From positions 185,194,001 to 185,258,000 of the forward strand of contig OZ024740.1 of NCBI GenBank assembly GCA_964016885.1: a stretch of DNA of 64,000 bases, written 5' to 3'. Shown in pieces: positions 1 through 64,000 of this stretch. The DNA is from Eledone cirrhosa (taxonomy: Eukaryota). Numbering within the stretch: position 1 is the stretch's first letter; every line of letters starts with the position of its first letter. The position numbers were made by a program, and so were the translations under genes. A model generated the notes under the pieces. The model had not been told where the DNA came from. It worked only from the letters and a program-made list of their open reading frames with translations, and made no database searches.

Positions 1-1829
1 CTCCAGTTTGAAAATACTTTTCTCCTGTCCACTAGGCTTAGAGGTTTTGAAAAAGGTCATGGATACTTCCCCTCCCTCTATGACTAAACCATAAAAGTAT
101 TTTACATCAGATTGGAGAAAATGATAAGACATTATCTTATTTGTTTTAATATTAAAATGTTGGTTATTAAAGAATGATTTCGTATTACACTGTTTCTCTG
201 TCATGAATATTGCTATACTAAGATATCATTATAGATTAAATTTATTGGAAAGTGAACAATACAGTAAAATAAAAATAATGGCAATGAAATAATATGCAAA
301 AGAAATGTAACTAGTATTTATTATTTGGATAAGCTGTATCCAGTCATATCTTATAAAGAATCTACAATCAATCTTTGAGTAATATACAACATCTTCATGT
401 CTACAAATTCACTTCTAAATATTGCTGTTCCATCTATGTAAGAGGTTTACAAAAGATTTGATAAGAAATAAAATAGAATTTCAATATATTTGAGAACCAA
501 AGGTTGACAAAACTTTTTCCTCTTTTCTCCAATTCATTACAAATCATTGTTATGCACAGAATCAATATGATTTTGTAACATGGCAGAAGATATATGAATT
601 GTATTTGCTATTTTTTTTCACTTTGAGAAAATGCACATACAGTTCCGTAGTTATTGCTAAATAAATGTATATGCTATAATAGATATTGTCATATGACTCT
701 ATAAACCATAAATGCTATGTATTTGCATTCTGTACAAATGCATGATTTATCTATAAAATACATCGCTAATACATTTTATCCCCAATTTAAATATATTTTA
801 AATAGCCAGAAACAAAATTTTATTGATGCAAGCAGGTCTTCACAAACACAAATACACTCGTTACACATATCGACACACATACTCTTACACACACACACAC
901 ACCACACACACCACACATACACACATATTTGTCTATAAAATATATACAGTATAGACTCATATATAAGTGTGTTTGTGTGTATAAGTATGTAAACAAAGAA
1001 AGAAAGAGAGATAGTGTCCAGCATCTAATTAATTATAGAATATTTTTCATACTAATAGAACCATTATAAACGCATGCATGTATAGTTGAGATGCATACAT
1101 GAAATAACGAACATATACAAACACACAGCATTCAATAGAATGGAAATGGACCCCACATTTTTCTTCATTTTTTTCCTTACTGAAATAGATATTGGAAAGC
1201 ATCATGTAGTAGTATATCATTATGTGAATTTTATAGAATTTTCATATCCATAAAATGTGGTTTTATTGATAATATAGAGGATCATTTCCAGAGTCCATTT
1301 ATGTAAATATGTTGAGCCTTTTATCTTTGCCTGCCTACACCTAACTCAATCAATAATAAAAAGAAGCAACACACAGAGGCATACACACACACACTCACTC
1401 ACACACTCACTCACTCACTCACACACATATATTAAACAGGCCTCCTCTACTTAAGGCCTGAATGCATCTCTTGTTAATTCCCATGAATGATGATGCTGTG
1501 TGTTTTTTTTTTTACCCCTTACCTTATTGCAGTTTTGGTGGTCTTATTCACGCCAGTCACCAATCTAATAATTTCTCAAAACCATGAAGACTAGGCATTT
1601 TTAGAGGTGGCATTTACTCACTGTGTCATAGCTACATCATTGGGTTGTAAGTGTTTTCTTAGGAGCTACAGATATCACACATTGCCCCATATCTCCAAGT
1701 AGCTTACTGCTGTTAGTCTACATTCAGACCTTAGTCAAAGGGGCTTGTTTGAAAAATGTATTGCAGTCTCCATTTCATGTCATAACAACTGTTGATGGGC
1801 CTAGAACCTTTCCTGAGATGTGGGATGGA

Positions 1830-2448
1830 TACACAAAGATGGTTCGAAAGGGAGAAAACATTGACAATTATAACCTTGAATATCACAACCATTACAGGTA
1901 CTAGTGGAGGAGGCTAAATCTAGTTGCAGGAACTTGTGGAAGAGGCTAGATGTTACTGGCTAGATATAGCCGAAGTTTCCTCAACAGTGTTCCCTGTCTC
2001 TGAGACTGCAGATTTGGATGGAGGATGGAACTCCACTATTCAGATGTGGCACCAGAACTGACTGCACAGGCAGGAGCGGGAATATTCACAAGCATCTGGC
2101 TGTCAGAATGTGTTATGAACTGGCTACAATTAAGAGGGAGGATTTGCTTCTTGATGCTTAGGATGAAAGATAGGTCTCTGTAAGTAGTGCATGTTTATGC
2201 ACCAAAAAAAGGAGTCCAAATACATATCTTTCCTTGCATTAGATGTAGTCGAAACTGAGTCACATATTCTAATAGGAGACTTCAATACACATGTTGGCAC
2301 TGACCACATGACATGGAATGGAGTAGCTGGAAGGAACAGCTATCCCAATCTAAATACGAATGGAGAGGCCTTATTAAACTTCTGTTATAGCAATGGACTC
2401 TCTATTATGAACACCTTCCAGCACAGAGACATCCATAAATATACGTAA
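1830..2448 (+). mobile_element. Decayed RTE-type LINE fragment, apurinic endonuclease (APE) domain
   Basis: ORF 2191-2448 reads ILIGDFNTHVG..WNGVAGRN..NLNTNGEALLNFC..NGLSIMNTFQHRDIHKYT, the GDFN and N.NG..LL.FC motifs of LINE APE domains; the upstream part is frameshifted. Confidence 0.8.
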
Positions 2449-2739
2449 TAAAAGGGGAGTCTTTTTCCACTACTCCTGCCTTGGGTTGATTAATGCCTTC
2501 AGATTGGAATATTGTATGTGTGTACATATCTTTGTTTGCAATTGTTTTTATGTCTTGTAACTTAATGGTTTAACAAATAAGTGATTCAAACAATAATAAT
2601 GGGACTGATAGGATCAAATAAATCATGGTACTGTCTAAGCATGGCCACATCTCAATGGCTAAATTCAGTAAAAGACAAATAAAAGAAAAATAGTATTGAT
2701 ATATGTAGTCCAACCCATGATAAGAGGGAAAATGGATAA

Positions 2740-2900
2740 ATGATGATGATGATGATCGTGAGGATGAGGGTGTTGATAATGGTGGGGATGATGATAATGA
2801 TGATGATAATCATGGCCGTGTTGATGATGTTAATGATGATGGCAGTGTTGATGATGACAATGATGATGGCGGTGTTGATGATGATGGTGATGATGATAAT
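2740..2900. repeat. Degenerate (GAT)n microsatellite, probable expanded RTE 3' tail
   Basis: ATG/GAT triplet array preceded by an RTE-like 3' end (tccaacccatgataagagggaaaatgga). Confidence 0.7.
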
Positions 2901-3349
2901 TTTGTATTCCTGTATGATCTGTTCTATTCAAGGCACAACATATTCTATGAAGATATAAATCATATGTTGATATTATTGTCTTTTTTCAGAAATCTTGATA
3001 GTTTTCATTTTGTTACAAACTTCAGTATCAATTTAGGCTTTTCTTTCCATCTCTCTTAATTACTAATTACTACTACACTATCTGTTTGCTAAACTAATTA
3101 GGCCCCAACTAAATTCTCATCTCTTTAATCACAATGATAACATGAGTTAGTTAACAAACAATTGATACATATCTATATTATAGCTATTTTTGTCTATATT
3201 TGTAATTAATAACACATTCACAAACACACATACATTCACATACTTATACATCTACACATTAATGTTATAACATGTCAAATTTATATTACATATACTTTTC
3301 CTAACAAGATATAACATTTATCACTGATCTTTATTTATATACATAATGA

Positions 3350-3500
3350 TTTCTGATTGAAGCACAAGGCCAACAATGTTTGGGGAGGGGAAAGTCGATT
3401 AAATTTATTTCTGTATATTACTGGTATTTCATAAGGATGAAAAGCAAAGTTAACGTTGGCATGATTTGAACTCAAAAAATAAAGGACATAAATATATGCC
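3350..3500 (-). mobile_element. tRNA-derived SINE family A, decayed copy
   Basis: Matches the family motifs gcacaaggcc...aaggatgaaaagcaaagttaac...atttgaactca. Confidence 0.7.
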
Positions 3501-5769
3501 TCAACATTTAACCACAATACAAATATAATATGATACATTTTATACAAAGCCTGTTTATATCAGTAAGAAAAATATATATAGTGTGACGTTTCTGTGAAAG
3601 TATAGAATATCAGCAAACAAGTTTTAGCATATCTGATATACTAAGCAATTTCCACTTGAAAATAATGAGATATTTAACATAGGAACTATTAATTAAACAT
3701 TTTGCAAAGAGATCCATTAAAATTTGATTGGAAAATGTAGTTGATAGTTGAAGAATTTCTTAATTATTTGCTAAATGAGATTACATCACTCCAGTTTCAT
3801 ATGAATGTATTTTGTTAGAGATATGAATGTATTTTCTTACAGCGATACATGTGTAAACACATGCATACAAGTGTATATATATATTTACGTATATGCAAGG
3901 GAAAGAAGTTTGAGTATGGAATACTAATAGGAGAGTAAATTAGAGTTATGATTTGTGAAGTTTCACCTTAAAATAAATTATATATATTTATATATATTAA
4001 TCCAAATCATAATAACAGTTTAGCTTCTATTTTCCATGCTAGCATAAGTGTATTTTCTCTTCTAATATTTCAAGATTGTATACAATTCTTGGTCATTTTA
4101 TATAGCAAATTATATTCTGATATGTATATTTCGTTTACTTCAGTAAATACTTTAGCTAATTTATTTGCTAGATTTATTAGCATCCTGAAAACCAATAAGT
4201 GTACATCTATATTTAATACCCTTTTGCTTCTTCATAAATATGCGGATCTCTTAACCATCCACTTGAACGAGTGTATTCTGTAATTACCATAGTCTCAATT
4301 GACATTTAACATATCAATTGGTAACTGACAGGATATTTCTCATTTTGTATGTTCTCTGATTATTAAGCATCTTGTTGATGGTGAACGCTAGAAAACTACT
4401 AGATAGAGTGATTTAGATATACATCAACAGACAATTTGATACAATAATTAAGACATGGTATATGATTTATAGTGAATATGTTGTAATAATTCATGATAGA
4501 TTCATTATTTTGGTTGTCTTTAAAAGAATGTCATATTGTAGTTATATGTTAAAAGAAAATTGCATTTATCAAGAAATGAAAGTTTATCTAGTAAAACAAA
4601 TATATTTTCTCAGGCATTGTTTATCAAGAAGTACACTATTGAACATGCTCTTCACTTTTCATGACAATAAGGTGTAAAATTGGGACAAATCAGCTGTTAT
4701 TTTTAACAGTTCATAAGACCGCATGCGGGCTTACATGTGTAAGAGCAAATATTATTTGAGGTAGTAAATGGTGGTCAGAAATCTAGGGAAGTGAAATGTC
4801 ATGGGACACTATATTAGTTTGAACAATATGTAAGACAAATATGTTTCAAGTTGTATACTTTAATTTACAGTTTAAATAACATTTCAGTTCAATTTGATCT
4901 TTGGCTTTATCTGGTGTTTGGGAGTGAGAGATGTCAATAAATGAAGTACAATTAACATTATATGACCCTACCAATCACTTAGGTGGCTTTAGCAGAAGAT
5001 TATATTCTGCTGCAAACATTTGCTCTAGATCTTGAGCCTGTGGAGAATGTATTCTCTTCTTCCTACTAGTCATCTATGGAGGTTCTGAAAAGACATATGG
5101 TTACAGTCCCTCTTCTACTAACCAAAGTATTGAACCCAATATACATACTTGTGTATATATAATACATACTGTAAAGTGGTTGGTGATAGGAAGGACATCC
5201 AGTCATAGAAGGCTTGCCAAATAAAAGATTGTGAGATGCCTCAGCTGTTTCAAAGACAAGACAGCCTCTCCTGTGCATTTGATAGTGTGATACCATACAT
5301 AGGTGAGTCACAGATCCCTGGCCTGTCTGGGAGATGAGTAGCTCTGCTTCAGTACTGGCTTGATCTATGTAGATTCATCCAAATCTTACTAGATGGGAAA
5401 GTAGACGTTAAAACTATAATGATGATATATGATTCACAGTTTGTAGAATTGCACACAAATAATATATTAGTGAATCAAATCTCAGCACAGCTGGACTTTT
5501 CTATTTCATAAGAAATATAATATGAAAATCCTAGAGTGTTGTAATTATATATATGTACACACACAACATAATGCTGTTCATATTTCATTTAATTTTATAG
5601 TTAGGCTTACATAATACTATATTATCTCACTTCTTCCAGCAATTTAAAACTAGCATCGTTGCCATTCATCTATGAAACTCTGGAGGAAATGCCTGTATGA
5701 TTTTACAACAAATATTAACAGACACAGCTATTTATTTAATTCTTATGTTGTGGATACATATTGTGTGCT

Positions 5770-6020
5770 GGACATACAATCATAATGTCATGGGTTTGAT
5801 TCTTCGACTCTGTTGTGTGTTGTGTTCTTGAGCAGAACACTTCATTTCACATTGTTTCAGTATACTCAGCTGAATGTGCATACCAGCAATAGCTGGGGGG
5901 TTTACAATATGATGGACTGGTGTCCTGTTTAGGGGGCAGTCATCTACTCTGAGTTGTTTCACACCATCTAAACTGGGATAATCACCAACCTGATGGGCCT
6001 CCAGGCTCGAGACAGACTTT
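5770..6020 (+). mobile_element. tRNA-derived SINE family B (CORE-like central box), decayed
   Basis: ttgtgttcttgagcagaacacttcatttcacattg central motif and 3' ctgatgggcc..ggctcgagacagac, shared with the copies at 22035 and 34235. Confidence 0.7.
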
Positions 6021-9000
6021 AGATTTCTTTATATCACTATTGATAAACAATTGCAGTAGTGATTTTTAGGTTTCCAAGGACCAAGTTACTAGTTTTCGAC
6101 ATTTCCGAAGGCAATAGGGGTAATGGGATGTTTTTTTGTAACTAAGTCTACTCAAAAAGACTATATACAAAGAGAACTGAGTTTTCATTTCTATTGCCAA
6201 TGTTTATAATCTACACAAAACAGTCATACACACACATGATCAGTTACTGCAGTTTCTGAACATTTCTATTTACAAGTCTGAACCTGAGACGATGATAATA
6301 AAGCACATGTCCAAATTGCTGTACATTGGGGTTGAACCTGAAAGAGCATGGTTTGGAAATCGATCTTCTGAGCCAAAGTGATGTATGAAGGTCAATAAAA
6401 TTCAATATAACCCTTCTGAATGTTGGCTTCGGTTTTTGTAAGAAATTTTCCATAAACTTATCTTGCAATTATAAAAAGATTTCAAAATATATTCCCTTCA
6501 CTGTCTTCTTCTCTAAGTCTGAAAAATCTAATTAAAACTTATGAGTTATTTAAGAAGATATCAACTATTTACATTGACTATATAATGATGTCAGTTCGGA
6601 TTACTGGAAGGCACCTTAACTAAATCAGTAAATCATCAATCTATGGATAATTTACATAACTATTTGTAATTGGAATCTCATAATAACAAATTGAATCTCA
6701 TAACATGGGGTCATAACTTTCACATAGTTAATATAAGCATTAATAGTACACTGGGGTTAATTCATTTAACTATAACTTTCCTTGCAAATGTTGACCTTAT
6801 TTGTTGTCAGAAGAAAGTAATATTTCACACAATTTCCATTTGAATGCAGCAATAGCTCAACTTCCTGAATTTAATATCTTCAATCAGAATGCAATGTATA
6901 TTTTCAGCTTATAAGGACAAATTTGTTTTAGTTATTATTAGTTTACTTTATTTGTTCATTTTATATTTTTATTTTCATTATATTTTCTTGGAATTATTGA
7001 GAATGTATTTTTTTTGTCAAAGTCTTTTGCTTTGAGCTGTCAAATTTCAACAGTATCTCATCCTTATTCTTTGATGTTAGTGACATGAAAGTCTCTCATT
7101 TACTTTTATATCAGAATGTCTGCCTCCTGCAGTGTACATCATAGAGCAGAGTGTAGCTTCTACTAAGTCAAGTATGTGGTGTAGTTTTGAATCTAGAGTA
7201 AAGGCCATTTCCCAGCATGCATGTCATGATAGAATCAAGAATAAAAAAAAACTCTTCTTATTTCCCCATCTTCCTTATTTATGTCATGTTTACCATGTCA
7301 AAAGAAACACAATATGTATATCTTTCCTTTTATTTTTGATGAGTATTTGTCTGTTATGCTTTTGAGCAAGATTTCAAATAGAAACATGTTTGGCAATAAA
7401 AGAGAACAGCAAAGAATCATTTCCTATAGGGGTTAAGAGTAAATTTCATATGACTAACTCACCATTGATATGCAATGGTTAGTTCTATAACCCTTAAATT
7501 GTTGTGTCAATATAGAACACAAACTTCATGTAAGTAATCAAAGAAGTAACTTACTGAATTCTGAATGCTCATTGTGAAATCAATCTGCGCCTGTATTAAT
7601 CTCACAGTATTTTAACTAATTAAAACAGTAAACTATATGTCTTTGTGATACCAAATTAAGGTAATTGAACTCACCCATTCAAATATAAGTATTTTAATTA
7701 AATTCTCCTGAAGGTTGTCTGCTATGTGACTGAAAAAAAATCTATGTGTTTTAAGAAAGACAAGACTACCAAATTGTTCACTTCAAGATCAAGCTAGATA
7801 TTGAGCAATCATTTTGATTTTGTATTATTGGATTTTATGATTAAATTCTTCTGCCATGATATATTATTTCAGGAAATGGCAATTTTCTTTCTTAATTTCT
7901 ATAATATTTTTAATTATCTCTTCTTGCAGTGCTAAGATTGATTTCATTTTCCTTCTTTTGAAGTACACAAACATTAATAGTTTATTTCTGATTCGTATAT
8001 ATTTTTATAATTTTCACAAAGATATATTTTACTATCACACATTTCCTTGGGTGCTCACCTGCAGATATCATTAAATTTGATTTGAATGCAGCTGATGTTC
8101 ATTTCAGCTAGAAGTGCCTGGGTTAGATCGAGGACATGGCAAAAGGCCAAACAACATTATGATATTCCTGATCCAAGGCAGTAAGCTCTTCACTAAGGAT
8201 GTGATTTACAGCAATACATTTTCAACAGCAACCTGATAAAATCAATGTCAGATCCAGACTCCCACAAATTGGTAACTGAAAGCTGACAAATTAACAGCTG
8301 CTCTCAAATAGGGATTTCTAAAACACACACTGGTGGAAACATCTAGCGTCCTGGATTCTCAAACCACCTCTCTACTTGGTGTGATTGTGATTGAAGATTG
8401 TCATATGCACAAAAGAGCCCTCTCACTTAGACTGTCACATTAGGCACATCTTTATTGTTATAACATAGAGTAAAACATTTATGATTCTGTCAACCAGAGC
8501 CATGAAGCAATGCCTATAACACGAGAAAAGCAAAATATACTTGTTGAAACAAAACAATTATGGAATGTATGAAGAGTAAATTATCTTGTGCAAATTAGAT
8601 TTGGTATTGATCTTAAAATATGTTACACATGTCCTGATCATTTTAACGGTTTTATTGAAAGATAGTTGTGCTTGGTAATGTAGGTTAACATTTATAAAAT
8701 GTGTTCACTAACATAGGAATTAAAAAAGAATTATTCTCAATCAGAGATGTTCTTAGAAAAATATAACTAAAAAGTATGATAATCAATATATATATATGTG
8801 TAGTGTGTGTGTCTGCATTTCCAATACATACTATATTGAATATATATATATATATATATATACACAAATTGTGCTTATGTGTGGTGAAGAAAACAGATTT
8901 AAAATATGAATATTTTATTTCTTTGAATATTTTAATCTCTAATTCTGCTTTGCCTGCTGTGAAATCTTTGAGAAATTTACATAAAAAAATAATAATGAAA

Positions 9001-9359
9001 AACCTTAATCAATGTAGATAATAATGCATCATTTCTATTGTCATTGCTACTGGCTTGTTACTAGGCAACAAATTCCACTATAAATCAGTACATATATTTA
9101 CAACCTAATGACAATATTTTCAACAATTATGTTCGAAAGGAATGGGAATAGATATTCCATGATTTTTTCCCAATTTCCTATTGCAGTATCTTGTAGAATA
9201 GATCTTAGAGTTTACTGCTGGTCTCCAATACACCCCATCAACTCTGTTAAAAGTTATAGACATTGTGCTTTATTAAAACCCATAGACATACCCACACTTA
9301 TATATATATATAATATATATAGCATATATATGATATATATATATGTAGTATATATGTAA

Positions 9360-9460
9360 TTGTTTCTACATTCGGCACAAGGCCAGCAATTACCCAGTGT
9401 ATTACTGGTACTTTATTTGATCGACCCCATAAGGATGAAAGGCAAAGTTAACCTCGGCAT
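9360..9460 (-). mobile_element. SINE family A, 5'-truncated
   Basis: ttgtttctac..ggcacaaggccagcaattacccag..cgaccccataaggatgaaaggcaaagttaacctcggc. Confidence 0.8.
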
Positions 9461-10179
9461 ATATAATATAGATTTATATGTAATATATATGTATTATATA
9501 TATCATATATATATACGATATACAAACTAATATATATAATATATATATTATATATCAACCCATGCAAGCATGGAAAAGTGGATGTAAAAAAGATGATAAT
9601 GATGATATATATATATATTTATATAAACACATATGTTATCCAGGTCATGACTTCTGGATGCCCTTCTATAGACAATTGTTTATATGGCATGTAAACCGTA
9701 TGGACATTTTTTGGCAAGTTCTAGCTGGAAGACCTCGCCATTGCCTTTGCTTTGAAACTTATATCTAAATGCATTTGGAAAAAATGAAGTTGGTAGTCAT
9801 GGCAGTGGTGAGATATCAAATATGTTACTGCTGCCGCCAACACTACAGCCATGATTCACTCAGAGTTACTTCACTCAGAATGCATTAAAATAAAACTACA
9901 ATGCCCTCAAACAGGATGGTTATGTTTTCTTCCTCCTTAACCAGATGCAGCAGGAACTTCTCTTTGCTGCCTTGATATTGCCTTTAGGGTTTTGGTCCTG
10001 TTCTGTCCTGAGACTGAGAGTTGTTTCATGAGATTGTATGTATTTTATTATATATATATATATAAATGAAAAAATTTAAATTTCATTTCTCACTCTTAGT
10101 ACGGCTGATTTATGTTATATATATATATAATAAATAATAACATTTTCGCTCTACATGGCTGAATACAATAAATGCAATC

Positions 10180-10358
10180 TGAGTTTTTCGAATATTAATA
10201 ATAACATTTGATTTGTTTGCAATTATGCAAACAAACCTCAATTTTATAGCCATGTCAGTAGAATGAAGTCTTCATTCTACTGACATGGCTATAAAATTGA
10301 GGCTTGTTTGCATAATTGCAAACAAATTGAATGTTATTATTAATATTCGAAAAACTCA
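10180..10358. repeat. Near-perfect palindrome (about 89-bp arms, 1-nt loop) in a TA-flanked element
   Basis: tgagtttttcgaatattaat...gtcagtagaatgaag T cttcattctactgac...attaatattcgaaaaactca. Confidence 0.9.
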
Positions 10359-10745
10359 TTACATTTATATATATATATTATATATATATATATATGTTAT
10401 ATATATATATTATTCATATATTATATATATATACGCATACACGTATATATATAAATATCATAAATTATGTCCATAGAATCATTTGATAAAATATATACAC
10501 TATTTCCTCTCCCAATTAGCATAATTAACCACATAAAAAATCAATTAGACCAGGCTATAAGAATAAAGTCTCCTATGAAGAAATATTTGATAAATAAACA
10601 AAGCGACCTCTTCGCGGCTGACCGCAATAGAATATTTACCCAACATTTCAACAGCATGTAGAAATTGACTAAATATACCGTCAACCATACTCAATTAGGT
10701 ATAAATTTAAAGTTAGAAGAAATGCGTACATTCCTACCGTGATTA

Positions 10746-10824
10746 CGTCCCTACCATGGTTTCGTTCGTATTTTGAGACATCCTATTAAGGATAAATCAC
10801 GAGTATCGAACTCGTCAGGAGACA
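10746..10824 (-). ncRNA. Type I hammerhead ribozyme motif (intact core)
   Basis: Minus strand: TGTCTC-CTGACGA-GTTCG..(long stem II)..CGAAC-GAAAC-CATG-GTA-GGGACG; stem I 6 bp including G-U, palindromic stem III ACCATGGT, cleavage triplet GUA. Confidence 0.8.
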
Positions 10825-11224
10825 AACTCAATAGGACAGTTAATTTTCCAAAGCGATCCCCGCCGGAAATAGATTTAAAAAATGGCTAACACTACACACT
10901 CTCATATATATAAGTATAAGCAACTGTATATATATATCCATATGCTTATTTGTGCTGTGTACTTTTTCTTTTGTGTTAACCTACAGTCTTACATGTGTAA
11001 GATATTTTGTTGTTGGTATACAACAAACTAATGGAAGGCACCAGGAAGATTAAGAAAATAGGAAATACTGAACTATGTTAAATGGATTTTGAGGTTTGAA
11101 AAAGTTTAGCTGAAAAGAAATTAATGCGAATATAAATCAAAATAGTTTTCTTTTTTATTTCCATATCAACTTTCATATTTTGATTACAGAAAATATATTA
11201 TTAGAATCTATGTATAATGTTTTC

Positions 11225-11758
11225 TTAATTAGACTAACGGCTTACAATTTTCGGGGAGGGGAAATTTGATTAAATTGACCCCAATGCATTACTGGTGCTT
11301 TATTTTATCGATCCTGTAAGGATGAAAAGCAAAGCCAACCTCAGTGGGATTTGAACATACAGTATAAAGGGCCATAACTCTATGCCTTAAAGCATGTTGT
11401 CTAGCGCTCTATGGATTCTGCCGACACCCAATTATAATAATAAGTGTTTCCAACTTATGTTGAAGGCCAGAAATGTTAGAGAAGAAGGGCACATGATAAA
11501 ATTGCTGCAGCATTGAGTGGTAATTCTTTTATTGATGCAGGAAAAATGAAAGGCAAAATGAATCTTAGTGGGATTAGTACTCAGAACCTAAAGAGCCAGT
11601 ACAAATTTTATCTGACAAACTATTGATTCTGTTAATCCACAAACCTAATGGTAATAATTGTTTCTACTTTTGGCACAAGGCTAGCAATTATCCCAATGCA
11701 TTACTGGTGCTTTATTTTATTGACTCCATAAGGAAAGGCAAAGTTAACTTCGGCGGGA
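11225..11758 (-). mobile_element. Cluster of three SINE family A copies separated by (AAT)n
   Basis: Repeated cattactggtgctttattttat..aaggatgaaa..gcaaag motifs at about 11290, 11530 and 11700. Confidence 0.75.
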
Positions 11759-11777
11759 ATAATAATAATAATAATAA

Positions 11778-12774
11778 TCTTTTTTAAATGTTTCTCTATC
11801 AATTGGTTGCTAGGTGAAGCTTGTTAATTGGTCTCAGATCAGTCCCTGATATCAGAGGCTTAATATACTAGGCAGGATTCAGGCATTGCTAGTAATCATG
11901 GACATTTGGACAACCCCTATGAAGTTGGGGTTCCCAAGGCTTTTGATGAAAAATGTAAGGTATTTAAGGACTGTTCCTAGTGCCCTGATGACAATAGGCA
12001 TGCCGTCTGTCTCTACATGCTGCACAGTTCTAATTGCACCTGCAAGGTCTGCATGCTTATTAATCTTTTGCATTTCCTTCACAAGCCTGTTGTGGTTTTG
12101 AAGGATTGCAATATCATTTAAAGTCAATTTGACAGTATTGTTTGTTTTTACAGCAATATCGGGATGGTTTTGTTTGAACTTGTTTGTAGTCTTGATTTCA
12201 AGGACCCAAAATAACTCTACTTCCTCACCTGATAGGCAAGATTCAGTAGGAGTATGATCATACAATTGACATTGCATTTCTATGTAGTTTTTTCACAATT
12301 GCCAATGGACATTTTTTGCTATAAAATCATGGTGGATTGTATATCATCTTCTTGTTAATAGCTCACACTCAGTAGCAATATGTGCCACAGATTCATCTGC
12401 TCTATGGAATACTCTGCAAAGTGGGGAGCAATTTTGTCCATCGATGTTAGCTTTCACTCAGTTGGTTCTAAGTGCCTTGTCTAGTGTGCCATTAATAATA
12501 GTCTCAGTGCTCTCTAAACCCAAACTGATATAAGCTAAAGCAAAGACCTAGGATAAGCAATTTCTTTAATGGCAGTTTGAAATTCACCATGGCCATTCAA
12601 GTTACTCTCTAATGGATTTGATGAATACTTTCTTACTTTGTTTCTGTTAGGGAAGTTCCGAAGGAAGTTTTTATAAGTAGTGGTTCTTTAGTTAATGTTA
12701 GATAGTCCCACAAGCTGTTGCTTAACTGAAATTAAACCTCTCCCACCTACCTTTATCTTAAGGTACAACCTTGC
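11778..12774 (-). mobile_element. 5'-truncated R4/Dong-like non-LTR retrotransposon (CCHC finger + restriction-like endonuclease)
   Basis: ORF 11879-12277 reads HPDIAV..LNDIAI..KEMQKINKHADL..PIVIRALG (PD..D..K RLE signature); upstream reads LCR..ESVAHIATEC; (AAT)n on both flanks. Confidence 0.8.
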
Positions 12775-12785
12775 AATAATAATAA

Positions 12786-13090
12786 TTATTTCTACTTTTG
12801 GCACAAGGCCAGCAATTATCCCAGTGCATTACTGGTACTTTATTTTATCGACCCCGTAAGGATGAAAGGCAAAGTTAACCTTGGCGTGATTTGAACTCAG
12901 ATCATAAAGGGCCGTAACTCTATGCTGCAAAGCATGGTGTCCGACCCTCTATAGGTACTGCCAATCCACCGCAATAATAATAATGGTTTCTGATTTAGGC
13001 ACAGGATCAACAATTTTTTTTTGGGGAAAAGTCAACTAAATCGACCCCAGTACATTACTGGTACTTTATTTTATTAACACCATAAGGATA
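12786..13090 (-). mobile_element. Full-length SINE family A plus adjacent partial copy
   Basis: Minus strand gcggtggattggcagt (A box)..gagttcaaatc (B box)..gcctttcatccttacggggtcgataaaataaagtaccag..gccttgtgccaaaagtagaa, then ATT repeats. Confidence 0.85.
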
Positions 13091-13196
13091 AAATGCAGAT
13101 CTTACATTAATCTTATCAACATTTAATTTAAAAATTAGGTATTAGGATTGGTGCTCTGAAATAGCAATGTATGTATAGTATATTTGGCAATATACC

Positions 13197-13236
13197 GCTC
13201 TGATGATGGCCAAACAGCGTGAAACAGACTGTTAGC
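13197..13236 (+). ncRNA. Type I hammerhead ribozyme motif, copy 1
   Basis: GCT-CTGATGA-TGGCCAAACAGCGT-GAAAC-AGACT-GTT-AGC; one stem II mismatch. Confidence 0.65.
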
Positions 13237-13473
13237 TGCTGTCACTTCTTTCGCTGAAAATAAGTAAGTGACATAGTCACTACTTTAAACTGATGGTGTA
13301 TGGTCTTCTAAATGTTTTTTAATTAAACATATGGTATATTGCCAAATATACTATACATAATTTTGTGTATACATCGCTCGTTCAGAGCACCTAATTTTTG
13401 CTGGACCAGCAATCGCTCTGTATAATCAGCTCTTGATTATTACTGGAATTCTATAAGAATCCAGCTTCTATAA

Positions 13474-13560
13474 TTTTCGGCGGAAGCAGGGGGTGCATGG
13501 CTCTGATGATCACCAAACAGCGTGAAACAGACTGTTAGCTTCTCTCCCTTCTTTCGCCAA
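13474..13560 (+). ncRNA. Type I hammerhead ribozyme motif, copy 2, with extended stem I
   Basis: ggcggaag..gca tg GCT-CTGATGA-TCACCAAACAGCGT-GAAAC-AGACT-GTT-AGC..ctttcgcc; consensus of the two copies gives stem II CGC/GCG with loop CAAACA. Confidence 0.7.
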
Positions 13561-15344
13561 AGGAAGTGACATAGTCACTACTTTAAACCGATAGCGTATG
13601 GTCTTCTAAATGTTTTTAATTAAACATAGGGTATATTGCCAAATATACTACACATTCACTCGTGAATATATTGCTATTTCAGAATACCAATCCTAATATA
13701 TATATATATATATTGCATTTTATGGTTTACATTACGACTAATGAAACATTTAGTAGTGCTAGAAAGTTAATTATATGAAACTAATTTCTCTCTAAAATTC
13801 ATGCTAAGATATATGAAAAAATGCTGCAAAAAAAAAAAAAAAATGAATCTCTTGGTAAGTGATAAAATAAGCTTATTTGAAGTCCAGCTTTTTCTCTTAT
13901 CATAGGGAAGGTTTGTTATGTGCCATGCGAATAGCGAATTAGGATCTGAATAAGCTCTAAATGTAAAACATAGCAAAAATAATACTAAAGCTGCCTACTG
14001 CTATATCAAAAGCTGAATTAATATTGCAATAGAATAACATTGTATACAAAATAAGTATGAGAGAAATGAAAATATTAGCAGGCAAGGGAAAGGGGAAGAG
14101 GGATAACATAAATATATTTAGTAGTAAGGTGTAAAGGTAGAAAAAATATATAATGTGCTAGGAAGCACTGTTGAAGAAAATTCATGAGAATTCTTCAAAG
14201 ATAGCAAAACAGGTTTACAACATACAAAACATCAATAGGTGAAAGTTTTTTTTATATGAAAGCATGCTGACCGACATAAATAATAGGGAGAAGGAAAAAG
14301 GGAAAACAATGATATGAGGAAATATTGGTCTAGGGGCAGTTAAATGTGTTTTTTATTTTGCAGAATTGGCAGATATTCTGGATTAAATGTGCTATGATGT
14401 TTAATTTTGTCACCTTGTACTGTAATCATATTCTGTCAGGATGAGTTTTGCATGTTGACCCTAAAACTGATAAAATATCTACGTAATATATTGAGGTTAA
14501 TTATAGTTAATGCCTACAAAACCTAGCTTTTTACCTCTAAAAGAAGCCAATGAATTAGGATTGTCATTATGTTGTGAAACAGAAAGTTTTGCGTCATTTT
14601 TTCTTGCTCTCTGTTCAATTTCCATTGAGTTTAACTTTATCTTACATTATTTTGGGGTTTGGTAAAATATAGTACCTATCCAAAATGATGTAATGAAGGA
14701 ATTATTAAGGCATCAGACAAGATACTTTCCATGATTCATTTCAAATCTTTATTCTGAGTTCTTATTTGATAGACTAAATCTGTCATCCAGTTTAATGGCA
14801 TAATGTTCTCTTCTTTGATTAAGCAATAGAAAAAAATATAGAAATATAAAAACAAACGGTAACTTTACTACTTTCTTGTTCATAAACATAAATGGAAAAC
14901 CATAGATCTGGTTGTACTTCACTAGATATACAACTTTATGCCAAAACATTTAGCAAGATAATTAGGTAATGCTACATGTTTTCAAGTATAGTTTCAGGAA
15001 TTCTTAAAATAGAATCTGTATCAGATAAGTGAATTTGCATAAGATAACTAAGACACTGATGCTTTGACTCACTTCTTTCTGATAAAATCTAAAACAAGAA
15101 TATTTGTAAAAATGTATGAGATAATATAATTATTTTTCAGAAATGTGATTGACAAAACCAAGTAAGCACTACTATACATGCTAGAATTTACCTGGAGAAA
15201 TATGTTGCTCAGTGCCTTGTCCATAATTTGCTTAACTGGTGAATGGAAGCCCTTTCGTATATGTTCTCTACTGAGAATTTCAACAGTTTCTAATTTAATT
15301 TTCAAAAAGGTTTTTTTTTTATCAGCACACTAGGCTTTAATAAT

Positions 15345-16150
15345 AACTAGCAGAATGGCCCGGCGTTGCTCGGAATTTGCTCTAGGGTTCTTATATATTT
15401 GATATATATTTATCCTTCTTGAGCCTCGTGAAGTAAATACATTTGTTTATATTTTATGTATGCAAAAATATCTGTACTCAAATACATAAATAACAGTACA
15501 GAAAGTACGGAATACTTCTGCCTCGGTTTGGTGTCTACATTTTGTGCTTATAAAAAAAGTTTGTCGTACATTACCAGGGTTTTTTTCCGTTCGAAGAAAA
15601 TCAATACTTTATCGCAAAATAAATACTTTTGTTTATATGTGTATGCAAAATATCTATACATGAATATATAATTATATATATATATATATATATATTAAAA
15701 TAACAGATTAAAGTTTAAGCAAAGAATCGCTGCTTTCACCCTTAATGGAATCTTCATAAACTAAAATAATAAATCTGTGAACGCAGAAGTAAATATTTCG
15801 AAAAACGTTACACGCTATATATATACACACACACACACACATACACACACCGTGTCATAATGACCTAATGCAGAGAGCCAGGCATACAGACAGATATTAT
15901 AAGGGTGCAACGTAATATCTATGTATCTATCTAAAAAGAGAAAGACTAAGAGAGAGAGAAAGGGATCGCTAAATCGCCTAATGCGGTCTCTTGGGCATTG
16001 AAAATTTGAATTTCTTTTGCTCAGAATACTCAATAGGACTATAAGTATTATCTGTGTAAAGTTTGAAAACAATTGGTTGGGTGATTGTCGAGTTTTAGTG
16101 ATTGTACAGACAGACAGACAAACAGACATTCTCTGTTTTAGTAATATAGA
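15345..16150 (+). mobile_element. Non-autonomous Helitron-like element, interrupted by later insertions
   Basis: 5' aactagcagaatggcccggcgttgctcgg; 3' aagtttgaaaacaattgg..(CAGA)n..cattctctgttttagtaatatagat, an architecture resembling Lep1/DINE-like Helitron derivatives. Confidence 0.55.
15710..15764 (-). ncRNA. Degenerate hammerhead motif, same family as 39657
   Basis: Minus strand: TAGTTT-ATGAAGA-TTCCATTAAGGGT-GAAA-GCA..TGC-TT-AAACT; core C3 mutated. Confidence 0.5.
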
Positions 16151-16164
16151 TAATGATAATAATT

Positions 16165-16360
16165 TTTTCTCTAGTTGGCACAAGGCCAGCAATTTGAAAG
16201 GAAAGGGAAAGTTACTTAAATCGATTCCATCCAATACATCTCTGTAAGGATGAAAGGCAAAGCTAATGTGAGCACGATTTGAACTCAGAACATATAGGGA
16301 TGTAAATATATGCTGCAAATCATATTATCGAATTCTCTATTGATATTGTGAATCCACCAC
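16165..16360 (-). mobile_element. SINE family A, older copy
   Basis: ggcacaaggccagcaattt..gtaaggatgaaaggcaaagc..gatttgaactcag..aatccaccacc. Confidence 0.75.
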
Positions 16361-17227
16361 CTTAATTATAATGATAGTACAATAGAAAAAAAAATACCAC
16401 AAAACCATACTGCACATAACCAAGGTGCATAGAACTGTGCTCAGTAATGCAATGATGACACAATAAAAATCAGATTAATAATAATAATATTTTATTTAAA
16501 GTATTTCTAAAGAATATGTACATGGTTTCAAAAATATTTTTATTCCTTAGAAAGTGTCAATTTCATTATGTCAGTTTGTAAACATCATCTAAGCTCTCAA
16601 ATTAACATTTGGTTGTAACCTTCTTTCATTTGCAATATTTCTGTGTCAGTTTCTTAGCTGACATTGACAAATATATTAAAACACTACCTTAAAAACGAAA
16701 ATATTTACTGTTATTTTGAGAAGGAAAAATATTGTATATCAGGTCTAACCTGGAGCTAAACAACAACTACAAGCAATTTGATAAAATCTAATTTATAATT
16801 GGGAACATGACAGTTTTACATATGGATATTCCAGTATTGTTGACAGATATGTAGTTCATGTGCCTCATCCTTTCTATTTTATTCCTCTTTACCTTATCCT
16901 TATTCATCACCCTTAGGTGAGACAGCAAGCACAGCTTCATGCCAACAGTTTCTGTTTCTCATCAAGGTTTGGTCATCTTTGTCAATTCCAGTGTCTCTTG
17001 CTATGGTATCCTGGTATCTGAGCTTTCTGGTGGAGGAGACTTCCCACAACAAGAGGTCTAAAACCATCTCATCTTCTGCATGAAAGCAATGACCAGCAAA
17101 CCTTGTACAACATTCAGTCAGTCTACATTACTATAAAAACTAAATGTTTGAGAGAATGATGAAGCTTCTATATGCTGTCATGTGACATGTTAAAAAAAGC
17201 TATAAAATCACCTTCAAATTACAATAA

Positions 17228-17445
17228 CCTTTTAGCATTTAAACCGGCCGTATCCAGCCATAATTATCTCACCCCTTTCTGTTCAAACCAGCCATAACTA
17301 GCCCCTCATACTGATTTTACGTTATTGTTCTCAAAATAAATATCATCGAAATTTCATAGATTCAATATTATGTGAAATAATTCTTTGAGATTTAATAATT
17401 TAAATAATTACTGTGAAAATATAGAGTAATGTGAAGGTTAAAGGG
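17228..17445. mobile_element. piggyBac-type MITE
   Basis: Termini (A)TAA-CCTTTTAGC ... GTTAAAGGG-TTAA; TTAA target site with the left copy degenerate. Confidence 0.5.
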
Positions 17446-17499
17446 TTAACAAAAATAGACACATTGAACAATGTAGTGCTATAAATATATTTAAAAGAA

Positions 17500-17585
17500 T
17501 ACAGCAATGGATGCTGATGGAATGCCTATGATCATAAGCCTGCTCAGTCAGGACTGACCTGGGGCTAAACACGTACTACAGCAAG
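17500..17585 (+). repeat. Old dispersed repeat 3' end (..cagg(a)ctgacctggggctaaacaacaac)
   Basis: Similar ends at 16735-16770 (+), 56745-56795 (+), 50490-50530 (-) and 39410-39435 (-). Confidence 0.5.
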
Positions 17586-18559
17586 ACAAAATTAAATTCT
17601 ATGCAATGCTTAACATGGATAGAATAATTTCAAATTATTTAAACTTTGAATAAACTACACTTCACACGTAGATACATAATATATGTATATATCTACACAC
17701 GTATTTCTATTCACTTAGTACATCTGTGAGAAAGAAAGAAAGGAAGAAAGAAAGAAAGGGAAGCATGTCAAATAATCGAAATTATTCTTAGATTTTTGGT
17801 TTTTCACATTGATGCATTAACAGATTTGAAAATAAATTGATGTAACATGGAACAAATACTGAAAGAAAATAGATCAGAACATGTCTATGAAAGTATCAGT
17901 TTCTAATAGATTGCTTTTCACGTACATTTAATCAATATTGGTTTTGTGTGTGAAATTAATTGAAATTTAAAAAAAAAAAAAAGATACAACTGATTTTATG
18001 AGGATGCATGCATCAAAATTAATCTATAATTTTTGTTTTGTACAGAGATAAGTTGACATCATGTTTGGCTATGGAGCTCATGGTTTAAACATAATTTTGA
18101 GGTTAAAAATAATGAGATAATTCATTAATTATATAGTGTTTCATCTGAAGAGAACCTCAGAAAGGGTTCAAGAAGTGTTGACATAACAATGCTTAATATC
18201 GTCATAACAATTTTGTTGAATGAGCTACTATTGTCATCAAGAATTAATAAATTTACATTTAAATTTTGGGGTTAGAAATATTTTTCTAACAAAGATAAAC
18301 AAGAAGAAGGCAGTGGAGGAGAATAAGATGGGTCTAGATGAATAAATCTATCTCAGTACTTGTCTGATATATTATTTTGTCAATGCCAGATAGATCACAG
18401 ACATAGTTGACACCTGCAGAATTTGAACTCAGAATGTAAAGAACCAGAACAAATATAGCAAATTTATGTTTTAAATCCATTAGTATTTATGTCAAACCTT
18501 ACCTACGTTCATGATCTTGGGAAATGACTGTAATAATATGATTGAAATACAAGTGGCTT

Positions 18560-18900
18560 AAATAGGGTTCCTTTGAATGGTATTTGGTGTAATGTTACTC
18601 AATAGAGTCCATAACTCGAAGATCAGAGTGTCGCTCCAGGTAGAGCCACTACTTCTCCAAATTTAGAAATCACAGCTCTGATACTATGGGCATGTGGTTA
18701 AAATTTCCTTGGCAAGAATTGCTAGACAGATTTTATGGGCAAAGCCAGCTGGCTTGGATAACATGCATGAGCTCAACTGGTCTCCTTTGCAGATCCAGCA
18801 AGATCAATTGGAAATGGTTGCTTCTGATGGGACCTGCTGGGAGGAATATTTGAGGACTCTGCTTCCATCACCCTATCAGAAATAAGTGGAGGAAGAAGAA
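18560..18900 (+). mobile_element. Highly decayed LINE ORF2 3' remnant
   Basis: Weak peptide ..EMVASDGTCWEEYLRTLLPSP* resembling RTE C-termini, followed by a GAA-like tail. Confidence 0.4.
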
Positions 18901-19479
18901 CAAGTTTTAAATATTTAGATAAAGATTAAACTACAAGAAGCGTTGGAATATTGATTTTGCAGCCTTCATATCTTATTTGTCTTGTTGACGTAACATATAA
19001 CGATTATTAAATGGGAAATTATGAACTGAAACCAAAGAAGCAATTATTGGTTTTAACAAAATATTTAATTATATTTTTATCTGATGTCAATTTTATGACA
19101 AAACCTCCTATAAAAGACATTTTATAATCATTTCTTATATAGGCAGTAATCCCCAAAGTAGGTGTGAATAGTTGATTGGTTGGTACCTTATTTTATATAC
19201 CACAGAAAATTAAATGGCAAAGTTGACCTTCAAAAATAAAAAAAAGCCACTGTAAGTAGAGCAAGGTATTCTAGCCAATGCAATAATGATTTTGCCATGC
19301 CACAACTCTTAAAAGTCTAAAATGATATATCATTATGATTTTGATAAAACCAGAGTAAAGAGATAGTTAGAACATGAATCTGTATAAAAAGCGTGAGAAA
19401 ACAACAGTATTTATTTTATTAGATTGATATGAATGAAAGAGATTTTTCCATAACATTTTCAGTTCCTTCAAGAGCGGTG

Positions 19480-20600
19480 AAATCAATGTCATTAATGTTC
19501 CCCCTAAACAGTTGCATTTGGTGTTTAGAAAAAAATATGTGCAACATTGAGATTGCTTTTGATATTATTAGGAGGACAAACAGTGTTAAAAGGCTTATGT
19601 AGGCCTGTTAATGAAATCGCAATAAGTGTGATGTAAAAAGGAAACAGAAATGAGTAGGGAATGCATGAAGGAAAGTGGAAGAAGGCTGGCTTTTTTTGAT
19701 GATGTTGGAAAAGGCAGAGATGTAACAATGCATCTGTGGATATAGTTTTGAGTGACTTCATGCCAATCAATCAAGTGCCTTATTTTGGCATGTGACCTAG
19801 GAGGACTGTGTGTATAGTTGTAAAACCATCTGAAATTTAGGAGCAGACATCGATTCTCTGTCCTCCCTAAGGCTTGTAGAGGGTTAGACATTATTAGGAG
19901 AAGAAATGTTTTTTGGCTTTGAAAAGGAAGAACAATTTTGTGATGCAGCCTTAAATATGTTGAGGATATGAAATTCTCAGAAGAGATCCTCATTGATACT
20001 GAGGCTTGGCATATTTAGCAACTTTGAGGATATTATGTGTAATCAGTTACCATTAGGAGTTGAGGTGGTATTCGATGTGATATTGTGTTCTTGATGTGTA
20101 TAGTGATTGTATTTTTGCACTATTTAAATGGACGGTAGTATAACCTCATTTCACCATGTTTCCATGGTCTCTATTGAAGATGATACGGTTTTTTGTGTGA
20201 GTGGTCTGGGCTGCTTACATGTAGAATATTAATGTGGAATGAATGGTACTGCCATTTGTGTAGAGGTCATTTATGTATAGAAAATGTGTTGGGATGGGAG
20301 GTACAATTGTAGGGACACAATGCAGATCAGAGAGAACCATAGCAGCATATGCTGCAGCAGAGTGCAATCTGCCAGAAAGCCACGAATACAAAAATAAGAG
20401 ATGGATTGAGCAAATAGGAAAGCATTTTGTTGGTGTTGAGGGCAACACTCTTATTTCAATCACATTTCTCTAGGGTGAGAGCTCAATGGTCAGATAGGTA
20501 TGAAAGTTGGTCTCCAGCTGAACAGGCTTTACAAAAGTTATTCTGGTAGCTGCCATTAAGGAGGAAGAGATATTCAAGACATTGAAGATGGTTGTTTTAA
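19480..20600 (-). mobile_element. Decayed LINE (CR1/L2/Jockey-like) ORF2 fragment
   Basis: Frameshifted peptides FPTSSKKASLLPL and ISLTGLHKPF resemble the FP..WK.A...P / YRPISL..K RT N-terminal motifs. Confidence 0.45.
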
Positions 20601-22034
20601 TGACTGTTTTCATAACTAAGATAACTCACCAACCAAAGTATTTTGTTTTAAAAGTCACTTATGATTAATAAAATATGTATTGGTATTATAATGCTGATTG
20701 GTATTATATTGCCGAACATATTCTTGTCATCTTCTTAGCAGTGTATACAAGATATTTGAAAGTTAATATTTTTAATGAAGAAAATTTAAATTTCAATGAT
20801 AAAAGTAAATTGTAAATTCTAATTCAAGGCTATATGCAGTAACAATATAAACTAGTAGCTGATTGATCTGTATAACTCTTTTGATAATAAAATCCTTTAG
20901 TTGGTTAATAAATTATTTTATAGATCAGTTTGCAACTTATTTTCTGATAGAGACAGAAGTATTGTATGTATTTACTGAAGCATTGTCTTTTACAACCTGT
21001 CGTATTAGCTAATTAAATAGATCTTAAATTATATTTCAGAACCAGTGAAGATCATACACTAACATGCTAATGATTCTTAAGTGCTGGGATAAAAGTAAAA
21101 GAAATAATTTAAATCAATACAAAAGAAATCTATCAGATCAATGTTTATTTGCTATTAGTAACTACTGCAGCTCAACTTTACTAATTATTCTTCTATAGTA
21201 TTCTTATATAGTTGAGTACAATAAAAGTATCAAAATAGTCAGAAAAGAAAACTACTAGATTGTTTCCGATTCACAATTTTTATATACCTTTTCTGAAATT
21301 TGAAATGATCTTATGAGTTTGTCATTCGTTAGCTTTCTTTGGATATATCTTTACTATCTTTACAGCTACTAATTAAACTAGATTAATATGTCTGGTGTAA
21401 GCATTATTCTGCAAACTGTAATTTTGAAACACTCAAGATAAAAAAATTACGACAAATATCTAAAATCGAATTCAGTCAATGAAAAAGTGAAAAATAAAGC
21501 CATAATATAGTAGCATCAGTTCTCAGAAGAAAAGTATTGGCAAAAATTGTGTTATTGAAAATCTTTTTAATGAAAGATAAAGCTACTGAATGAAATAGTA
21601 TTAAAAATCAATAAATATTGTGTTTATATATATATATATATATATGGCTAGTGTAAGTAATGTAGCAACTGAGCTTTAGTATTAAGCTTAATGAAACTGG
21701 AAACTACTTCAATGTATCATATTGAATATTGTTCTTAGATTGATTAGCAAGCAATGCAAAGTGGTATTAAGTTCACGAGGAATGAGTTTATAACAGAGGT
21801 TTAGTTCCCTAATAGAGTGAAGAAGGATAAGTTAAGCTGGGAAATACCAGCTTGATCAACACTCTACACACTTGTTGAAGACAAAAGCCCTTGGCAGGAA
21901 ATGAAAAATTCATTTATGCTCACAAATTTTCATTTCTCTGTTTTATCTTTGAAAGTATGGTGAGGGATGAGGAAGCCAAGTTTAAATTCTAAGTAAAAGA
22001 TAATTCTTTACACCTATATAGTTAATTCCATGAA

Positions 22035-22310
22035 GGGTCGTGGCATAATGGTTAGGATGCTTGATGTACGATTGTTATGTCATCAGTTCGATTCTTGAAC
22101 AGGTTGCTGCATTGTGTCATTGAGCATAACACTTTATTTCACATCGCTCCAGTACACTGATCTGAGATGAACACCAGTCGTAATTAGGGAGTTTAACCTG
22201 TGATAGACAGACATCCTGTCCAGGGAGAGTTTTGTACTCTCAGTCACTTAGTAGTGAGGAAATTGGGGTTAAGCACCGGCCTGATGAACCTTTGGCTGAG
22301 AACAGACTTC
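22035..22310 (+). mobile_element. SINE family B, near full length
   Basis: A box tggcataatgg, B box gttcgattc, central ttgtgtcattgagcataacactttatttcaca, 3' ccggcctgatgaacctttggctgagaacagac. Confidence 0.8.
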
Positions 22311-22487
22311 AACATAGTTGCCTTGACAGTTGTATTTAAATTCTTCATTAATGGACGCATTTAGGTGTACAGAACAATGCAAATATGACTGTTTATACAT
22401 TTTAACTAATTCTAAAATTTGAATCATGTAATGAAATTTTGCTCTTAGAAATATATGAATAATATATATTTATACACACACACACAC

Positions 22488-22518
<31 letters not shown>

Positions 22519-23179
22519 AAATGTACCAAGCTAAATTCTCAGACTTTTATGCACTGAAAATATATATATTTTCAAAGAAAACAGAAGGTCAGATTCCAAA
22601 TATTCATTTAATGCTGCAATAATTACAATACATATTTCTATGACCTGCTTACATTATCAGATTATAAAGAGTTGTGAAAGTATCAAATGTATAAAATTAC
22701 AAAAAGTGGATAATTATATAATGTATATAATTAGTTAAAGTGCAACTGGTTGATAAACCAGTTCACATGCACATGTGTAGGTTTATATTGTGAAAGAATT
22801 CAATGACATGATTTTATCACAAACCTGATGGACCAAACTCCTCCAGTTCCTGGGATCCAGGAAAGCGTTCATGCAACTGAGTTCTTTCAGTATATTGAAA
22901 TATGAACCATTTCTCAAAACATTATACATCTTAAGTCTTATATCAGGATCTGATGCTGTAAGCAGGCCATAGAAGCAGGAATTGTTTTTGCAGCACTAAA
23001 GCAATATGTGGAATCTGGCCTTCGGTTTTCATTGAAGTATTTTATTCTATATCTTCACAAACCATGAGTTACCACATCTATGCTGGATGATTTGCATTTG
23101 CTTTTGCTTATTGCATTATAATCTACTAATCAGAATGACCAGATGTGCCCATTAGTTAAACCATCCAACATAAATAGTA

Positions 23180-23388
23180 TCATCATCATCATCATCATCA
23201 GGTTTAGCGTCCGTGTTCCACGCTTGCATGGGTTTGGACGGGGGTTTTCCCACTTGAGGCAAGAGTGTTTGTCTTGCTCGCATAGGACTGTCTGGCGGGT
23301 TTTCTACAGTTGGATGCCCTTCCTAACACCAACTACATTTACAGTGTGGGGCTGGGAGGTTTTTACCGTGTTGCCTACACGGCCACAT
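23180..23388 (-). mobile_element. RTE LINE 3' end with (GAT)n tail
   Basis: (TCA)n followed by cgtccgtgttcca..gcatgggtttggacgg; near-identical to 51372-51590. Confidence 0.85.
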
Positions 23389-23544
23389 AATATTAAGGAT
23401 ACTATTTATGGTTATGTATATACTAAAACTTTTTATAGTTATATATATTTTAAACCCTAAACAGTGAAGGTCAGTAATTTATTACTACCTTATTACCAGT
23501 AAGATAAGTAGCTCAATGTAATAACATCAGTTGTTCTACAGAGC

Positions 23545-25208
23545 AATTATATAGAATTCACAAGAATCAAAGCTATGTTCAAAGCATTTATTCACTTACA
23601 ATTGTTTCATCCAAACCTAGGCTTGGAGTCTTCGGAGCGTTTTTCAATGTTTGTACACATAATTGACCGCCTTTCCAATGCAAGAGACATACAGATACAT
23701 ATATTGATGTACAGTGGAGTGACATATATTATACTATACTATTTTTGTACAGCAATTCAAATTCAAAATCAAAATTAAAATTAAAACAAAATTAAAACAA
23801 AATTAAGATACATTGGGCATTTAACACAGATAATGCAGGAGGATAGTTTGTTAGTCAGATGTAGTAGTTAGTGTATGCATTAGTTACACATGGGGCATGC
23901 AAGTGTGTCTCATTTATATATGATTATTGTGTGGCAGGGTGTTACATGTAATACAAGCACTTTAAGCGGGTAAGTAAGAGTATTATGGTGGTTGTAGTGG
24001 TAAGGTATTTTTTGTATAGAATTTTCTCTCTCTCTATATATATTTAAAAAAATAGAGGTGTGACACACGACTTGTGATATATTAGTAAAAAGGAAAAGAA
24101 AATGCTGACAAATTTTTCTCAGTGAAAAATAGTTTAATTAGGAATAAGTATAAATTAGTAATAAGTATTAGTTAGTATTCAGTTTTAGATTTAAGTTTTA
24201 CTGATGCGCTGGGTGTGGGTGGCTTTATCTTTAAATTTGTAGAGGGGAAAAATTCTAAAGTTGGGATGATTTTGGGCAGCACAGGTATCTCAGTGCTATT
24301 TTTCTGTATTCCCGTATTTTGATTTGGGATCTATGGACAGTCATGCGCTGGCGGTTTTAGTCTGGCATTTGTATTGTTCTCAACAACCTGAGCAAGTTAA
24401 TACATATATTAGGTTTTCTGATGTGCATGTGAAATTGTGTTTTACTATAACACGTTGTCCTTGTTTGAAATATAATTCCGAACCCTCTATTAGGTTGATG
24501 CATATACCACAGTTGAGTCTATCGTATTTTTTTTACTGTGGGTTTCGTTGTTGTGGTTGGCAGTACTTTGTCATGTGTTAGGATGTTTTTCATTGACTTA
24601 GATTGTCTTTTGCTCTTTATGATATCGTCTGTTCGAAGGATTTGGTTCATTCTATGGTCCTTTTTTAATACAGGGATGTTCTGGAGGATGGAGTCAAAGG
24701 CCTCATTGTTGAGGGGGTTGTGTGTGGATATGTATGGAAGAGCTTTTAGTTTCGGTTGATTAACTTTAGGGTGTCTAAGGTCCTGGGTACTGATTTTTAG
24801 GGCACGTTGCATTCCATTGTCAATTAGTGATGCAGGGTAGTCCCTCCTTATGAGTGTGTCCTTTAGTTCTTGTAAACGTAAGTAACAGGTGTTTTTATTG
24901 GAAACTATAGTACAGATTCTCTTGGCTAAGTTGTAGGGAATATTAATTTTAACGTGTCAAGGGTGGCATGAATTGAAAGGAAGATATTGCTTGGAGTCTG
25001 TGGGCTTGTAGTATATGTCTGTTTCTATTTTTTTGTTATTAATCTTAATGAGGATGTCGAGAAAGGGGAGTTGTTGATGGCTGTATTCCATTGTAAAATT
25101 AATATTCGTGTTCTGTCCATTTATAAGAGTGTGAAGTTCTTTAAGTTTCTCGATGTTTTCGTACCAAAGGATGAAGTAGTCAGCTAGATATCTCTTCCAG
25201 TTCTTTTC
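23545..25208 (-). mobile_element. 5'-truncated Penelope-like element (RT C-terminus, GIY-YIG endonuclease, 3' non-coding region with HHR)
   Basis: Minus-strand peptides WKRYLADYF, INFTME..LPFLDILI..TDIYYKPTDSKQYL.FNSCHP..NIPYNLAKRI, LPYISTHNP, and FTCTSENLIYVLTCSGC.EQY (GIY-YIG); several stops; (TA)n at the 5' junction; the 3' boundary is approximate. Confidence 0.85.
23593..23639 (-). ncRNA. Hammerhead motif downstream of the Penelope-like ORF
   Basis: Minus strand: CGCT-CCGAAGA-C-TCCAAGCC TA GGTTTGGA-T-GAAAC-AATT-GTA-AGTG; palindromic stem III ACAATTGT; core U4->C. Confidence 0.65.
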
Positions 25209-25243
25209 TATATATATATATATATATATGTGTATGTGTGTAA

Positions 25244-25280
<37 letters not shown>

Positions 25281-25433
25281 TCGTTGACAAATATATCAAT
25301 ATGTCTAGACATGTAGATATATTGCCCTTGGTATGACAGTGTGGTTTTAGCTCGATAAAGGATAACTAGTATACAACAGAGCCATTATAGTTATAGGAAT
25401 AACCAAAGAGTGCTTAGAAATACATTGTTTTAT

Positions 25434-25483
25434 TAGCTAACAGTGTTTCATCCATACACCATGGCAGGAATATTCAGAGTCTA
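25434..25483 (-). ncRNA. Degenerate hammerhead motif in a TA-flanked insert (25281-25542)
   Basis: Minus strand: TAG(A)CT-CTGAATA-T-TCCTGC..GTATGGA-T-GAAAC-ACT-GTT-AGCTA; core G8 mutated. Confidence 0.45.
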
Positions 25484-25542
25484 TAAACATGAGTATATCA
25501 GTAGTTGCATGCTCCATCGAGCTGCGTCAACAGAACAAGGTT

Positions 25543-27095
<1,553 letters not shown>

Positions 27096-27174
27096 GTTAA
27101 AACAATGAAATAAAAAATTAAGTCATTAGAGATATATTTCACTGCTTTACGATCGTTTGTAGATATCTCTGTGT

Positions 27175-27362
27175 ATATATGTATATATATATGTATATAT
27201 ATGTGTGTGTGTATGTAAATATAAATATATATATATATGTATACATACATATATATAAATATAAATATATAGATATATATATATGCATATATATATATAT
27301 TTATCCAGTTCAACCCATGTAAGCATGGAAGAACAGACATAAAAACGATGATAATGATGATG

Positions 27363-27436
<74 letters not shown>

Positions 27437-27465
27437 GCACACACACATATGCACACACACACATA
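27175..27465. repeat. (TA)n/(CA)n microsatellites with a short RTE 3' end (27305-27362)
   Basis: Direct reading; caacccatgtaagcatggaagaacagacataaaaacgatgat. Confidence 0.85.
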
Positions 27466-27899
27466 CTCTACTATATAAACATACATGGCAAACTAGGCAC
27501 TTGGAACGTCCCAAAGCATCAATAACATCAGTTAGCTTCGATTTCCTAACACTTCGTTGATACTTTATGATGACTGCAAAGCACATGACCTATAGGCTAG
27601 TTGAATGACCACTCTAATTCAACATTTTAATACACACATGGATTTGGGACACTACTGTTCTAAATTAAGCATAAGGAAATATAAAATAGATTTTAAAATG
27701 ATGAAATAGGAACATAGACATGTTTTCAAAATAGCATGCTTGGAAAAAATTCTGTTCTTTACATATTCACATACATTTATTCCTATATGCATATGTATTA
27801 TATACATATAATTGTCTATCTAAGTTATATGTGTGTATGTGTGTGCATGTTAAATAAATATCTATATATATACTGTATAGTTTACTCTAGACTGTATAA

Positions 27900-28230
27900 A
27901 TCATCATCATCACAGTTTAACATCCATTTTTCCATGCTAGCATGGGTTAGACAGGTTGTCATGTTGTGGGATAGGTCAGGTGACCATGTCTTTCTCATAC
28001 ATAACTCATTTTGGCTTTGTTTCTACAGCTGGATGCCGTTCCTAATGCCAACCACATTTAATTTGAGTAGTTTGTATGTTTTGTCATGCAACCTATGCGA
28101 CCACTTTACAGTGTGGGCTGGGTGCCTTTTGTCATGACACCTACTCAACCACTTTACTGTGTCGTCTGGGTACTTTTTTCTCATCTCACCTACACAACCA
28201 CTTTACAGTGTGGGCTGGGGCCTTTGTGGG
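27900..28230 (-). mobile_element. Older RTE LINE 3' UTR fragment
   Basis: (TCA)n..tccatgctagcatgggttagacagg..ttctacagctggatgccgttcctaatgccaacc. Confidence 0.75.
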
Positions 28231-31200
28231 AAAGATGTGTGGGAATTTGGGAGGTTGGTTTATGGGCGTCTGTGAGGGGGGAAGTGGTTGGTGTATGGAA
28301 GGGGGAATGGAGGTCAAGGTGGTACATACCAGATGTATGCTTCAGCCTTGCTCATGGGTGGTATATGGAAGGTGGAGATGAAGATGGTGCATAATATATG
28401 CATGCTTTACCATGTGCTCATAGGAAGGCAGATCTTCTGTGTATGCATTTATAACTGTAAATATAGAGGATGTTATGGGATTGTATTGTCCTATAACTCC
28501 TGGCGGAGTTGTAAATGTTTTGTGGTGGCATATGGTTTTTCTTGGGCATTTTAAGAGCCCATCTCTTTCCCTGTCTGAATACAGCAGATTTCTTCAAGTG
28601 AAGGATAGAAAGTGAGAAAGAGATGTAGAGGAAAAACTGACTGAAGTACATTTTTATTGACCCCAAAATTATGAAAGTCAAATTTGCTCTCAGCAGGATT
28701 TGAACTCCAAGAGCCAGAAAGAATACCACAAAGCATTCTCATTGATGTTTTAGTGGCTCTTCCAATTCACCCCTGAGAACAGAGTATATAGACATGTAAA
28801 TATGTAAATTTGTATATTTCCTTAGAAATTGAAAAAAAAAAAAAAAATAATGAACATTCTGAAATGATTTTTTTTACCCTAATTGGGATTCTTATCAGGA
28901 AATACATAATTGATAGCTTTATAATACTTTGCAAGACTTTTCATATGTTCTGTTTCTTATGATGGTGGTTAATTTTTAATATATAATAAATTCCACACTA
29001 AGCATCCAAAGAATACGTTATATGTTGTATGCAATATATGCATGCCCACACAGAAAAAGAATAGCAATATATATATATTGAAGTGACATGATCACAACTT
29101 ATTAAAAAAATCATAGCAAGGTTAAAGGATATTTATTATACATAAACATTTTGTATATGATTCAATATACAACCCTCGTTATGTTTCATGATATGCCAGG
29201 GCATTACTGCTGCATATATATGTATATATGTATGTATATATATATAAATACACATATACAGACTAAAAGTATAACAATATAGATAGATATACATTTGTAT
29301 ATATAATGTTCATGTATAACTACACACATACACATAATTGAAAAAAAGAAACAGCTACAACCATTGAAAGAAAAATTGAGAGACGTGCAGACATACAGAC
29401 ATAATAGCTAGTCAGTGATTTCATCATTATAAAGAGGTTGAAGTTTTATCAACAAAGCTAATTTATATATCTGATGGAATCAACTGAATAGTAAATGCCA
29501 GAATCCCTTAAAATTTACAATCTTCGCCAGATCAATAGCTGCTATAATGTGCATTTTGTTTATCAATTCAAGAGAGAAATTTTTGGGAAAACGAGAAAGA
29601 TTGTAGAGCAAAAGAGAGAGAGAAAGATATGACTGATTTGGATAATCATTCCACCATTTCACCATGAATCTTTTTGTAAACTAAACAAGAAAAACAATAA
29701 AAAAAAACAGGCTACAAATTAAATCTAATCATTGTAAGATACAAAAGTAAAAGATAAAGCTCAGAGATTTAATAACAAAGTTAGCTACAGCATATGATAA
29801 TAAGATAACTGCTTCTCCCTCACCATAATAATAATAATAGCAATAATAATTGTACCGATATCAGTGATTTCATAAAGAGGATAATGCAGCACATTTGATT
29901 ACTGGAATCCCAGACTGAATCTAGAAGAAAAAATCATTGGAATGATGGATCAATAACCATATTCCTTGCTGACTCATACTGATTTTTTAAACACTATAGT
30001 TCTCCTTCTAAATTATATTACAAGTCATTATTCTACTGTTCTTGGAGGAATGAATATACATGTGTGAAGTTCATATCCGTTCTTTAAAGAAATAAAGAAT
30101 TCATAATTAGAATTGAGGGAAAATATCATGAATGAATCTAACAAAGAAATAAAACTGGAACAGTCAACCCAGTTTGTGAAATGGCAATGAAATATTTCCA
30201 TGTTCTAGAATTGTTATAATAAGAATTGTTTTTTTTTAATCATTTTCTTTTCACTGTTTAATCAGAGAGAGAGAAGGGTAGAGTACAAGACCTTTTGCAG
30301 GGTTTTCATGACTGTTGGGTGGGCCAGAGAATGGTATCCTTAAACTGGAAGGCTGATGCAAAGTCTTGTAACAGACTTGACTCCTTTAAAGATTCCCAAT
30401 ACAGTTGATTGTGTTAAAATAAGTGACTGATAAAGTTTAACATCCAGGATCAAAATATTTAAAGGGAAATGATATAATAAATTCAGTCATTCATACATGT
30501 GTGTTAACATTTTTAGAAGGGTATGAATACAGAACATACTAATACAAAACTAAATGTTGCAATGCATTCAGCCAGACACATGCTATGTGACATTTGGTAG
30601 AAAGCCAAATAAATATTTAAAGCAAAGGATATAGTTGATTAAAGTAGGCCTAGTACTTGACTGATACCTTGTTCTATCAACATTGAAACGACAGGTAAAT
30701 ACTATTCTTTCTTTAATCACACCTTATATCATAGATGATTTGCAGGCTAGCATAACAACTATGATCCATGGAAAAAGTGAGAATTAGCTGCAAAACATAT
30801 TTCAGAAAATTCAGAATCATGTTGCAGTTTTTATACATAATCAAAATTAACAATCTCAAGTACAACCAATTTTAAAATGTAATAAATTCTATGTTATACA
30901 TTGCATAGATTATTTATATTCTATATTGAACTAGCATCATACAAGTTTAAAATTGCACAAATAATTTATAATGGTAGTTTTATTGTCTTTATATATCTAT
31001 GAGTATGTGGATGTGTGCATGTGAGTTTGAGTTAGTAGAGAAGTATGACTGTATACTGTTTAATCCATACAATATTTTCATAGAAGCATTTTACACTTCT
31101 TCAGCAGATGCAGTAATTACTATTTAAATGGAACTGAAAATATCACTTTGCATGTATTTCGCAGAATACATCAACAAAACTATATTATTACTTTTTCATA

Positions 31201-31519
31201 CACATGCATATAACTGTCACAGACACACACATATCCACTTTTAATGGTTTAGTCATTAGACTAAGAACTTCCTGGACAATTGCTTCCAGTGCTTTAGTAA
31301 TTCATGTTACCACCAGTCCTTATTTTTCTCTAGTACTTATTTTATTGAATTCTGTTTGCTGAGCCTCAAGGTAAAGGTCAATTTAAGACAGAAGCAAAAG
31401 ACATTTGTCCGTTTTGTACATTAGGCTGTGAGACAAAATCCTTAACCTTACAATTATGCATATGTGTATGTGTATATATATTATTACTATATATATATAT
31501 ATATATATATAACTATATA

Positions 31520-32410
31520 CAGGGTGCGGACGATATTTGTTCACAAGATTACTGTCTAGGAAAAAATAACACAGTAGATATATTTTTAAAGATATATTTA
31601 TCAAACTTGGGTCAGTTTGTCTTCATGACTTGTTCTTTCGATTTCACTCAATAAACCCGCCATTGGCTTTGATGACGGCCTCAAGGCGGCCTCGGAACTG
31701 GCTACAGGCCTTCGTCACTGTCCCCTGACTTAGACCCCTAAAGGCACTTGTGATACTGGCCTTCAGATCGTCTTTCCTATTGCAGCTAGATCTGTTGGTA
31801 TCTTGTTCCACTGAGGCCCACACAAAGAAGTCAAGGGGGTTGCAGTCAGGCGAGCTGGGAGGCGAGATGCCAGGTGAAGTGAGGTCAACGAAGTTCTCTG
31901 ACAGCCAGGCTTGGGTCTTTCGGCCAGTATGGCAGGGCGCTTAGTCTTGCTGCCACACGTACGGCCTACCTGCAGCTACCTGGTTGATCCAGGGTTTTAC
32001 TACCTTGCTCAGAACGTGGATGTAGCCATTGGTGTTCAGCTTGAGGCCCTCAGGGAAGAAGTGAGGTGGCATGCCGTCACCTTGACTGCTGACGACACGT
32101 AAGACGAATGTTGTCGCTGGAAACTTTGTCTGCATGACTCTTGGCACGTCTTTGAATGAGACACCATTCTCCTGCTGACACTGAGAAAATCTGAAATTTC
32201 CTTATTTGTCCTCCCGGCGAGGATTCCAAGAAGAACTCCGTGTCTCTTCCACAAATTTGGAGGTTCAAAATTATTCATAATCAATTATTCTGAAAATAAA
32301 TAATGGAAATATAATCACTGTTTTTATGAAGACAAGAGTGACAACGGAAGAAAACAAATTTGCATAAAATTAGCAGTTGAAAATTGCGAACAAATATCGT
32401 CCACACCCTG
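31520..32410 (-). mobile_element. Internally deleted Tc1/mariner transposon, DD37D (maT) type
   Basis: TIRs cagggtgcggacgatatttgttc / gaacaaatatcgtccacaccctg with TA flanks; transposase WQQD*APCH..SPDCNPLDFFVW has 37 codons between the second and third Asp, including one stop. Confidence 0.9.
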
Positions 32411-32677
32411 TATATATATATATATATTTTTTTTTTTATATTGTATTATATTATGTAAGCGTTTGAGCTTAATTCAATTGATGACTTCTGCCAGATCTTA
32501 GATACCCATGGATACTCATTCAATCAGACAGCCATGCTGTTCTATAATGAAAACAGGTTTTTCAAAGAAAACCATCATGGCAATATGGAGTAACAGCAGA
32601 GAGCATCAACCAAATTAATATAATTATACATTAAATATATATGTATTGAAACCTTTATGTCTTGTTCATTATAAGCA

Positions 32678-32713
<36 letters not shown>

Positions 32714-32760
32714 TAATAATAAATGTGAAGACTAAAATCTGAAGAGGGCTCGATAAGGAT

Positions 32761-32793
<33 letters not shown>

Positions 32794-33046
32794 TAGAATC
32801 TTTACAATTGTTTCTGTGTTCTGCTCCTCTGTATTTATTTAATCTGGAAATACTTTACACTTTAATAGTTTGCAAAATTTGTAAATGACAAAAATGTTTG
32901 TTTCAAACATTTATGAATGTAATTAATTTCATTTATAACAATCTTGGGAATATTTCATTGTATTGTGTTTTAGAAGATAAGGGTTGCATTCTGTGTTTTC
33001 AGATATGTTCAATAATCTATGAGAATCTTGTTGCTAGTCCTAATAA

Positions 33047-33228
33047 TTGTTTCTACTTTTGGCACAAGGCCAGCAATTCAGCAGTATATTACTGGTACTT
33101 TATTTTATCGACCCCGTAAGGATGAAAGGCAAAGTTAACCTTGGCGGGATTTGAACTCATACCATAAAGGGCCGTAACTCTTTGCTGCAAAGCATAGCGC
33201 CCGACCCTCTACCTATACTGCCAATCCA
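33047..33228 (-). mobile_element. SINE family A
   Basis: Close match to the 12786 and 35534 copies. Confidence 0.85.
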
Positions 33229-34234
33229 ATGATGTGAACGCAGGAACACTTCAATCAATTTATTATATTCTATTATGACCATATTGAATATTGTTGTAGA
33301 AGATTCCATACTACTGTTTCAGGCAATATTCTGTCTGAATGTTTGTAAGAGAAGCAGTTAAATAAAATGTTCACGTGTGTATGTGTATGTATGTGTGTAT
33401 ATACAAATATGTATTTAAATATACATGTGTGTGTATAATAAACAATATCTGAATGTGTGTTTGTGAATCTGTTGTCGGTTTGTGTGAGTGACTATGTTGG
33501 TAGGGAAGTATAACTGTATACTGTTAAATCCATATAACGTTTTCATAGAAACATTCTACCTTTCTTCAGCAGTTGTGGTAATGTTTGTCTATATGGAACT
33601 GAAATTATCTCTTTACCTGTATTTCACTGTATATTTAAAAATACATCAACAAAATCTATATTGTTACTTATTCATACACAAGATCTTGCATTGTATTATT
33701 CTGTACTATTTATCTGTAATTTGATAAATGTTATCCTATTTCATTGTTTCTATCTACCATTGTATGCATATTATTTACAGGGTACATTACAGTTATAAGC
33801 TAGGTAGTTAGCATTAGCATCAGGGTATATATTTAATTCTAACTTAACCTAAATTTATGAGCAGGATTGAAGGTATTCCACTTTACATTTATGTGATATG
33901 TAAATAAAAATGTTCATCTGCTGTTCTTAGGGGCCTAATTATAAGGCTTACAGGAATTGGTGAGTGTAGAAAAATAATTTCCCCAGGCTATCTCAAGTAA
34001 CATCTGGTACTGGATTCAGAAAGCTTGATTTAACCATAGTCACAATATATAGATTTGCGCCCACACAAAGAGAAGATATTAAAAACGACATTACATTGTT
34101 TTAGACATTTGTCAAATGTTATAAGTTAGTAGGTGTATACCTTATTCACACGGAAATCTCACTTCTATATTTACGTCATATGCACACATATGATAGATGA
34201 TATATACAATATCTTATGATAAATATGATAAATG

Positions 34235-34520
34235 CATGAAGGCACATAGCTTAATGGCTAGGATGCTTGACATATGATTGTAATCTTGTCAGTTTGATTA
34301 CTGGATAGGCTGCTGCATTGTATTCTTGAACAAGACACTTTATTTCATATTGCTTCAGTACATTCAGTTGAGATGTGTATTAGCATTAGCCAGGGAGTTA
34401 AACCTGTGATAGACCGGTGTCCTGTCCAGAGAGAAACTTGTTATCTCAATTGTTTAACCTCAAGGAAACCAGGGATATAAACCGGCCTGATGAGCCTGTG
34501 GCTTAGAACAGACTTTAACT
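34235..34520 (+). mobile_element. SINE family B
   Basis: Aligns with 22035-22310 along its length. Confidence 0.8.
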
Positions 34521-35533
34521 TAACAATGATAAATGGAACAATAATTGAAAATGAAAGATAGTATTAAAAAACAGAAATAATGAAAGAAATAAACGAAAGT
34601 AACAATACATTTGAAAGGCACAGATTGAAGCGAAGTCCTTAGTAACACAATAGTGTTTGCAGAATGCCAGTTAAATATGAAAGTAAGTAGGAAAATAGAG
34701 GTAATAATATGTAGAAGAGAAGAAAAGAATGTGATTGAGTAAGAAATGAAAGAAATATTTAAAGAAGAAAAACATCATGATGGTATATAATAAACTGCAA
34801 GGACATCCTGGCAGCTGAACAGGAAAGTTAATGAGCAGTTTTGGGAAATGATTAATAGATGAATGAAAGAAAAGATTACAAGATGTATGCGAAGAAGGAT
34901 GTGAATAAAACAAATTATAAGGTAAGGAACAAAGTTTGATGGAGGAATGGATGATTAATTGAAAATACATTTGGGAATATGCCCCTTGACAGACAAATAC
35001 ACAAACACTCCTGTATGCATTTTTGCTGAGAAAGATAGATATAGAGCTTGATAAATTTAGATGTTTGTAAAAATGACACTAAATGAAGCTACATCTTATT
35101 GGATTAGTATTGAATTACTAAGACTAAGATGGTTTTCAGAAACTGTGATATCAGATAAAAGTAAGTTAGTGTTATGAGCTAAATATTTAATGCTAAATAT
35201 AAACTAACTGAATGGAAAAAATAGCTGAGTTATGGATAAAATGGCTTACTTAGTTTTGGCCCTCTAAGTTTTGAGTTCAAATGAGAAGGTGTTCTTAAAA
35301 TATTAGTAGCAAGCATATATTGAGGTTTCTGCAATCGATAATCTTTTTCTTTTACAGGGAATAGTTGTTTCATTGCTTCAGGCCAGTCCTAATGTAGAAG
35401 ACCTAAGATCAGAAGCATGTAATCATGACCATCTCATTTGTCTCCTATTTGCCGAGAACTCAGAGTCACATTATCCAATATTTCATTTGTAAGATATTTG
35501 TTGGTTGCTATTTCTAGTAACTGGAGTAATAAT

Positions 35534-35716
35534 TGTTTCTACTTTTGGCACAAGGCCAGCAATTACCCAGTGCATTACTGGTACTTTATTTTATCGACCC
35601 CGTAAGGATGAAAGGCAAAGTCAACCTCGGCGGGATTTGAACTCAGATCGTTAAGGGACGTAACTATGCTGGAAAGCATGGCGTCCGACCCTCTACCGAT
35701 ACTGCCAATCCACCGC
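35534..35716 (-). mobile_element. Full-length young SINE family A with 13-bp TSD
   Basis: CTGGAGTAATAAT duplicated at 35521-35533 and 35717-35729; intact A and B boxes. Confidence 0.92.
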
Positions 35717-36433
35717 CTGGAGTAATAATGTAGGGGCTCCCTATTGGTACACGCTCTCTTGTTGGCTAATTATCAGAGGTGTCTCTTTGCATTTACTGCT
35801 GCTGTGCAATCTTATTCTGTTATCTTCAAGAGAACTAATAATGTGAACATGTTGGAATAGTCAATTAGCATTCTTGTATAAGAACATGTTGCTTTATCTT
35901 ATGCATTATATCATGAGGAATTCTGTATAGCAGTCAAGTAGGCTATAAAGAGTGTTGTATAAAATTATAATATTTTGTTAGAAATAAAACCTCAATATAG
36001 AAAATGTTATATGATATATTTGCTATGAATATATGTTTCTTTCTTTTTAAAATGCTCATTCCATTAAAGCTGATAAATGTTCCTATCTAGGCTATATTAT
36101 TCTTGCTTTTCCATTAACATGAGTTATTCTAATTGAAATACTACTTGATGAGAGCAAATGTTGCTTAGCAAATCTGACCAATCAAAGCTAACCCATAGAA
36201 ATAGATGCTGAAATAATAAAATATAGAATATAGAAGAACAGTTTAATAACGTCATCTGTAATTCTTATGGTAAATTTTTGTATGAAAGATAACCATGAGT
36301 AATCTCTTCCTATGTGGTCAATTAGTGAGCTTTGAACAAATGCATTTAGGTAATTATTCCAGTTATTTCCATTCTGATTTGAAATCTCTCTGAGACCAAA
36401 TTTGGTTTTCAACCCTCAGATGTCAATATTTAT

Positions 36434-37033
36434 TGTACCCATATATTTTTCTCCCTCACTGTCTTAGACCTGTTTAGACGGAAGTATGAAAGGATTGTGG
36501 GAGGCCACACAGTGTTCCTTACTTGAAATAAAAGGAAGAATGCTGGTTGAGGGGCTAGCAACATTTCATCTAGATTATAACAAAAGACTGTTGTAAGAAA
36601 CCAGAGAACTTGATGGACAGAGACAGTCCAGTATCTTGTATAACATAGAAAGGCTTTAAAACATGAAATATCTTCCAATTGATCAGATATATATTGTTGG
36701 TGCTTATGTTGAATGGTACCAGACCAATCAATGGTCTTCCAAGGCATCTCCTTCACCAACCTCTGTGGAAATGCCTTCTTTATTCTGTCTGCTGGAGTCA
36801 GGGGCGGCCAGTGCATGAACCCCCATTTGCTCACAATAATGAGAGAGTGAGAGGGAGAGTGAGAGAACCGGAGGCTGTGACAGTGAGAGAGACAGGCTGT
36901 GACAGTGAGAGTTTGGTTCTTTTGTGTTCAGACCTGGTGTATATATGCTCGTCCTTGTACTGCAAAATAAGGAAATGTAAACCTTGTTTAAACTTCGTTT
37001 CTTCATATATATATGCTCTGTGAAATTATAACA
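36434..37033 (+). mobile_element. Possible solo LTR
   Basis: TGT...ACA ends, imperfect 4-bp flanks (ttat/ctat), GC-richer interior with tandem ggctgtgacagtgagag; no coding support. Confidence 0.35.
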
Positions 37034-37244
37034 CTATTGTATTGTGGAGTATAAAATTAATATTAATCTGGCACTCTGACGGTAAATCTAAATAAATAAA
37101 TACTTAATGCACTCTAGCTTTAAAATGTTTTATAGTCCCTCCAGCACACTAGATGAATGGTGCATAAAATAATTCCCACATGAAGCATAAACTTGTTGAT
37201 TAAAATGACTATAAATTTGATAACACCACAGATCCATTATTACA

Positions 37245-37358
37245 CTGAGTTCAAATCCCGCCCAGGTTAACTTTGCCTTTTATCCTTACAGGGTCGATAA
37301 CATAAAGTACCAGTAATGTACTGGGATAATTGTTGGCCTTGTACCAAAAGTAGAAACA
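37245..37358 (+). mobile_element. SINE family A, 5'-truncated, ATTATTAC TSD
   Basis: attattac before ctgagttcaaatcc and after gtagaaaca. Confidence 0.85.
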
Positions 37359-39044
37359 ATTATTACGAATGTTTAAGTCTGTCAACATATTTGTACAAAT
37401 CAGACTTGTTTATTTATAAATAGGTAAGAATGAGTTATTTACTGTACATCAACTATGCCCAATTGTACTTTAGAATTCTGTTGAGTGTCAATTCTTAGAT
37501 CTTAATAGACTTTTACATAATATCTTAGAATTTACTGATGAAAGTATGATCCAGTTTCATAGATAAGTCCCAGGTTTAAACTGTATAGTTTATAAAATAT
37601 ACCCCAAATGCTGAAAACAAAATAAATGTTATTCTCAACGTTGATATAAATTCTAATATTTCACTAGACACAATCTAATGCATGTATTGTTTATTATTTT
37701 TATAACAAGTAATATTAGCTATAATTTTAATTATAATGCTCCAATACAAGTTGATCAAAATAATTTTATAATGACTTATTTTTTACACGAATCTAATTTA
37801 CATATTGGCAGAAATTTTCTCACTTTGATCGGTTGTAATCTTCTAAAATTAAAAATTAATATGACAATATTATGTTATGTTGTGCAACTGTGTACTCAAA
37901 GTAATTAATTATGATCATGAGATCAATATTGTCTGCAGAAAACCTTTGTAATCAGCCCATCAGAGCATTGCTTTTATTTTATTGTTGTTTGGGGAATATC
38001 TGAAGTTCTCTAAAGCATTTCTTGATTAATATGTAAGATAGCTTCCATAAGACCAGGTCTCATTAAATTCTCATAACTTACTGAAGTACAATTATGATTC
38101 ATAGCTTCTGAAAAGTTTATTGTGACCAACTTACATGACTAAGAGAAGCTAGAAGATCTATTAGCCAAAACTGACAATACATGTGACAGAAACTTAAAGT
38201 ATCACTTCCTCTACACACAGAAAATGGTAGAAGTTTGAAGAAGTTAAATCAATGGATATGTTGAGCTCATTAAAGGATAGTCCTCCCATAAGGATAATTT
38301 GCTTAATTGGTCAAATTAATTTCATGCTAGAGTTGTTTAGCTCTGAAAGAAGTTAGAGCAACATCTTTTATAATTAGAATACTGATTTCATTTGAAGTTG
38401 TTGGCTTTCATTTAGTACTTGTCCATTCCTGTAGTCTTAGTGTTAAGGGACTAATTAATCAGTTGCAACTTTAATCTTGCTCTACCACTGTTTCTATTAC
38501 TTAAATGTTAATTGCTACCATGAATACTTAGAAACAAAAGAAAGAATTAGCAGTGCTTTATCTAGTATAGATGCATTTGTTGAAGGAATATTGTATTATT
38601 TATGGGGAATCCTCCTATTACTGATGACAACAGTAATTTAAAGTAACAAAGTGACTTAAGTAATGTTGGATATTTGTTTAATAGTAACATGACTAACAAT
38701 TTGCAAATGTGACTTCATATATAAATATTACGATATGTTGTGACAATATTATCTAGATTAAAATGAGAGCTAATATGTATAAGACAAAGGGAATATGATT
38801 AATGGAATACATGTTAAATACTAATGATATAATGAGCAACATTAAAATCAGGTATTGACATGTTTGTAATTTAGAATCAGAATCTGCTAAATGTACATAT
38901 ATAAAATGTATCAACAAACAAGAATACACTTTAAAACAGTGTAAAAAGTGTTTATTTAATATACTTAATTTCAAGTAGGTAGAAACATATCAGTTTAAGT
39001 AAGCTAGAGAAAGTTGTTTTTTCAGTTATTAAATAACCTAGAGT

Positions 39045-39200
39045 GAAGGCACATAGCTCAGTGATTACAGTGTTTGACTAATAGTTGTAAGGTTATGGCA
39101 TAGGTCTCTGGTGGCATGTTATCTCCTTGAGCAAGACACTTTATTTTACATTGCTCCAGTCTACTCAGCTGGCAAAATGGAGTTGTAACAGAAGTTCCAA
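39045..39200 (+). mobile_element. SINE family B-like, decayed
   Basis: ggcacatagctcagtg..ccttgagcaagacactttattttacattgctccagt. Confidence 0.65.
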
Positions 39201-39656
39201 GAGCTTGCCTTCACACATAAAGTGATTGCTGAATCTCCCTGAGACCTACATTAAAGGTACATGTGTATGAGTAATGTGTTTCTCTTACATGTTAATTTCA
39301 TGAAGAGGCAGCCCTATTCATAAAAAAACATGGACCCTCTGATGTAGGTACAACTATTATACCACCTAGAAATATAGATAATAAATGGTTATATGTTGAT
39401 TTTATTTTATTTAGCCCAAGGGAAAACCTGATTGAAATTTTTTAATCTAATGCATTCCTATCAATATCATCACATCTTATTGTATATCTTGGACTACATT
39501 TACAATGTATCACATCCTTTCTTTTTAATGATTCTGTGAAAACTATTGGTTCTGAATATGATCTTGATTCTCCTTACAGACACATGCACATGCACTCACA
39601 CACATATACATACATATGTGTATGTCTATATATATATATATATATATATATTTATT

Positions 39657-39711
39657 AGAGTTTCAGAAGATCCCGTTAAGGGTGAAAGCATCGATTCTTT
39701 GCTTAAACTTT
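39657..39711 (+). ncRNA. Degenerate hammerhead motif
   Basis: AGAGTTT-CAGAAGA-T-CCC GTTAA GGG-T-GAAA-GCA..TGC-TT-AAACTTT; 7-bp stem I; the core mutation differs from the 15710 copy, so the consensus is CTGAAGA. Confidence 0.6.
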
Positions 39712-39903
39712 AATCTGTTATTTTAATAAATATTTGCTCTACGGTTCTTATATATTTTGTTATACTTTGGGAGGCTCATGTTGCCAATAAGAAACACACG
39801 CACCAGTTGCTTTCACTTCAATTTATTATAATAAATTTATAAATTTAGGAATTTATAAATTTCCAGTCGGTTGGTTCCACAACCAGATGATTGTTTATAT
39901 ATT

Positions 39904-39946
39904 GTCAAAGTTCTTTCGTCACACATTCTATGACCTCTTCAGTGAC
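39904..39946 (-). ncRNA. Minimal hammerhead motif, left arm
   Basis: Reverse-complement copy of 40049-40091. Confidence 0.6.
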
Positions 39947-40048
39947 TGGGGATTCTTTTCTTTGTTTTTGTTTGTGTGTTGACACAACACACACACAGGC
40001 GTAGGACAGAACAAAGGAGAGGCACAAAAACAAAGAAAAGCATCCCCA

Positions 40049-40091
40049 GTCACTGAAGAGGTCACAGAATGTGTGACGAAAGAACTTTGAC
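40049..40091 (+). ncRNA. Minimal hammerhead motif, right arm
   Basis: GTCA-CTGAAGA-G-GTCACA GAATG TGTGAC-GAAAG-AA-CTT-TGAC; 2-bp stem III, CUU triplet, one extra G before stem II. Confidence 0.6.
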
Positions 40092-41362
40092 AATATATAA
40101 ACAATCATCTGGTTGTGGAACCAACCAACTGACCGAAAATTTATAAATTCCTAAATTTATAAATTTATTATAATAAATTGAAGTGAAAGCACTGGTGCGT
40201 GTGTTTCTTATTGGCAACATGACCCTCCCAAAGTATAACAATATCGGTTTCAACACACGTTTTCAGATAAAGAATCTTGCTAAACAAATTCAGAAACGAA
40301 AAATCTTATATATTTGATATATATTTATCCTTATCGAGCCCTCTTTTGATTTTAGTCTTCAAATTTATTATTATATATATATATATACACATACATACAT
40401 ATCTCATATTGATGATGATGATATAAATTATTCTATAAATTTCACCAGAGTTCTCTATTCTAATAAAGCACAGTGTATCTACAAGTAATCCGCACTGATG
40501 AAATGAATGGATATTTACAGAAAACCAAGTTGAACAAAATGTTTTTGTTTGCCATCACACTTTTACTGAATATTATTATCAACAACAACATGCAAGACAA
40601 AATGTTGTATAAAGCATATATGTGTGTGCGTGTGTATTTCTTGTAGAGTGATTGTGCTAATACATTACTCACATTTTGTGTTCCTGAAATAATATGAGCA
40701 AAATTAAGTAATACATCTCTAGGATTATAATAAATTATTTTTTCTTTCCTCTTGCTGCACATTTTGAAAATTGAATATCATAAGATCAGAATGGTAATGT
40801 ATAAATGTATTCGTACATCATTTCATACTAAATATTAATGTATTAATGCAAGGAAACCTCATATACTATGACAACAGGCATCCTTATAAGAACATAAAAT
40901 AAAATGGCTTATAAATATTGATTACTTCATATTTTAAGGCAGCAGAAGAAAGAAGTAAATATGATTATTGATGTTCATGCCTTTCTCAGGGATATTAGTA
41001 GTACTGAAGTAAAACTATTTTCAACAATGAAACCAAATATATCATGTTATAGAAAGGCCTGCTGTGAGGTTATTTATTTTCTCTGCCAAACTTATGAAAA
41101 TGTATATAAGTGAAGACAAATTGCAGACTTATCAGATATTTTCGTTTTCCATCAACATTTCTTCTGCCTTATGCTACAGGGAGAATTCTAAATTAGTTGG
41201 ATTCCACAGATAAATGAATAAAATCATTTCAACAATAAGATCAGCTTTTCATCAATAATTTATGGTTTCTAAGTATTACTAAACATAATGAATTCTTTCT
41301 GAGTCCTTTAATATAATACTGAAAATGTTCACAACAATCGGTCCAATAGTATAAATACTATA

Positions 41363-41602
41363 AAGCACCCAGCCCACACTGTAAAGTGGACGTGTAGGCG
41401 CCACGAAAAAGCACCCAGCACTCACTGTAAATGAGGTTGGTGTTAGGAAGGGCATCCAGCTGTAGAAATCAAGCCAGATCAGTTCCTGTATGAGCAAGGC
41501 ATGGTCAGCCGACCAGACACTGCCCACAACAGGACAACCCGTCTAACCCATGCTAGCGTGGAAGAACGGACGTAAAACGGTGATGATGATGATGATGATG
41601 AT
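41363..41602 (+). mobile_element. RTE LINE 3' end with (GAT)n tail
   Basis: Near-identical reverse complement of 43754-43990. Confidence 0.9.
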
Positions 41603-42986
41603 GACTATAAGCATTTAAATTAAGAAACCGATTTTTTTATACTTTCAACTAAGTCATTATAGGAAGGTAAGAATGAATGGTGGTTTAGCTTCTATTTGTA
41701 TGTGGTCAAGCCAGCAGATGAGAACTTTCACATTAGTTAGATGTATCAATATTTTATAGCTTAGAGATATGTTCACATATTCTGGAAGAGACAAAGAAAA
41801 GATTATATTGGTCCAAGTACTCTCCAATTTGTTTCAATCTGTGTATTCATATGAAATAATTGCCTTTAGATCTTTATATTAAGTTGTGTTTAATTTTAAT
41901 CTTCAGAAATATTTTATTCAGCCAATTCCCTTGTCAGAAACTGATTTAAAAAGAAGAGAAAATCTTCAACCATCGTCAAAGATCCTATCTCTGTCTTTCT
42001 TTCTTCCCTCACTAATAGACAAAAACATTCAATATATATATATACACACACAGACCTCTGAACATTTCTGATTTCATTCTAATGAAACACTTCTAGTCCT
42101 GTGAAAGTAATTTCTTTATGTTTTATATAGTAGCAGCAGCAATAGTAGCAGTTTCCATAAATTAATTTGTATTATTAGTTGAATGATATCATTTATGGTT
42201 TCCACTAATGTATCAGTAAGAACATTGATTAGTCTAAATGAAAATATATAACACTCTTCATTTTACCAATGGTTATTTCAAATGAATGCTCAACTACACA
42301 GTCAATCATTATATTGAAATTTTCCAAATTCAGTAATATAGGTTATGATGCATTTCTTAATACACAACAGGTTTTCCATAAAACAACTTACAGTCATCTG
42401 GCTTTAAACAAGATTATATGGAAAGCCATATATAAAAGGAGTGAAAAGTGGCTGCTATAAAAAGATAGAGGAAAACTTAGCAACACCAACTATTGGTTCT
42501 ATTTAAACAGTAAATCTCAGGAGTTTAGTCAAAAATAAAAGTTGCAACTCAAATATGTCTTATCTGAGGAAAATTCTAAGGAATTGTTATACTATAGAGA
42601 ATTAAAACATCATCATATTATTTCAACACCATAATTGACGGCTTCTTTAGGCTGTGAGAAAAAAAAAGAAGCTATACAACAAAGGTTTGATTAATGGATC
42701 AACACAGCTTTCAATAATGGATCTGGATTTACTATTCACATTATTCAGAAAATATCTTAAACTACTCATAATTCTAAATAAACAATTGAAACGTGCCCCC
42801 CCCCCCCCTTCTCTCTCTATCCCCTTTCTGTATAAACCCTGAAACTAATAAGACATTTTGTACCTCTGTTTGTTGTTTCCTTGAACTATATATATAATAA
42901 TATTGTAAATTATCAACTCTGCAACCTGTCCTTAATTTGATCAGATTTATTTTTATTCCAAGATAACTAAGGTAATTTCTAAAATG

Positions 42987-43340
42987 TCATCATCATCATC
43001 ACTTTTTTATGTACATTTTTCCATGCTAGTATGCGTTTGATGAGTTTTCCTGTTGAGGGCAATGCTAGGGTGGGTGACACTATATTGCTCATACAGGCTT
43101 GGTTTCTGCAGCTGGATACCCTTCCTAATGCCAACCTCATTTACAGTGTTACTGGGTGCTTTTTGTCATGTCACCTACAAAACCAATATACAGTGTGGAT
43201 TGGGTGCTTTTGGTCGTGACATCTGCACGAACCCTTTACAGAAATAGGGTGGAGGGTGGTGATGGAAGGCATGCTTTGACCTGTGCTCATGGGAAGTTGG
43301 GTCTTCTGTATTATTGTGTAATGCCAGAGATTTCGGTCCT
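42987..43340 (-). mobile_element. Older RTE LINE 3' UTR fragment
   Basis: (TCA)n..tccatgctagtatg..gctggatacccttcctaatgccaacc. Confidence 0.75.
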
Positions 43341-43753
43341 GTGTAGTTATAAATATTCAAAAGACAGGATTGCCATAATTGGAATGACTGACCATGACCA
43401 TATGTTTGTTTTCATCAGGGCCAGATTGATTCGCAACAACAACATGGGCAATCCAATAAAGATGTCCTCAAAATGGAAATGCTTTAATCATGTTTGCTTC
43501 ATGAGGACTGACAACAATAACAAACAACATAAACACAATAACTAATTATAGAAATGAGGACAGTGTCCATCATATCTAACCATTTGTTGTTTGCTTCACA
43601 TTAATCTGATATTATATATTTTCTTAGATCTTCCAATGTATTAATTAAAGAAGTCTTTTGTAATATTGTAATTAATACAAAGAAATGTGAACATAACCAA
43701 AGAAAGTTCACGCATGCACACACACACACTCTCTCTCCCTTTATATATATATA

Positions 43754-45952
43754 TCATCATCATCATCATCACCGTTTTACGTCCGTTCTTCCACGCTAGC
43801 ATGGGTTAGACGGGTTGTCCTGGTGTGGGCAGTGTCTGGTCGGCTGACCATGCCTTGCTCATACAGGAACTGATTTGGCTTGATTTCTACAGCTGGATGC
43901 CCTTCCTAACACCAACCTCATTTACAGTGAGTGCTGGGTGCTTTTTCGTGGCGCCTACACGTCCACTTTACAGTGTGGGCTGGGTGCTTTTTTTGCTATG
44001 GCACCTCCACGACCACCTTGGGGTGTGGGGCATATTGTCTATATGCTTCAGCTTGTACCCATGGAAGGTTGGGTACTCTGTATTACTGCGTGACGCCAGA
44101 GGTTATGGTCGTGTGTCATCGCCTTTGAGAGGTGTAATTGGGTAAGGTCGGCTTTTATCACCTCATCCCAGGTCATCTTGGGTCTCCCCACTCCGCGGTT
44201 TCCATCGACTTCTAGTGCTCTGCACCTTTTTATGCAGCTGTCATCCTTCATACGCATCACATGTCCATACCAGCGCAACCGCCTCTCCTGCACACAGCAT
44301 TTGATTCCTCTTATGCTCGGTCTCTCTCTCAATTCATTTATGCTTTGTTGTTCGCGTATATTACTGTTACACATCCATCGGAGCATGCAGGCTTCGTTTC
44401 TCTCTAATCTATGTAAGTCTTCCACCTTCAGCGCCCAGGTCTCACTACCATGCAACATCGCTGTTCGGATACACGCATCATACAGTCTGCTTTTCATTTT
44501 GAGGGAGAAGCCTTTTCTAGCAAGCAGTGGTAGTAGTTCCCTAAACTTCTTCCATCCCGTTCTTACCCTAGTTATTGTACTTTCTGAACACCCACCTCCG
44601 CTGCTAATTCGGTCACCTAGGTAGTAGAAGCTGTCTACTGTTTCTACAGAGCCCTCCCAGAGATTGGTGGTATTTGTTTCCTGTGGCTGTTTGCTGCTTG
44701 CTGTCCCAGCACAGCTGCTGCATGTGAAGCCTACATTCTTAATTAAGCTTCCTGAGATCCCGCTACATCTCTTGTGTACCCATTGTTTGCATTTGGGGCA
44801 GAGAATGGAGTTCCTACCTACACCTTTCCTACATACTGAGCAAGGCCATTTCCCTGAGGGGATCTGGGTTCTGTTTTCTCATCTACTTACAAGGACCTTA
44901 GTCTTTGTCATGTTGACTTTGAGACCCTTTCTTTCTAGTCCCTGCTTCCAAGTTTGGATTTTCTTCTCTAGTTCTACCATAGATTCAGCTATAACTGCGA
45001 GGTCATCAGCATACAGGAGTTCCCATGGCATCCGGTCTTAAACTCCTCCGTTATTGCCTGCAGGACTATGATGAACAGGAGGGGCTAAGAACAGAGCCCT
45101 GGAGGACCCCAACCTGTACGCTAAATTCCTCGCTATACTCATAGCTAATCCTAACTTTGCTGACTGCTCCCCTATACATGGCTTGTACAGCTTTCACAAG
45201 TCATTCATCTACTCCTAGTTTTCTAAGAGCCCACCAGATTACAGCACGTGGAACTCTGTCAAAGGCTTTCTCAAGGTCGACAAATGCCAAGTAGAGTGGC
45301 TTACTTTTAGCTAGGTACTTTTCCTGTAACTGCCTGACAAGGAAGAGGGCATCAGTGGTGCCGCTTCCTGCTACAAACCCAAATTGCATCTCGTCTAGTT
45401 TCCCCCGGTCCCTAATCAACTGTGCTATAACTCTTTCTGTTACTTTCATGACCTGGTCCATCAGCTTTATACCTCTGTAATTACCTCTATCTAGTGCATC
45501 ACCTTTACCTTTGTAGCAGTTGACAATGATGCTACTGCACCAATTTGTTGGTATGACACCTTCTAGTATTACCTGGTTAACAATACGTGTGGTTATAGTG
45601 TGACCTACAGACCCAGATGCCTTCAGCATCTCGGCGTCTATACCCGATGGACCGGTTGCCTTCCCCATCTTCATATCTTTGATTGCCTTACTTACTATAT
45701 TGCTGCTGACTTGTACTGCTGGCCCCTCTATAGGGTCTACTTGAGGTAGGGTCTCTTCTTCCCATGCATTCTCCTCATTTAGTAATCTATCATAATGACT
45801 CTTCCATGCATCTTTCTTCTCAACACTTGTGAGGGCAAGCTCACCTTTATCATTCCGGATATACTTCTCTACAATGACATCACAATTCTCTCTGACACAC
45901 TGCCTCGCAATCTTGAACACCTCCTGTTTCTGGTCCTCACGTTGCAAAACAT
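43754..45952 (-). mobile_element. 5'-truncated RTE-clade LINE (reverse transcriptase, PHD finger, C-terminal domain, 3' UTR, (GAT)n tail)
   Basis: GKATGPSG, NYRGIKL, QFGF..G.GTTDA, AFVDLEKAFDRV, LLYADDL, MLHGSETW, RRLRWYGHV, GRPKMTW; stop at 45201 and a frameshift near 45030. Confidence 0.95.
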
Positions 45953-46201
45953 GCTTGAATATATATATATATATAAATACACACATGCACACACACACTC
46001 ACATATATATATATATGTGTGTGTGGGTGGGTGTGTGGGTGTGTGTGCATAGAGATATGTATATATATATAATCAACACAGTTCATCTAATGCCAAAACA
46101 TACATTTTAGGAATACTAGATAGACAAACTAATACTACAAAGTTTAGCTTACATCATCTCCCTGGCTGCAGTTTTGGGACTCAAAAGACAATACTAAATA
46201 T

Positions 46202-46248
<47 letters not shown>

Positions 46249-46809
46249 ATATAACTATATCTATACATACACACATGTATCTATATTTATACAGACATAC
46301 ATGTATTATATCTTCTGGTTTATTTACATTGAGAAAGTTCATTTACTAATATATATATGAATGAAATCATCGTCTTTGTTCTGTATAGATTCACATTCAT
46401 ACCTATGTGTGCAAGTAATATATATATATGAGAGAGAGAGAGATGAGCAGTTATATGTAATTTTAATTTAAATCAATATCCTGTAATATTTTAAAAATAT
46501 GTTTCCTTGGTAGTTATTTGATTTTGAAATGAAAACAATTATTTATTCAGTAATCATACATGGAGGTAAATTTATGTGCATAAGATAGACGTGCATGTAT
46601 AATTAATCTATGTTAGAAAGGTGAAGCACTTGATGAAAATAAAATCATTTAGTATATGTACTCAGCAGTATAAGCACATTAGCAATCACCTACTTTGAAA
46701 TCAAAGAGAGAAATCAGCCCTCAGGCTCTAAATTGCACATCAGTAAATGGCATACAAACAAGGTAATTTCCTTTGCCAAATGAGTCATGTGATGTACCTA
46801 CTCATCTGT

Positions 46810-46878
46810 AATTATATACATACATACATACACATATATATATATACATATATATATATATACATACATATATGTGTG

Positions 46879-46936
<58 letters not shown>

Positions 46937-47074
46937 CATATATGTGTGTAAATATATATAAATGTACACACATATATATAGATAGATATGTATATATATA
47001 TATATATGCCTAGATACATATGTATATATGTATATATGTGTGTGTAAATATATATAAATGTACACACAGATTTG

Positions 47075-47109
<35 letters not shown>

Positions 47110-47125
47110 ATACATATACATATAA

Positions 47126-47170
<45 letters not shown>
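46810..47170. repeat. Compound (TA)n/(TACA) microsatellite
   Basis: Direct reading. Confidence 0.95.
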
Positions 47171-47171
<1 letters not shown>

Positions 47172-48224
47172 GGAATTTAATCAAGATGAATTAATTGGTC
47201 TGTTTAGTCAGCAGTATCATTGTACACAATAATTTGATTGTACAGCTCTTTAAATATTACATAGTGTATGGTAGGATGCCAGTTAATTAAACAACTTTAA
47301 TAGTGTGATTCCATTGTTTCTATTCACCCAACTAATATAATGCTATCAACAACATGGATAAAATGATTATTATGTTGAAATATCTGGTGCTTATTCATTG
47401 CTTGTTTTTTCTCTTCATGTGGTTATATTCTTTGTATTAATACCCACATGATTACTTTCATGCTGTATTGTTCTTCAAGTCCATTATTGTTTCACTTGGA
47501 ACAAAAACAAATGTTGCTTTTATAGCATGCATTGTTATTGCTTTGTAGTTCATACATTATCACAACAGGCAATATTAAAATAGATCTCTCATTTTAATTA
47601 CAATATATATTAATTAGCAAAAGACTCCAGATAGTAGGGTGTGAAATATTCGTTTTGGATCACTAATGAAATATTTTGCAACCTTGTATTTGTGGGTTGT
47701 TTAAAATTTACTCTCTTAAACATGCTATATAATTTTAACCAACATTTTAAAAGCATGCTCGTATATAATTTGTATTATCTAAGAAATACAAATACATTCT
47801 GTGTATATAGCTTAATTAAATTCTTACATGTTTGACAATGATACAGCTCATACATATGCCTAACACCACATCATGTGTAAGTTGAGAACCAACTGTCTTA
47901 AATTTAAACATATTGCATGTTCATATCAAAATGTTCCAATGAATAATAAACAATGAAATATATATCAAACTGAAATAAATTCTGGGGTTGATGTCATTAG
48001 CTAAACACCTTTGTAGGAGTGGCATTTACATAGTGAAAGTCAAAGAAACTGAAACCAGAAAATGCTCAAAAGTTTATATATATATAAGTAATGAAATATG
48101 GCTGGTGCCACTACAAAAGCACTAAGACCAACCTGTAAGATGGTAGTACTGGTGCCATGACAAAAAGCACCCAGCTACAGAAACCATGTTCACAGTACCC
48201 ACTGTAAATCTTTTGGCAGTAAGA

Positions 48225-48289
<65 letters not shown>

Positions 48290-48958
48290 AACATTATCAT
48301 CATTGTTTTCCATGCTCACAGAGGTTGGATAGGTCTTTTCAACACAACCTCTCTCCCCTTGTTGTGATTCTTTGTCATCTCCTCTGAGAGTCACATCAAT
48401 TTGAGATAAGGTATCTCCATTTCCACCCAAGTCTTTCTCAACCTACCTCTACTATGGCTTACTTCTCTCACATTTACATTGCATATTCAACAAAGCGTGT
48501 CAAACGCAGTCTCTGCCCATATTTCACTATCATGCAGCATTGCACTTTGCACACAGCCATCATAAACTCCTCCTTTTGTACATAGCAAGTAGCCTTTTGT
48601 TGTTAACAATGGGAGTTGCTCTCCAAACGTCTTCCATCCTAACCTCATCCTGGCTATTTTGATCTCAGAGCATCCTCCTCCACTGCTAATTAGGTCACCT
48701 AGATTGCAGAATCTATTAACATCAATGGATCCTTTATATGATTGGAAAATATTTATATCACCGATGCTCTTTCTGCTGATTACTCCAGTACATCTACATA
48801 CAAAATCTTCCTTTCCTTTTTGTCTGCCTGTTATCCCACTACATCCCTTGTGTACCCAAGATTTACATTGTGTACATCACCTACTCCTTTTCTACATACT
48901 GAGCAGGTGAGCAGGGCCCACTTCCCTGAAGGAGTCAGAGTTCTATCTTCTTTCCTAC

Positions 48959-48960
<2 letters not shown>
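48290..48960 (-). mobile_element. Decayed, internally deleted RTE LINE
   Basis: GKW..CSVCRKGVG and LGDLISSGGGCSE peptides homologous to 44600-44860. Confidence 0.8.
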
Positions 48961-48999
<39 letters not shown>

Positions 49000-49110
49000 T
49001 GAGCAAGACATGGCCACCTGACCTGGCATTGTCCACAACAGGGCAACCTGTCTAACCCATGCTTGCATGGAAACATTGATGTAAAATGATATGAACAATG
49101 ATTATATATA

Positions 49111-49940
49111 TATATTATAATAGAATATAAAAGAAAAACGAACACAGATATATAAATATTTGTGTTCAAATCGTAAGGGACCTGATTCGCTAAGATGAAA
49201 AGAATACTAACTATAGACAATTGGGTTCGCTTGTCTCAATTTAAGAAAAAATTAAGAAAATAAATACAAACCGGAATTCTGGTAACTACCAATCACCCAG
49301 ACAACTTGTTGTTTCGCAAAGTTAATTGTGAATATAAATACCAATCCAAGCTCATCAGTGGGTGAGGAATTAGTATCCTAGTCACATCTATCTATGCTAT
49401 ATATAAAATATAAAACAGCGCACATGGCATCCTAGCGAGTCTCACAAACTCACACCACTAAAAATAGCAGCCAGGTTTACTCGACATTTGAAATAGCTCA
49501 ACAAATTAACGGAGCCGAATATATTGAAGGTTTATATTGAGTTAGGAACTCAAAATAGTCTCTTACAACAAAATGGCTCTAAGAAAGAGATATTTCTGTG
49601 CCGTATATTATAATAGAATATAAAAGATTGGATTGGTATTTATATTCACAATTAACTTTGCGGAACAACAAGTTGTCTGGGTGATTGGTAGTTACCACAA
49701 TTCCGGTTTGTATTTATTTTCTTAATTTTTTCTTAAATTGAGACAAGCGAACCCAATTGTCTATAGTTAGAATTCTTTTCACCTTAGCTAATCAGGTCCC
49801 TTACGATTTGAACACATATATCTATATATCTGTGTTTGTTTTTTCTTTTATATTCTATTATAATATACGGCTCATAAATATCTCTATCTTAGAGCTATTT
49901 TGTTGTAAGAGACTCTTTTGAGTTCCTAACTCAATATATA
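49111..49940 (-). mobile_element. Retrozyme-like element: 493-bp terminally redundant unit plus a 311-bp inverted arm
   Basis: tatattataatagaatataaaaga at 49111 and 49604; 49628-49938 is the reverse complement of 49111-49349 joined to 49533-49603; TA-rich flanks. Confidence 0.85.
49293..49365 (-). ncRNA. Type I hammerhead ribozyme motif (canonical core)
   Basis: Minus strand: TCACCCA-CTGATGA-GC..GC-GAAAC-AAC AA GTT-GTC-TGGGTGA; perfect 7-bp stem I, GUC triplet. Confidence 0.85.
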
Positions 49941-49956
49941 CATTTTATATATATAT

Positions 49957-50147
49957 AACAAAGGAAATGTAGTAAGGAACCAGATGGACCATAACGCACC
50001 AAAGTACTCAATACTTAGGGTAGTAGAGTGGGTAATAGGGACAAGTATGACCCCGACGGCAGAGCTCAAGCCGTTTCGACGGCTAATTCTGGACTCAGAA
50101 TTAGCCGTCGAAACGGCTTGAGCTCTGCCGTCAGGGTCATACTTGTT

Positions 50148-50151
<4 letters not shown>
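49957..50151 (-). mobile_element. Hairpin element (56-bp arms plus about 80-bp tail) in (TA)n, copy 1
   Basis: Stem 50036-50151 with loop GACT; homologous to 57753-57940. Confidence 0.88.
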
Positions 50152-50187
<36 letters not shown>

Positions 50188-51371
50188 CTATTATGTTAAC
50201 ATATCTTAAATCTACTCTAATTTACATTCATGCCATTTGATTAACAACATAAATGTTTCTTTATAGTTTTCTTGGTCTAAAATGAAAATGTTTTAGAATT
50301 TCATATATTGAATAGTATGTTGTTAAACAAAGAGACACGCACAAACGAATTCAGTTCCTGTCTCAGTCATGCAGCCTCAGTTATAATGTTTGTTCATAAG
50401 TTCATATTTTCTGAGAGTGATTTAGGCAAAACAATTCATGTGACACACCTCATGTTTATTATGATTAATACAAAAGGTTTGTTGTTTGGTGTTTAGCCTT
50501 AGGTAAATGCTGATCAAGCAGGCTTTATTATCAAAGACATTTTGTGACCATCTGTTATTTTTAGAGGAATGTAGAACTACATTATCTAATGTGTCGTTTC
50601 CTTACATAATATGATGTGAAGGAGATGTGACTGCTTCAGTAACAATGTAGAGGATCCCACACTGGCTCATATTAAGGGATACTAATACAATGAAAAAGGC
50701 TGAGCAAAGGCTGGTTTCAGAATAAATTCCCTTGTAATGATTCACTTGGAATTGTGCATAAATGTAAATAAGACAATTATTGCTCCAAGAAGTCCACACA
50801 TAGAAACCACCCTAAATCGAATGCCAACCTGCTATCATGACTCCTGCTACCATGACTCCTGTTACCCCCCTCCCCAATATAATAACCAAACATAGACCTC
50901 AGACCTTCACCAACTTGACAAACTAAACATGACGGCAACAGCCACCAAATGCGCCACCAAATGCGCAAAACAAATATTACCAAGCTGCAGCTGTCATATC
51001 AAGCAGATTCTATATAATAAAGCTATTATTATTATAAATAATTTTGATATCAGTTTTTACATGTCATTTCTCCACTGTTGGTAACTTATGTAAAAGATGC
51101 TTCTAGGACATTTTCACACGGCCTTATTGTTAATATTCATAAGCAGCATCACTATAATCAATCCTTTCTCTTTATATATTAATCAACTGAGCTGCAAATG
51201 TCTTTCTGAGGAAATCTCATGAGATCAAAATATGCCTGTTGCTTTCATATGTTGACTTTAAAGACACAATTCACTTTTATCTGAATACTCTTATTTGCCT
51301 AAAGATTTGATTTGTCATTTTTAAGTTTTGAACTTCCCTATAGGGGAGCTTTTATCTTCTAATTGCAATGA

Positions 51372-52266
51372 TTATCATCATCATCATCATCATCATCATC
51401 GTTTAACGTCCGTGTTCCATTCTTGCATGGGTTTGGACGGGAGTTTTCCCACTTGAGGCAAGAGTGGTTGTCTTGCTCGCATAGGACTGTCTGGCGGGTT
51501 TTCTACAGTTGGATGCCCTTCCTAACACCAACCACATTTACAGTGTGGGGCTGGGAGGTTTTTACTGTGTTGCCTACACGGCCACATTACAGCGTGGACT
51601 GTCTGGCAGGTTTTCTACAGCTGGATGCCCTTCCTAACACCAACCACATTTACAGTGTGGGACTGGGACGTTTTACCGTGTTGCCTACACGGTCACATTA
51701 CAGCGTGGACTGTGTGTTTTTTTGTCGTGACACTACACGATCTCATTTGTTTCGGCCTGGATTTTGTGGCACCAACATAACTTTACATTGAAAGGGGCGG
51801 TGTGGATGGGGTGGGACGGGGGTGTATTTTGTTAGAGATGCCTACTGACTGTAGTAGGTTTTACTTTGTATTTAGGTAACGCGGGTCTTCTCTATTACTG
51901 AGTACCGCCAAAGCTCTCGGTCCAGTGACATTGTCTTGGAGAGGTGTAAGTGTGTGAGGTCGGAATTTATCAGCTCGTCCCAGGTTTTTCTGGGTCTGCC
52001 TACTCCGTGGCTACCATCTATCTTTATTGCCCTGCACTTTGTTATACAGCTGTCGTCTTTCATGCGCATCACGTGACCATACCAACGTAGCCTTCTCTCG
52101 AGTAAACAACATCTGATCCCTCTTATTTCTAATTTTTTCCTTAGTTCGTTTATGCTTTGCCGTTCGCGTATATTACTATTACACATCCAGCGGAGCAGGC
52201 AAGCTTCGTTCCTCTCTAGTCTGCGTATATCCTCTGCACACAATGCCCAGGTCTCACTGCCATGGA
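51372..52266 (-). mobile_element. 5'-truncated RTE LINE with a tandem duplication in the 3' UTR
   Basis: ORF 51872-52243 RLERNEA..RRLRWYGHV..GRPRKTW; about 110-bp unit repeated at 51484 and 51595; (GAT)n tail. Confidence 0.92.
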
Positions 52267-53904
52267 TTATATTACAGTTAATTTTTCTATTCCCTATATT
52301 TCAGTTGTATGAGAATTTTGGATGCTGTACATTCAACTGGGGCATTTTTCACTAAGCCATATTCTTAACATTCATAATCTCTTTATGGTTATAACTCTTT
52401 ATCCTACCAAGTAAAAATGCTCCACTGTTCAGGGGTAAAACGAATGAAGTATCTCTTATTTTAACTTTTTAATATCAAAAAGACTATATTTGATAAGCCT
52501 ATTCCTCTTGTATGCTTGAATGTGATGTGAATGTTTTCATATTCACATTGCACACTATACATTTATGCAAGTATTTCATTGTGGAAGTTCTTTGTGAATA
52601 AAGACTAAACGACCTAACAATTAAAAAAATAACTGAGAGAAATTAAATAGAGAGACTGCTGTTTGAAATAAAGTTGACTGAATTTATATAATTTTTCGAA
52701 AAGTAGGCATCCTCAATAATTTTCACTTGTAAATATTTCATGTTAATTCATGAGTATTGAAACCACTATATATATCTAGTCAATTCAAGAAATAGCAGTC
52801 ATGGTTAGTCTCACTCCCATCTATATGTTATATCTCAATTATTTTAATTGATTAAAATATCCTTGATTACTACATCATGTATGCTACTGTCTAGTTTTTA
52901 TTTAAGGATTTAAATGAGGTTTAAGAATTTTCAAAGACTGATTCTGAATCTTTTTATCTTACTTGTCTTATCAGAGACTAATTCTTAATCATTTTAACTT
53001 ATTCGTCTTATCACTTGAAACTATGCTCAATCTTAACATTACACTTCATCACATTCTGATGTTTTATGTTGATTTCTCGGATTTCAAAAAAGTTATTTTT
53101 CCCTTCTATTTCCTGACTGAATGTTATGATATTTTCTGAGTTTTTTATCGAACATAATTTATTCCTCCTCTTCTTTTTAAGATAGTCATTAAACAACAGA
53201 AACATCTCCAGCCAGATGCTTTTATATTGCTAAAGGTATATAAAAAGAGGATGAAACAAAAATGTTGTTCAGCTGTGTAAGATTTCCTATCATGTTATCT
53301 TAAGCCATTTTCAGAAATCTTACTGCATCAATAAACCTCTTGACATGAATCAGATATTTCATGATCCTGTATTTAAACCTTAGCATAGCTGGATATCTGC
53401 AAATGTTTTCTTCCATTACTAATCTAGGATTAAGTATTCTCTTATTGGCTTGAATCATTATCTGTTTCCTGAATGCAGTAGAAACAGAACGAGAAGTCAT
53501 TTTGAGGGCAGAATGCATATCATTATTAGACCAAGTGTGTACAGTTCAGAAGAGTTTGCATAGAAAAAAATCATGCATAATATATGAATCATGTGATGCT
53601 CTGCATTGATTTGTTTCACATTCACCTAAGTATTTAACAACAATTTATTGAACAACTTGTGTTGTATATTGATTCTATCATTTCAACATCCACTTTCTCA
53701 ATCTGCTTTTTATTTCACTATGCTAGTCAATCAGTCTACTATTTATCTTTCTCCTTCTCATTATTCTGTATATTACAAAATATTCCTTCACTAAATGGAA
53801 TATTTTTTATGTGTGAATTATCTTCCTCATTATTATATATCTGGGGCATATATTAAGGTTGTTATGAAATTACAGACATGTACACTAAATAGTTGTTAAG
53901 TCTA

Positions 53905-54680
53905 CATCATCATCATCATCATTTTACGTCCGCTTTTCCTTGCTTGCAAAGGTTGGACGGGTCCTATTCAGCACAGCATCTCTCCGTTTGTCACGGTCCT
54001 TTATCATCTCCTCGGTGAGTTTCAGCGTTCTGAGGTCTGCTCTCACCACCTCCGCCCATGTTTTTTGTGGTCTACCTCTACTGTGTCTTCCTTCTACTAG
54101 GATTTCTTGGTACTTCTTTACTCAGTGGTCATCCTCCATATGCATCACATGTCCATACCATCTCAGCCTTCTTTCCTGCACACCACAACTTATCCCTCTG
54201 ATACCCAGTTTCTTTCTCAACTCGTCAATGCGTGGTTGTTCACGTACATTGACATTGCACATCCAACGGAGCATACTTGCTTCATTTCTCTCCAGCCATC
54301 GCATATCTTCTGCATTGCTGCCCATCTCTACCATGCAGCATCACGCATCACACACAGGCATCATATAACTGTCCTTTCATACGCAGTGAGAAACCCTTCT
54401 TTGTCAACAGAGGAAGCAGCTCCCTAAACTTCTTCCAACCCGTCCTTATTCTAGATACTATGGCCTCGGAACACCCCCTCCCATGCTAATCTAATCACCT
54501 AGGTACCAGAAGCTATCAACCACTTCTATAGAACCCACCTGTATTGGAAAATGTGTCTATCAATGCGATTCCTACTGCCAACTTTCCCTGTACATCTACT
54601 GCATACCTAGTTTTCCCTACCTGTTAGTTTGACTGCTATCCCACTACATCTCTTGTGTATCCAAGATCTGCATTGCATAC
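53905..54680 (-). mobile_element. Decayed RTE LINE 3' fragment, different subfamily
   Basis: WLERNEASMLRWMC..QERRLRWYGHV; short 3' UTR and (GAT)n tail. Confidence 0.9.
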
Positions 54681-55654
54681 ATTTTAATTTAATTACCTAT
54701 CATGATTGTATTACAATTTACTAATATCTATTATAAAGGATATTATGTTGCATACACTGAGCTATAGTCGTAACTTTAGTTCGTTTATCTACCTTTCATT
54801 TTGTTCTGGTTTTGTTAGAAGAGAAAACACAGTGCTAGGCAGGAGACCTGATCCTTGCAACAAACTGACATCTAGTAAATGGGCTTAAGGTTATATGATG
54901 ATGTTAAACTGGATAATGGATTAAGCTTAACAACTGGAAGAGAAACGGTTTCTGTGATGGGCTTTTGCACAATTTTGATCTACATATTTTCAAACACAAA
55001 GCTTTTATTGCATTAAGGCTTGGTAAAATTTGCCTGTTAAAGTTGCTGCCCAGTTGGATTGAACCTGAAACCACATAGTTTCACAACAACGTCTTCACCA
55101 CAAAAGCATGCTATTAAATATTTAAATACTGAACTGTTATCACACCATTTTAATGAAGCTGATAAGCAGAGTTCTTGTGTGGTAGACTTAATTTGTTGCC
55201 ATATTTAACACCACCTCATAGTATTTGGGTGCCTTTAGCAGAGTTAATTCTGGAGCAAGAATTCCAGCTATGACTCGTATTTGAGTATTCCTACATCTCT
55301 TGTTCTGATCAGTCTCAGAATCCTTAAAAATATAAAGTAGCAGGAGAATTGCCTTTCCTTTATGGGTTAAGCAATAAAACATAACTCATATATACCTGCT
55401 CATTAGCCTAATATATATTTATTCATGTCGGCATGCACTTATAGCTCTGAAATCCTTCTTCTCACATATCTTGATCACATGATGTTTTGACTGACATTTG
55501 GCAGTTTTTTTCTAACAATTCGATATTGTTTCTAATAACAGTGAAATACATAAAGGTAGACAATTAAAAATGGCAGATTTTACATTTTGAAGCTATGTTA
55601 AAGCAATTTCTTAAAATGATATTTAACATACAGTTGCTATTTATCTGTAGCTGC

Positions 55655-56028
55655 TGTTTCTACTTTTGGCACAAGGCCAGCAAATACCCAGTACATTACT
55701 GGTACTATATTTTATCGACCCCGTAAGGATGAAAGGCAAAGTTAACCTCGGCGGGATTTGAACTCAGAATGGCAAGGAAATGAAATAATGATTCAAGAAA
55801 ACATTTTAATTCACTCAGAGGGCTTTCCTATGCTGAACATAGAAACAGACATAATTGTTTCTACTTTAGGCACAAGGCCAGCAATTACCCAGTGCATTAC
55901 TGGTACTTTATTTTATCGACCCCGTAAGAATGAAAGGCAAAGTCAACCTCGGCGGGATTTGAACTCAGATCGTAAAGGGACGTAACTATGCTGGAAAGCA
56001 TGGTGTCTGACCCTCTACCGATACTGCC
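55655..56028 (-). mobile_element. Two SINE family A copies; the second has an 11-bp TSD
   Basis: ACAGACATAAT at 55845-55855 and 56029-56039. Confidence 0.9.
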
Positions 56029-57677
56029 ACAGACATAATGACATTTATTCTAATCAGGCAACACCCACTGATTTTTGAGTTCTTTCATGTTACCATTCTT
56101 AAAACAAAGCAGGAAATAGACTCGAAGCAATTATTTAAATTTGTAATTCAATAAGATATTTTTCTTTACAATTCAGCTTTAAGGGACCATTCAAAGTATG
56201 TTGTCGCTATAAAACCTCCATTGAAAATGTTACTATTGTATTTCTAAAAGCAATGTTATATTCAAATTTTCCCTTTTGCTATTAGCTTTATAGTTTTAAA
56301 CATTTTATAGCTGAAAATGTTCAATCCATTGTTTCAGCTTACACTGCATGAATCTTAGACTAAATTGAGATGGAGTTGAGTTTGTTACCATTTGTTTAAC
56401 TTACGTCAGATTTTCTGATCTAACATATTTCTTGAGATTTCAGTAGTGTGTTGGAATACATATTGAAAATGCTACTTTCACTTTCCATGATACTCAAGAG
56501 TGTATGAATTCAAACATTTTATTGTGTCTGGAAGGAGGAGATACATGTCTCCATTGACATCATAGGATCTGACGAGATCAATGCAGTTGAAACGTTGCCA
56601 GTCAACTGCTGCAGGACATTCATGAGCTTGATACGAATTCCAGGAAGCTGACATTCTGGAAAGGATTTGGGTTTTGTGGTTAGTGTAAAGAAACAGAGGA
56701 ATGAAAGAATTTAAAAGATGGGATGATCATACTTGTAACGCGTTTCAGCATAGGCTTGCTCCATCAGGACCAACGTATGGGCTAAATAACAACAGCTAAG
56801 TAATTTAGACTCAGAATATTTGTCTAGAAGCTAATGATTTTATATTTCTCATATTGAAAGATTATCGAACTTCATTTCTGTTTACACTTATTGGTGGGAT
56901 ACCAAATTGAAACCGGAAAATAGAATAAAGATATAATCAGCTACATCTTTATTTTCGTAATTGAGTTTAGAAGTAATGTTGTTCTGTATATCTATTGATC
57001 TTTTCAGCAAAGTACGATTATCAAATTTCATCAGGTATCCTTGACGGCGTGAATACAATGTAAGCCACAGTAAAACTGCAACTCAATGAATGCATTATGT
57101 TGTATCGGATATATCTTGAAGTCGCATTTTCAAAACACTGTGACAAAATAGTGGTGTATGAAGGTATATGCGTGGCAAAAAGTTTGTGTGTGTGATGTGC
57201 AAAGTCCATGCATATTATGGGCACCTTTTTTCCATTTTCATTTCTGCTCGCTTTCTCCACTTTTTGCAAATTTGAATGAAATTAGATTTACAACTTTCGC
57301 GTATGATTTGTGAAGTTTTCAAAGAAGCCAAGTTTGAGTGTTATGATATAATTACGTAGTGAAAATTCTTTGAAAGAGAGTCGTGTATTACACAAGTATG
57401 TGTCCGGTTGGTAAATAGAACGTCAGATGTTGTATTCTTTCATGGCATAAGTTATAAACAAAATACTAGATAATTTTGAAAAAGGTTATGCCCCGGCAAA
57501 AATGTTTATGGGAATCGATAAAATAATTTTATTACGATGTACTTTACCATTCATTACAATATATATCTGTATATATATATATATACATAATATATTTATA
57601 CATATGTGTGAATGTGTGTATATATATATATATAAATATATATATATATGCACATTTATATATATATGTATGTATAC

Positions 57678-57741
<64 letters not shown>

Positions 57742-57752
57742 ATATATATATA

Positions 57753-57938
57753 TAGGAACAAGTAAGACCCCGACGGCTGAGCTCAAGCCATTTCGACGGC
57801 TAATTCTGAATTAGCCGTCGAAACGGCTTGAGCTCAGCCGTCGGGGTCTTACTTGTTCCTATTACCCACTCTACTACCCTAAGTATTGAGTACTTTGGTG
57901 CGTTATGGTCCACCTGGTTCCTTACCACATTTCCTTCG

Positions 57939-57940
<2 letters not shown>
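57753..57940 (+). mobile_element. Hairpin element (54-bp arms plus about 80-bp tail) in (TA)n, copy 2
   Basis: Stem 57753-57861 centred on 57807; tail ttacccactctactaccctaag..ttccttcgtt matches copy 1. Confidence 0.88.
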
Positions 57941-57974
<34 letters not shown>

Positions 57975-58175
57975 TTATATATATATGTATGTATACATTA
58001 TATATATATATAGAGAGAGATATATATATATAATATATATATATACACATATTTATATATAGATATTTATGTATATATATATGTACATATCCATCATAAT
58101 TATGTGTATATATAATCTATATATATGTGTATATATGTACCCATGTGTTTATATACATATGCATAATATATATTT

Positions 58176-58216
<41 letters not shown>

Positions 58217-58321
58217 ATTTATATATATACATATATATATATATAAACATAATCTATATATACATATATATGCATAATACAGTATATGTATATATATATT
58301 TATATGTATGTATGTGTATGC

Positions 58322-58358
<37 letters not shown>

Positions 58359-58680
58359 TATGTATATATACATATGTAGATGCATATGTATGTGTATATA
58401 TATCTGTATGTATGTGTGTGTATATATATATACATGTATGTATATATATATGTGTACATATATATGTATGTATGTATATATATATGTATATATGCATATA
58501 TGTATCTCTCTATATATATATGCATATATATGTCTATATATATATGTATGTATATATGCATATATATATATATGCATATATGTGTCTATATATATATGTA
58601 TATATGCATATATGCATCTATATCTATATATATATGTATACATATTTATGTATATATGCATATATATATATATGTAAATA
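57941..58680. repeat. Compound (TA)n/(TATG)/(TGCA) microsatellite
   Basis: Direct reading. Confidence 0.95.
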
Positions 58681-59232
58681 TAAGTTGATGTGCTTTGATG
58701 TTTTTGTGAGATGTCAATAACCCACGCATCAGGCATATCGACCCGATTCTATTTTGACATTGGAATACCCAAGAGAGAGAGAAAAAATATTTTCATTGTT
58801 CTTCTGTTCAATGCTGTCTTCGACACTGTTTTGTGTAAAATGATTGTATTGGGGAAATTCACTTTGTTTATTGGCCTCCATTTATATAATAGTTCGTATG
58901 CAAATAATATAGCCTTTTTTCACATATGCAGCAATTTCCAAAGCTGCAAGCTGACTTGAACTGAAGAAAAGCGTACAAAAAATATAGAAGATAACTAATA
59001 ACCTTCCTATACACAATGGTTATGCTATAATATAATATATGACAATATATTATAATATATTATAATATACTATAATATTATATATTATTATGCTGTTGCA
59101 GTACTTCTATGCTTCGATTTCATTTTGAAACAAGATAGCGAATGTCTACTGAAGATAAATCTATAATTCTATCCAAAATTTTTTCATATATTTATTGTAT
59201 CAATAGATTCTATTATTATACTTCATATAACG

Positions 59233-59643
59233 ATGGTGGCATGGCAGTATCGGTAGAACGTCGGACTACATGCTTTGTGGCATATAGTTACATCCTGAGT
59301 TCCAATCCCGCCGAGGTCAGCTTTGCCTTTCATCCTTACAGAGTTGATAAAATAAAGTACCATTAATGCACTGGGGTCGATTTAATAGACTTTCCCTTCT
59401 CCTCTATTTTGTTGGAATGGTGCCTAAATCAGAAATCATTATTATACATCAAAGAGGGTAGAGAATTGGCAGTATCGGTAGAGGGTCGGACGCCATGCTT
59501 TGACGCATAGAGTTACGGCTCTTGCCATTCTGAGTTTAAATCCCGCCGAGGTTAACTTTGCCTTTCATCCTTACGGGGTCTATAAAATAAAGTACCAGTA
59601 ATGCACTGGGATAATTGCTGGCCTTGTGCCAAAAGTAGAAACA
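59233..59643 (+). mobile_element. Two head-to-tail SINE family A copies; the second has a 16-bp TSD
   Basis: A box tggcagtatcgg in both; ATTATTATACATCAAA at about 59438 and 59644. Confidence 0.9.
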
Positions 59644-60599
59644 ATTATTATACATCAAATAATCCTGATGCTACAAATAACTCTACTGAATTAATTTAAT
59701 CAAGTAAAAAGATGTCTCTTAGTCAGGGTTCCCCAGCCTGATCGATTTCAACTGTAGGATTGATGTTGAGCCGCTAAACAGAAAATAGTGGACCATTGGA
59801 TTTTGTGTAGTAAGAATGTATTTCAACATATGCTACTCGAAAAAAAATATTCAGCGCAGATGTATAAAGAAACTGTATAAAATAAAACAAGACGATGGGA
59901 ATAACTGGACCCCATTTCTAGATAAGATACAAACATCCCCACGGTCAAGGGCGATTTTAATATTTTCAATGCTTTTGAGAAGGATGACTAACATTCAAAT
60001 AGTTCTTCGAGCGATATAGTATTGTGTGTTCAGATATTCATCAGATAAGGGAAGACCAAGAACAACTTTGCCAGTAAAATTAAGAAGTGGCCTCAGGAAA
60101 AACTCGTCACTGCCGCCAGCACCGAGAGACCACACTTAGAATTGATACAGGTGATGATGTTTAAGAACTCCAACGACATGTTGTAGACAATGAGGCACGG
60201 ATGACAATGCCAGACAAAATATGAGAATCCCCAAATGAGATCTGCTCACAGCTCAGTGCGTATCCTTATACGAACAGATAGCTACTTGAAGTTGTTGGAC
60301 TGTATTGATCACCAAGTAATTGCAACATTCTTATGTTCTCGTATTTGTGGATTATTGAAAACGGACTACGAGTAATAATATAATTTGGTAAATGAAAATT
60401 GTTATATATTGTTCCTACAACTTTCTCTGTGTATTGTACGTGTTTTAAACACCTCAATATCTCCATTTAGGAAAAAATGTCGTCAAATCAGCATGTTTAT
60501 TTATCTTATGGAGTTGTCTCTTCTCTTTTGGTGTCTTATGTGTAACCAAATATTAAGCAAAGAAGCCATTTATATTCTAAACATACTGAACAGATGAAA

Positions 60600-61824
60600 A
60601 AAAACATTTGTCATATTACCTATAACTTAAGGCGACATTCGAAAATCAGGAAACATTGATTTCAGAATTTCAGAAAACTATTACGTGACAATATAACGGG
60701 ATGATTTTGTCATACATCATTGCGCTACTAGTGGCATATGTCAGTGTGTCCAACATCATAGGAGAAACATTATTTTGACCTTTTATTGAAGAAGTCTTTC
60801 GACTGTAATGCATAAAAACCATTTCCGCAATTTCCGCAATTTCTCAACGTATAGATGAAATGAACACCGAGGGCAAATATAAAATCATCCATAAATCTCC
60901 GGTATTTTGAATATTCCATACAGGTTGACGAATTAGAGTTGTGGTAAGTCAATGCTTGATGATAGTGTATGTTCATTTGTTAATGAAAATATTCAACTTT
61001 ATGAGGAGATGTTGTTTACTGATCAATTGTTACTTGATTCAAAATGTATGTCTAATTCAGAATTAATGAAGCTATTTTTTAATGAACACAGCATCACATT
61101 GAACAATATTGTTGCCTGTGCATCTGATCGAGCATCTGCTATGTTTGGTAGATACAGATGTTTCTCTTTTCTCGGAAAACTTGAAATTTCATATCCTGTT
61201 TTAACGGTCATTGCGTGGTTCACCGGTAGCTTTTAGTGGTGCAAAATATCGACGGCAGGCTGAGTGATATAAAGCAGTTAATTATTAAATCGGTGGACAA
61301 GCGTAAATTGAATTCTTTGTCTGAACGCATTTTCCGTCAACCCTGCATTGATAATGATTATGACGACCATATTGAAGTACAATGTTGATTAAAGGCAACA
61401 GTGTTGTCCATTATGTCATAATGTTTGATACAACAACGATATCTTTTCCAAAGCACTCCACTATCCACTTCTCTGATTATTTCAAAATGTGATAAATGTT
61501 CCGTAGTGAAACTTAACCTTCCGTAGTAAAAATTCTCTTGACCTTAAAACTAAATTACATTCTTTATAATTAAATTTAATAAAATACAGTTATAAATGTT
61601 TACGCTAGCTTTCATTTTGTTTTTTCTTTAATACAAAAAATAGCAGCAGCCGCATAAGTCAGCGCTATTTGTTACTTCCTTTTGACATTTTTACTACATC
61701 ATAAAATGTCAATTTACGAGCCAGTACAAACTTCTATCAAACATGTTTAGTAAGCTTTTGAAGATTTACAAAAGAAGTGAGTGGTGGAACAATTTTCTGT
61801 GTGAAAAAAATATTGGGAACTCCT
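60600..61824 (+). mobile_element. Decayed hAT (Charlie/Buster-like) transposon
   Basis: QVDE, EEMLF..L, FFNEHSI..NIVACASDRASAMFG peptides (LQLDE / TDGA..M.G motifs); 3' TIR-like ttgggaactcctg; 5' end not found. Confidence 0.7.
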
Positions 61825-62049
61825 GATCTACGTATTCACTCGGTCTCCTAGAAATATCAGCCAAAACACCCCCGATATCTCACCCTACCGTCTTAAAAGG
61901 CATGATCACTTTACATTGAATGAACAGTAATATGTGCAGTAATATACAATATATATTCATATTGTGTTGAAAGATTCATAAGATGTGTGCGACAATTCGT
62001 GAGTAAATCCGCATTTGATATTATATGAATGTTAATCTTTGTATAAATA

Positions 62050-62271
62050 TGCAAATACATACACACACACACTTAAATACATACACACACACACACACAC
62101 ACAGACAAACATACATACACACATGCACACATACATACATACATATATGCATATATATAAACATGCATATATATATATGCATATATATATATATATATAT
62201 ATATATGCATATATATAATTATGCATATATATATATATGCATATATATATATATATGCATATATATATATA

Positions 62272-62305
<34 letters not shown>

Positions 62306-62336
62306 TGCTTATATATATATATGCATATATATATAT

Positions 62337-62377
<41 letters not shown>

Positions 62378-62379
62378 TA

Positions 62380-62410
<31 letters not shown>

Positions 62411-62439
62411 GCATATCTATATATATATATATATATATA

Positions 62440-62481
<42 letters not shown>

Positions 62482-62497
62482 CATATATATATATATA

Positions 62498-62534
<37 letters not shown>

Positions 62535-62715
62535 GTGCATATATATATATGTATGCATATATATGTATATATATATGCATATATATATATATATATATAT
62601 ATGCATATATGCATATATATATATATATATGCATATATATATATATATGCATATATATATATATATGCATATATATATATATATATATATATGCATATAT
62701 ATATATATATATATA

Positions 62716-62751
<36 letters not shown>

Positions 62752-62874
62752 TATATATATATAGATACATATATATGCATATATATATATGCATATATAT
62801 ATATATATACATATATATGCATATATATATATATGCATATATATATACATATATATGCATATATATATATATGC

Positions 62875-62907
<33 letters not shown>

Positions 62908-63137
62908 TATGCATATATATATATATATACATATATATGCATATATATATATATACATATATATGCATATATATATATATGCATATATATATATATATGC
63001 ATATATATATATATATATGCATATATATATATATATATATATGCATATATATGCATATATATATATATATACATATATATGCATATATATATATATATAT
63101 GCATATATATATATATGCATATATATATATATATATA
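62050..63137. repeat. About 1.1-kb (TA)n microsatellite punctuated by TGCA
   Basis: Direct reading. Confidence 0.97.
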
Positions 63138-63716
63138 TTTCAGTATACATATGTGGATGTACATTTTTAACTTAATTGTTTAAGCGCCAGTCATACAAAA
63201 GTGAGTTACAAACGAAACGAAATTTAATTTCGTTTCGTTATTTGTTTTTATCGTCTCCGCTGAACCGGTACGTACTCACGCTCTATGCAAATTAGTCTGC
63301 CCACTACTAATTTTCATAGAAAAAGCATATAACGATATGTGCTTTTACGATTCTCTAGAAAGGCCGGAAGATAGGTAAATATTGCTGATGAGATGTAACA
63401 ACATCGAAACTAGTCCAATATTCCTTGTCTGGCTTTCTGGAGAATAGAGGAAAGGTGTTTCCTCAAAAACCAGTATGACTCTAAAAACCGGTTTGTCTGT
63501 GTGTTTACATACAGAATAGCTGGACACTCACAGTAAAGTGACCAGTGAAAAACTCGGTACATCTACATATGTACACGTATGTGTATTCATATGCATACTA
63601 GTATTTCAGTATACATATGTGGATGTACATTTTTAACTTAATTGTTTAAGCGTCAGTCATACAAAAGTGAGTTACAAACGAAACGAAATTTAATTTCGTT
63701 TCGTTATTTGTTTTTA
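63136..63716 (+). mobile_element. Retrozyme-like element: 466-bp unit with about 114-bp terminal direct repeat, inserted in (TA)n
   Basis: tttcagtatacatatgtggatg...tttgtttttat at 63138-63251 and 63604-63716; central HHR. Confidence 0.88.
63351..63445 (+). ncRNA. Type I hammerhead ribozyme motif (canonical core, extended stem I)
   Basis: AATATTG-CTGATGA-GATGT AACA ACATC-GAAAC-TA-GTC-CAATATT (63378-63422); stem I continues via AGG/CCT and ATTCTCTAGAAAG/CTTTCTGGAGAAT. Confidence 0.9.
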
Positions 63717-64000
63717 TATATATATATATATACATATATATGCATATATATATGCATACATATATATGCATATATATATATGCATATATATATATATATA
63801 TACATATGCATATATATATATATATAAGAGCAGAATCCCTAGAAATAGAAAAACGCTCATCAGAAAAATTAAGAGAACGAACAAAAAGATCAACAAGCTG
63901 AATTACTGTCTGCAGCAACACATCAACTTGACTGCCATTTCATCACTAGAGATTAAAAAACATAACCTCCAAAACAACATAATGTCCCTCATCAACAATC

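Follow-up and report, generated by a model that had tools for sequence, protein, structure and literature searches.

The element at 13130..13698 of the window, the whole stretch of 64,000 nucleotides of Eledone cirrhosa DNA analysed here, is very probably a non-coding hammerhead repeat of the non-LTR retrozyme kind, an old insertion likely to have been written by a Penelope-like (PLE) reverse transcriptase-endonuclease. An earlier note on this DNA had recognised a tandem of the retrozyme type, and rightly so: each short unit carries a type I hammerhead and is non-coding. That note missed that the inverted arm, 3' ends fixed at two sites, and (TA)n targets together make up a Penelope-like insertion footprint. 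The surrounding window is AT-rich, microsatellite-rich animal DNA, and the element within it is laid out as follows, unit positions being numbered from the predicted cut site.

13130..13197, minus strand: inverted, 5'-truncated arm, unit positions 99-178 with a 12-nt deletion inside (BLAST against the family consensus; inverted repeats I1, I3, I4 and I6)
13197..13262, plus strand: hammerhead copy 1, truncated (from the sequence)
13234..13536, plus strand: one unit, predicted cut site to cut site, 303 nt, 37% GC, with a 12-nt deletion after 13391
13474..13559, plus strand: hammerhead copy 2 with full extended stem I; core 13503-13509, GUU 13534-13536
13537..13698, plus strand: terminal partial unit, positions 1-168, stopping at the family's long 3' end
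13664..13698, plus strand: tail of 27-35 nt from short end to long end, the short end being positions 133-141 (window 13663-13671)
13699..13713, plus strand: (TA)n microsatellite, the presumed target (from the sequence)

The two CTGATGA cores, at 13200 and 13503, lie exactly 303 bp apart, as first noted; each leads into a short hairpin, then GAAAC, a near-palindromic stem III and one GTT triplet (13231-13233 and 13534-13536), and predicted cuts after 13233 and 13536 bracket 303 nt. In copy 1 the core occupies 13200-13206, stem II 13207-13220, GAAAC 13221-13225 and GUU 13231-13233. The left arm and the main arm overlap by 1 nt at their junction. This inverted end had been described as mimicking a terminal inverted repeat (TIR), and mimicry it is (33 nt, 91%), but its extent was drawn too short: the arm reaches 13130, 11 nt further left, and its 12-nt deletion at the short site is bounded by direct repeats.

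The locus is an old, decayed copy of a subfamily that we call B, and is probably inactive. Both stem IIs are broken, that of copy 1 by a C>G change and that of copy 2 by a basal U.U and by an A.C mismatch that CpG decay has produced; copy 1 is down to 3 nt on the 5' side of stem I, its hammerhead fold is absent from the MFE structure, and the cut triplet of both is GUU. GUU is a weak cleavage triplet. The earlier note had the locus releasing a unit-length RNA of 303 nt; judged by its sequence this would be unlikely, because stem I of copy 1 has nearly gone, its distal part entirely, and stem II is broken in both copies, and moreover the founding unit measured 315-316 nt. Folded as a circle, the window unit (approximated, shifted 1 nt downstream) gave a z of -3.8, against -6.5 for the family consensus (40 shuffles each). 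Rfam returned no match at gathering score over the window and, below gathering, a weak Hammerhead_HH9 match to copy 2 (13485-13558, E 3.3). Searches of the element found no ORF of at least 130 aa, no ORF with reverse transcriptase (RT) and GIY-YIG motifs, and no tRNA gene.

A monomer query of the 3.0 Gb genome gave 3,210 first-look candidates, 40 of which were scored. The majority consensus of 30 monomers defines a family unit of 315-316 nt, which the window copy matches at 89% with gaps counted; the 303 nt of the window unit, which the 12-nt deletion and some small indels account for, is a local variant and not the family unit. The family is a dispersed repeat of thousands of copies: an exact 34-mer taken from outside the ribozyme has 1,258 occurrences and is intact in 41 of 142 sampled segments, so that the part in question should number some 4,400 copies or more, the sample favouring well-kept copies. 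Divergence of 3.6-4.1% at non-CpG and about 12% at CpG positions marks the family as old. The exact 37-nt core of subfamily A recurs 126 times in the genome and the exact 34-nt core of subfamily B 75 times, reversed controls scoring 0, and the cores are therefore not a matter of chance; since sampled cores were exact in 4/21 (A) and 2/19 (B), each subfamily comes to roughly 700, a rough figure. In loci picked without use of the pattern, A at 10.1 goes with GUC in 19 of 40 cores and U at 10.1 with GUU in 15; the remaining 6 are mixed. Loop II, in the pattern-matching cores of loci L001-L030, is CAACCA in 16/21 of subfamily A, and CAAACA in 7/19 or CAACCA in 6/19 of subfamily B.

As to transcription, contigs from four runs of one study, their kind unrecorded, contain the family at 90% or more and are silent on expression, and no piece spanning the window locus was found among them. 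The A/B unit contains no octamer of the snRNA promoter type, and comparison of the upstream 90 nt of two U6 and two U2 genes with three family units gave no local match above shuffles. Tandem arrays of U6 and U2 snRNA genes lie at C19:31.78-31.84 Mb and C3:307.35-307.45 Mb, and some U6 genes have their octamer only about 76 nt upstream. RNA-editing scars in the family show no clear excess (A>G 52/4283 and 66/5575, T>C 36/4064 and 59/5390).

The consensus fold has a long stem I, a short stem III and a stem II of 4 bp in subfamily A or of 3 bp plus U.U in subfamily B. The other family copies agree with the stem II CGC/GCG and loop CAAACA that the earlier note had restored from the two window copies; family-wide, loop II is CAACCA or CAAACA, and the stem I internal loop is GUAC or GUGC opposite UC. 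The extended stem I of that note also stands, though what it took for a UG bulge is part of the GUAC/GUGC internal loop. The resemblance it had seen to the Schistosoma loop CAAAUA matches the published structure, where the internal loop is UCCA:GUAC and the tertiary contact involves its first U, its last C and the last A of loop II (PMC2632901). All of these contact bases are present in the family, whose ribozyme, by its sequence, is a full-length type I hammerhead with Schistosoma-type contact bases, the contact itself being putative. Shared too with the Schistosoma mansoni hammerhead are a six-base loop II that starts with CAA and ends in A, a proximal stem I of six positions, and an internal loop whose 5' arm reads GUAC (A) or GUGC (B) and whose 3' arm supplies the first U. 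The family departs from it in replacing G10.1-C11.1 by A-U (A) or U.U (B), in the GUU of B, in a U.U within proximal stem I and an internal loop that is shorter on its 3' side, and in its much longer distal stem I and near-palindromic stem III.

Two sister families widen the comparison. Family C has a unit of 318 nt and 77% identity, G10.1-C11.1 and GUC, and a TTGATAA core in 39 of 41 motifs (overlapping loci counted); a young family has a 310-nt unit at 68% identity, with U.U, GUA and identical adjacent units. At 10.1-11.1, then, A-U belongs to subfamily A, U.U to B and the 310-nt family, and G-C to family C only. We had considered that the U.U of subfamily B was mere decay, and rejected this on finding it in the young family too. 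The U3-A8 core of family C is likewise no novelty, having been published for Cercyon PLEs (PMC4209133). Further members of these groups show some variety: family C (L130-L159) has a fully palindromic stem III and several stem II variants, units in its arrays at L146/L147 and L155 differ by about 9%, and loci L167 (1325-1593) and L177 hold a close subfamily, about 87% identical to A/B, with a TTGATAA core and an altered stem I. At L103:2150-2200 a family C insertion has as its 5' junction an inverted piece of about 33 nt of flanking host DNA, a fold-back at the target.

Fifteen hand-picked sequences from four lineages served for covariation. In this set 89% of cells pair, as against 36-54% in slid controls, and 11 of 28 pairs show changes on both sides, C3-G8 to U3-A8 among them; in shuffles two of four measures were clearly supportive, the number of both-side-change pairs was matched in 50/500 and is not significant, and further pair types fell below the shuffles. 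The aligned helices do covary between sister families, by few independent events in about four lineages. Among genomic copies of the family the core is no better conserved than the rest (substitutions 20/607 against 330/10926, P 0.7), and hence there is no within-family support for the ribozyme, as is to be expected of copies that are dead after insertion.

The evidence for the mode of insertion comes from the ends. We mapped 83 loci (30 best monomer matches and 60 exact-core matches less 7 overlaps; 2 near-duplicates were then dropped), and checked the result on a second sample of 27 loci with 48 arms, chosen by a motif outside the ribozyme. The 3' ends of the 121 arms of at least 60 nt cluster at two places: 58 at 126-142 (short), 35 at 160-178 (long) and 28 elsewhere, with 41 exactly at position 141 and 21 at 168. 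The second sample agrees, 11/48 arms ending exactly at 141 and 10/48 at 168. A TA-rich flank adjoins 39/58 short and 28/35 long ends, 67/93 together; the short end is ambiguous from 133 to 141 because the template there is itself (TA)n-like, whence a tail of 27-35 nt. Two-armed, head-to-head loci number 44 of 105, of which 14 have an unclassifiable end; in the classifiable ones one arm ends short and the other long in 29/30 (binomial P 3e-8), and the single exception, long with long, is the window copy.

This footprint has close counterparts among PLEs that carry the endonuclease (EN+). Their insertions consist of partial tandems with an inverted, 5'-truncated copy, are biased to microsatellites, and have a tail of 30-40 bp that is often one-sided (Craig et al. 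2021, PMC8557442). In vitro the anole PLE protein cuts and extends both strands of AT-rich DNA, and two internal start sites on its RNA delimit the tail (Frangieh et al. 2024, PMC11167929). The family has the partial tandem, the adjacent inverted and 5'-truncated copy, the microsatellite or AT-rich target, a one-sided tail as from two RT start sites and a hammerhead upstream of the end; it differs in having no ORF, and its short start site, being (TA)n-like, could pair with the target, whereas that of the anole PLE is not homologous to the cut DNA (PMC11167929).

Non-LTR retrozymes were defined, their circles demonstrated and PLE helpers proposed by Cervera and de la Pena (2020, PMC7229834). 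For animal retrozymes that helper role, and a PLE origin, have so far been argued from co-occurrence and pLTR similarity (Li, Clavereau and Pollet 2026, 10.64898/2026.07.22.740005); the pairing of a short with a long end in 29/30 is direct genomic evidence for the PLE route, and fits the start sites found in vitro. The family resembles metazoan non-LTR retrozymes in its type I hammerhead per short tandem unit, in a non-coding unit within 150-450 bp and below 50% GC, and in the PLE helper proposed for it. It is unlike them in that its copies are mostly of about 0.3-2.5 units, have an inverted arm and ends fixed at two sites, and lie in (TA)n targets. In the accessible text of PMC7229834 the word 'inverted' is absent, and in that of 10.64898/2026.07.22.740005 'tail' is absent and 'inverted' occurs only within a reference; there, 1/9 genomic dimers tested cleaved. 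No published cephalopod retrozyme turned up in titles and the starts of abstracts, and supplements may list such families.

What served as template is less sharply defined by the arms. Their 5' junctions are spread over the whole unit, and so the junction 3 nt before the first CTGATGA of the window, to which the earlier note gave weight, has no particular meaning. Nor is there any pile-up of 5' ends within 5 nt of the cut site (1/121, 4.2 expected; 0/48), and we rejected cut RNA ends as stop points on this ground. Instead 107/121 arms cross the cut site 1-3 times, as do most loci of the second sample (not at all in 5 of 27, once in 16, two or three times in 6). Both results would suit a Penelope-type insertion whose template was solely an uncut linear multimer RNA from tandem arrays, ribozyme and circles having no part in movement, as would the spread of subfamily B, about as wide as that of A in spite of GUU and U.U, and the finding that PLE insertion in vitro tolerates ribozyme mutants, cleavage being dispensable (PMC11167929). 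We regard this as a serious minority possibility. A circle would equally give read-through without pile-up, however; between sister families both stems I and II and the 3-8 core pair have undergone compensatory changes, which point to selection on the fold, and repeats of this kind are known to form circles in coral, mussel and axolotl (PMC7229834). The template was thus likely a circular or an uncut multimeric RNA, which the data fit alike. Private substitutions are common to units of one insertion 3-6 times as often as to separate insertions, both along an arm (19/354 in tandem) and between arms (18/290 and 4/126, against 1130/111854), and the subfamily marker is concordant in 34/38 multi-ribozyme loci; this fits one template species per insertion, though the signal is small and gene conversion could also give it.

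It is quite improbable that the pieces are solo pseudo-LTR remnants, that is, 3' ends, of an autonomous Penelope element. PLE 3' ends do bear hammerheads and occur in the same arrangements, tandem and inverted (PMC4209133), and the window has an instance at 39754-40292, where two 3' ends of a coding PLE (L111-L129) stand head to head at 91% identity, each with a hammerhead (cores 39942 minus, 40053 plus). Against this, long arms in the 83 and 27 loci never run into an ORF, the next sequence always being another 316-nt unit, and family C forms pure arrays of at least 7 units. Were the element a plain TIR MITE, derived from a DNA transposon that targets TA and bearing a hammerhead-like motif by chance, this would explain the terminal inverted repeat and TA flanks of the window copy, but the idea can be set aside as refuted, since two arms are present in only 44/105 loci, junctions and arm lengths differ freely from copy to copy in place of symmetric fixed TIRs and a uniform internal length, the ends are different sites in 29/30, and the ribozyme helices covary; that other copies might prove to be such MITEs was the outcome that the earlier note had named as fatal to its reading, and they are not.

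A retrozyme insertion by a Penelope-like enzyme could proceed as follows. A master array would be transcribed, and the ribozyme would cut the RNA, probably aided by two copies pairing through the palindromic stem III; a host ligase would circularize the unit, and uncut multimer may serve as template too. The Penelope enzyme would then cut both strands of a (TA)n tract and copy from each DNA end, one copy starting at the short site and the other at the long site. Each copy would traverse the ribozyme site and stop at a random point, whereupon the two would be joined head to head. Neutral decay would follow insertion, and the window locus would by now probably cut poorly or not at all.

Coding PLEs are abundant in the genome. 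One of them, at L111-L129, with RT and GIY-YIG motifs, carries a hammerhead of its own, in which position 17 is U, and shows the two-end pattern, nine displayed copies ending short in 4, long in 3 and otherwise in 2. The two PLE families tested for the family's ends were those found through ORF fragments beside family copies. From their RT, linker and GIY-YIG motifs and end structure we take both ORFs to be PLE, Pfam giving 0 matches in 2/2. Neither showed same-strand homology to the element ends, and the one match, on the opposite strand, was weak and of low complexity; nor, among the matches listed for 30 sister-family loci, was there a repeat-linked ORF. One PLE copy, L113, has in its 3' non-coding part a dense run of sense-strand A-to-G changes relative to sister copies, such as hyper-editing of the RNA prior to its reverse transcription would leave. 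The window holds what are presumably a PLE-like ORF fragment (24519-24956, minus) and LINE-like RT fragments (44048-45998, minus).

The short start site is (TA)n-like in all three sister families, and the array of the young family at L031:1-900 ends at this same site in (TA)n. A 17-nt block at positions 140-156, running from the short start site into the tail, is invariant in three aligned sister units; at the window locus (13670-13686, within the tail) it has decayed. The block may be a recognition site of the enzyme. One might speculate, and we hold this to be doubtful as a whole, that one retrozyme lineage swept the genome in waves (316-nt, 318-nt U3-A8, young 310-nt), its ribozyme rebuilt by compensatory changes while the invariant 17-nt block was the handle of a dimeric Penelope enzyme on the RNA circle, with one subunit starting at each fixed site, the short one by pairing of TA-like RNA with the cut (TA)n; the weakened GUU/U.U ribozyme of B would then have spread as well as the canonical one. 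The natural variants A-U/GUC, U.U/GUU, U3-A8/GUC and U.U/GUA, together with the invariant block, are ready substrates for testing.

Other repeats in and around the window deserve mention. A very abundant, unrelated short interspersed repeat lies directly left of the element (11214-11760 and 12775-13097). At 63350-63445, beside (TA)n, is a separate, well-formed type I hammerhead of another family, set in a long stem (core 63385, 4-bp stem II, GUC). Further CTGANGA...GAAA motifs, all putative, occur at 31076-31104 and 33541-33569 on the minus strand, these two being related to each other, and at 32089-32123 and 56569-56592. Elsewhere in the genome, loci L003, L005, L007, L023 and L148 contain another abundant hammerhead repeat, with a TTTC stem II and GUC, often as mirror pairs joined at the core.

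What the first reader, a model, noticed from the sequence alone, without database searches (positions are those of the whole stretch)
39651..40372. Ribozyme element nested inside another ribozyme element with a 12-bp TSD
Removing 39758-40315 restores ..tttgctctacggttcttatatatttgatatatatttatcctt.., which occurs uninterrupted at 15375-15418, giving an empty-site control within the window. The insert is an inverted pair of HHR-bearing arms with a one-sided 60-bp extension. This layout and TSD size match what is known for Penelope insertions. Three HHR motifs on two strands end up within 450 bp.
Basis: partly seen in the sequence, partly recalled or inferred. Interest (0 to 1): 0.75.

Follow-up and report, generated by a model that had tools for sequence, protein, structure and literature searches.

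The report
Nested Penelope-type hairpin insertion
A 546-base mirror-image piece of one common repeat, likely pasted in by a Penelope-type jumping-gene enzyme, sits inside a copy of a second common repeat, and both carry predicted self-cutting RNA motifs; the layout is already described and the nesting is probably chance.

Summary
TCTTATATATTT is repeated exactly at 39746-57 and 40304-15. Between the copies lie two head-to-head arms (about 97% alike), each with a minimal type I hammerhead motif, and a one-sided tail of about 60 nt. The host carries a third motif.

The uninterrupted host junction stands in 1367 and 1375 reads of two other samples, while the insert's centre is near single-copy. 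So this is one nested insertion, not a 720-bp family.

Three corrections:
(1) The 15375 'control' is a 51-nt piece of the host's tail inside a third, unrelated repeat.
(2) The duplication is 11 or 12 bp.
(3) No RT/endonuclease ORF could be tied to either family, so Penelope membership rests on layout.

Inverted arm, tail, 8-10-bp duplication, centre palindrome and insertion into another Penelope copy are all published for a rotifer. Both families are abundant and AT-targeting. In read-through RNA the arms are predicted to pair, which hides the insert's ribozymes.

Side result: the host family's core has A at the conserved U4 in about 98% of this species' reads, against 4% in a relative. Presence/absence between individuals could not be tested.

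The parts
39652..39733 (+). Host repeat, hammerhead-bearing arm, 5'-truncated, flanked by (TA)n
   Evidence: 90% to 15769-15688; family copies run into (TA)n after 39733 in 2353 and 2509 reads and 134 contigs
39664..39704 (+). Host type I hammerhead motif, core CAGAAGA (A at position 4), helix I 10 bp, II 3 bp, III 3 bp; cleavage untested
   Evidence: A4 is the family majority in this species
39734..39757 (+). First part of the host's tail, ending in the left target copy
   Evidence: host arm and tail are contiguous in family reads (1582 loose ends before 15375)
39746..39757 (+). Left target-site duplication (11-12 bp)
39758..39981 (-). Insert, inverted arm without tail
   Evidence: family copies end at the matching point 40244 into (TA)n in 138 (X1) and 162 (X4) contigs
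39908..39942 (-). Minimal type I hammerhead motif of the left arm
39973..39993 (.). Centre palindrome, 9-bp stem with 3-nt loop; both arms appear to begin at about the same family position
   Evidence: fold; family upstream sequence read by eye from loose ends (inference)
39985..40240 (+). Insert, direct arm
40053..40087 (+). Minimal type I hammerhead motif of the right arm (helix I 4 bp, unpaired G before a 6-bp helix II, 1-bp helix III stem)
40241..40303 (+). One-sided tail, 59-63 nt, family sequence; an ATG at 40219 reads open for 28 codons through it (no homologue found)
   Evidence: depth; ends cluster near 40290 and 40301
40304..40315 (+). Right target-site duplication
40316..40372 (+). 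Rest of the host's tail, then (TA)n
   Evidence: matches 32760-32712; 2112 loose ends behind 15425 continue into it
15375..15425 (+). Uninterrupted 51-nt piece of the host tail, carried inside a different repeat that starts at 15346

Best explanation
This is a single insertion of a head-to-head pair of arms with a one-sided tail into the AT-rich tail of a second hammerhead-motif repeat, likely written by a Penelope-like element's endonuclease and reverse transcriptase. Shown: the duplication, the arms, the tail, that both repeats are high-copy families, that the empty host junction is common and the composite centre near single-copy. Inferred steps: (1) a GIY-YIG endonuclease nicked both strands 11-12 nt apart; (2) each 3' end primed cDNA on the family RNA, one at the inner start (equivalent to 40240/41) and one about 63 nt further down (40303), which leaves the tail on one side only; (3) both copies ran to about the same inner point and were joined head to head; (4) small deletions near the tip and a few point changes came later. 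The nesting has no function of its own.
For: Empty junction 39745 to 40304 in 1367 reads (139 starts, X12), 1375 reads (118 starts, X13) and 8 contigs of X1. Summed contig depth in X1 is 37-41 at the centre (39972, 39996), 5-7 in the unique flanks and 3e5-2.4e6 over host and arms; the tool warns this is no copy number. Family copies end into (TA)n at 40244 and near 40290-40301, matching the two outer ends here. Both arms share a letter found in about 1% or less of family reads (40131 G and 39868 C), which points to one template. The motif fits the PLE minimal hammerhead of PMC4209133 (results section read). The layout is as in PMC8557442 (passages) and PMC3846280 (passages: inverted pLTR, 31-bp tail, 8-10-bp duplications, junction palindromes, Pen2a inserted into Pen3). 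Two internal RT starts, nicks on both strands and AT-rich targets were shown in vitro in PMC11167929 (parts 1-2 of 4 read).
Against: No RT or GIY-YIG ORF is tied to either family. The 42-residue frame gave 1 hit among 1.84 billion proteins, an 829-aa protein of unrelated appearance matched three times, and 0 of 6 candidates scored in a second search. The tail is 59-63 nt against a published 30-40 nt, and its end is spread over 40290-40303. Only the bottom-line tables were visible (15 of 419 joints, 24 of 2255 loose ends, 40 of 127 differences), so a few composite copies are not excluded. The centre palindrome fits snap-back copying equally well. The top-strand nick lies at an ATT-containing site, but the bottom-strand nick does not.
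Confidence: 0.75

Rival explanations
1. Same nested PLE-type insertion, but made by one priming event: a single cDNA from the tail end folded back on itself at the CA-rich centre and copied its own strand, and the endonuclease cut the second arm at the fixed inner site.
For: 9-bp hairpin with a 3-nt loop at the centre; arms share a rare letter; self-priming is proposed from such palindromes in PMC3846280; endonuclease resolution is offered for the tail in PMC8557442.
Against: It needs a second, site-specific cut to explain why 138 and 162 contigs end at 40244, whereas two RT starts on both strands were seen directly in vitro.
Confidence: 0.13
2. The insert is a piece of a non-coding retrozyme (small circular RNA repeat) mobilised in trans by PLE proteins, not the end of a coding PLE.
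For: No ORF link was found; arm plus tail is about 320 nt, within the 150-450-bp monomer range of PMC7229834 (passages); earlier notes describe such families in this genome (unchecked).
Against: The hammerhead is of the minimal PLE type, not the canonical retrozyme type; there is no tandem unit at this locus and no go-back joint of unit length among the 15 joints shown.
Confidence: 0.07
3. The insert family targets the host's tail on purpose, so that ribozyme elements stack up at a hot spot.
For: PAc is proposed to nick its own pLTR as well as other AT-rich DNA; the site lies in the tail of another PLE-like repeat.
Against: Family ends shown run into (TA)n, not into host sequence. At 39756, 1550 of 1743 and 1633 of 1931 reads carry the free-arm letter, and the rest are matched by empty-host joints. 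The site is itself TATATA-rich, and host pieces cover 374 of 64,000 bases of the window.
Confidence: 0.03
4. The whole 720 bp is one composite element copied as a unit (or a MITE-like DNA transposon).
For: Both outer flanks are (TA)n; host and arms differ little from their family majorities at the listed positions, so the two events may be close in age.
Against: The empty host is abundant and the centre near single-copy; the ends are asymmetric, so there are no terminal inverted repeats.
Confidence: 0.02

Closest known systems
Endonuclease-bearing Penelope-like element insertions with inverted pLTR and one-sided tail (Adineta vaga Pen2a/Pen2/Pen3a, PMC3846280; general layout PMC8557442)
   Same: Head-to-head inverted arm, tail at one end, duplication of similar size (8-10 bp there), palindrome at the inverted junction, insertion of one Penelope copy into another (Pen2a in Pen3), AT-rich target.
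   Different: No ORF between the arms; tail 59-63 nt rather than 30-40; duplication 11-12 bp; clade not determined.
Poseidon_Ac (Anolis) two-site internal RT initiation, PMC11167929
   Same: Two fixed end points flank the tail; both strands nicked and extended; AT-rich target; the tail may be the start of the ORF (ATG at 40219, unproven).
   Different: Shown in vitro there, only inferred here; only one of the two nicks here has an ATT beside it.
Minimal PLE hammerheads, PMC4209133
   Same: Short helix I, long helix II with an unpaired 5' base, tiny helix III; pairs on opposite strands 100-700 bp apart are reported for Schistosoma.
   Different: The helix III loop here (AA) is not palindromic; the host's motif has a longer helix III and A at position 4.
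Metazoan non-LTR retrozymes, PMC7229834
   Same: Short AT-rich type I hammerhead repeats proposed to use PLE proteins; the host motif is nearer the canonical type.
   Different: No tandem monomers at this locus; no RNA data.

Membership tests
EN+ Penelope-like element | ORF with PLE reverse transcriptase and GIY-YIG endonuclease in the family | tested here: inconclusive
   None in the 546-nt insert; the 42-aa frame found no PLE relative; no genome held
EN+ Penelope-like element | Inverted 5'-truncated copy adjacent head to head | tested here: met
EN+ Penelope-like element | Optional tail at one end; family copies end with or without it | tested here: met
   Ends at 40244 and near 40290-40301; longer than the published 30-40 nt
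EN+ Penelope-like element | Minimal type I hammerhead motif in the terminal repeat | tested here: met
   Sequence and pairing only; Rfam gave no hit
EN+ Penelope-like element | Target duplication of variable length in AT-rich DNA | tested here: met
   11-12 bp; empty junction in reads
Hammerhead ribozyme | Self-cleavage | not testable with these tools
   No assay; no RNA run on record
Hammerhead ribozyme | Consensus core CUGANGA, GAAA, UH | tested here: inconclusive
   Met in both insert arms; the host has A at position 4
Non-LTR retrozyme | Tandem monomers of 150-450 bp | tested here: inconclusive
   Absent at this locus; not testable family-wide without the genome
Non-LTR retrozyme | Circular RNA expression | not testable with these tools
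   No RNA holder listed
MITE / DNA transposon | Terminal inverted repeats reaching both ends | tested here: not met
   The tail lies outside the inverted part; family copies end at two or three points

The most novel reading that the evidence does not exclude
The host family expanded in this species with a hammerhead core changed at a near-invariant position (A4 in 97-99% of what was laid from three runs, against 4% in a relative that has U4 or C4). It spread with a crippled ribozyme, which would be genomic evidence that self-cleavage is dispensable for Penelope-type mobility in vivo; if it still cuts, it is a natural A4 hammerhead variant.
Probability: 0.3. Interest if true: 0.45.

Novelty: new member of a known kind. 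Interest (0 to 1): 0.2.

Why it matters
As a finding it is an ordinary nested insertion. Its modest value is resolution. Most such insertions land in (TA)n, where duplications cannot be read (PMC8557442); here the target is a known family sequence, so the nick stagger (11-12 nt) and both outer ends (62-63 nt apart on the RNA) can be read almost to the base. That gives exact predictions for an in vitro test of two-site priming. The host's family-wide A4 core is a cheap test of whether these ribozymes need to cut.

Tried and rejected
- Whole genome: none held, so no copy counts or full-length elements.
- Rfam at gathering threshold: 0 hits.
- ORF link: 1 hit among the protein representatives, judged chance; 0 of 6 candidates among longer proteins; Pfam found nothing meaningful for 3 peptides. 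The 28 open codons are not significant in DNA this AT-rich (rough estimate 0.1, my arithmetic, no call).
- Metagenome scan with a 21-nt insert pattern: 0 loci.
- Presence/absence between individuals: the two RAD runs laid here have no depth in the unique flanks, and contigs break at the (TA)n tracts. A related species has both flanks but no bridging contig.
- Expression: no RNA holder listed, which is no evidence either way.
- Earlier notes by place and by sequence: nothing.
- Joint function of the three motifs: rejected. In the predicted fold of the read-through strand the arms pair end to end (-386 kcal/mol, z -32), and in either direction an arm's motif is made after its complement.
- Scrambled-order (SGC) hammerhead for the host: rejected by eye; the type I order and helices are present.
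- Literature: six searches listed no paper on cephalopod nested hammerhead insertions or on a U4A core. The library lacks most subscription papers, and no supplements were read; those of PMC3088659, PMC4209133 and PMC8557442 may list such cores or these families.

Full report
Setting. The window is AT-rich animal DNA (GC mostly 0.28-0.35) full of (TA)n tracts and retroelement fragments. Earlier notes call this genome an octopus; I did not test that. Those tables show only their best rows.

Observation. TCTTATATATTT is repeated exactly at 39746-57 and 40304-15, which chance seldom gives. Between the copies are 546 nt: a minus-sense arm from 39758 to about 39981, a plus-sense arm from about 39985 to 40240/44, and a tail to 40303. 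Each arm has a type I hammerhead motif with consensus core, 4-bp helix I, an unpaired G before a 6-bp helix II, and a tiny helix III. The host has a third motif at 39664-39704 with core CAGAAGA. My descriptor finds 6 motifs in the window and 1 in 30 shuffles together; Rfam finds none. The family arm continues with A at the position matching 39757, so that base may belong to either side and the stagger is 11 or 12 nt.

Is it nested? Yes. The junction that skips exactly the 558 nt stands in 1367 reads from 139 starts in X12, 1375 reads from 118 starts in X13 (other samples with the same species label) and 8 contigs of X1; it was not seen in the relative X4. The centre of the insert has summed contig depth 37-41 in X1, against 5-7 in unique flanks and 3e5 to 2.4e6 over host and arms (a rough contrast, not a copy number). 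At 39756, 1550 of 1743 and 1633 of 1931 reads carry the letter of a free arm, not of the host. So both repeats are abundant on their own and the composite is at most rare.

The host. Arm and tail form one family unit: 1582 reads run from the shared 51-nt piece back into the hammerhead side and 2112 run on into the tail's end (X14). Copies also end at 39733 into (TA)n (2353 and 2509 reads), as the copy at 15769-15688 does, so the host has its own optional tail of about 80 nt. A few joints show head-to-head host pairs (65, 32, 66 and 214 reads from only 1-3 starts each). The host is thus itself a PLE-type repeat. It lies on the strand opposite to the nearby host arm, inside a different high-copy repeat that begins at 15346 (937 loose ends) and continues past 15440. 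Its ends resemble Helitron-type non-autonomous elements; that is recalled from memory and not tested.

The insert. Family copies end into (TA)n at 40244 (138 contigs in X1, 162 in X4) and at 40301 (51 in X1); RAD reads break off near 40290 (3265 and 2518 loose ends). The two outer ends here match these points. Both arms share a G at 40131/39868 that about 99% of family reads lack, and a minority allele at 40105/39890, so they come from one template or were homogenised later. Each arm also has about three private substitutions and one small indel. Reading the loose ends upstream of 39982 and 39998 by eye, both arms seem to start at about the same family position and meet in a 9-bp hairpin with a 3-nt loop. 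The left arm lacks about 33 nt between two short repeats and the right arm about 8-10 nt. These reads start at a restriction site and may represent one subfamily. An ATG at 40219 is open for 28 codons through the tail, as expected if the tail is the ORF's start, but no homologue was found.

Mechanism. The best reading (0.75) is two-sided target-primed reverse transcription by PLE proteins from two start sites, with head-to-head joining. The steps are inferred from PMC11167929, where a purified PLE protein nicked and extended both strands at AT-rich DNA, began at two internal sites that bracket the tail, and did not need ribozyme cleavage (parts 1-2 of 4). Snap-back copying at the centre palindrome (0.13) gives the same product and is proposed in PMC3846280. 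Retrozyme cargo (0.07), hot-spot targeting (0.03) and a composite unit (0.02) are less likely. A read-through RNA is predicted to form one long hairpin that hides both insert motifs, so the cluster of three is unlikely to act together.

Comparison. Inverted arm, one-sided tail, 8-10-bp duplications, junction palindromes and one Penelope copy inserted in another are described in PMC3846280 (passages). The layout is general in PMC8557442 (passages). Minimal hammerheads, including pairs on opposite strands 100-700 bp apart, are in PMC4209133 (abstract and results). Retrozyme features are from PMC7229834 (passages). It works like an EN+ PLE insertion; strict membership is unproven for lack of an ORF. 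Earlier notes report the same layout many times in this genome; they are unchecked and not counted as support.

Side result. At core position 4 the host family has A in 3264 of 3326 reads (X14), 97% of contig depth (X2) and 99% (X5), but in 4% in the relative X4, where about 40% have C and the rest U (only copies at least 85% alike were laid). PMC3088659 notes a natural U4C variant with much lower in vitro activity, and the term U4A does not occur in its main text (passages). A search for U4A listed 2 unrelated papers.

Verdict. It is a new member of a known kind; interest 0.2. Polymorphism, expression, cleavage and clade remain untested.

Noticed in passing
window 39664-39670 (+) and 15757-15751 (-): The host family's hammerhead core has A at position 4 in 97-99% of laid sequence from this species, but U or C in a related species.
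   Followed up: partly
window 15346 to about 16150 (+): A different high-copy repeat, Helitron-like by recalled end motifs, carries a 51-nt piece of the host's tail (15375-15425), a 182-186-nt internal duplication, and a host arm inserted in its (TA)n (15688 to about 15810, minus strand).
   Followed up: partly
window 23430-25210 (-): Broken, 5'-truncated PLE-like ORF (RT thumb-like and GIY-YIG-like motifs read by eye; Pfam gave no hit for its longest open stretch), followed by a hammerhead motif with C at position 4 (23635). A third family.
   Followed up: partly
window 32712-32760 (-): Solo 49-nt end of the host's tail between two (TA)n tracts.
   Followed up: partly
window 49111-49952: Another inverted arrangement, with arms 92-96% alike; no hammerhead by my descriptor.
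   Followed up: no
window 49960-50150 and 57721-57964: Fold-back repeat with a short-loop centre near 50090, with a second copy in the window.
   Followed up: no
window 63094-63717 (+): Partial tandem (160 nt, 90% alike, period 464) with a consensus hammerhead motif at 63385-63415.
   Followed up: no
window 39982-40003, family reads: Family sequence just upstream of the arms resembles YY1 and NRF1 promoter motifs (recalled, not tested), so the shared inner end may be the RNA's start.
   Followed up: no

Follow-up and report, generated by a model that had tools for sequence, protein, structure and literature searches.

A stretch of 64,000 nucleotides of Eledone cirrhosa DNA (hereafter the window) carries, at positions 49111-49952, a two-armed copy of a dispersed non-coding repeat with a 493-nt unit, and this element is very probably a non-autonomous repeat mobilised by a Penelope-like element (PLE). 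As judged from the genomic copies, the family data favour a covalently repeated template for its reverse transcription, most simply a circle. The initial annotation had read the window copy by itself as the footprint of a circular RNA, and the family data lean in that direction, but at the single window locus a circle and a linear tandem RNA are indistinguishable. In the main texts of earlier work, retrozyme integration and the seamless partial tandems, inverted copies and one-sided tail of PLEs stand as open questions (PMC7229834, PMC8557442, PMC11167929, bioRxiv 10.64898/2026.07.22.740005). It is the footprint of the family, not the window locus, that makes the open mechanistic question testable. 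The element is non-coding and 493 nt long, exists in hundreds of copies, has two start sites that are mapped (S and T) and follows a near-strict rule of one S end and one T end per pair of arms, which makes it a small, testable in vitro PLE substrate.

Architecture of the window copy

Unit positions are numbered in the sense of the ribozyme, with position 1 at window position 49627 and a period of 493. On the forward strand, the element reads as the reverse complement of unit positions 1-517 (49111-49627), followed by unit positions 276-493 and 1-109 (49625-49952). Self-alignment delimits a left arm of 517 nt on the minus strand (49111-49627; one 493-nt unit plus 24 nt), whose 3' end coincides with S, the fixed short end (unit position 24), and which is 5'-truncated at unit position 1 and is 97.5% identical to the subfamily A consensus. 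As the initial annotation had noted, 49111-49134 is an exact match of 49604-49627 (24 nt, spacing 493). This 24-nt repeat was considered as an LTR or target-site duplication and rejected: it belongs to a second turn from the S end, and such overlaps differ in length among copies.

The right arm, which is inverted (49625-49952, plus strand, 328 nt, self-alignment), runs from unit position 276 across the boundary of the unit as far as T (position 109), the fixed end of the tail, with 96.3% identity to the consensus. When aligned with the reverse complement of the repeated unit, it forms one gap-poor block (309/328 matches, 94%) that crosses from the unit's end to its start, which bears out the earlier reading of a head-to-tail template. 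The arms are 94-96% alike across their shared part and, according to the arm alignments, meet head to head through their two 5'-truncated ends with a 3-nt overlap, AGA, at 49625-49627. Two details of the initial annotation needed revision: the start at 49111 stands, while the right end lies at 49952 and not at 49940; and the quoted unit junction is indeed present at 49857-49884, but marks the S start site rather than the closure of a circle.

Beyond the S position, the right arm extends by an 85-nt tail delimited by alignment between the S and T ends (49868-49952, plus strand), with a hairpin at 49869-49895. This tail occupies an outer end in the right arm only; an internal copy of its sequence, at 49519-49603 on the minus strand, belongs to the previous turn of the left arm. 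Remnants of a (TA)n target flank the element on the left (49103-49115) and on the right (49946-49957), and a target-site duplication is not resolvable from the TA run at this copy. One S end and one T end make the window copy a typical S+T pair.

A complete type I hammerhead motif, with core, three stems and GUC, lies on the minus strand at 49293-49365, in agreement with the initial annotation. Stem I consists of 7 bp (TCACCCA/TGGGTGA), stem II of 2 bp closing a 32-nt loop and stem III of 4 bp, and the core comprises CTGATGA (CUGAUGA) at 49358-49352 and GAAA at 49315-49312. The predicted GUC cut falls after 49300, that is, after unit position 328. Neither arm stops at the cut site: the left arm continues across it at 49300/49299, and the right arm at 49677/49678, where it is crossed without a scar within the 3' half of a second hammerhead that lacks CUGAUG (49625-49684, plus strand). 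There is therefore one whole ribozyme at this locus, where the "active" class of Li et al. has at least two, and release of unit-length RNA by double cleavage is not expected from it. The window copy is an ordinary locus and probably a dead end.

Self-cleavage of the unit RNA is predicted from the motif and from covariation. The ribozyme stem III pair is A-U in 60 of 92 passes and G-C in 21, and the tail hairpin pair is A-U in 56 of 108 passes, G-C in 23 and G-U in 23; these compensatory pairs are counted as copies, and one or two changes between subfamilies probably underlie them. Core bases were off consensus at 20 of 1171 positions compared with 1313 of 41824 elsewhere, a weak comparison in which one sample had been picked by a motif overlapping the core. 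An Rfam search reported no hammerhead at E<=1 and returned only matches to microRNA models, all under their gathering scores. The predicted minimum-energy fold of the isolated hammerhead domain is an alternative, non-catalytic one (-18.6 kcal/mol unconstrained vs -11.6 kcal/mol for the constrained hammerhead; z -1.18). The unit has no ORF, as originally described, the longest stop-free frame of the circular family consensus being 54 codons, and its ends, judged apart from any PBS or PPT, are not of LTR type.

Several other repeats are present in the window. A second, unrelated hammerhead repeat forms a partial tandem between TA runs at 63100-63750 (CTGATGA at 63385, plus strand), and its hammerhead motif is also found in locus L094. 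A third hammerhead motif, with CTGACGA at 10818, lies near TA runs at 10750-10830 on the minus strand. A further, separate repeat, about 200 nt long and very abundant in the genome, occupies 49953-50150 and 57721-57964; it contains a long hairpin and lies between TA runs. The interval 49000-49100, immediately upstream of the element, is presumably the 3' end of a repeat of SINE-like or RTE type, which has copies at 27916-27997, 41491-41577 and 43743-43861.

The repeat family and its fixed 3' ends

The family is dispersed through a 3.0-Gb genome. Exact matches number 887 for an 18-mer immediately 3' of the cut and 274 for a 20-mer located further upstream, which indicates at least several hundred dispersed copies. 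Two samples of loci were compared. The first, biased to long arms, contains 60 distinct loci from similarity and motif searches, which remained from 90 fetched loci after 30 were dropped as repeats of the same place or segmental duplicates. The second contains 89 loci from the first 100 listed 18-mer matches on contig C1, with the window copy excluded. Seven loci are common to both samples, and the pooled set comprises 142 loci. Two subfamilies are present, with units of 493 nt and 517 nt, and 56 of the 89 second-sample loci contain a head-to-head pair. The repeat is also abundant in contigs of three runs from one sample (run kind unspecified), an abundance that has no bearing on expression.

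Relatives and local variants of the unit were also observed. At L085:740-1450, a third and more distant relative (72-76% identity, decayed ribozyme) adjoins a subfamily A arm. L091, L092 and L095 (around 1500-2025) contain a sister family whose unit measures about 500 nt and has its own hammerhead-like motif; by eye this family has two ends about 85 nt apart, and it has one 14-mer and a similar tail hairpin in common with the 493-nt family, with no BLAST-level similarity. Pieces of the unit, 30 nt and 91 nt long, have been amplified in tandem within single insertions at L036:529-1221 and L193:1346-1623. Three copies with identical arm breakpoints (L005, L006 and L007; G000:C13:27.30-27.69 Mb) are probably a segmental duplication.

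PLE-protein fragments occur in 5 of 61 unit loci, all of them as separate fragments in the flanks, none of which runs into an arm, and the unit is therefore not a pLTR that belongs to a copy with an ORF. Confinement to the flanks of a PLE ORF, raised in the initial annotation as a point against its reading, was thus not observed. No RT-endonuclease ORF lies between the repeats, as it would in an autonomous PLE. An abundant autonomous PLE family of the genome (784 aa, RVT_1 + GIY-YIG) has its own hammerhead-like motif in one tandem locus; across 36 of its loci, the one PLE family compared, no DNA similarity to the unit was found, the only match being a stray copy of the repeat at L124. The window itself holds, at 24519-24956 on the minus strand, a fragment of an abundant young RT + GIY-YIG Penelope-like family, in which many copies have a 784-aa frame; the family also includes partial copies in inverted orientation and, at G000:C2:359.52 Mb, a 3.9-kb tandem.

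Whereas the 5' ends of the arms vary by truncation, the 3' ends are fixed. Among the 160 arms of the second sample, 62 have their 3' end at about position 24 (S), 57 at about position 109 (T) and 41 elsewhere; in total, 119 of 160 arms end at S or T, compared with 88 of 105 in the first sample (S 40, T 48, elsewhere 17). The two sites are 85 nt apart, and none of the 160 arms has a 3' end within 5 nt of the ribozyme cut. Circular permutation of the copy ends, which the initial annotation had proposed as a check, naming shared fixed ends as what would refute its reading, is therefore rejected, with the 3' ends fixed at the same two sites in both samples. Fixed ends do not refute a circle, since reverse transcription by a PLE begins at two sites inside the RNA according to the main text of PMC11167929; they mark where reverse transcription starts, not whether the RNA had ends. 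Apparent pile-ups of 5' ends at positions 233, 253 and 283 were set aside as mostly alignment breaks from the subfamily with the 517-nt unit.

The pairing of the ends follows a near-strict rule. Both outer ends are canonical in 28 of the 56 second-sample pairs, and all 28 are S+T (p 4e-9 vs a coin); the remaining 28 have at least one non-canonical end. The pooled 142 loci include 52 S+T pairs, 2 T+T, 0 S+S and 36 other pairs. At the join, an overlap of 1-5 nt is present in 14 of the 28 S+T pairs and one of more than 5 nt in 3. A TA repeat lies directly beyond 137 of 198 canonical ends, a raw fraction that is not set against the genome background.

Template and mechanism

Thirty-seven of the 98 motif-bearing arms in the second sample are longer than one unit and none reaches two, with a maximum of 1.64 units in the motif sample and about 1.85 in the pooled set; arms of two full units, the long product of a rolling circle, were seen in neither. 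One apparent arm of 2.95 units, at L085, was discarded as a false join with a more distant related family. Two intact cores are found in only 2 arms (at L073 and L086), and in 0 of 166 arms of the motif sample. Where arms pass the cut site, indels within 3 nt of it occur in 0 of 100 passes (second sample), and 87 of 88 passes are clean in the first sample. In addition, the 5 nt on either side of the cut contain 5 of 160 5' ends, compared with about 3.5 expected if they were uniform. With no indels at the cut and no gathering of 5' ends there, the template was continuous at this site.

The successive turns of an arm were compared for the variants they carry. Within one arm, 59 of 292 variant sites are held in common (20%), compared with 1104 of 22417 (5%) between loci of the same subfamily. 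In the first sample, sharing was 22.5% within an arm, 23.8% between arms for the same turn, 24.6% between arms for different turns and 5.1% between loci; in the second sample, sharing within an arm (20%) was slightly lower than sharing between arms (27%, p 0.048). Diagnostic subfamily sites agree between turns in 228 of 258 cases, compared with 55% between loci. Recurrent differences from turn to turn have no direction (82 same vs 71 opposite, permutation p 0.21), so the upstream and downstream turns have not been passed on as separate paralogues. The upstream turn has somewhat more derived letters (261 vs 213).

A search of the assembly for doubled motifs, run at periods of 479-509 and then of 500-520 to take in the 517-nt subfamily, found no tandem array: across periods 479-520 one motif turned up at 14 places and the other at 2 belonging to this family, none of them adjacent, in a search by exact motifs that misses diverged or unassembled arrays. 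Together, the shared variants, the directionless turns and the lack of an array favour regeneration of the tandem copies from a monomer, and the clean crossings of the cut site favour a ligated circle over end-to-end jumps. The rate of cDNA drop-off rises gradually, from 0.26 per 100 nt before about one turn to 0.95 after it, with a boundary chosen after seeing the data; A hand count of some first-sample loci (about 10 of 28 arms at 483-516 nt) had suggested that arms stop sharply after one turn in a start-specific manner, but in the 89-locus sample the stop was not start-specific, since S arms also end near positions 73-121.

The main competing account keeps PLE double priming and replaces the circle with a linear, uncut read-through RNA, transcribed from rare loci of 1.7-1.9 units or from an unassembled homogenised array. 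Such a template would explain both the clean read-through of the cut site and the ceiling under two units, and it fits the predicted non-catalytic best fold of the isolated ribozyme as well as the main text of PMC11167929, in which RNA left unprocessed serves as the main substrate of the anole PLE in vitro. A lineage of partial dimers should, however, let its turns drift apart, and instead their letters switch together at the diagnostic sites (228/258 vs 55%) with no directional differences between turns; nor does the doubled-motif search find an array in the assembly, or the 5' ends pile up at one start site. We consider this account rather unlikely. Less probable still is a ribozyme-cut linear monomer on which the reverse transcriptase jumps from its 5' end to the 3' end of that monomer or of a different one. 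Tandem copies would then be regenerated from a monomer, which would account for the matching turns and the absent arrays. Against it, 5' ends do not pile up at the cut (5/160), and 100 of 100 crossings have no scar; end-to-end template jumps usually add or lose bases, as in R2.

A separate question is the origin of the inverted arm, for which two sources could be invoked: self-priming by fold-back of the first cDNA, an idea proposed for rotifer PLEs, or a later DNA rearrangement. Fold-back was put forward for palindromic junctions in the main text of PMC3846280, and it would suit the common lineage of the two arms (27% shared variants) and the few pairs with long overlaps (3 of 28 above 5 nt). 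A fold-back copy must nevertheless sit inside the first arm, and in 19 of 28 pairs it is the S arm that extends more in the 5' direction, while every T arm carries an extra 85 nt past S, so that most pairs do not suit fold-back. The centre is near-palindromic in only 2 of 28 pairs, and at the window locus neither arm contains the other. These origins are thus highly improbable in our judgement, and priming from both sides of a break appears to be the simpler reading.

The mechanism that we think probable is that a PLE cuts both strands of a TA run and primes reverse transcription from each end on an RNA that is probably a 493-nt circle. Rare loci with two whole ribozymes would release unit-length RNA, which would be ligated at the GUC site. 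The PLE protein would bind the tail region, and one cDNA would be started at S and the other at T. Each cDNA would then circle the template, with drop-off becoming commoner after about one turn, when its own strand would need displacement, and the two cDNA ends could finally be joined by microhomology. More tentatively, and with some doubt, the family may be read as a record of retrotransposition from a covalently closed ribozyme RNA, in which a PLE dimer cuts the TA run and starts its cDNAs asymmetrically, at S and at T, on the same circle. If true, one mechanism would explain why PLEs in general have pseudo-LTRs, partial tandems without seams, a tail on one side and an inverted copy.

Comparison with known systems

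The repeat is a new family among non-LTR retrozymes and non-autonomous PLEs, and the element type and each of its structural features have already been published. The initial annotation, which ascribed the footprint to a circle or to tandem pLTRs, did not identify this layout as the usual pattern of PLE insertions. In the literature covered (main texts without supplements, with few subscription papers), nothing was found on this family, on the one-S-one-T rule or on a circular PLE template deduced from insertion footprints; the main text of the Octopus vulgaris repeat annotation lists Penelope families and does not mention ribozymes (PMC13282606).

Non-LTR retrozymes were defined by Cervera and de la Pena (2020), whose main text shows circles in coral, mussel and axolotl and proposes circle-templated, PLE-driven integration (PMC7229834). 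Li, Clavereau and Pollet (2026) tied retrozymes to PLE termini, counted solo monomers and, in the text of the preprint, observed cleavage in 1 of 9 tested dimers (bioRxiv 10.64898/2026.07.22.740005). As in the main texts of these two reports, the family here has a non-coding, AT-rich unit that carries a type I hammerhead motif and is arranged head to tail, and the genome around it contains EN+ PLEs; the window copy fits the "monomer derivative" class of Li et al. Unlike the retrozymes they describe, it is scattered in arms shorter than two units, no arrays were found, and its unit of 493 or 517 nt is longer than the reported circles of 170-400 nt. Fixed 3' ends and inverted arms characterise the present family and are not described in either main text.

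Among EN+ PLEs, the main text of Craig et al. (2021) reports 5' truncation and partial tandems, a neighbouring inverted copy that is likewise 5'-truncated, (TA)n targets and a tail of 30-40 bp that is often at one end only (PMC8557442), and that of Arkhipova et al. (2013) reports a tail on one of the inverted pLTRs and proposes self-priming (PMC3846280). The family here matches this pattern in its 5' truncation, partial tandem, inverted copy, one-end tail, (TA)n target and, with the hammerhead of PLE terminal repeats, its ribozyme motif; non-autonomous, multicopy, head-to-tail PLE derivatives are also known from the same two sources (Chlamys/MRC1). It differs from the elements of those main texts in lacking an ORF, in its tail of 85 nt vs 30-40, in having no resolvable target-site duplication, and in having no matching terminus in the 784-aa PLE family that was compared.

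The closest biochemical parallel comes from the main text of Frangieh et al. (2024), in which the Poseidon PLE protein of Anolis carolinensis cuts and extends both strands of AT-rich DNA in vitro, reverse transcription starts at two internal RNA sites bounding the tail, and ribozyme cleavage is not needed for insertion in vitro (PMC11167929). In both systems, two internal start sites bound a tail downstream of the hammerhead, and the target is AT-rich. Poseidon, as described there, used a linear RNA and had no strand difference in start site; in the present family, in contrast, one arm starts at S and the other at T in 52 of 54 canonical pairs.

What the first reader, a model, noticed from the sequence alone, without database searches (positions are those of the whole stretch)
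63136..63716. Youngest-looking retrozyme candidate: 1.25 units of a 466-nt structured RNA with a textbook HHR
The terminal direct repeats differ at about one site (gcgCcag/gcgTcag). The HHR has a perfect core, 7-bp proximal stem I, a UA bulge and long distal stem I, 5-bp stem II and palindromic ACTAGT stem III with GUC. The unit has further hairpins (aacgaaacgaaatt-t-aatttcgtttcgtt; gtacatctacatatgta..tacatatgtggatgtac). A single internal HHR with repeats that do not contain it fits a permuted copy of a circle better than an LTR pair.
Basis: partly seen in the sequence, partly recalled or inferred. Interest (0 to 1): 0.85.

Follow-up and report, generated by a model that had tools for sequence, protein, structure and literature searches.

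The report
Penelope-inserted hammerhead retrozyme, truncated copy
This is one short copy of a young non-coding repeat with a predicted self-cutting RNA motif, present about 7,800 times in this animal genome; its copies end at two fixed sites, usually as mirror-image pairs, which is likely the footprint of a Penelope-type jumping-gene enzyme copying a probably circular RNA from both sides of a DNA break.

Summary
Observation confirmed: a 466-nt unit plus 116 nt, one mismatch between the repeats, a type I hammerhead (HHR), strong fold (z -10). It is a single-armed, 5'-truncated copy of a metazoan non-LTR retrozyme family (7,800 exact HHR cores). The 'terminal repeats' come from truncation, not from LTRs. 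3' ends are fixed: 99 of 101 fall at unit 110-118 or 40-49, and 81 of 101 abut (TA)n. 5' ends scatter. 31 of 33 head-to-head insertions have one arm ending at each site; none has two alike. A local Penelope-like element (PLE) with long open frames shows the same rule (7 of 7), and two insertions fuse the repeat directly to it. So PLE target-primed reverse transcription is the likely route. A circular template is favoured, not shown: one private allele is in all 8 units of both arms with no source array, but three insertions point to multimer templates. It is not the youngest copy. Cleavage and expression are untested; no RNA holder was listed. Verdict: new member of a known kind, with unusually clear mechanistic footprints. 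This scan noted the same pattern earlier on other DNA of this genome.

The parts
63136..63601 (+). One full 466-nt non-coding unit (36% GC; longest ATG frame 20 aa on the sense strand, 50 aa antisense)
63602..63717 (+). Partial second unit (unit 1-116). It ends at the family's distal 3' site and runs into the (TA)n tract; the last 1-2 letters are shared with the tract
63378..63422 (+). Type I hammerhead: stem I 7 bp, CUGAUGA, stem II 5 bp, GAAA, minimal palindromic stem III, GUC; predicted cut 63415|63416
63350..63445 (+). Extended distal stem I enclosing the hammerhead, with the UA bulge
   Evidence: MFE fold of 63345-63450
63642..63649 (+). Proximal 3' end site of the family (unit 41-48), in a small hairpin (unit 36-49); not used by this copy; also at 63176-63183
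   Evidence: loose TA ends behind 63648
63650..63717 (+). 'Tail' of about 69-74 nt between the two end sites, holding the 13-bp hairpin 63677-63705 (also 63211-63239)
63285..63292 (+). Octamer-like ATGCAAAT (unit 150), kept in the sister family but lost in a very young sublineage; role not shown
62150..63135 (.). 5' flank: (TA)n tract with interspersed TGCA; no second arm; the unit's first letters TAT match the tract
63718..63826 (.). 3' flank: continuation of the same kind of (TA)n tract

Best explanation
This is a single-armed, 5'-truncated copy of a young, abundant non-coding repeat family with a predicted self-cleaving hammerhead, likely written into (TA)n tracts by a Penelope-like reverse transcriptase/GIY-YIG endonuclease that primes at two fixed internal sites of a probably circular RNA. 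Shown: family size, two fixed 3' ends, scattered 5' ends, one-of-each ends in head-to-head pairs, TA targeting, the same rule in local PLEs, direct fusions with a PLE, and compensatory changes in the HHR stems. Inferred: (1) arrays are transcribed and the HHR, likely as a dimer, cuts out monomers that a host ligase closes; (2) a PLE complex nicks both strands of a TA tract, and each 3'-OH primes on the same RNA, one at unit 116 and one at 42-47; (3) each enzyme runs on through the cut site, round the circle, for a variable distance; (4) the two cDNA ends are joined head to head, or, as here, only one arm is fixed; (5) long arrays are later reshuffled by unequal exchange. PLE-type insertion alone I put at about 0.9; the circle, given that, at about 0.6.
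For: 7,800 exact 31-nt HHR cores, control 0. 3' ends: 58 of 58 in the best-scoring loci and 41 of 43 in a position-ordered sample fall at unit 110-118 or 40-49. 81 of 101 are followed by a TA tract, against 4.9% of window positions. 31 of 33 complete inverted pairs have one end of each kind and none has two alike; at the observed 56:43 ratio chance is about 0.49^31. PLE-D, a local RT+GIY-YIG family with open frames up to 1,281 aa stop to stop, ends at two sites about 60 nt apart in (AT)n, one of each in 7 of 7 head-to-head pairs among 13 loci. Frangieh 2024 (PMC11167929, parts 1-2 of 4 read) shows a PLE protein nicking and extending both strands and starting at two internal RNA sites that define the genomic 'tail'. 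Direct fusions with PLE-D: L036, a retrozyme arm (distal end) head to head with a PLE-D arm (proximal end), and L233, a retrozyme joined in line to a PLE-D 3' piece. For a circle: 90 of 98 complete arms cross at least one cut site, and only 1 of 102 5' ends lies within 276-286, so the templates were not cut linear monomers. Allele 229G is in all 8 HHR-bearing units of both arms of L051; the only other 3 hits in the genome lie on different haplotypes, so this assembly holds no array that could be its linear source. One insertion has 18 of 18 identical units over two arms. HHR stems covary at 7 of 14 pairs; the letter before the cut is C, T or A, never G, in 265 motif hits (overlapping loci not merged).
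Against: In all 3 inverted pairs where a variant is shared by both arms but not by all units (L034a, L057, L065), it sits in the same unit counted from the 3' end. That fits a multimer template; L065 does not fit a dimer or trimer circle. The 18-unit haplotype is not private: 70 units at 7 places, so a source array is possible. Long arms show recurring variants and period-4 repeats, so arm length overstates enzyme run length. Frangieh 2024 found HHR cleavage dispensable and uncut RNA the main substrate; Li 2026 saw cleavage in 1 of 9 Xenopus dimers; Craig 2021 reports non-autonomous Chlamys elements with multicopy head-to-tail insertions in a group lacking canonical HHRs. The partner is not pinned down: the unit showed no homology to the terminal regions of the four PLE families compared by blastn; PLE-D's tail (about 60 nt) differs from this one (69-74 nt); other insertions fuse to a sister retrozyme, two other PLE types, a LINE-like sequence or an unnamed repeat; fusions could also form by deletion between neighbours. 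In L052 and L233 both outer ends are distal-type. The covariation rests mostly on the split between two families, so on few events.
Confidence: 0.55

Rival explanations
1. Same PLE enzyme and same two start sites, but the template is a linear, uncut read-through transcript of a tandem array. The hammerhead is a slow or conditional relic, and arrays grow by DNA-level exchange.
For: Same-index shared variants in 3 of 3 informative pairs. Recurring variants within long arms. A homogeneous haplotype held in arrays at 7 places. Frangieh 2024: uncut RNA is the main substrate and no RNA-seq reads ended at the cut site. Minimal stem III.
Against: The L051 haplotype fills both 4-unit arms with no source array in the assembly. 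HHR stems keep their pairing across families about 65% alike, which suggests selection on the fold. Homogeneous two-armed arrays still need a monomer-to-multimer step somewhere.
Confidence: 0.33
2. The second arm and the arrays are DNA-level products: fold-back of the first cDNA, gene conversion between inverted arms, or satellite-type expansion.
For: Near-identity of the arms and same-index variants could come from fold-back or conversion. Post-insertion duplication is visible in L041 and in the 31-unit arm.
Against: Neither arm is always the longer (distal longer in 21, proximal in 10 of 31). Outer ends obey a strict one-of-each rule. In L036 and L052 the two arms are different elements, which fold-back cannot make. 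Copies are dispersed over many chromosomes.
Confidence: 0.08
3. Mobilised by a LINE (RTE- or CR1-like) rather than by a PLE.
For: An RT-bearing LINE-like remnant lies in the window. One arm (L062) is joined to LINE-like sequence (label from my reading of the frame, not from a library).
Against: No poly(A) or 3' repeat belonging to the element. Two internal end sites and multi-unit inverted arms match local PLEs and the published PLE tail.
Confidence: 0.03
4. A TRIM or LTR retrozyme with 116-bp LTRs.
For: This copy alone shows 116-bp direct repeats with one mismatch.
Against: Other copies have no such fixed repeats; 5' ends scatter over the unit and most loci are tandem arrays. The HHR is type I and lies outside the repeats.
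Confidence: 0.01

Closest known systems
Metazoan non-LTR retrozymes (Cervera and de la Pena 2020, PMC7229834: abstract, sections 14 and 17, passages; Li, Clavereau and Pollet 2026, 10.64898/2026.07.22.740005: parts 1-3 of 5)
   Same: Non-coding tandem units of low GC with a type I HHR in each; thousands of copies; co-occurrence with PLEs; a palindromic minimal stem III, as I recall for amphibian members (the abstract says those act as dimers).
   Different: Unit 466-468 nt, above the 170-400 nt of the 2020 paper but inside the 51-972 bp of the 2026 preprint. The parts read propose PLE mobilisation and do not describe insertion ends, two-armed insertions or fusions with PLEs; a word search of the 2020 text found 'inverted', 'target site' and 'microsatellite' 0 times. 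No matching PLE terminal repeat was found here. This copy has one HHR, so it is a monomer derivative by Li's rule.
Penelope-like elements with C-terminal GIY-YIG (Frangieh 2024, PMC11167929, parts 1-2 of 4; Craig 2021, PMC8557442 and its preprint, passages)
   Same: Two internal 3' end sites with a tail on one end, 5' truncation, inverted 5' copy, tandem copies, AT-rich or (TA)n targets.
   Different: Encodes no protein. The tail is 69-74 nt, not 30-40. Both arms can hold many units. The HHR has full stems I and II.
Non-autonomous Chlamys PLE derivatives such as MRC1 (Craig 2021, passage)
   Same: Non-coding, PLE-dependent, multicopy head-to-tail insertions.
   Different: That group lacks canonical HHRs and shares 3' sequence with autonomous partners; here an HHR is conserved and no such partner was found.
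L1 twin priming (recalled, not read here)
   Same: Head-to-head inversion from priming at both nicked strands.
   Different: As I recall, the two L1 arms copy adjacent, non-overlapping parts of one RNA; here both arms copy the same sequence, start at fixed internal sites and can span many units.

Membership tests
Metazoan non-LTR retrozyme | Type I hammerhead in each unit | tested here: met
   Rfam score below the gathering cut-off
Metazoan non-LTR retrozyme | Short tandem units, GC under 45%, dispersed in high copy | tested here: met
   466-468 nt, 36% GC, 7,800 cores
Metazoan non-LTR retrozyme | No protein coding | tested here: met
   longest ATG frame 20 aa sense, 50 aa antisense in the circularised unit
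Metazoan non-LTR retrozyme | At least two consecutive HHR units ('active' by Li 2026); applies to the single copy | tested here: not met
   this copy has one HHR; most other loci of the family meet it, so this marks the copy as a monomer derivative, not the family as foreign
Metazoan non-LTR retrozyme | Self-cleavage of the RNA | not testable with these tools
   needs an assay
Metazoan non-LTR retrozyme | Expressed as linear and circular monomer RNA | not testable with these tools
   no run on record as RNA could be laid
PLE-type insertion (works like) | Two internal 3' end sites, tail on one end only | tested here: met
   99 of 101 ends; 31 of 33 pairs one of each
PLE-type insertion (works like) | Inverted 5'-truncated arm and microsatellite targets | tested here: met
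Autonomous PLE (membership) | Encodes RT and GIY-YIG endonuclease | tested here: not met
Derivative of a PLE terminal repeat | Sequence homology to the pLTR of a local PLE | tested here: inconclusive
   none for four families by blastn; several further PLE families seen were only inspected by eye or not at all
LTR retrozyme / TRIM | Fixed terminal repeats in all copies, type III HHR inside them | tested here: not met
LTR retrozyme / TRIM | PBS, PPT and 4-5 bp target duplication | not tested
   PBS and PPT were not searched for; a duplication cannot be read inside (TA)n; one AT-rich target (L061) shows ATTATAA on both sides

The most novel reading that the evidence does not exclude
A dimeric Penelope-type enzyme grips one small ribozyme-made RNA circle at two sites 70 nt apart, primes both strands of a cut (TA)n target on it and runs round it from each side, giving mirror-image concatemers; it can also take a PLE RNA on one side and the retrozyme on the other. 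These insertions would be the genomic record of rolling-circle reverse transcription of an animal circular RNA and would explain the one-sided PLE tail.
Probability: 0.4. Interest if true: 0.8.

Novelty: new member of a known kind. Interest (0 to 1): 0.52.

Why it matters
How animal retrozymes get back into DNA has been proposed (PLEs, circular templates) but, in the papers read here, not shown from insertion structure. This family is young enough that ends, arms and fusions can be read directly. It gives a defined RNA, two exact predicted start sites, a defined target and candidate PLE proteins with long open frames, so PLE mobilisation in trans, two-strand priming and copying round a circle can be tested in one in vitro system. 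The single copy in this window is ordinary within the family; the interest lies in the family-level footprint, which the scan has also noted for other families in this genome.

Tried and rejected
Expression: no RNA holder listed; four runs of unrecorded kind were laid as contigs. Run X1 shows loose TA ends behind 63251 (6 contigs) and 63648 (3 contigs) but may be the assembly's own sample, so it is not counted as support. A 151-nt HHR query found nothing in the genome search, a limit of that search; the pattern search replaced it. snRNA-type promoter idea (newt satellite 2, recalled; two paper searches did not retrieve the paper): 4 U2 upstream regions showed no octamer within 600 nt and no match to the unit better than E 0.2, and a very young sublineage lacks the octamer; not supported. 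That haplotype proved not private. Template jumping between cut monomers: rejected, since arrays are mostly homogeneous for subfamily alleles and 5' ends do not pile up at the cut. PLE-A, -D, -E, -G as parent of the unit: no homology found. Pfam gave no hit for the whole PLE-D frame and a GIY-YIG hit just under the cut-off for its C-terminal part; its RT nature rests on a 30% match to PLE-A (E 1e-14), which hits RVT_1 and GIY-YIG. PDB gave only a weak endonuclease match (E 0.38). First HHR alignment had wrong coordinates for two rows and was replaced. Five arms were left out of the variant spectra (overlap, misalignment, separate old copy, the window's own); end tallies kept all arms with a readable end. 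The bacterial promoter scan and tRNA scan were uninformative. 'Octopus' was used once as a paper-search word on a guess from the repeat landscape; the host group was not tested.

Full report
Observation. The window holds, inside a long (TA)n tract, 581-582 nt made of one 466-nt unit and the first 116 nt of a second; the repeats differ at one site. A type I hammerhead lies at 63378-63422 with a predicted cut at 63415|63416. Rfam HH9 matches at E 2.7e-8, below its gathering score. The unit folds far better than shuffles (z -10.0). Stem III is only 2 bp around a 2-nt loop, so dimer action through the palindrome is the likelier active form (inference). The unit encodes no protein.

Family. The genome is 3.0 Gb. 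A DNA search returned 136 matches at 97-100% from 40 scored of 412 candidates, mostly tandem arrays. An exact 31-nt core pattern has 7,800 hits against 0 for the control. The first 100 hits fall in about 25 loci over 47 Mb, which extrapolates roughly to 1,500-2,000 insertions. In those 100 hits the two free stem II positions are always complementary. A sister family (471-nt unit, 303 of 466 letters matching) keeps the same core. Across 18 of the 21 distinct HHR variants, 7 of 14 pairs show two-sided changes, mostly from the split between the families. The window copy is not the youngest: it has two rare letters, whereas one sublineage has 18 of 18 identical units in one insertion and nearly all units identical in five others.

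Ends. I mapped arms in 35 stretches from the best-scoring loci and in 27 stretches covering the first 25 loci along contig C1, chosen by position. 3' ends fall at unit 110-118 or 40-49 in 58 of 58 and 41 of 43 cases; the exceptions end at 438 and 299. 81 of 101 are followed by a TA tract, against 4.9% of window positions. 5' ends are scattered (position-ordered set compatible with uniform, p 0.07; the best-scoring set is skewed by its selection), and 1 of 102 lies near the HHR cut. Of 33 complete head-to-head pairs, 31 have one distal and one proximal end and none has two alike.

Link to Penelope-like elements. Frangieh 2024 (PMC11167929) showed a PLE protein cutting and extending both target strands and starting at two internal RNA sites that delimit the genomic tail. 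Craig 2021 describes inverted 5' copies, a tail on one end and (TA)n targets. This genome holds several abundant PLE families with long open frames. PLE-A hits RVT_1 and GIY-YIG; A and D carry the CX2-5CxxC motif before a C-terminal endonuclease, which Craig assigns to Neptune and Nematis (read from the sequence; no tree built). PLE-D ends at two sites about 60 nt apart, one of each in 7 of 7 head-to-head pairs among 13 loci; one locus with three ends was not counted. Families A and G also show more than one 3' end in TA tracts. Two insertions fuse the retrozyme directly to PLE-D, with no TA between: L036 head to head, with distal plus proximal ends, and L233 in line at a 3-nt overlap. In a screen of 63 stretches these were the only such fusions with families A, D, E or G; two further hits were neighbours across a TA tract. 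Other fusions involve the sister family (L052), two other PLE types (L053, L148), a LINE-like piece (L062) and an unnamed repeat (L045). The partner is therefore a PLE in all likelihood, but which one is open; no PLE terminal repeat homologous to the unit was found.

Template. 90 of 98 complete arms cross a cut site, so cut linear monomers were not the template. For a monomer circle: allele 229G fills all 8 HHR-bearing units in both arms of L051, and its three other hits in the genome are on haplotypes 6-14 differences away; arms of one insertion share subfamily alleles. Against: in 3 of 3 informative pairs a variant shared by both arms but not all units sits in the same unit from the 3' end, which fits two enzymes starting in one unit of a multimer RNA, or conversion between arms; the 18-unit haplotype occurs at 7 places; long arms show later reshuffling; and published work finds HHR cleavage dispensable for a PLE and rare among frog dimers. 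I put the circle at about 0.6 given PLE insertion; both templates may be used.

What is known. Non-LTR retrozymes are an established class (Cervera and de la Pena 2020; Li 2026), and both papers propose PLE mobilisation. Five full-text searches did not turn up a paper describing two-armed, two-site retrozyme insertions or retrozyme-PLE fusions; the library lacks most subscription journals, and I read only the parts named. The scan's earlier notes report the same architecture for 310-, 422- and 467-nt families in this genome; I had reached this reading before the look-up, and the notes are not independent support. A look-up by sequence found nothing.

Verdict. A real, ordinary copy of a new family of a known kind. 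The family's insertion structure gives good genomic evidence for PLE-driven, two-strand priming and makes the circle model testable. Interest 0.52.

Noticed in passing
window 24077-25211 (-): Decayed 3' part of a Penelope-like element (about 91% DNA identity to family A, which has many copies with a 784-aa open frame), between TA tracts.
   Followed up: partly
window 39754-40312: Small head-to-head remnant of PLE family D terminal repeats, with hammerhead-like cores at 39942 (-) and 40053 (+).
   Followed up: partly
window 13140-13690: Two diverged copies about 303 nt apart, each with a CTGATGA...GAAAC hammerhead-like core (13200, 13503), ending at a short TA run; possibly an old retrozyme or PLE repeat.
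   Followed up: no
window 44048-45998 (-): LINE-like remnant with an RVT_1 hit and a PHD-like finger; further pieces near 48487-48876, 51872-52300 and 53889-54368.
   Followed up: partly
L052, L098, L104, L110, L112, L114: A sister retrozyme family (about 400-490-nt units, 65-75% alike) with the same HHR core, GUA triplet, TA targeting and two-end pattern.
   Followed up: partly
L174: One head-to-head insertion joins an arm of PLE family A (proximal end) to PLE family D (distal end), so mixed two-armed insertions also occur between PLE families.
   Followed up: no
L164/L165, L226-L232: A very young 468-nt sublineage with three clustered A>G changes that remove the octamer-like motif; 70 units at 7 places, nearly all identical.
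   Followed up: partly
L146 7712-8273: An insertion in a (CAT)n tract instead of (TA)n, with one arm ending off-site at unit 438.
   Followed up: no
runs X4 and X6 laid on window 63136-63716: Runs coded as other organisms (B, C) hold units about 98% alike; in X4 a single 495-nt contig closes on itself with period 466. Kind of run and relation to the host are unknown.
   Followed up: no
L206-L221: U2 snRNA genes lie in a tandem array of about 2.2-kb period; the 4 upstream regions examined lack an octamer within 600 nt.
   Followed up: no
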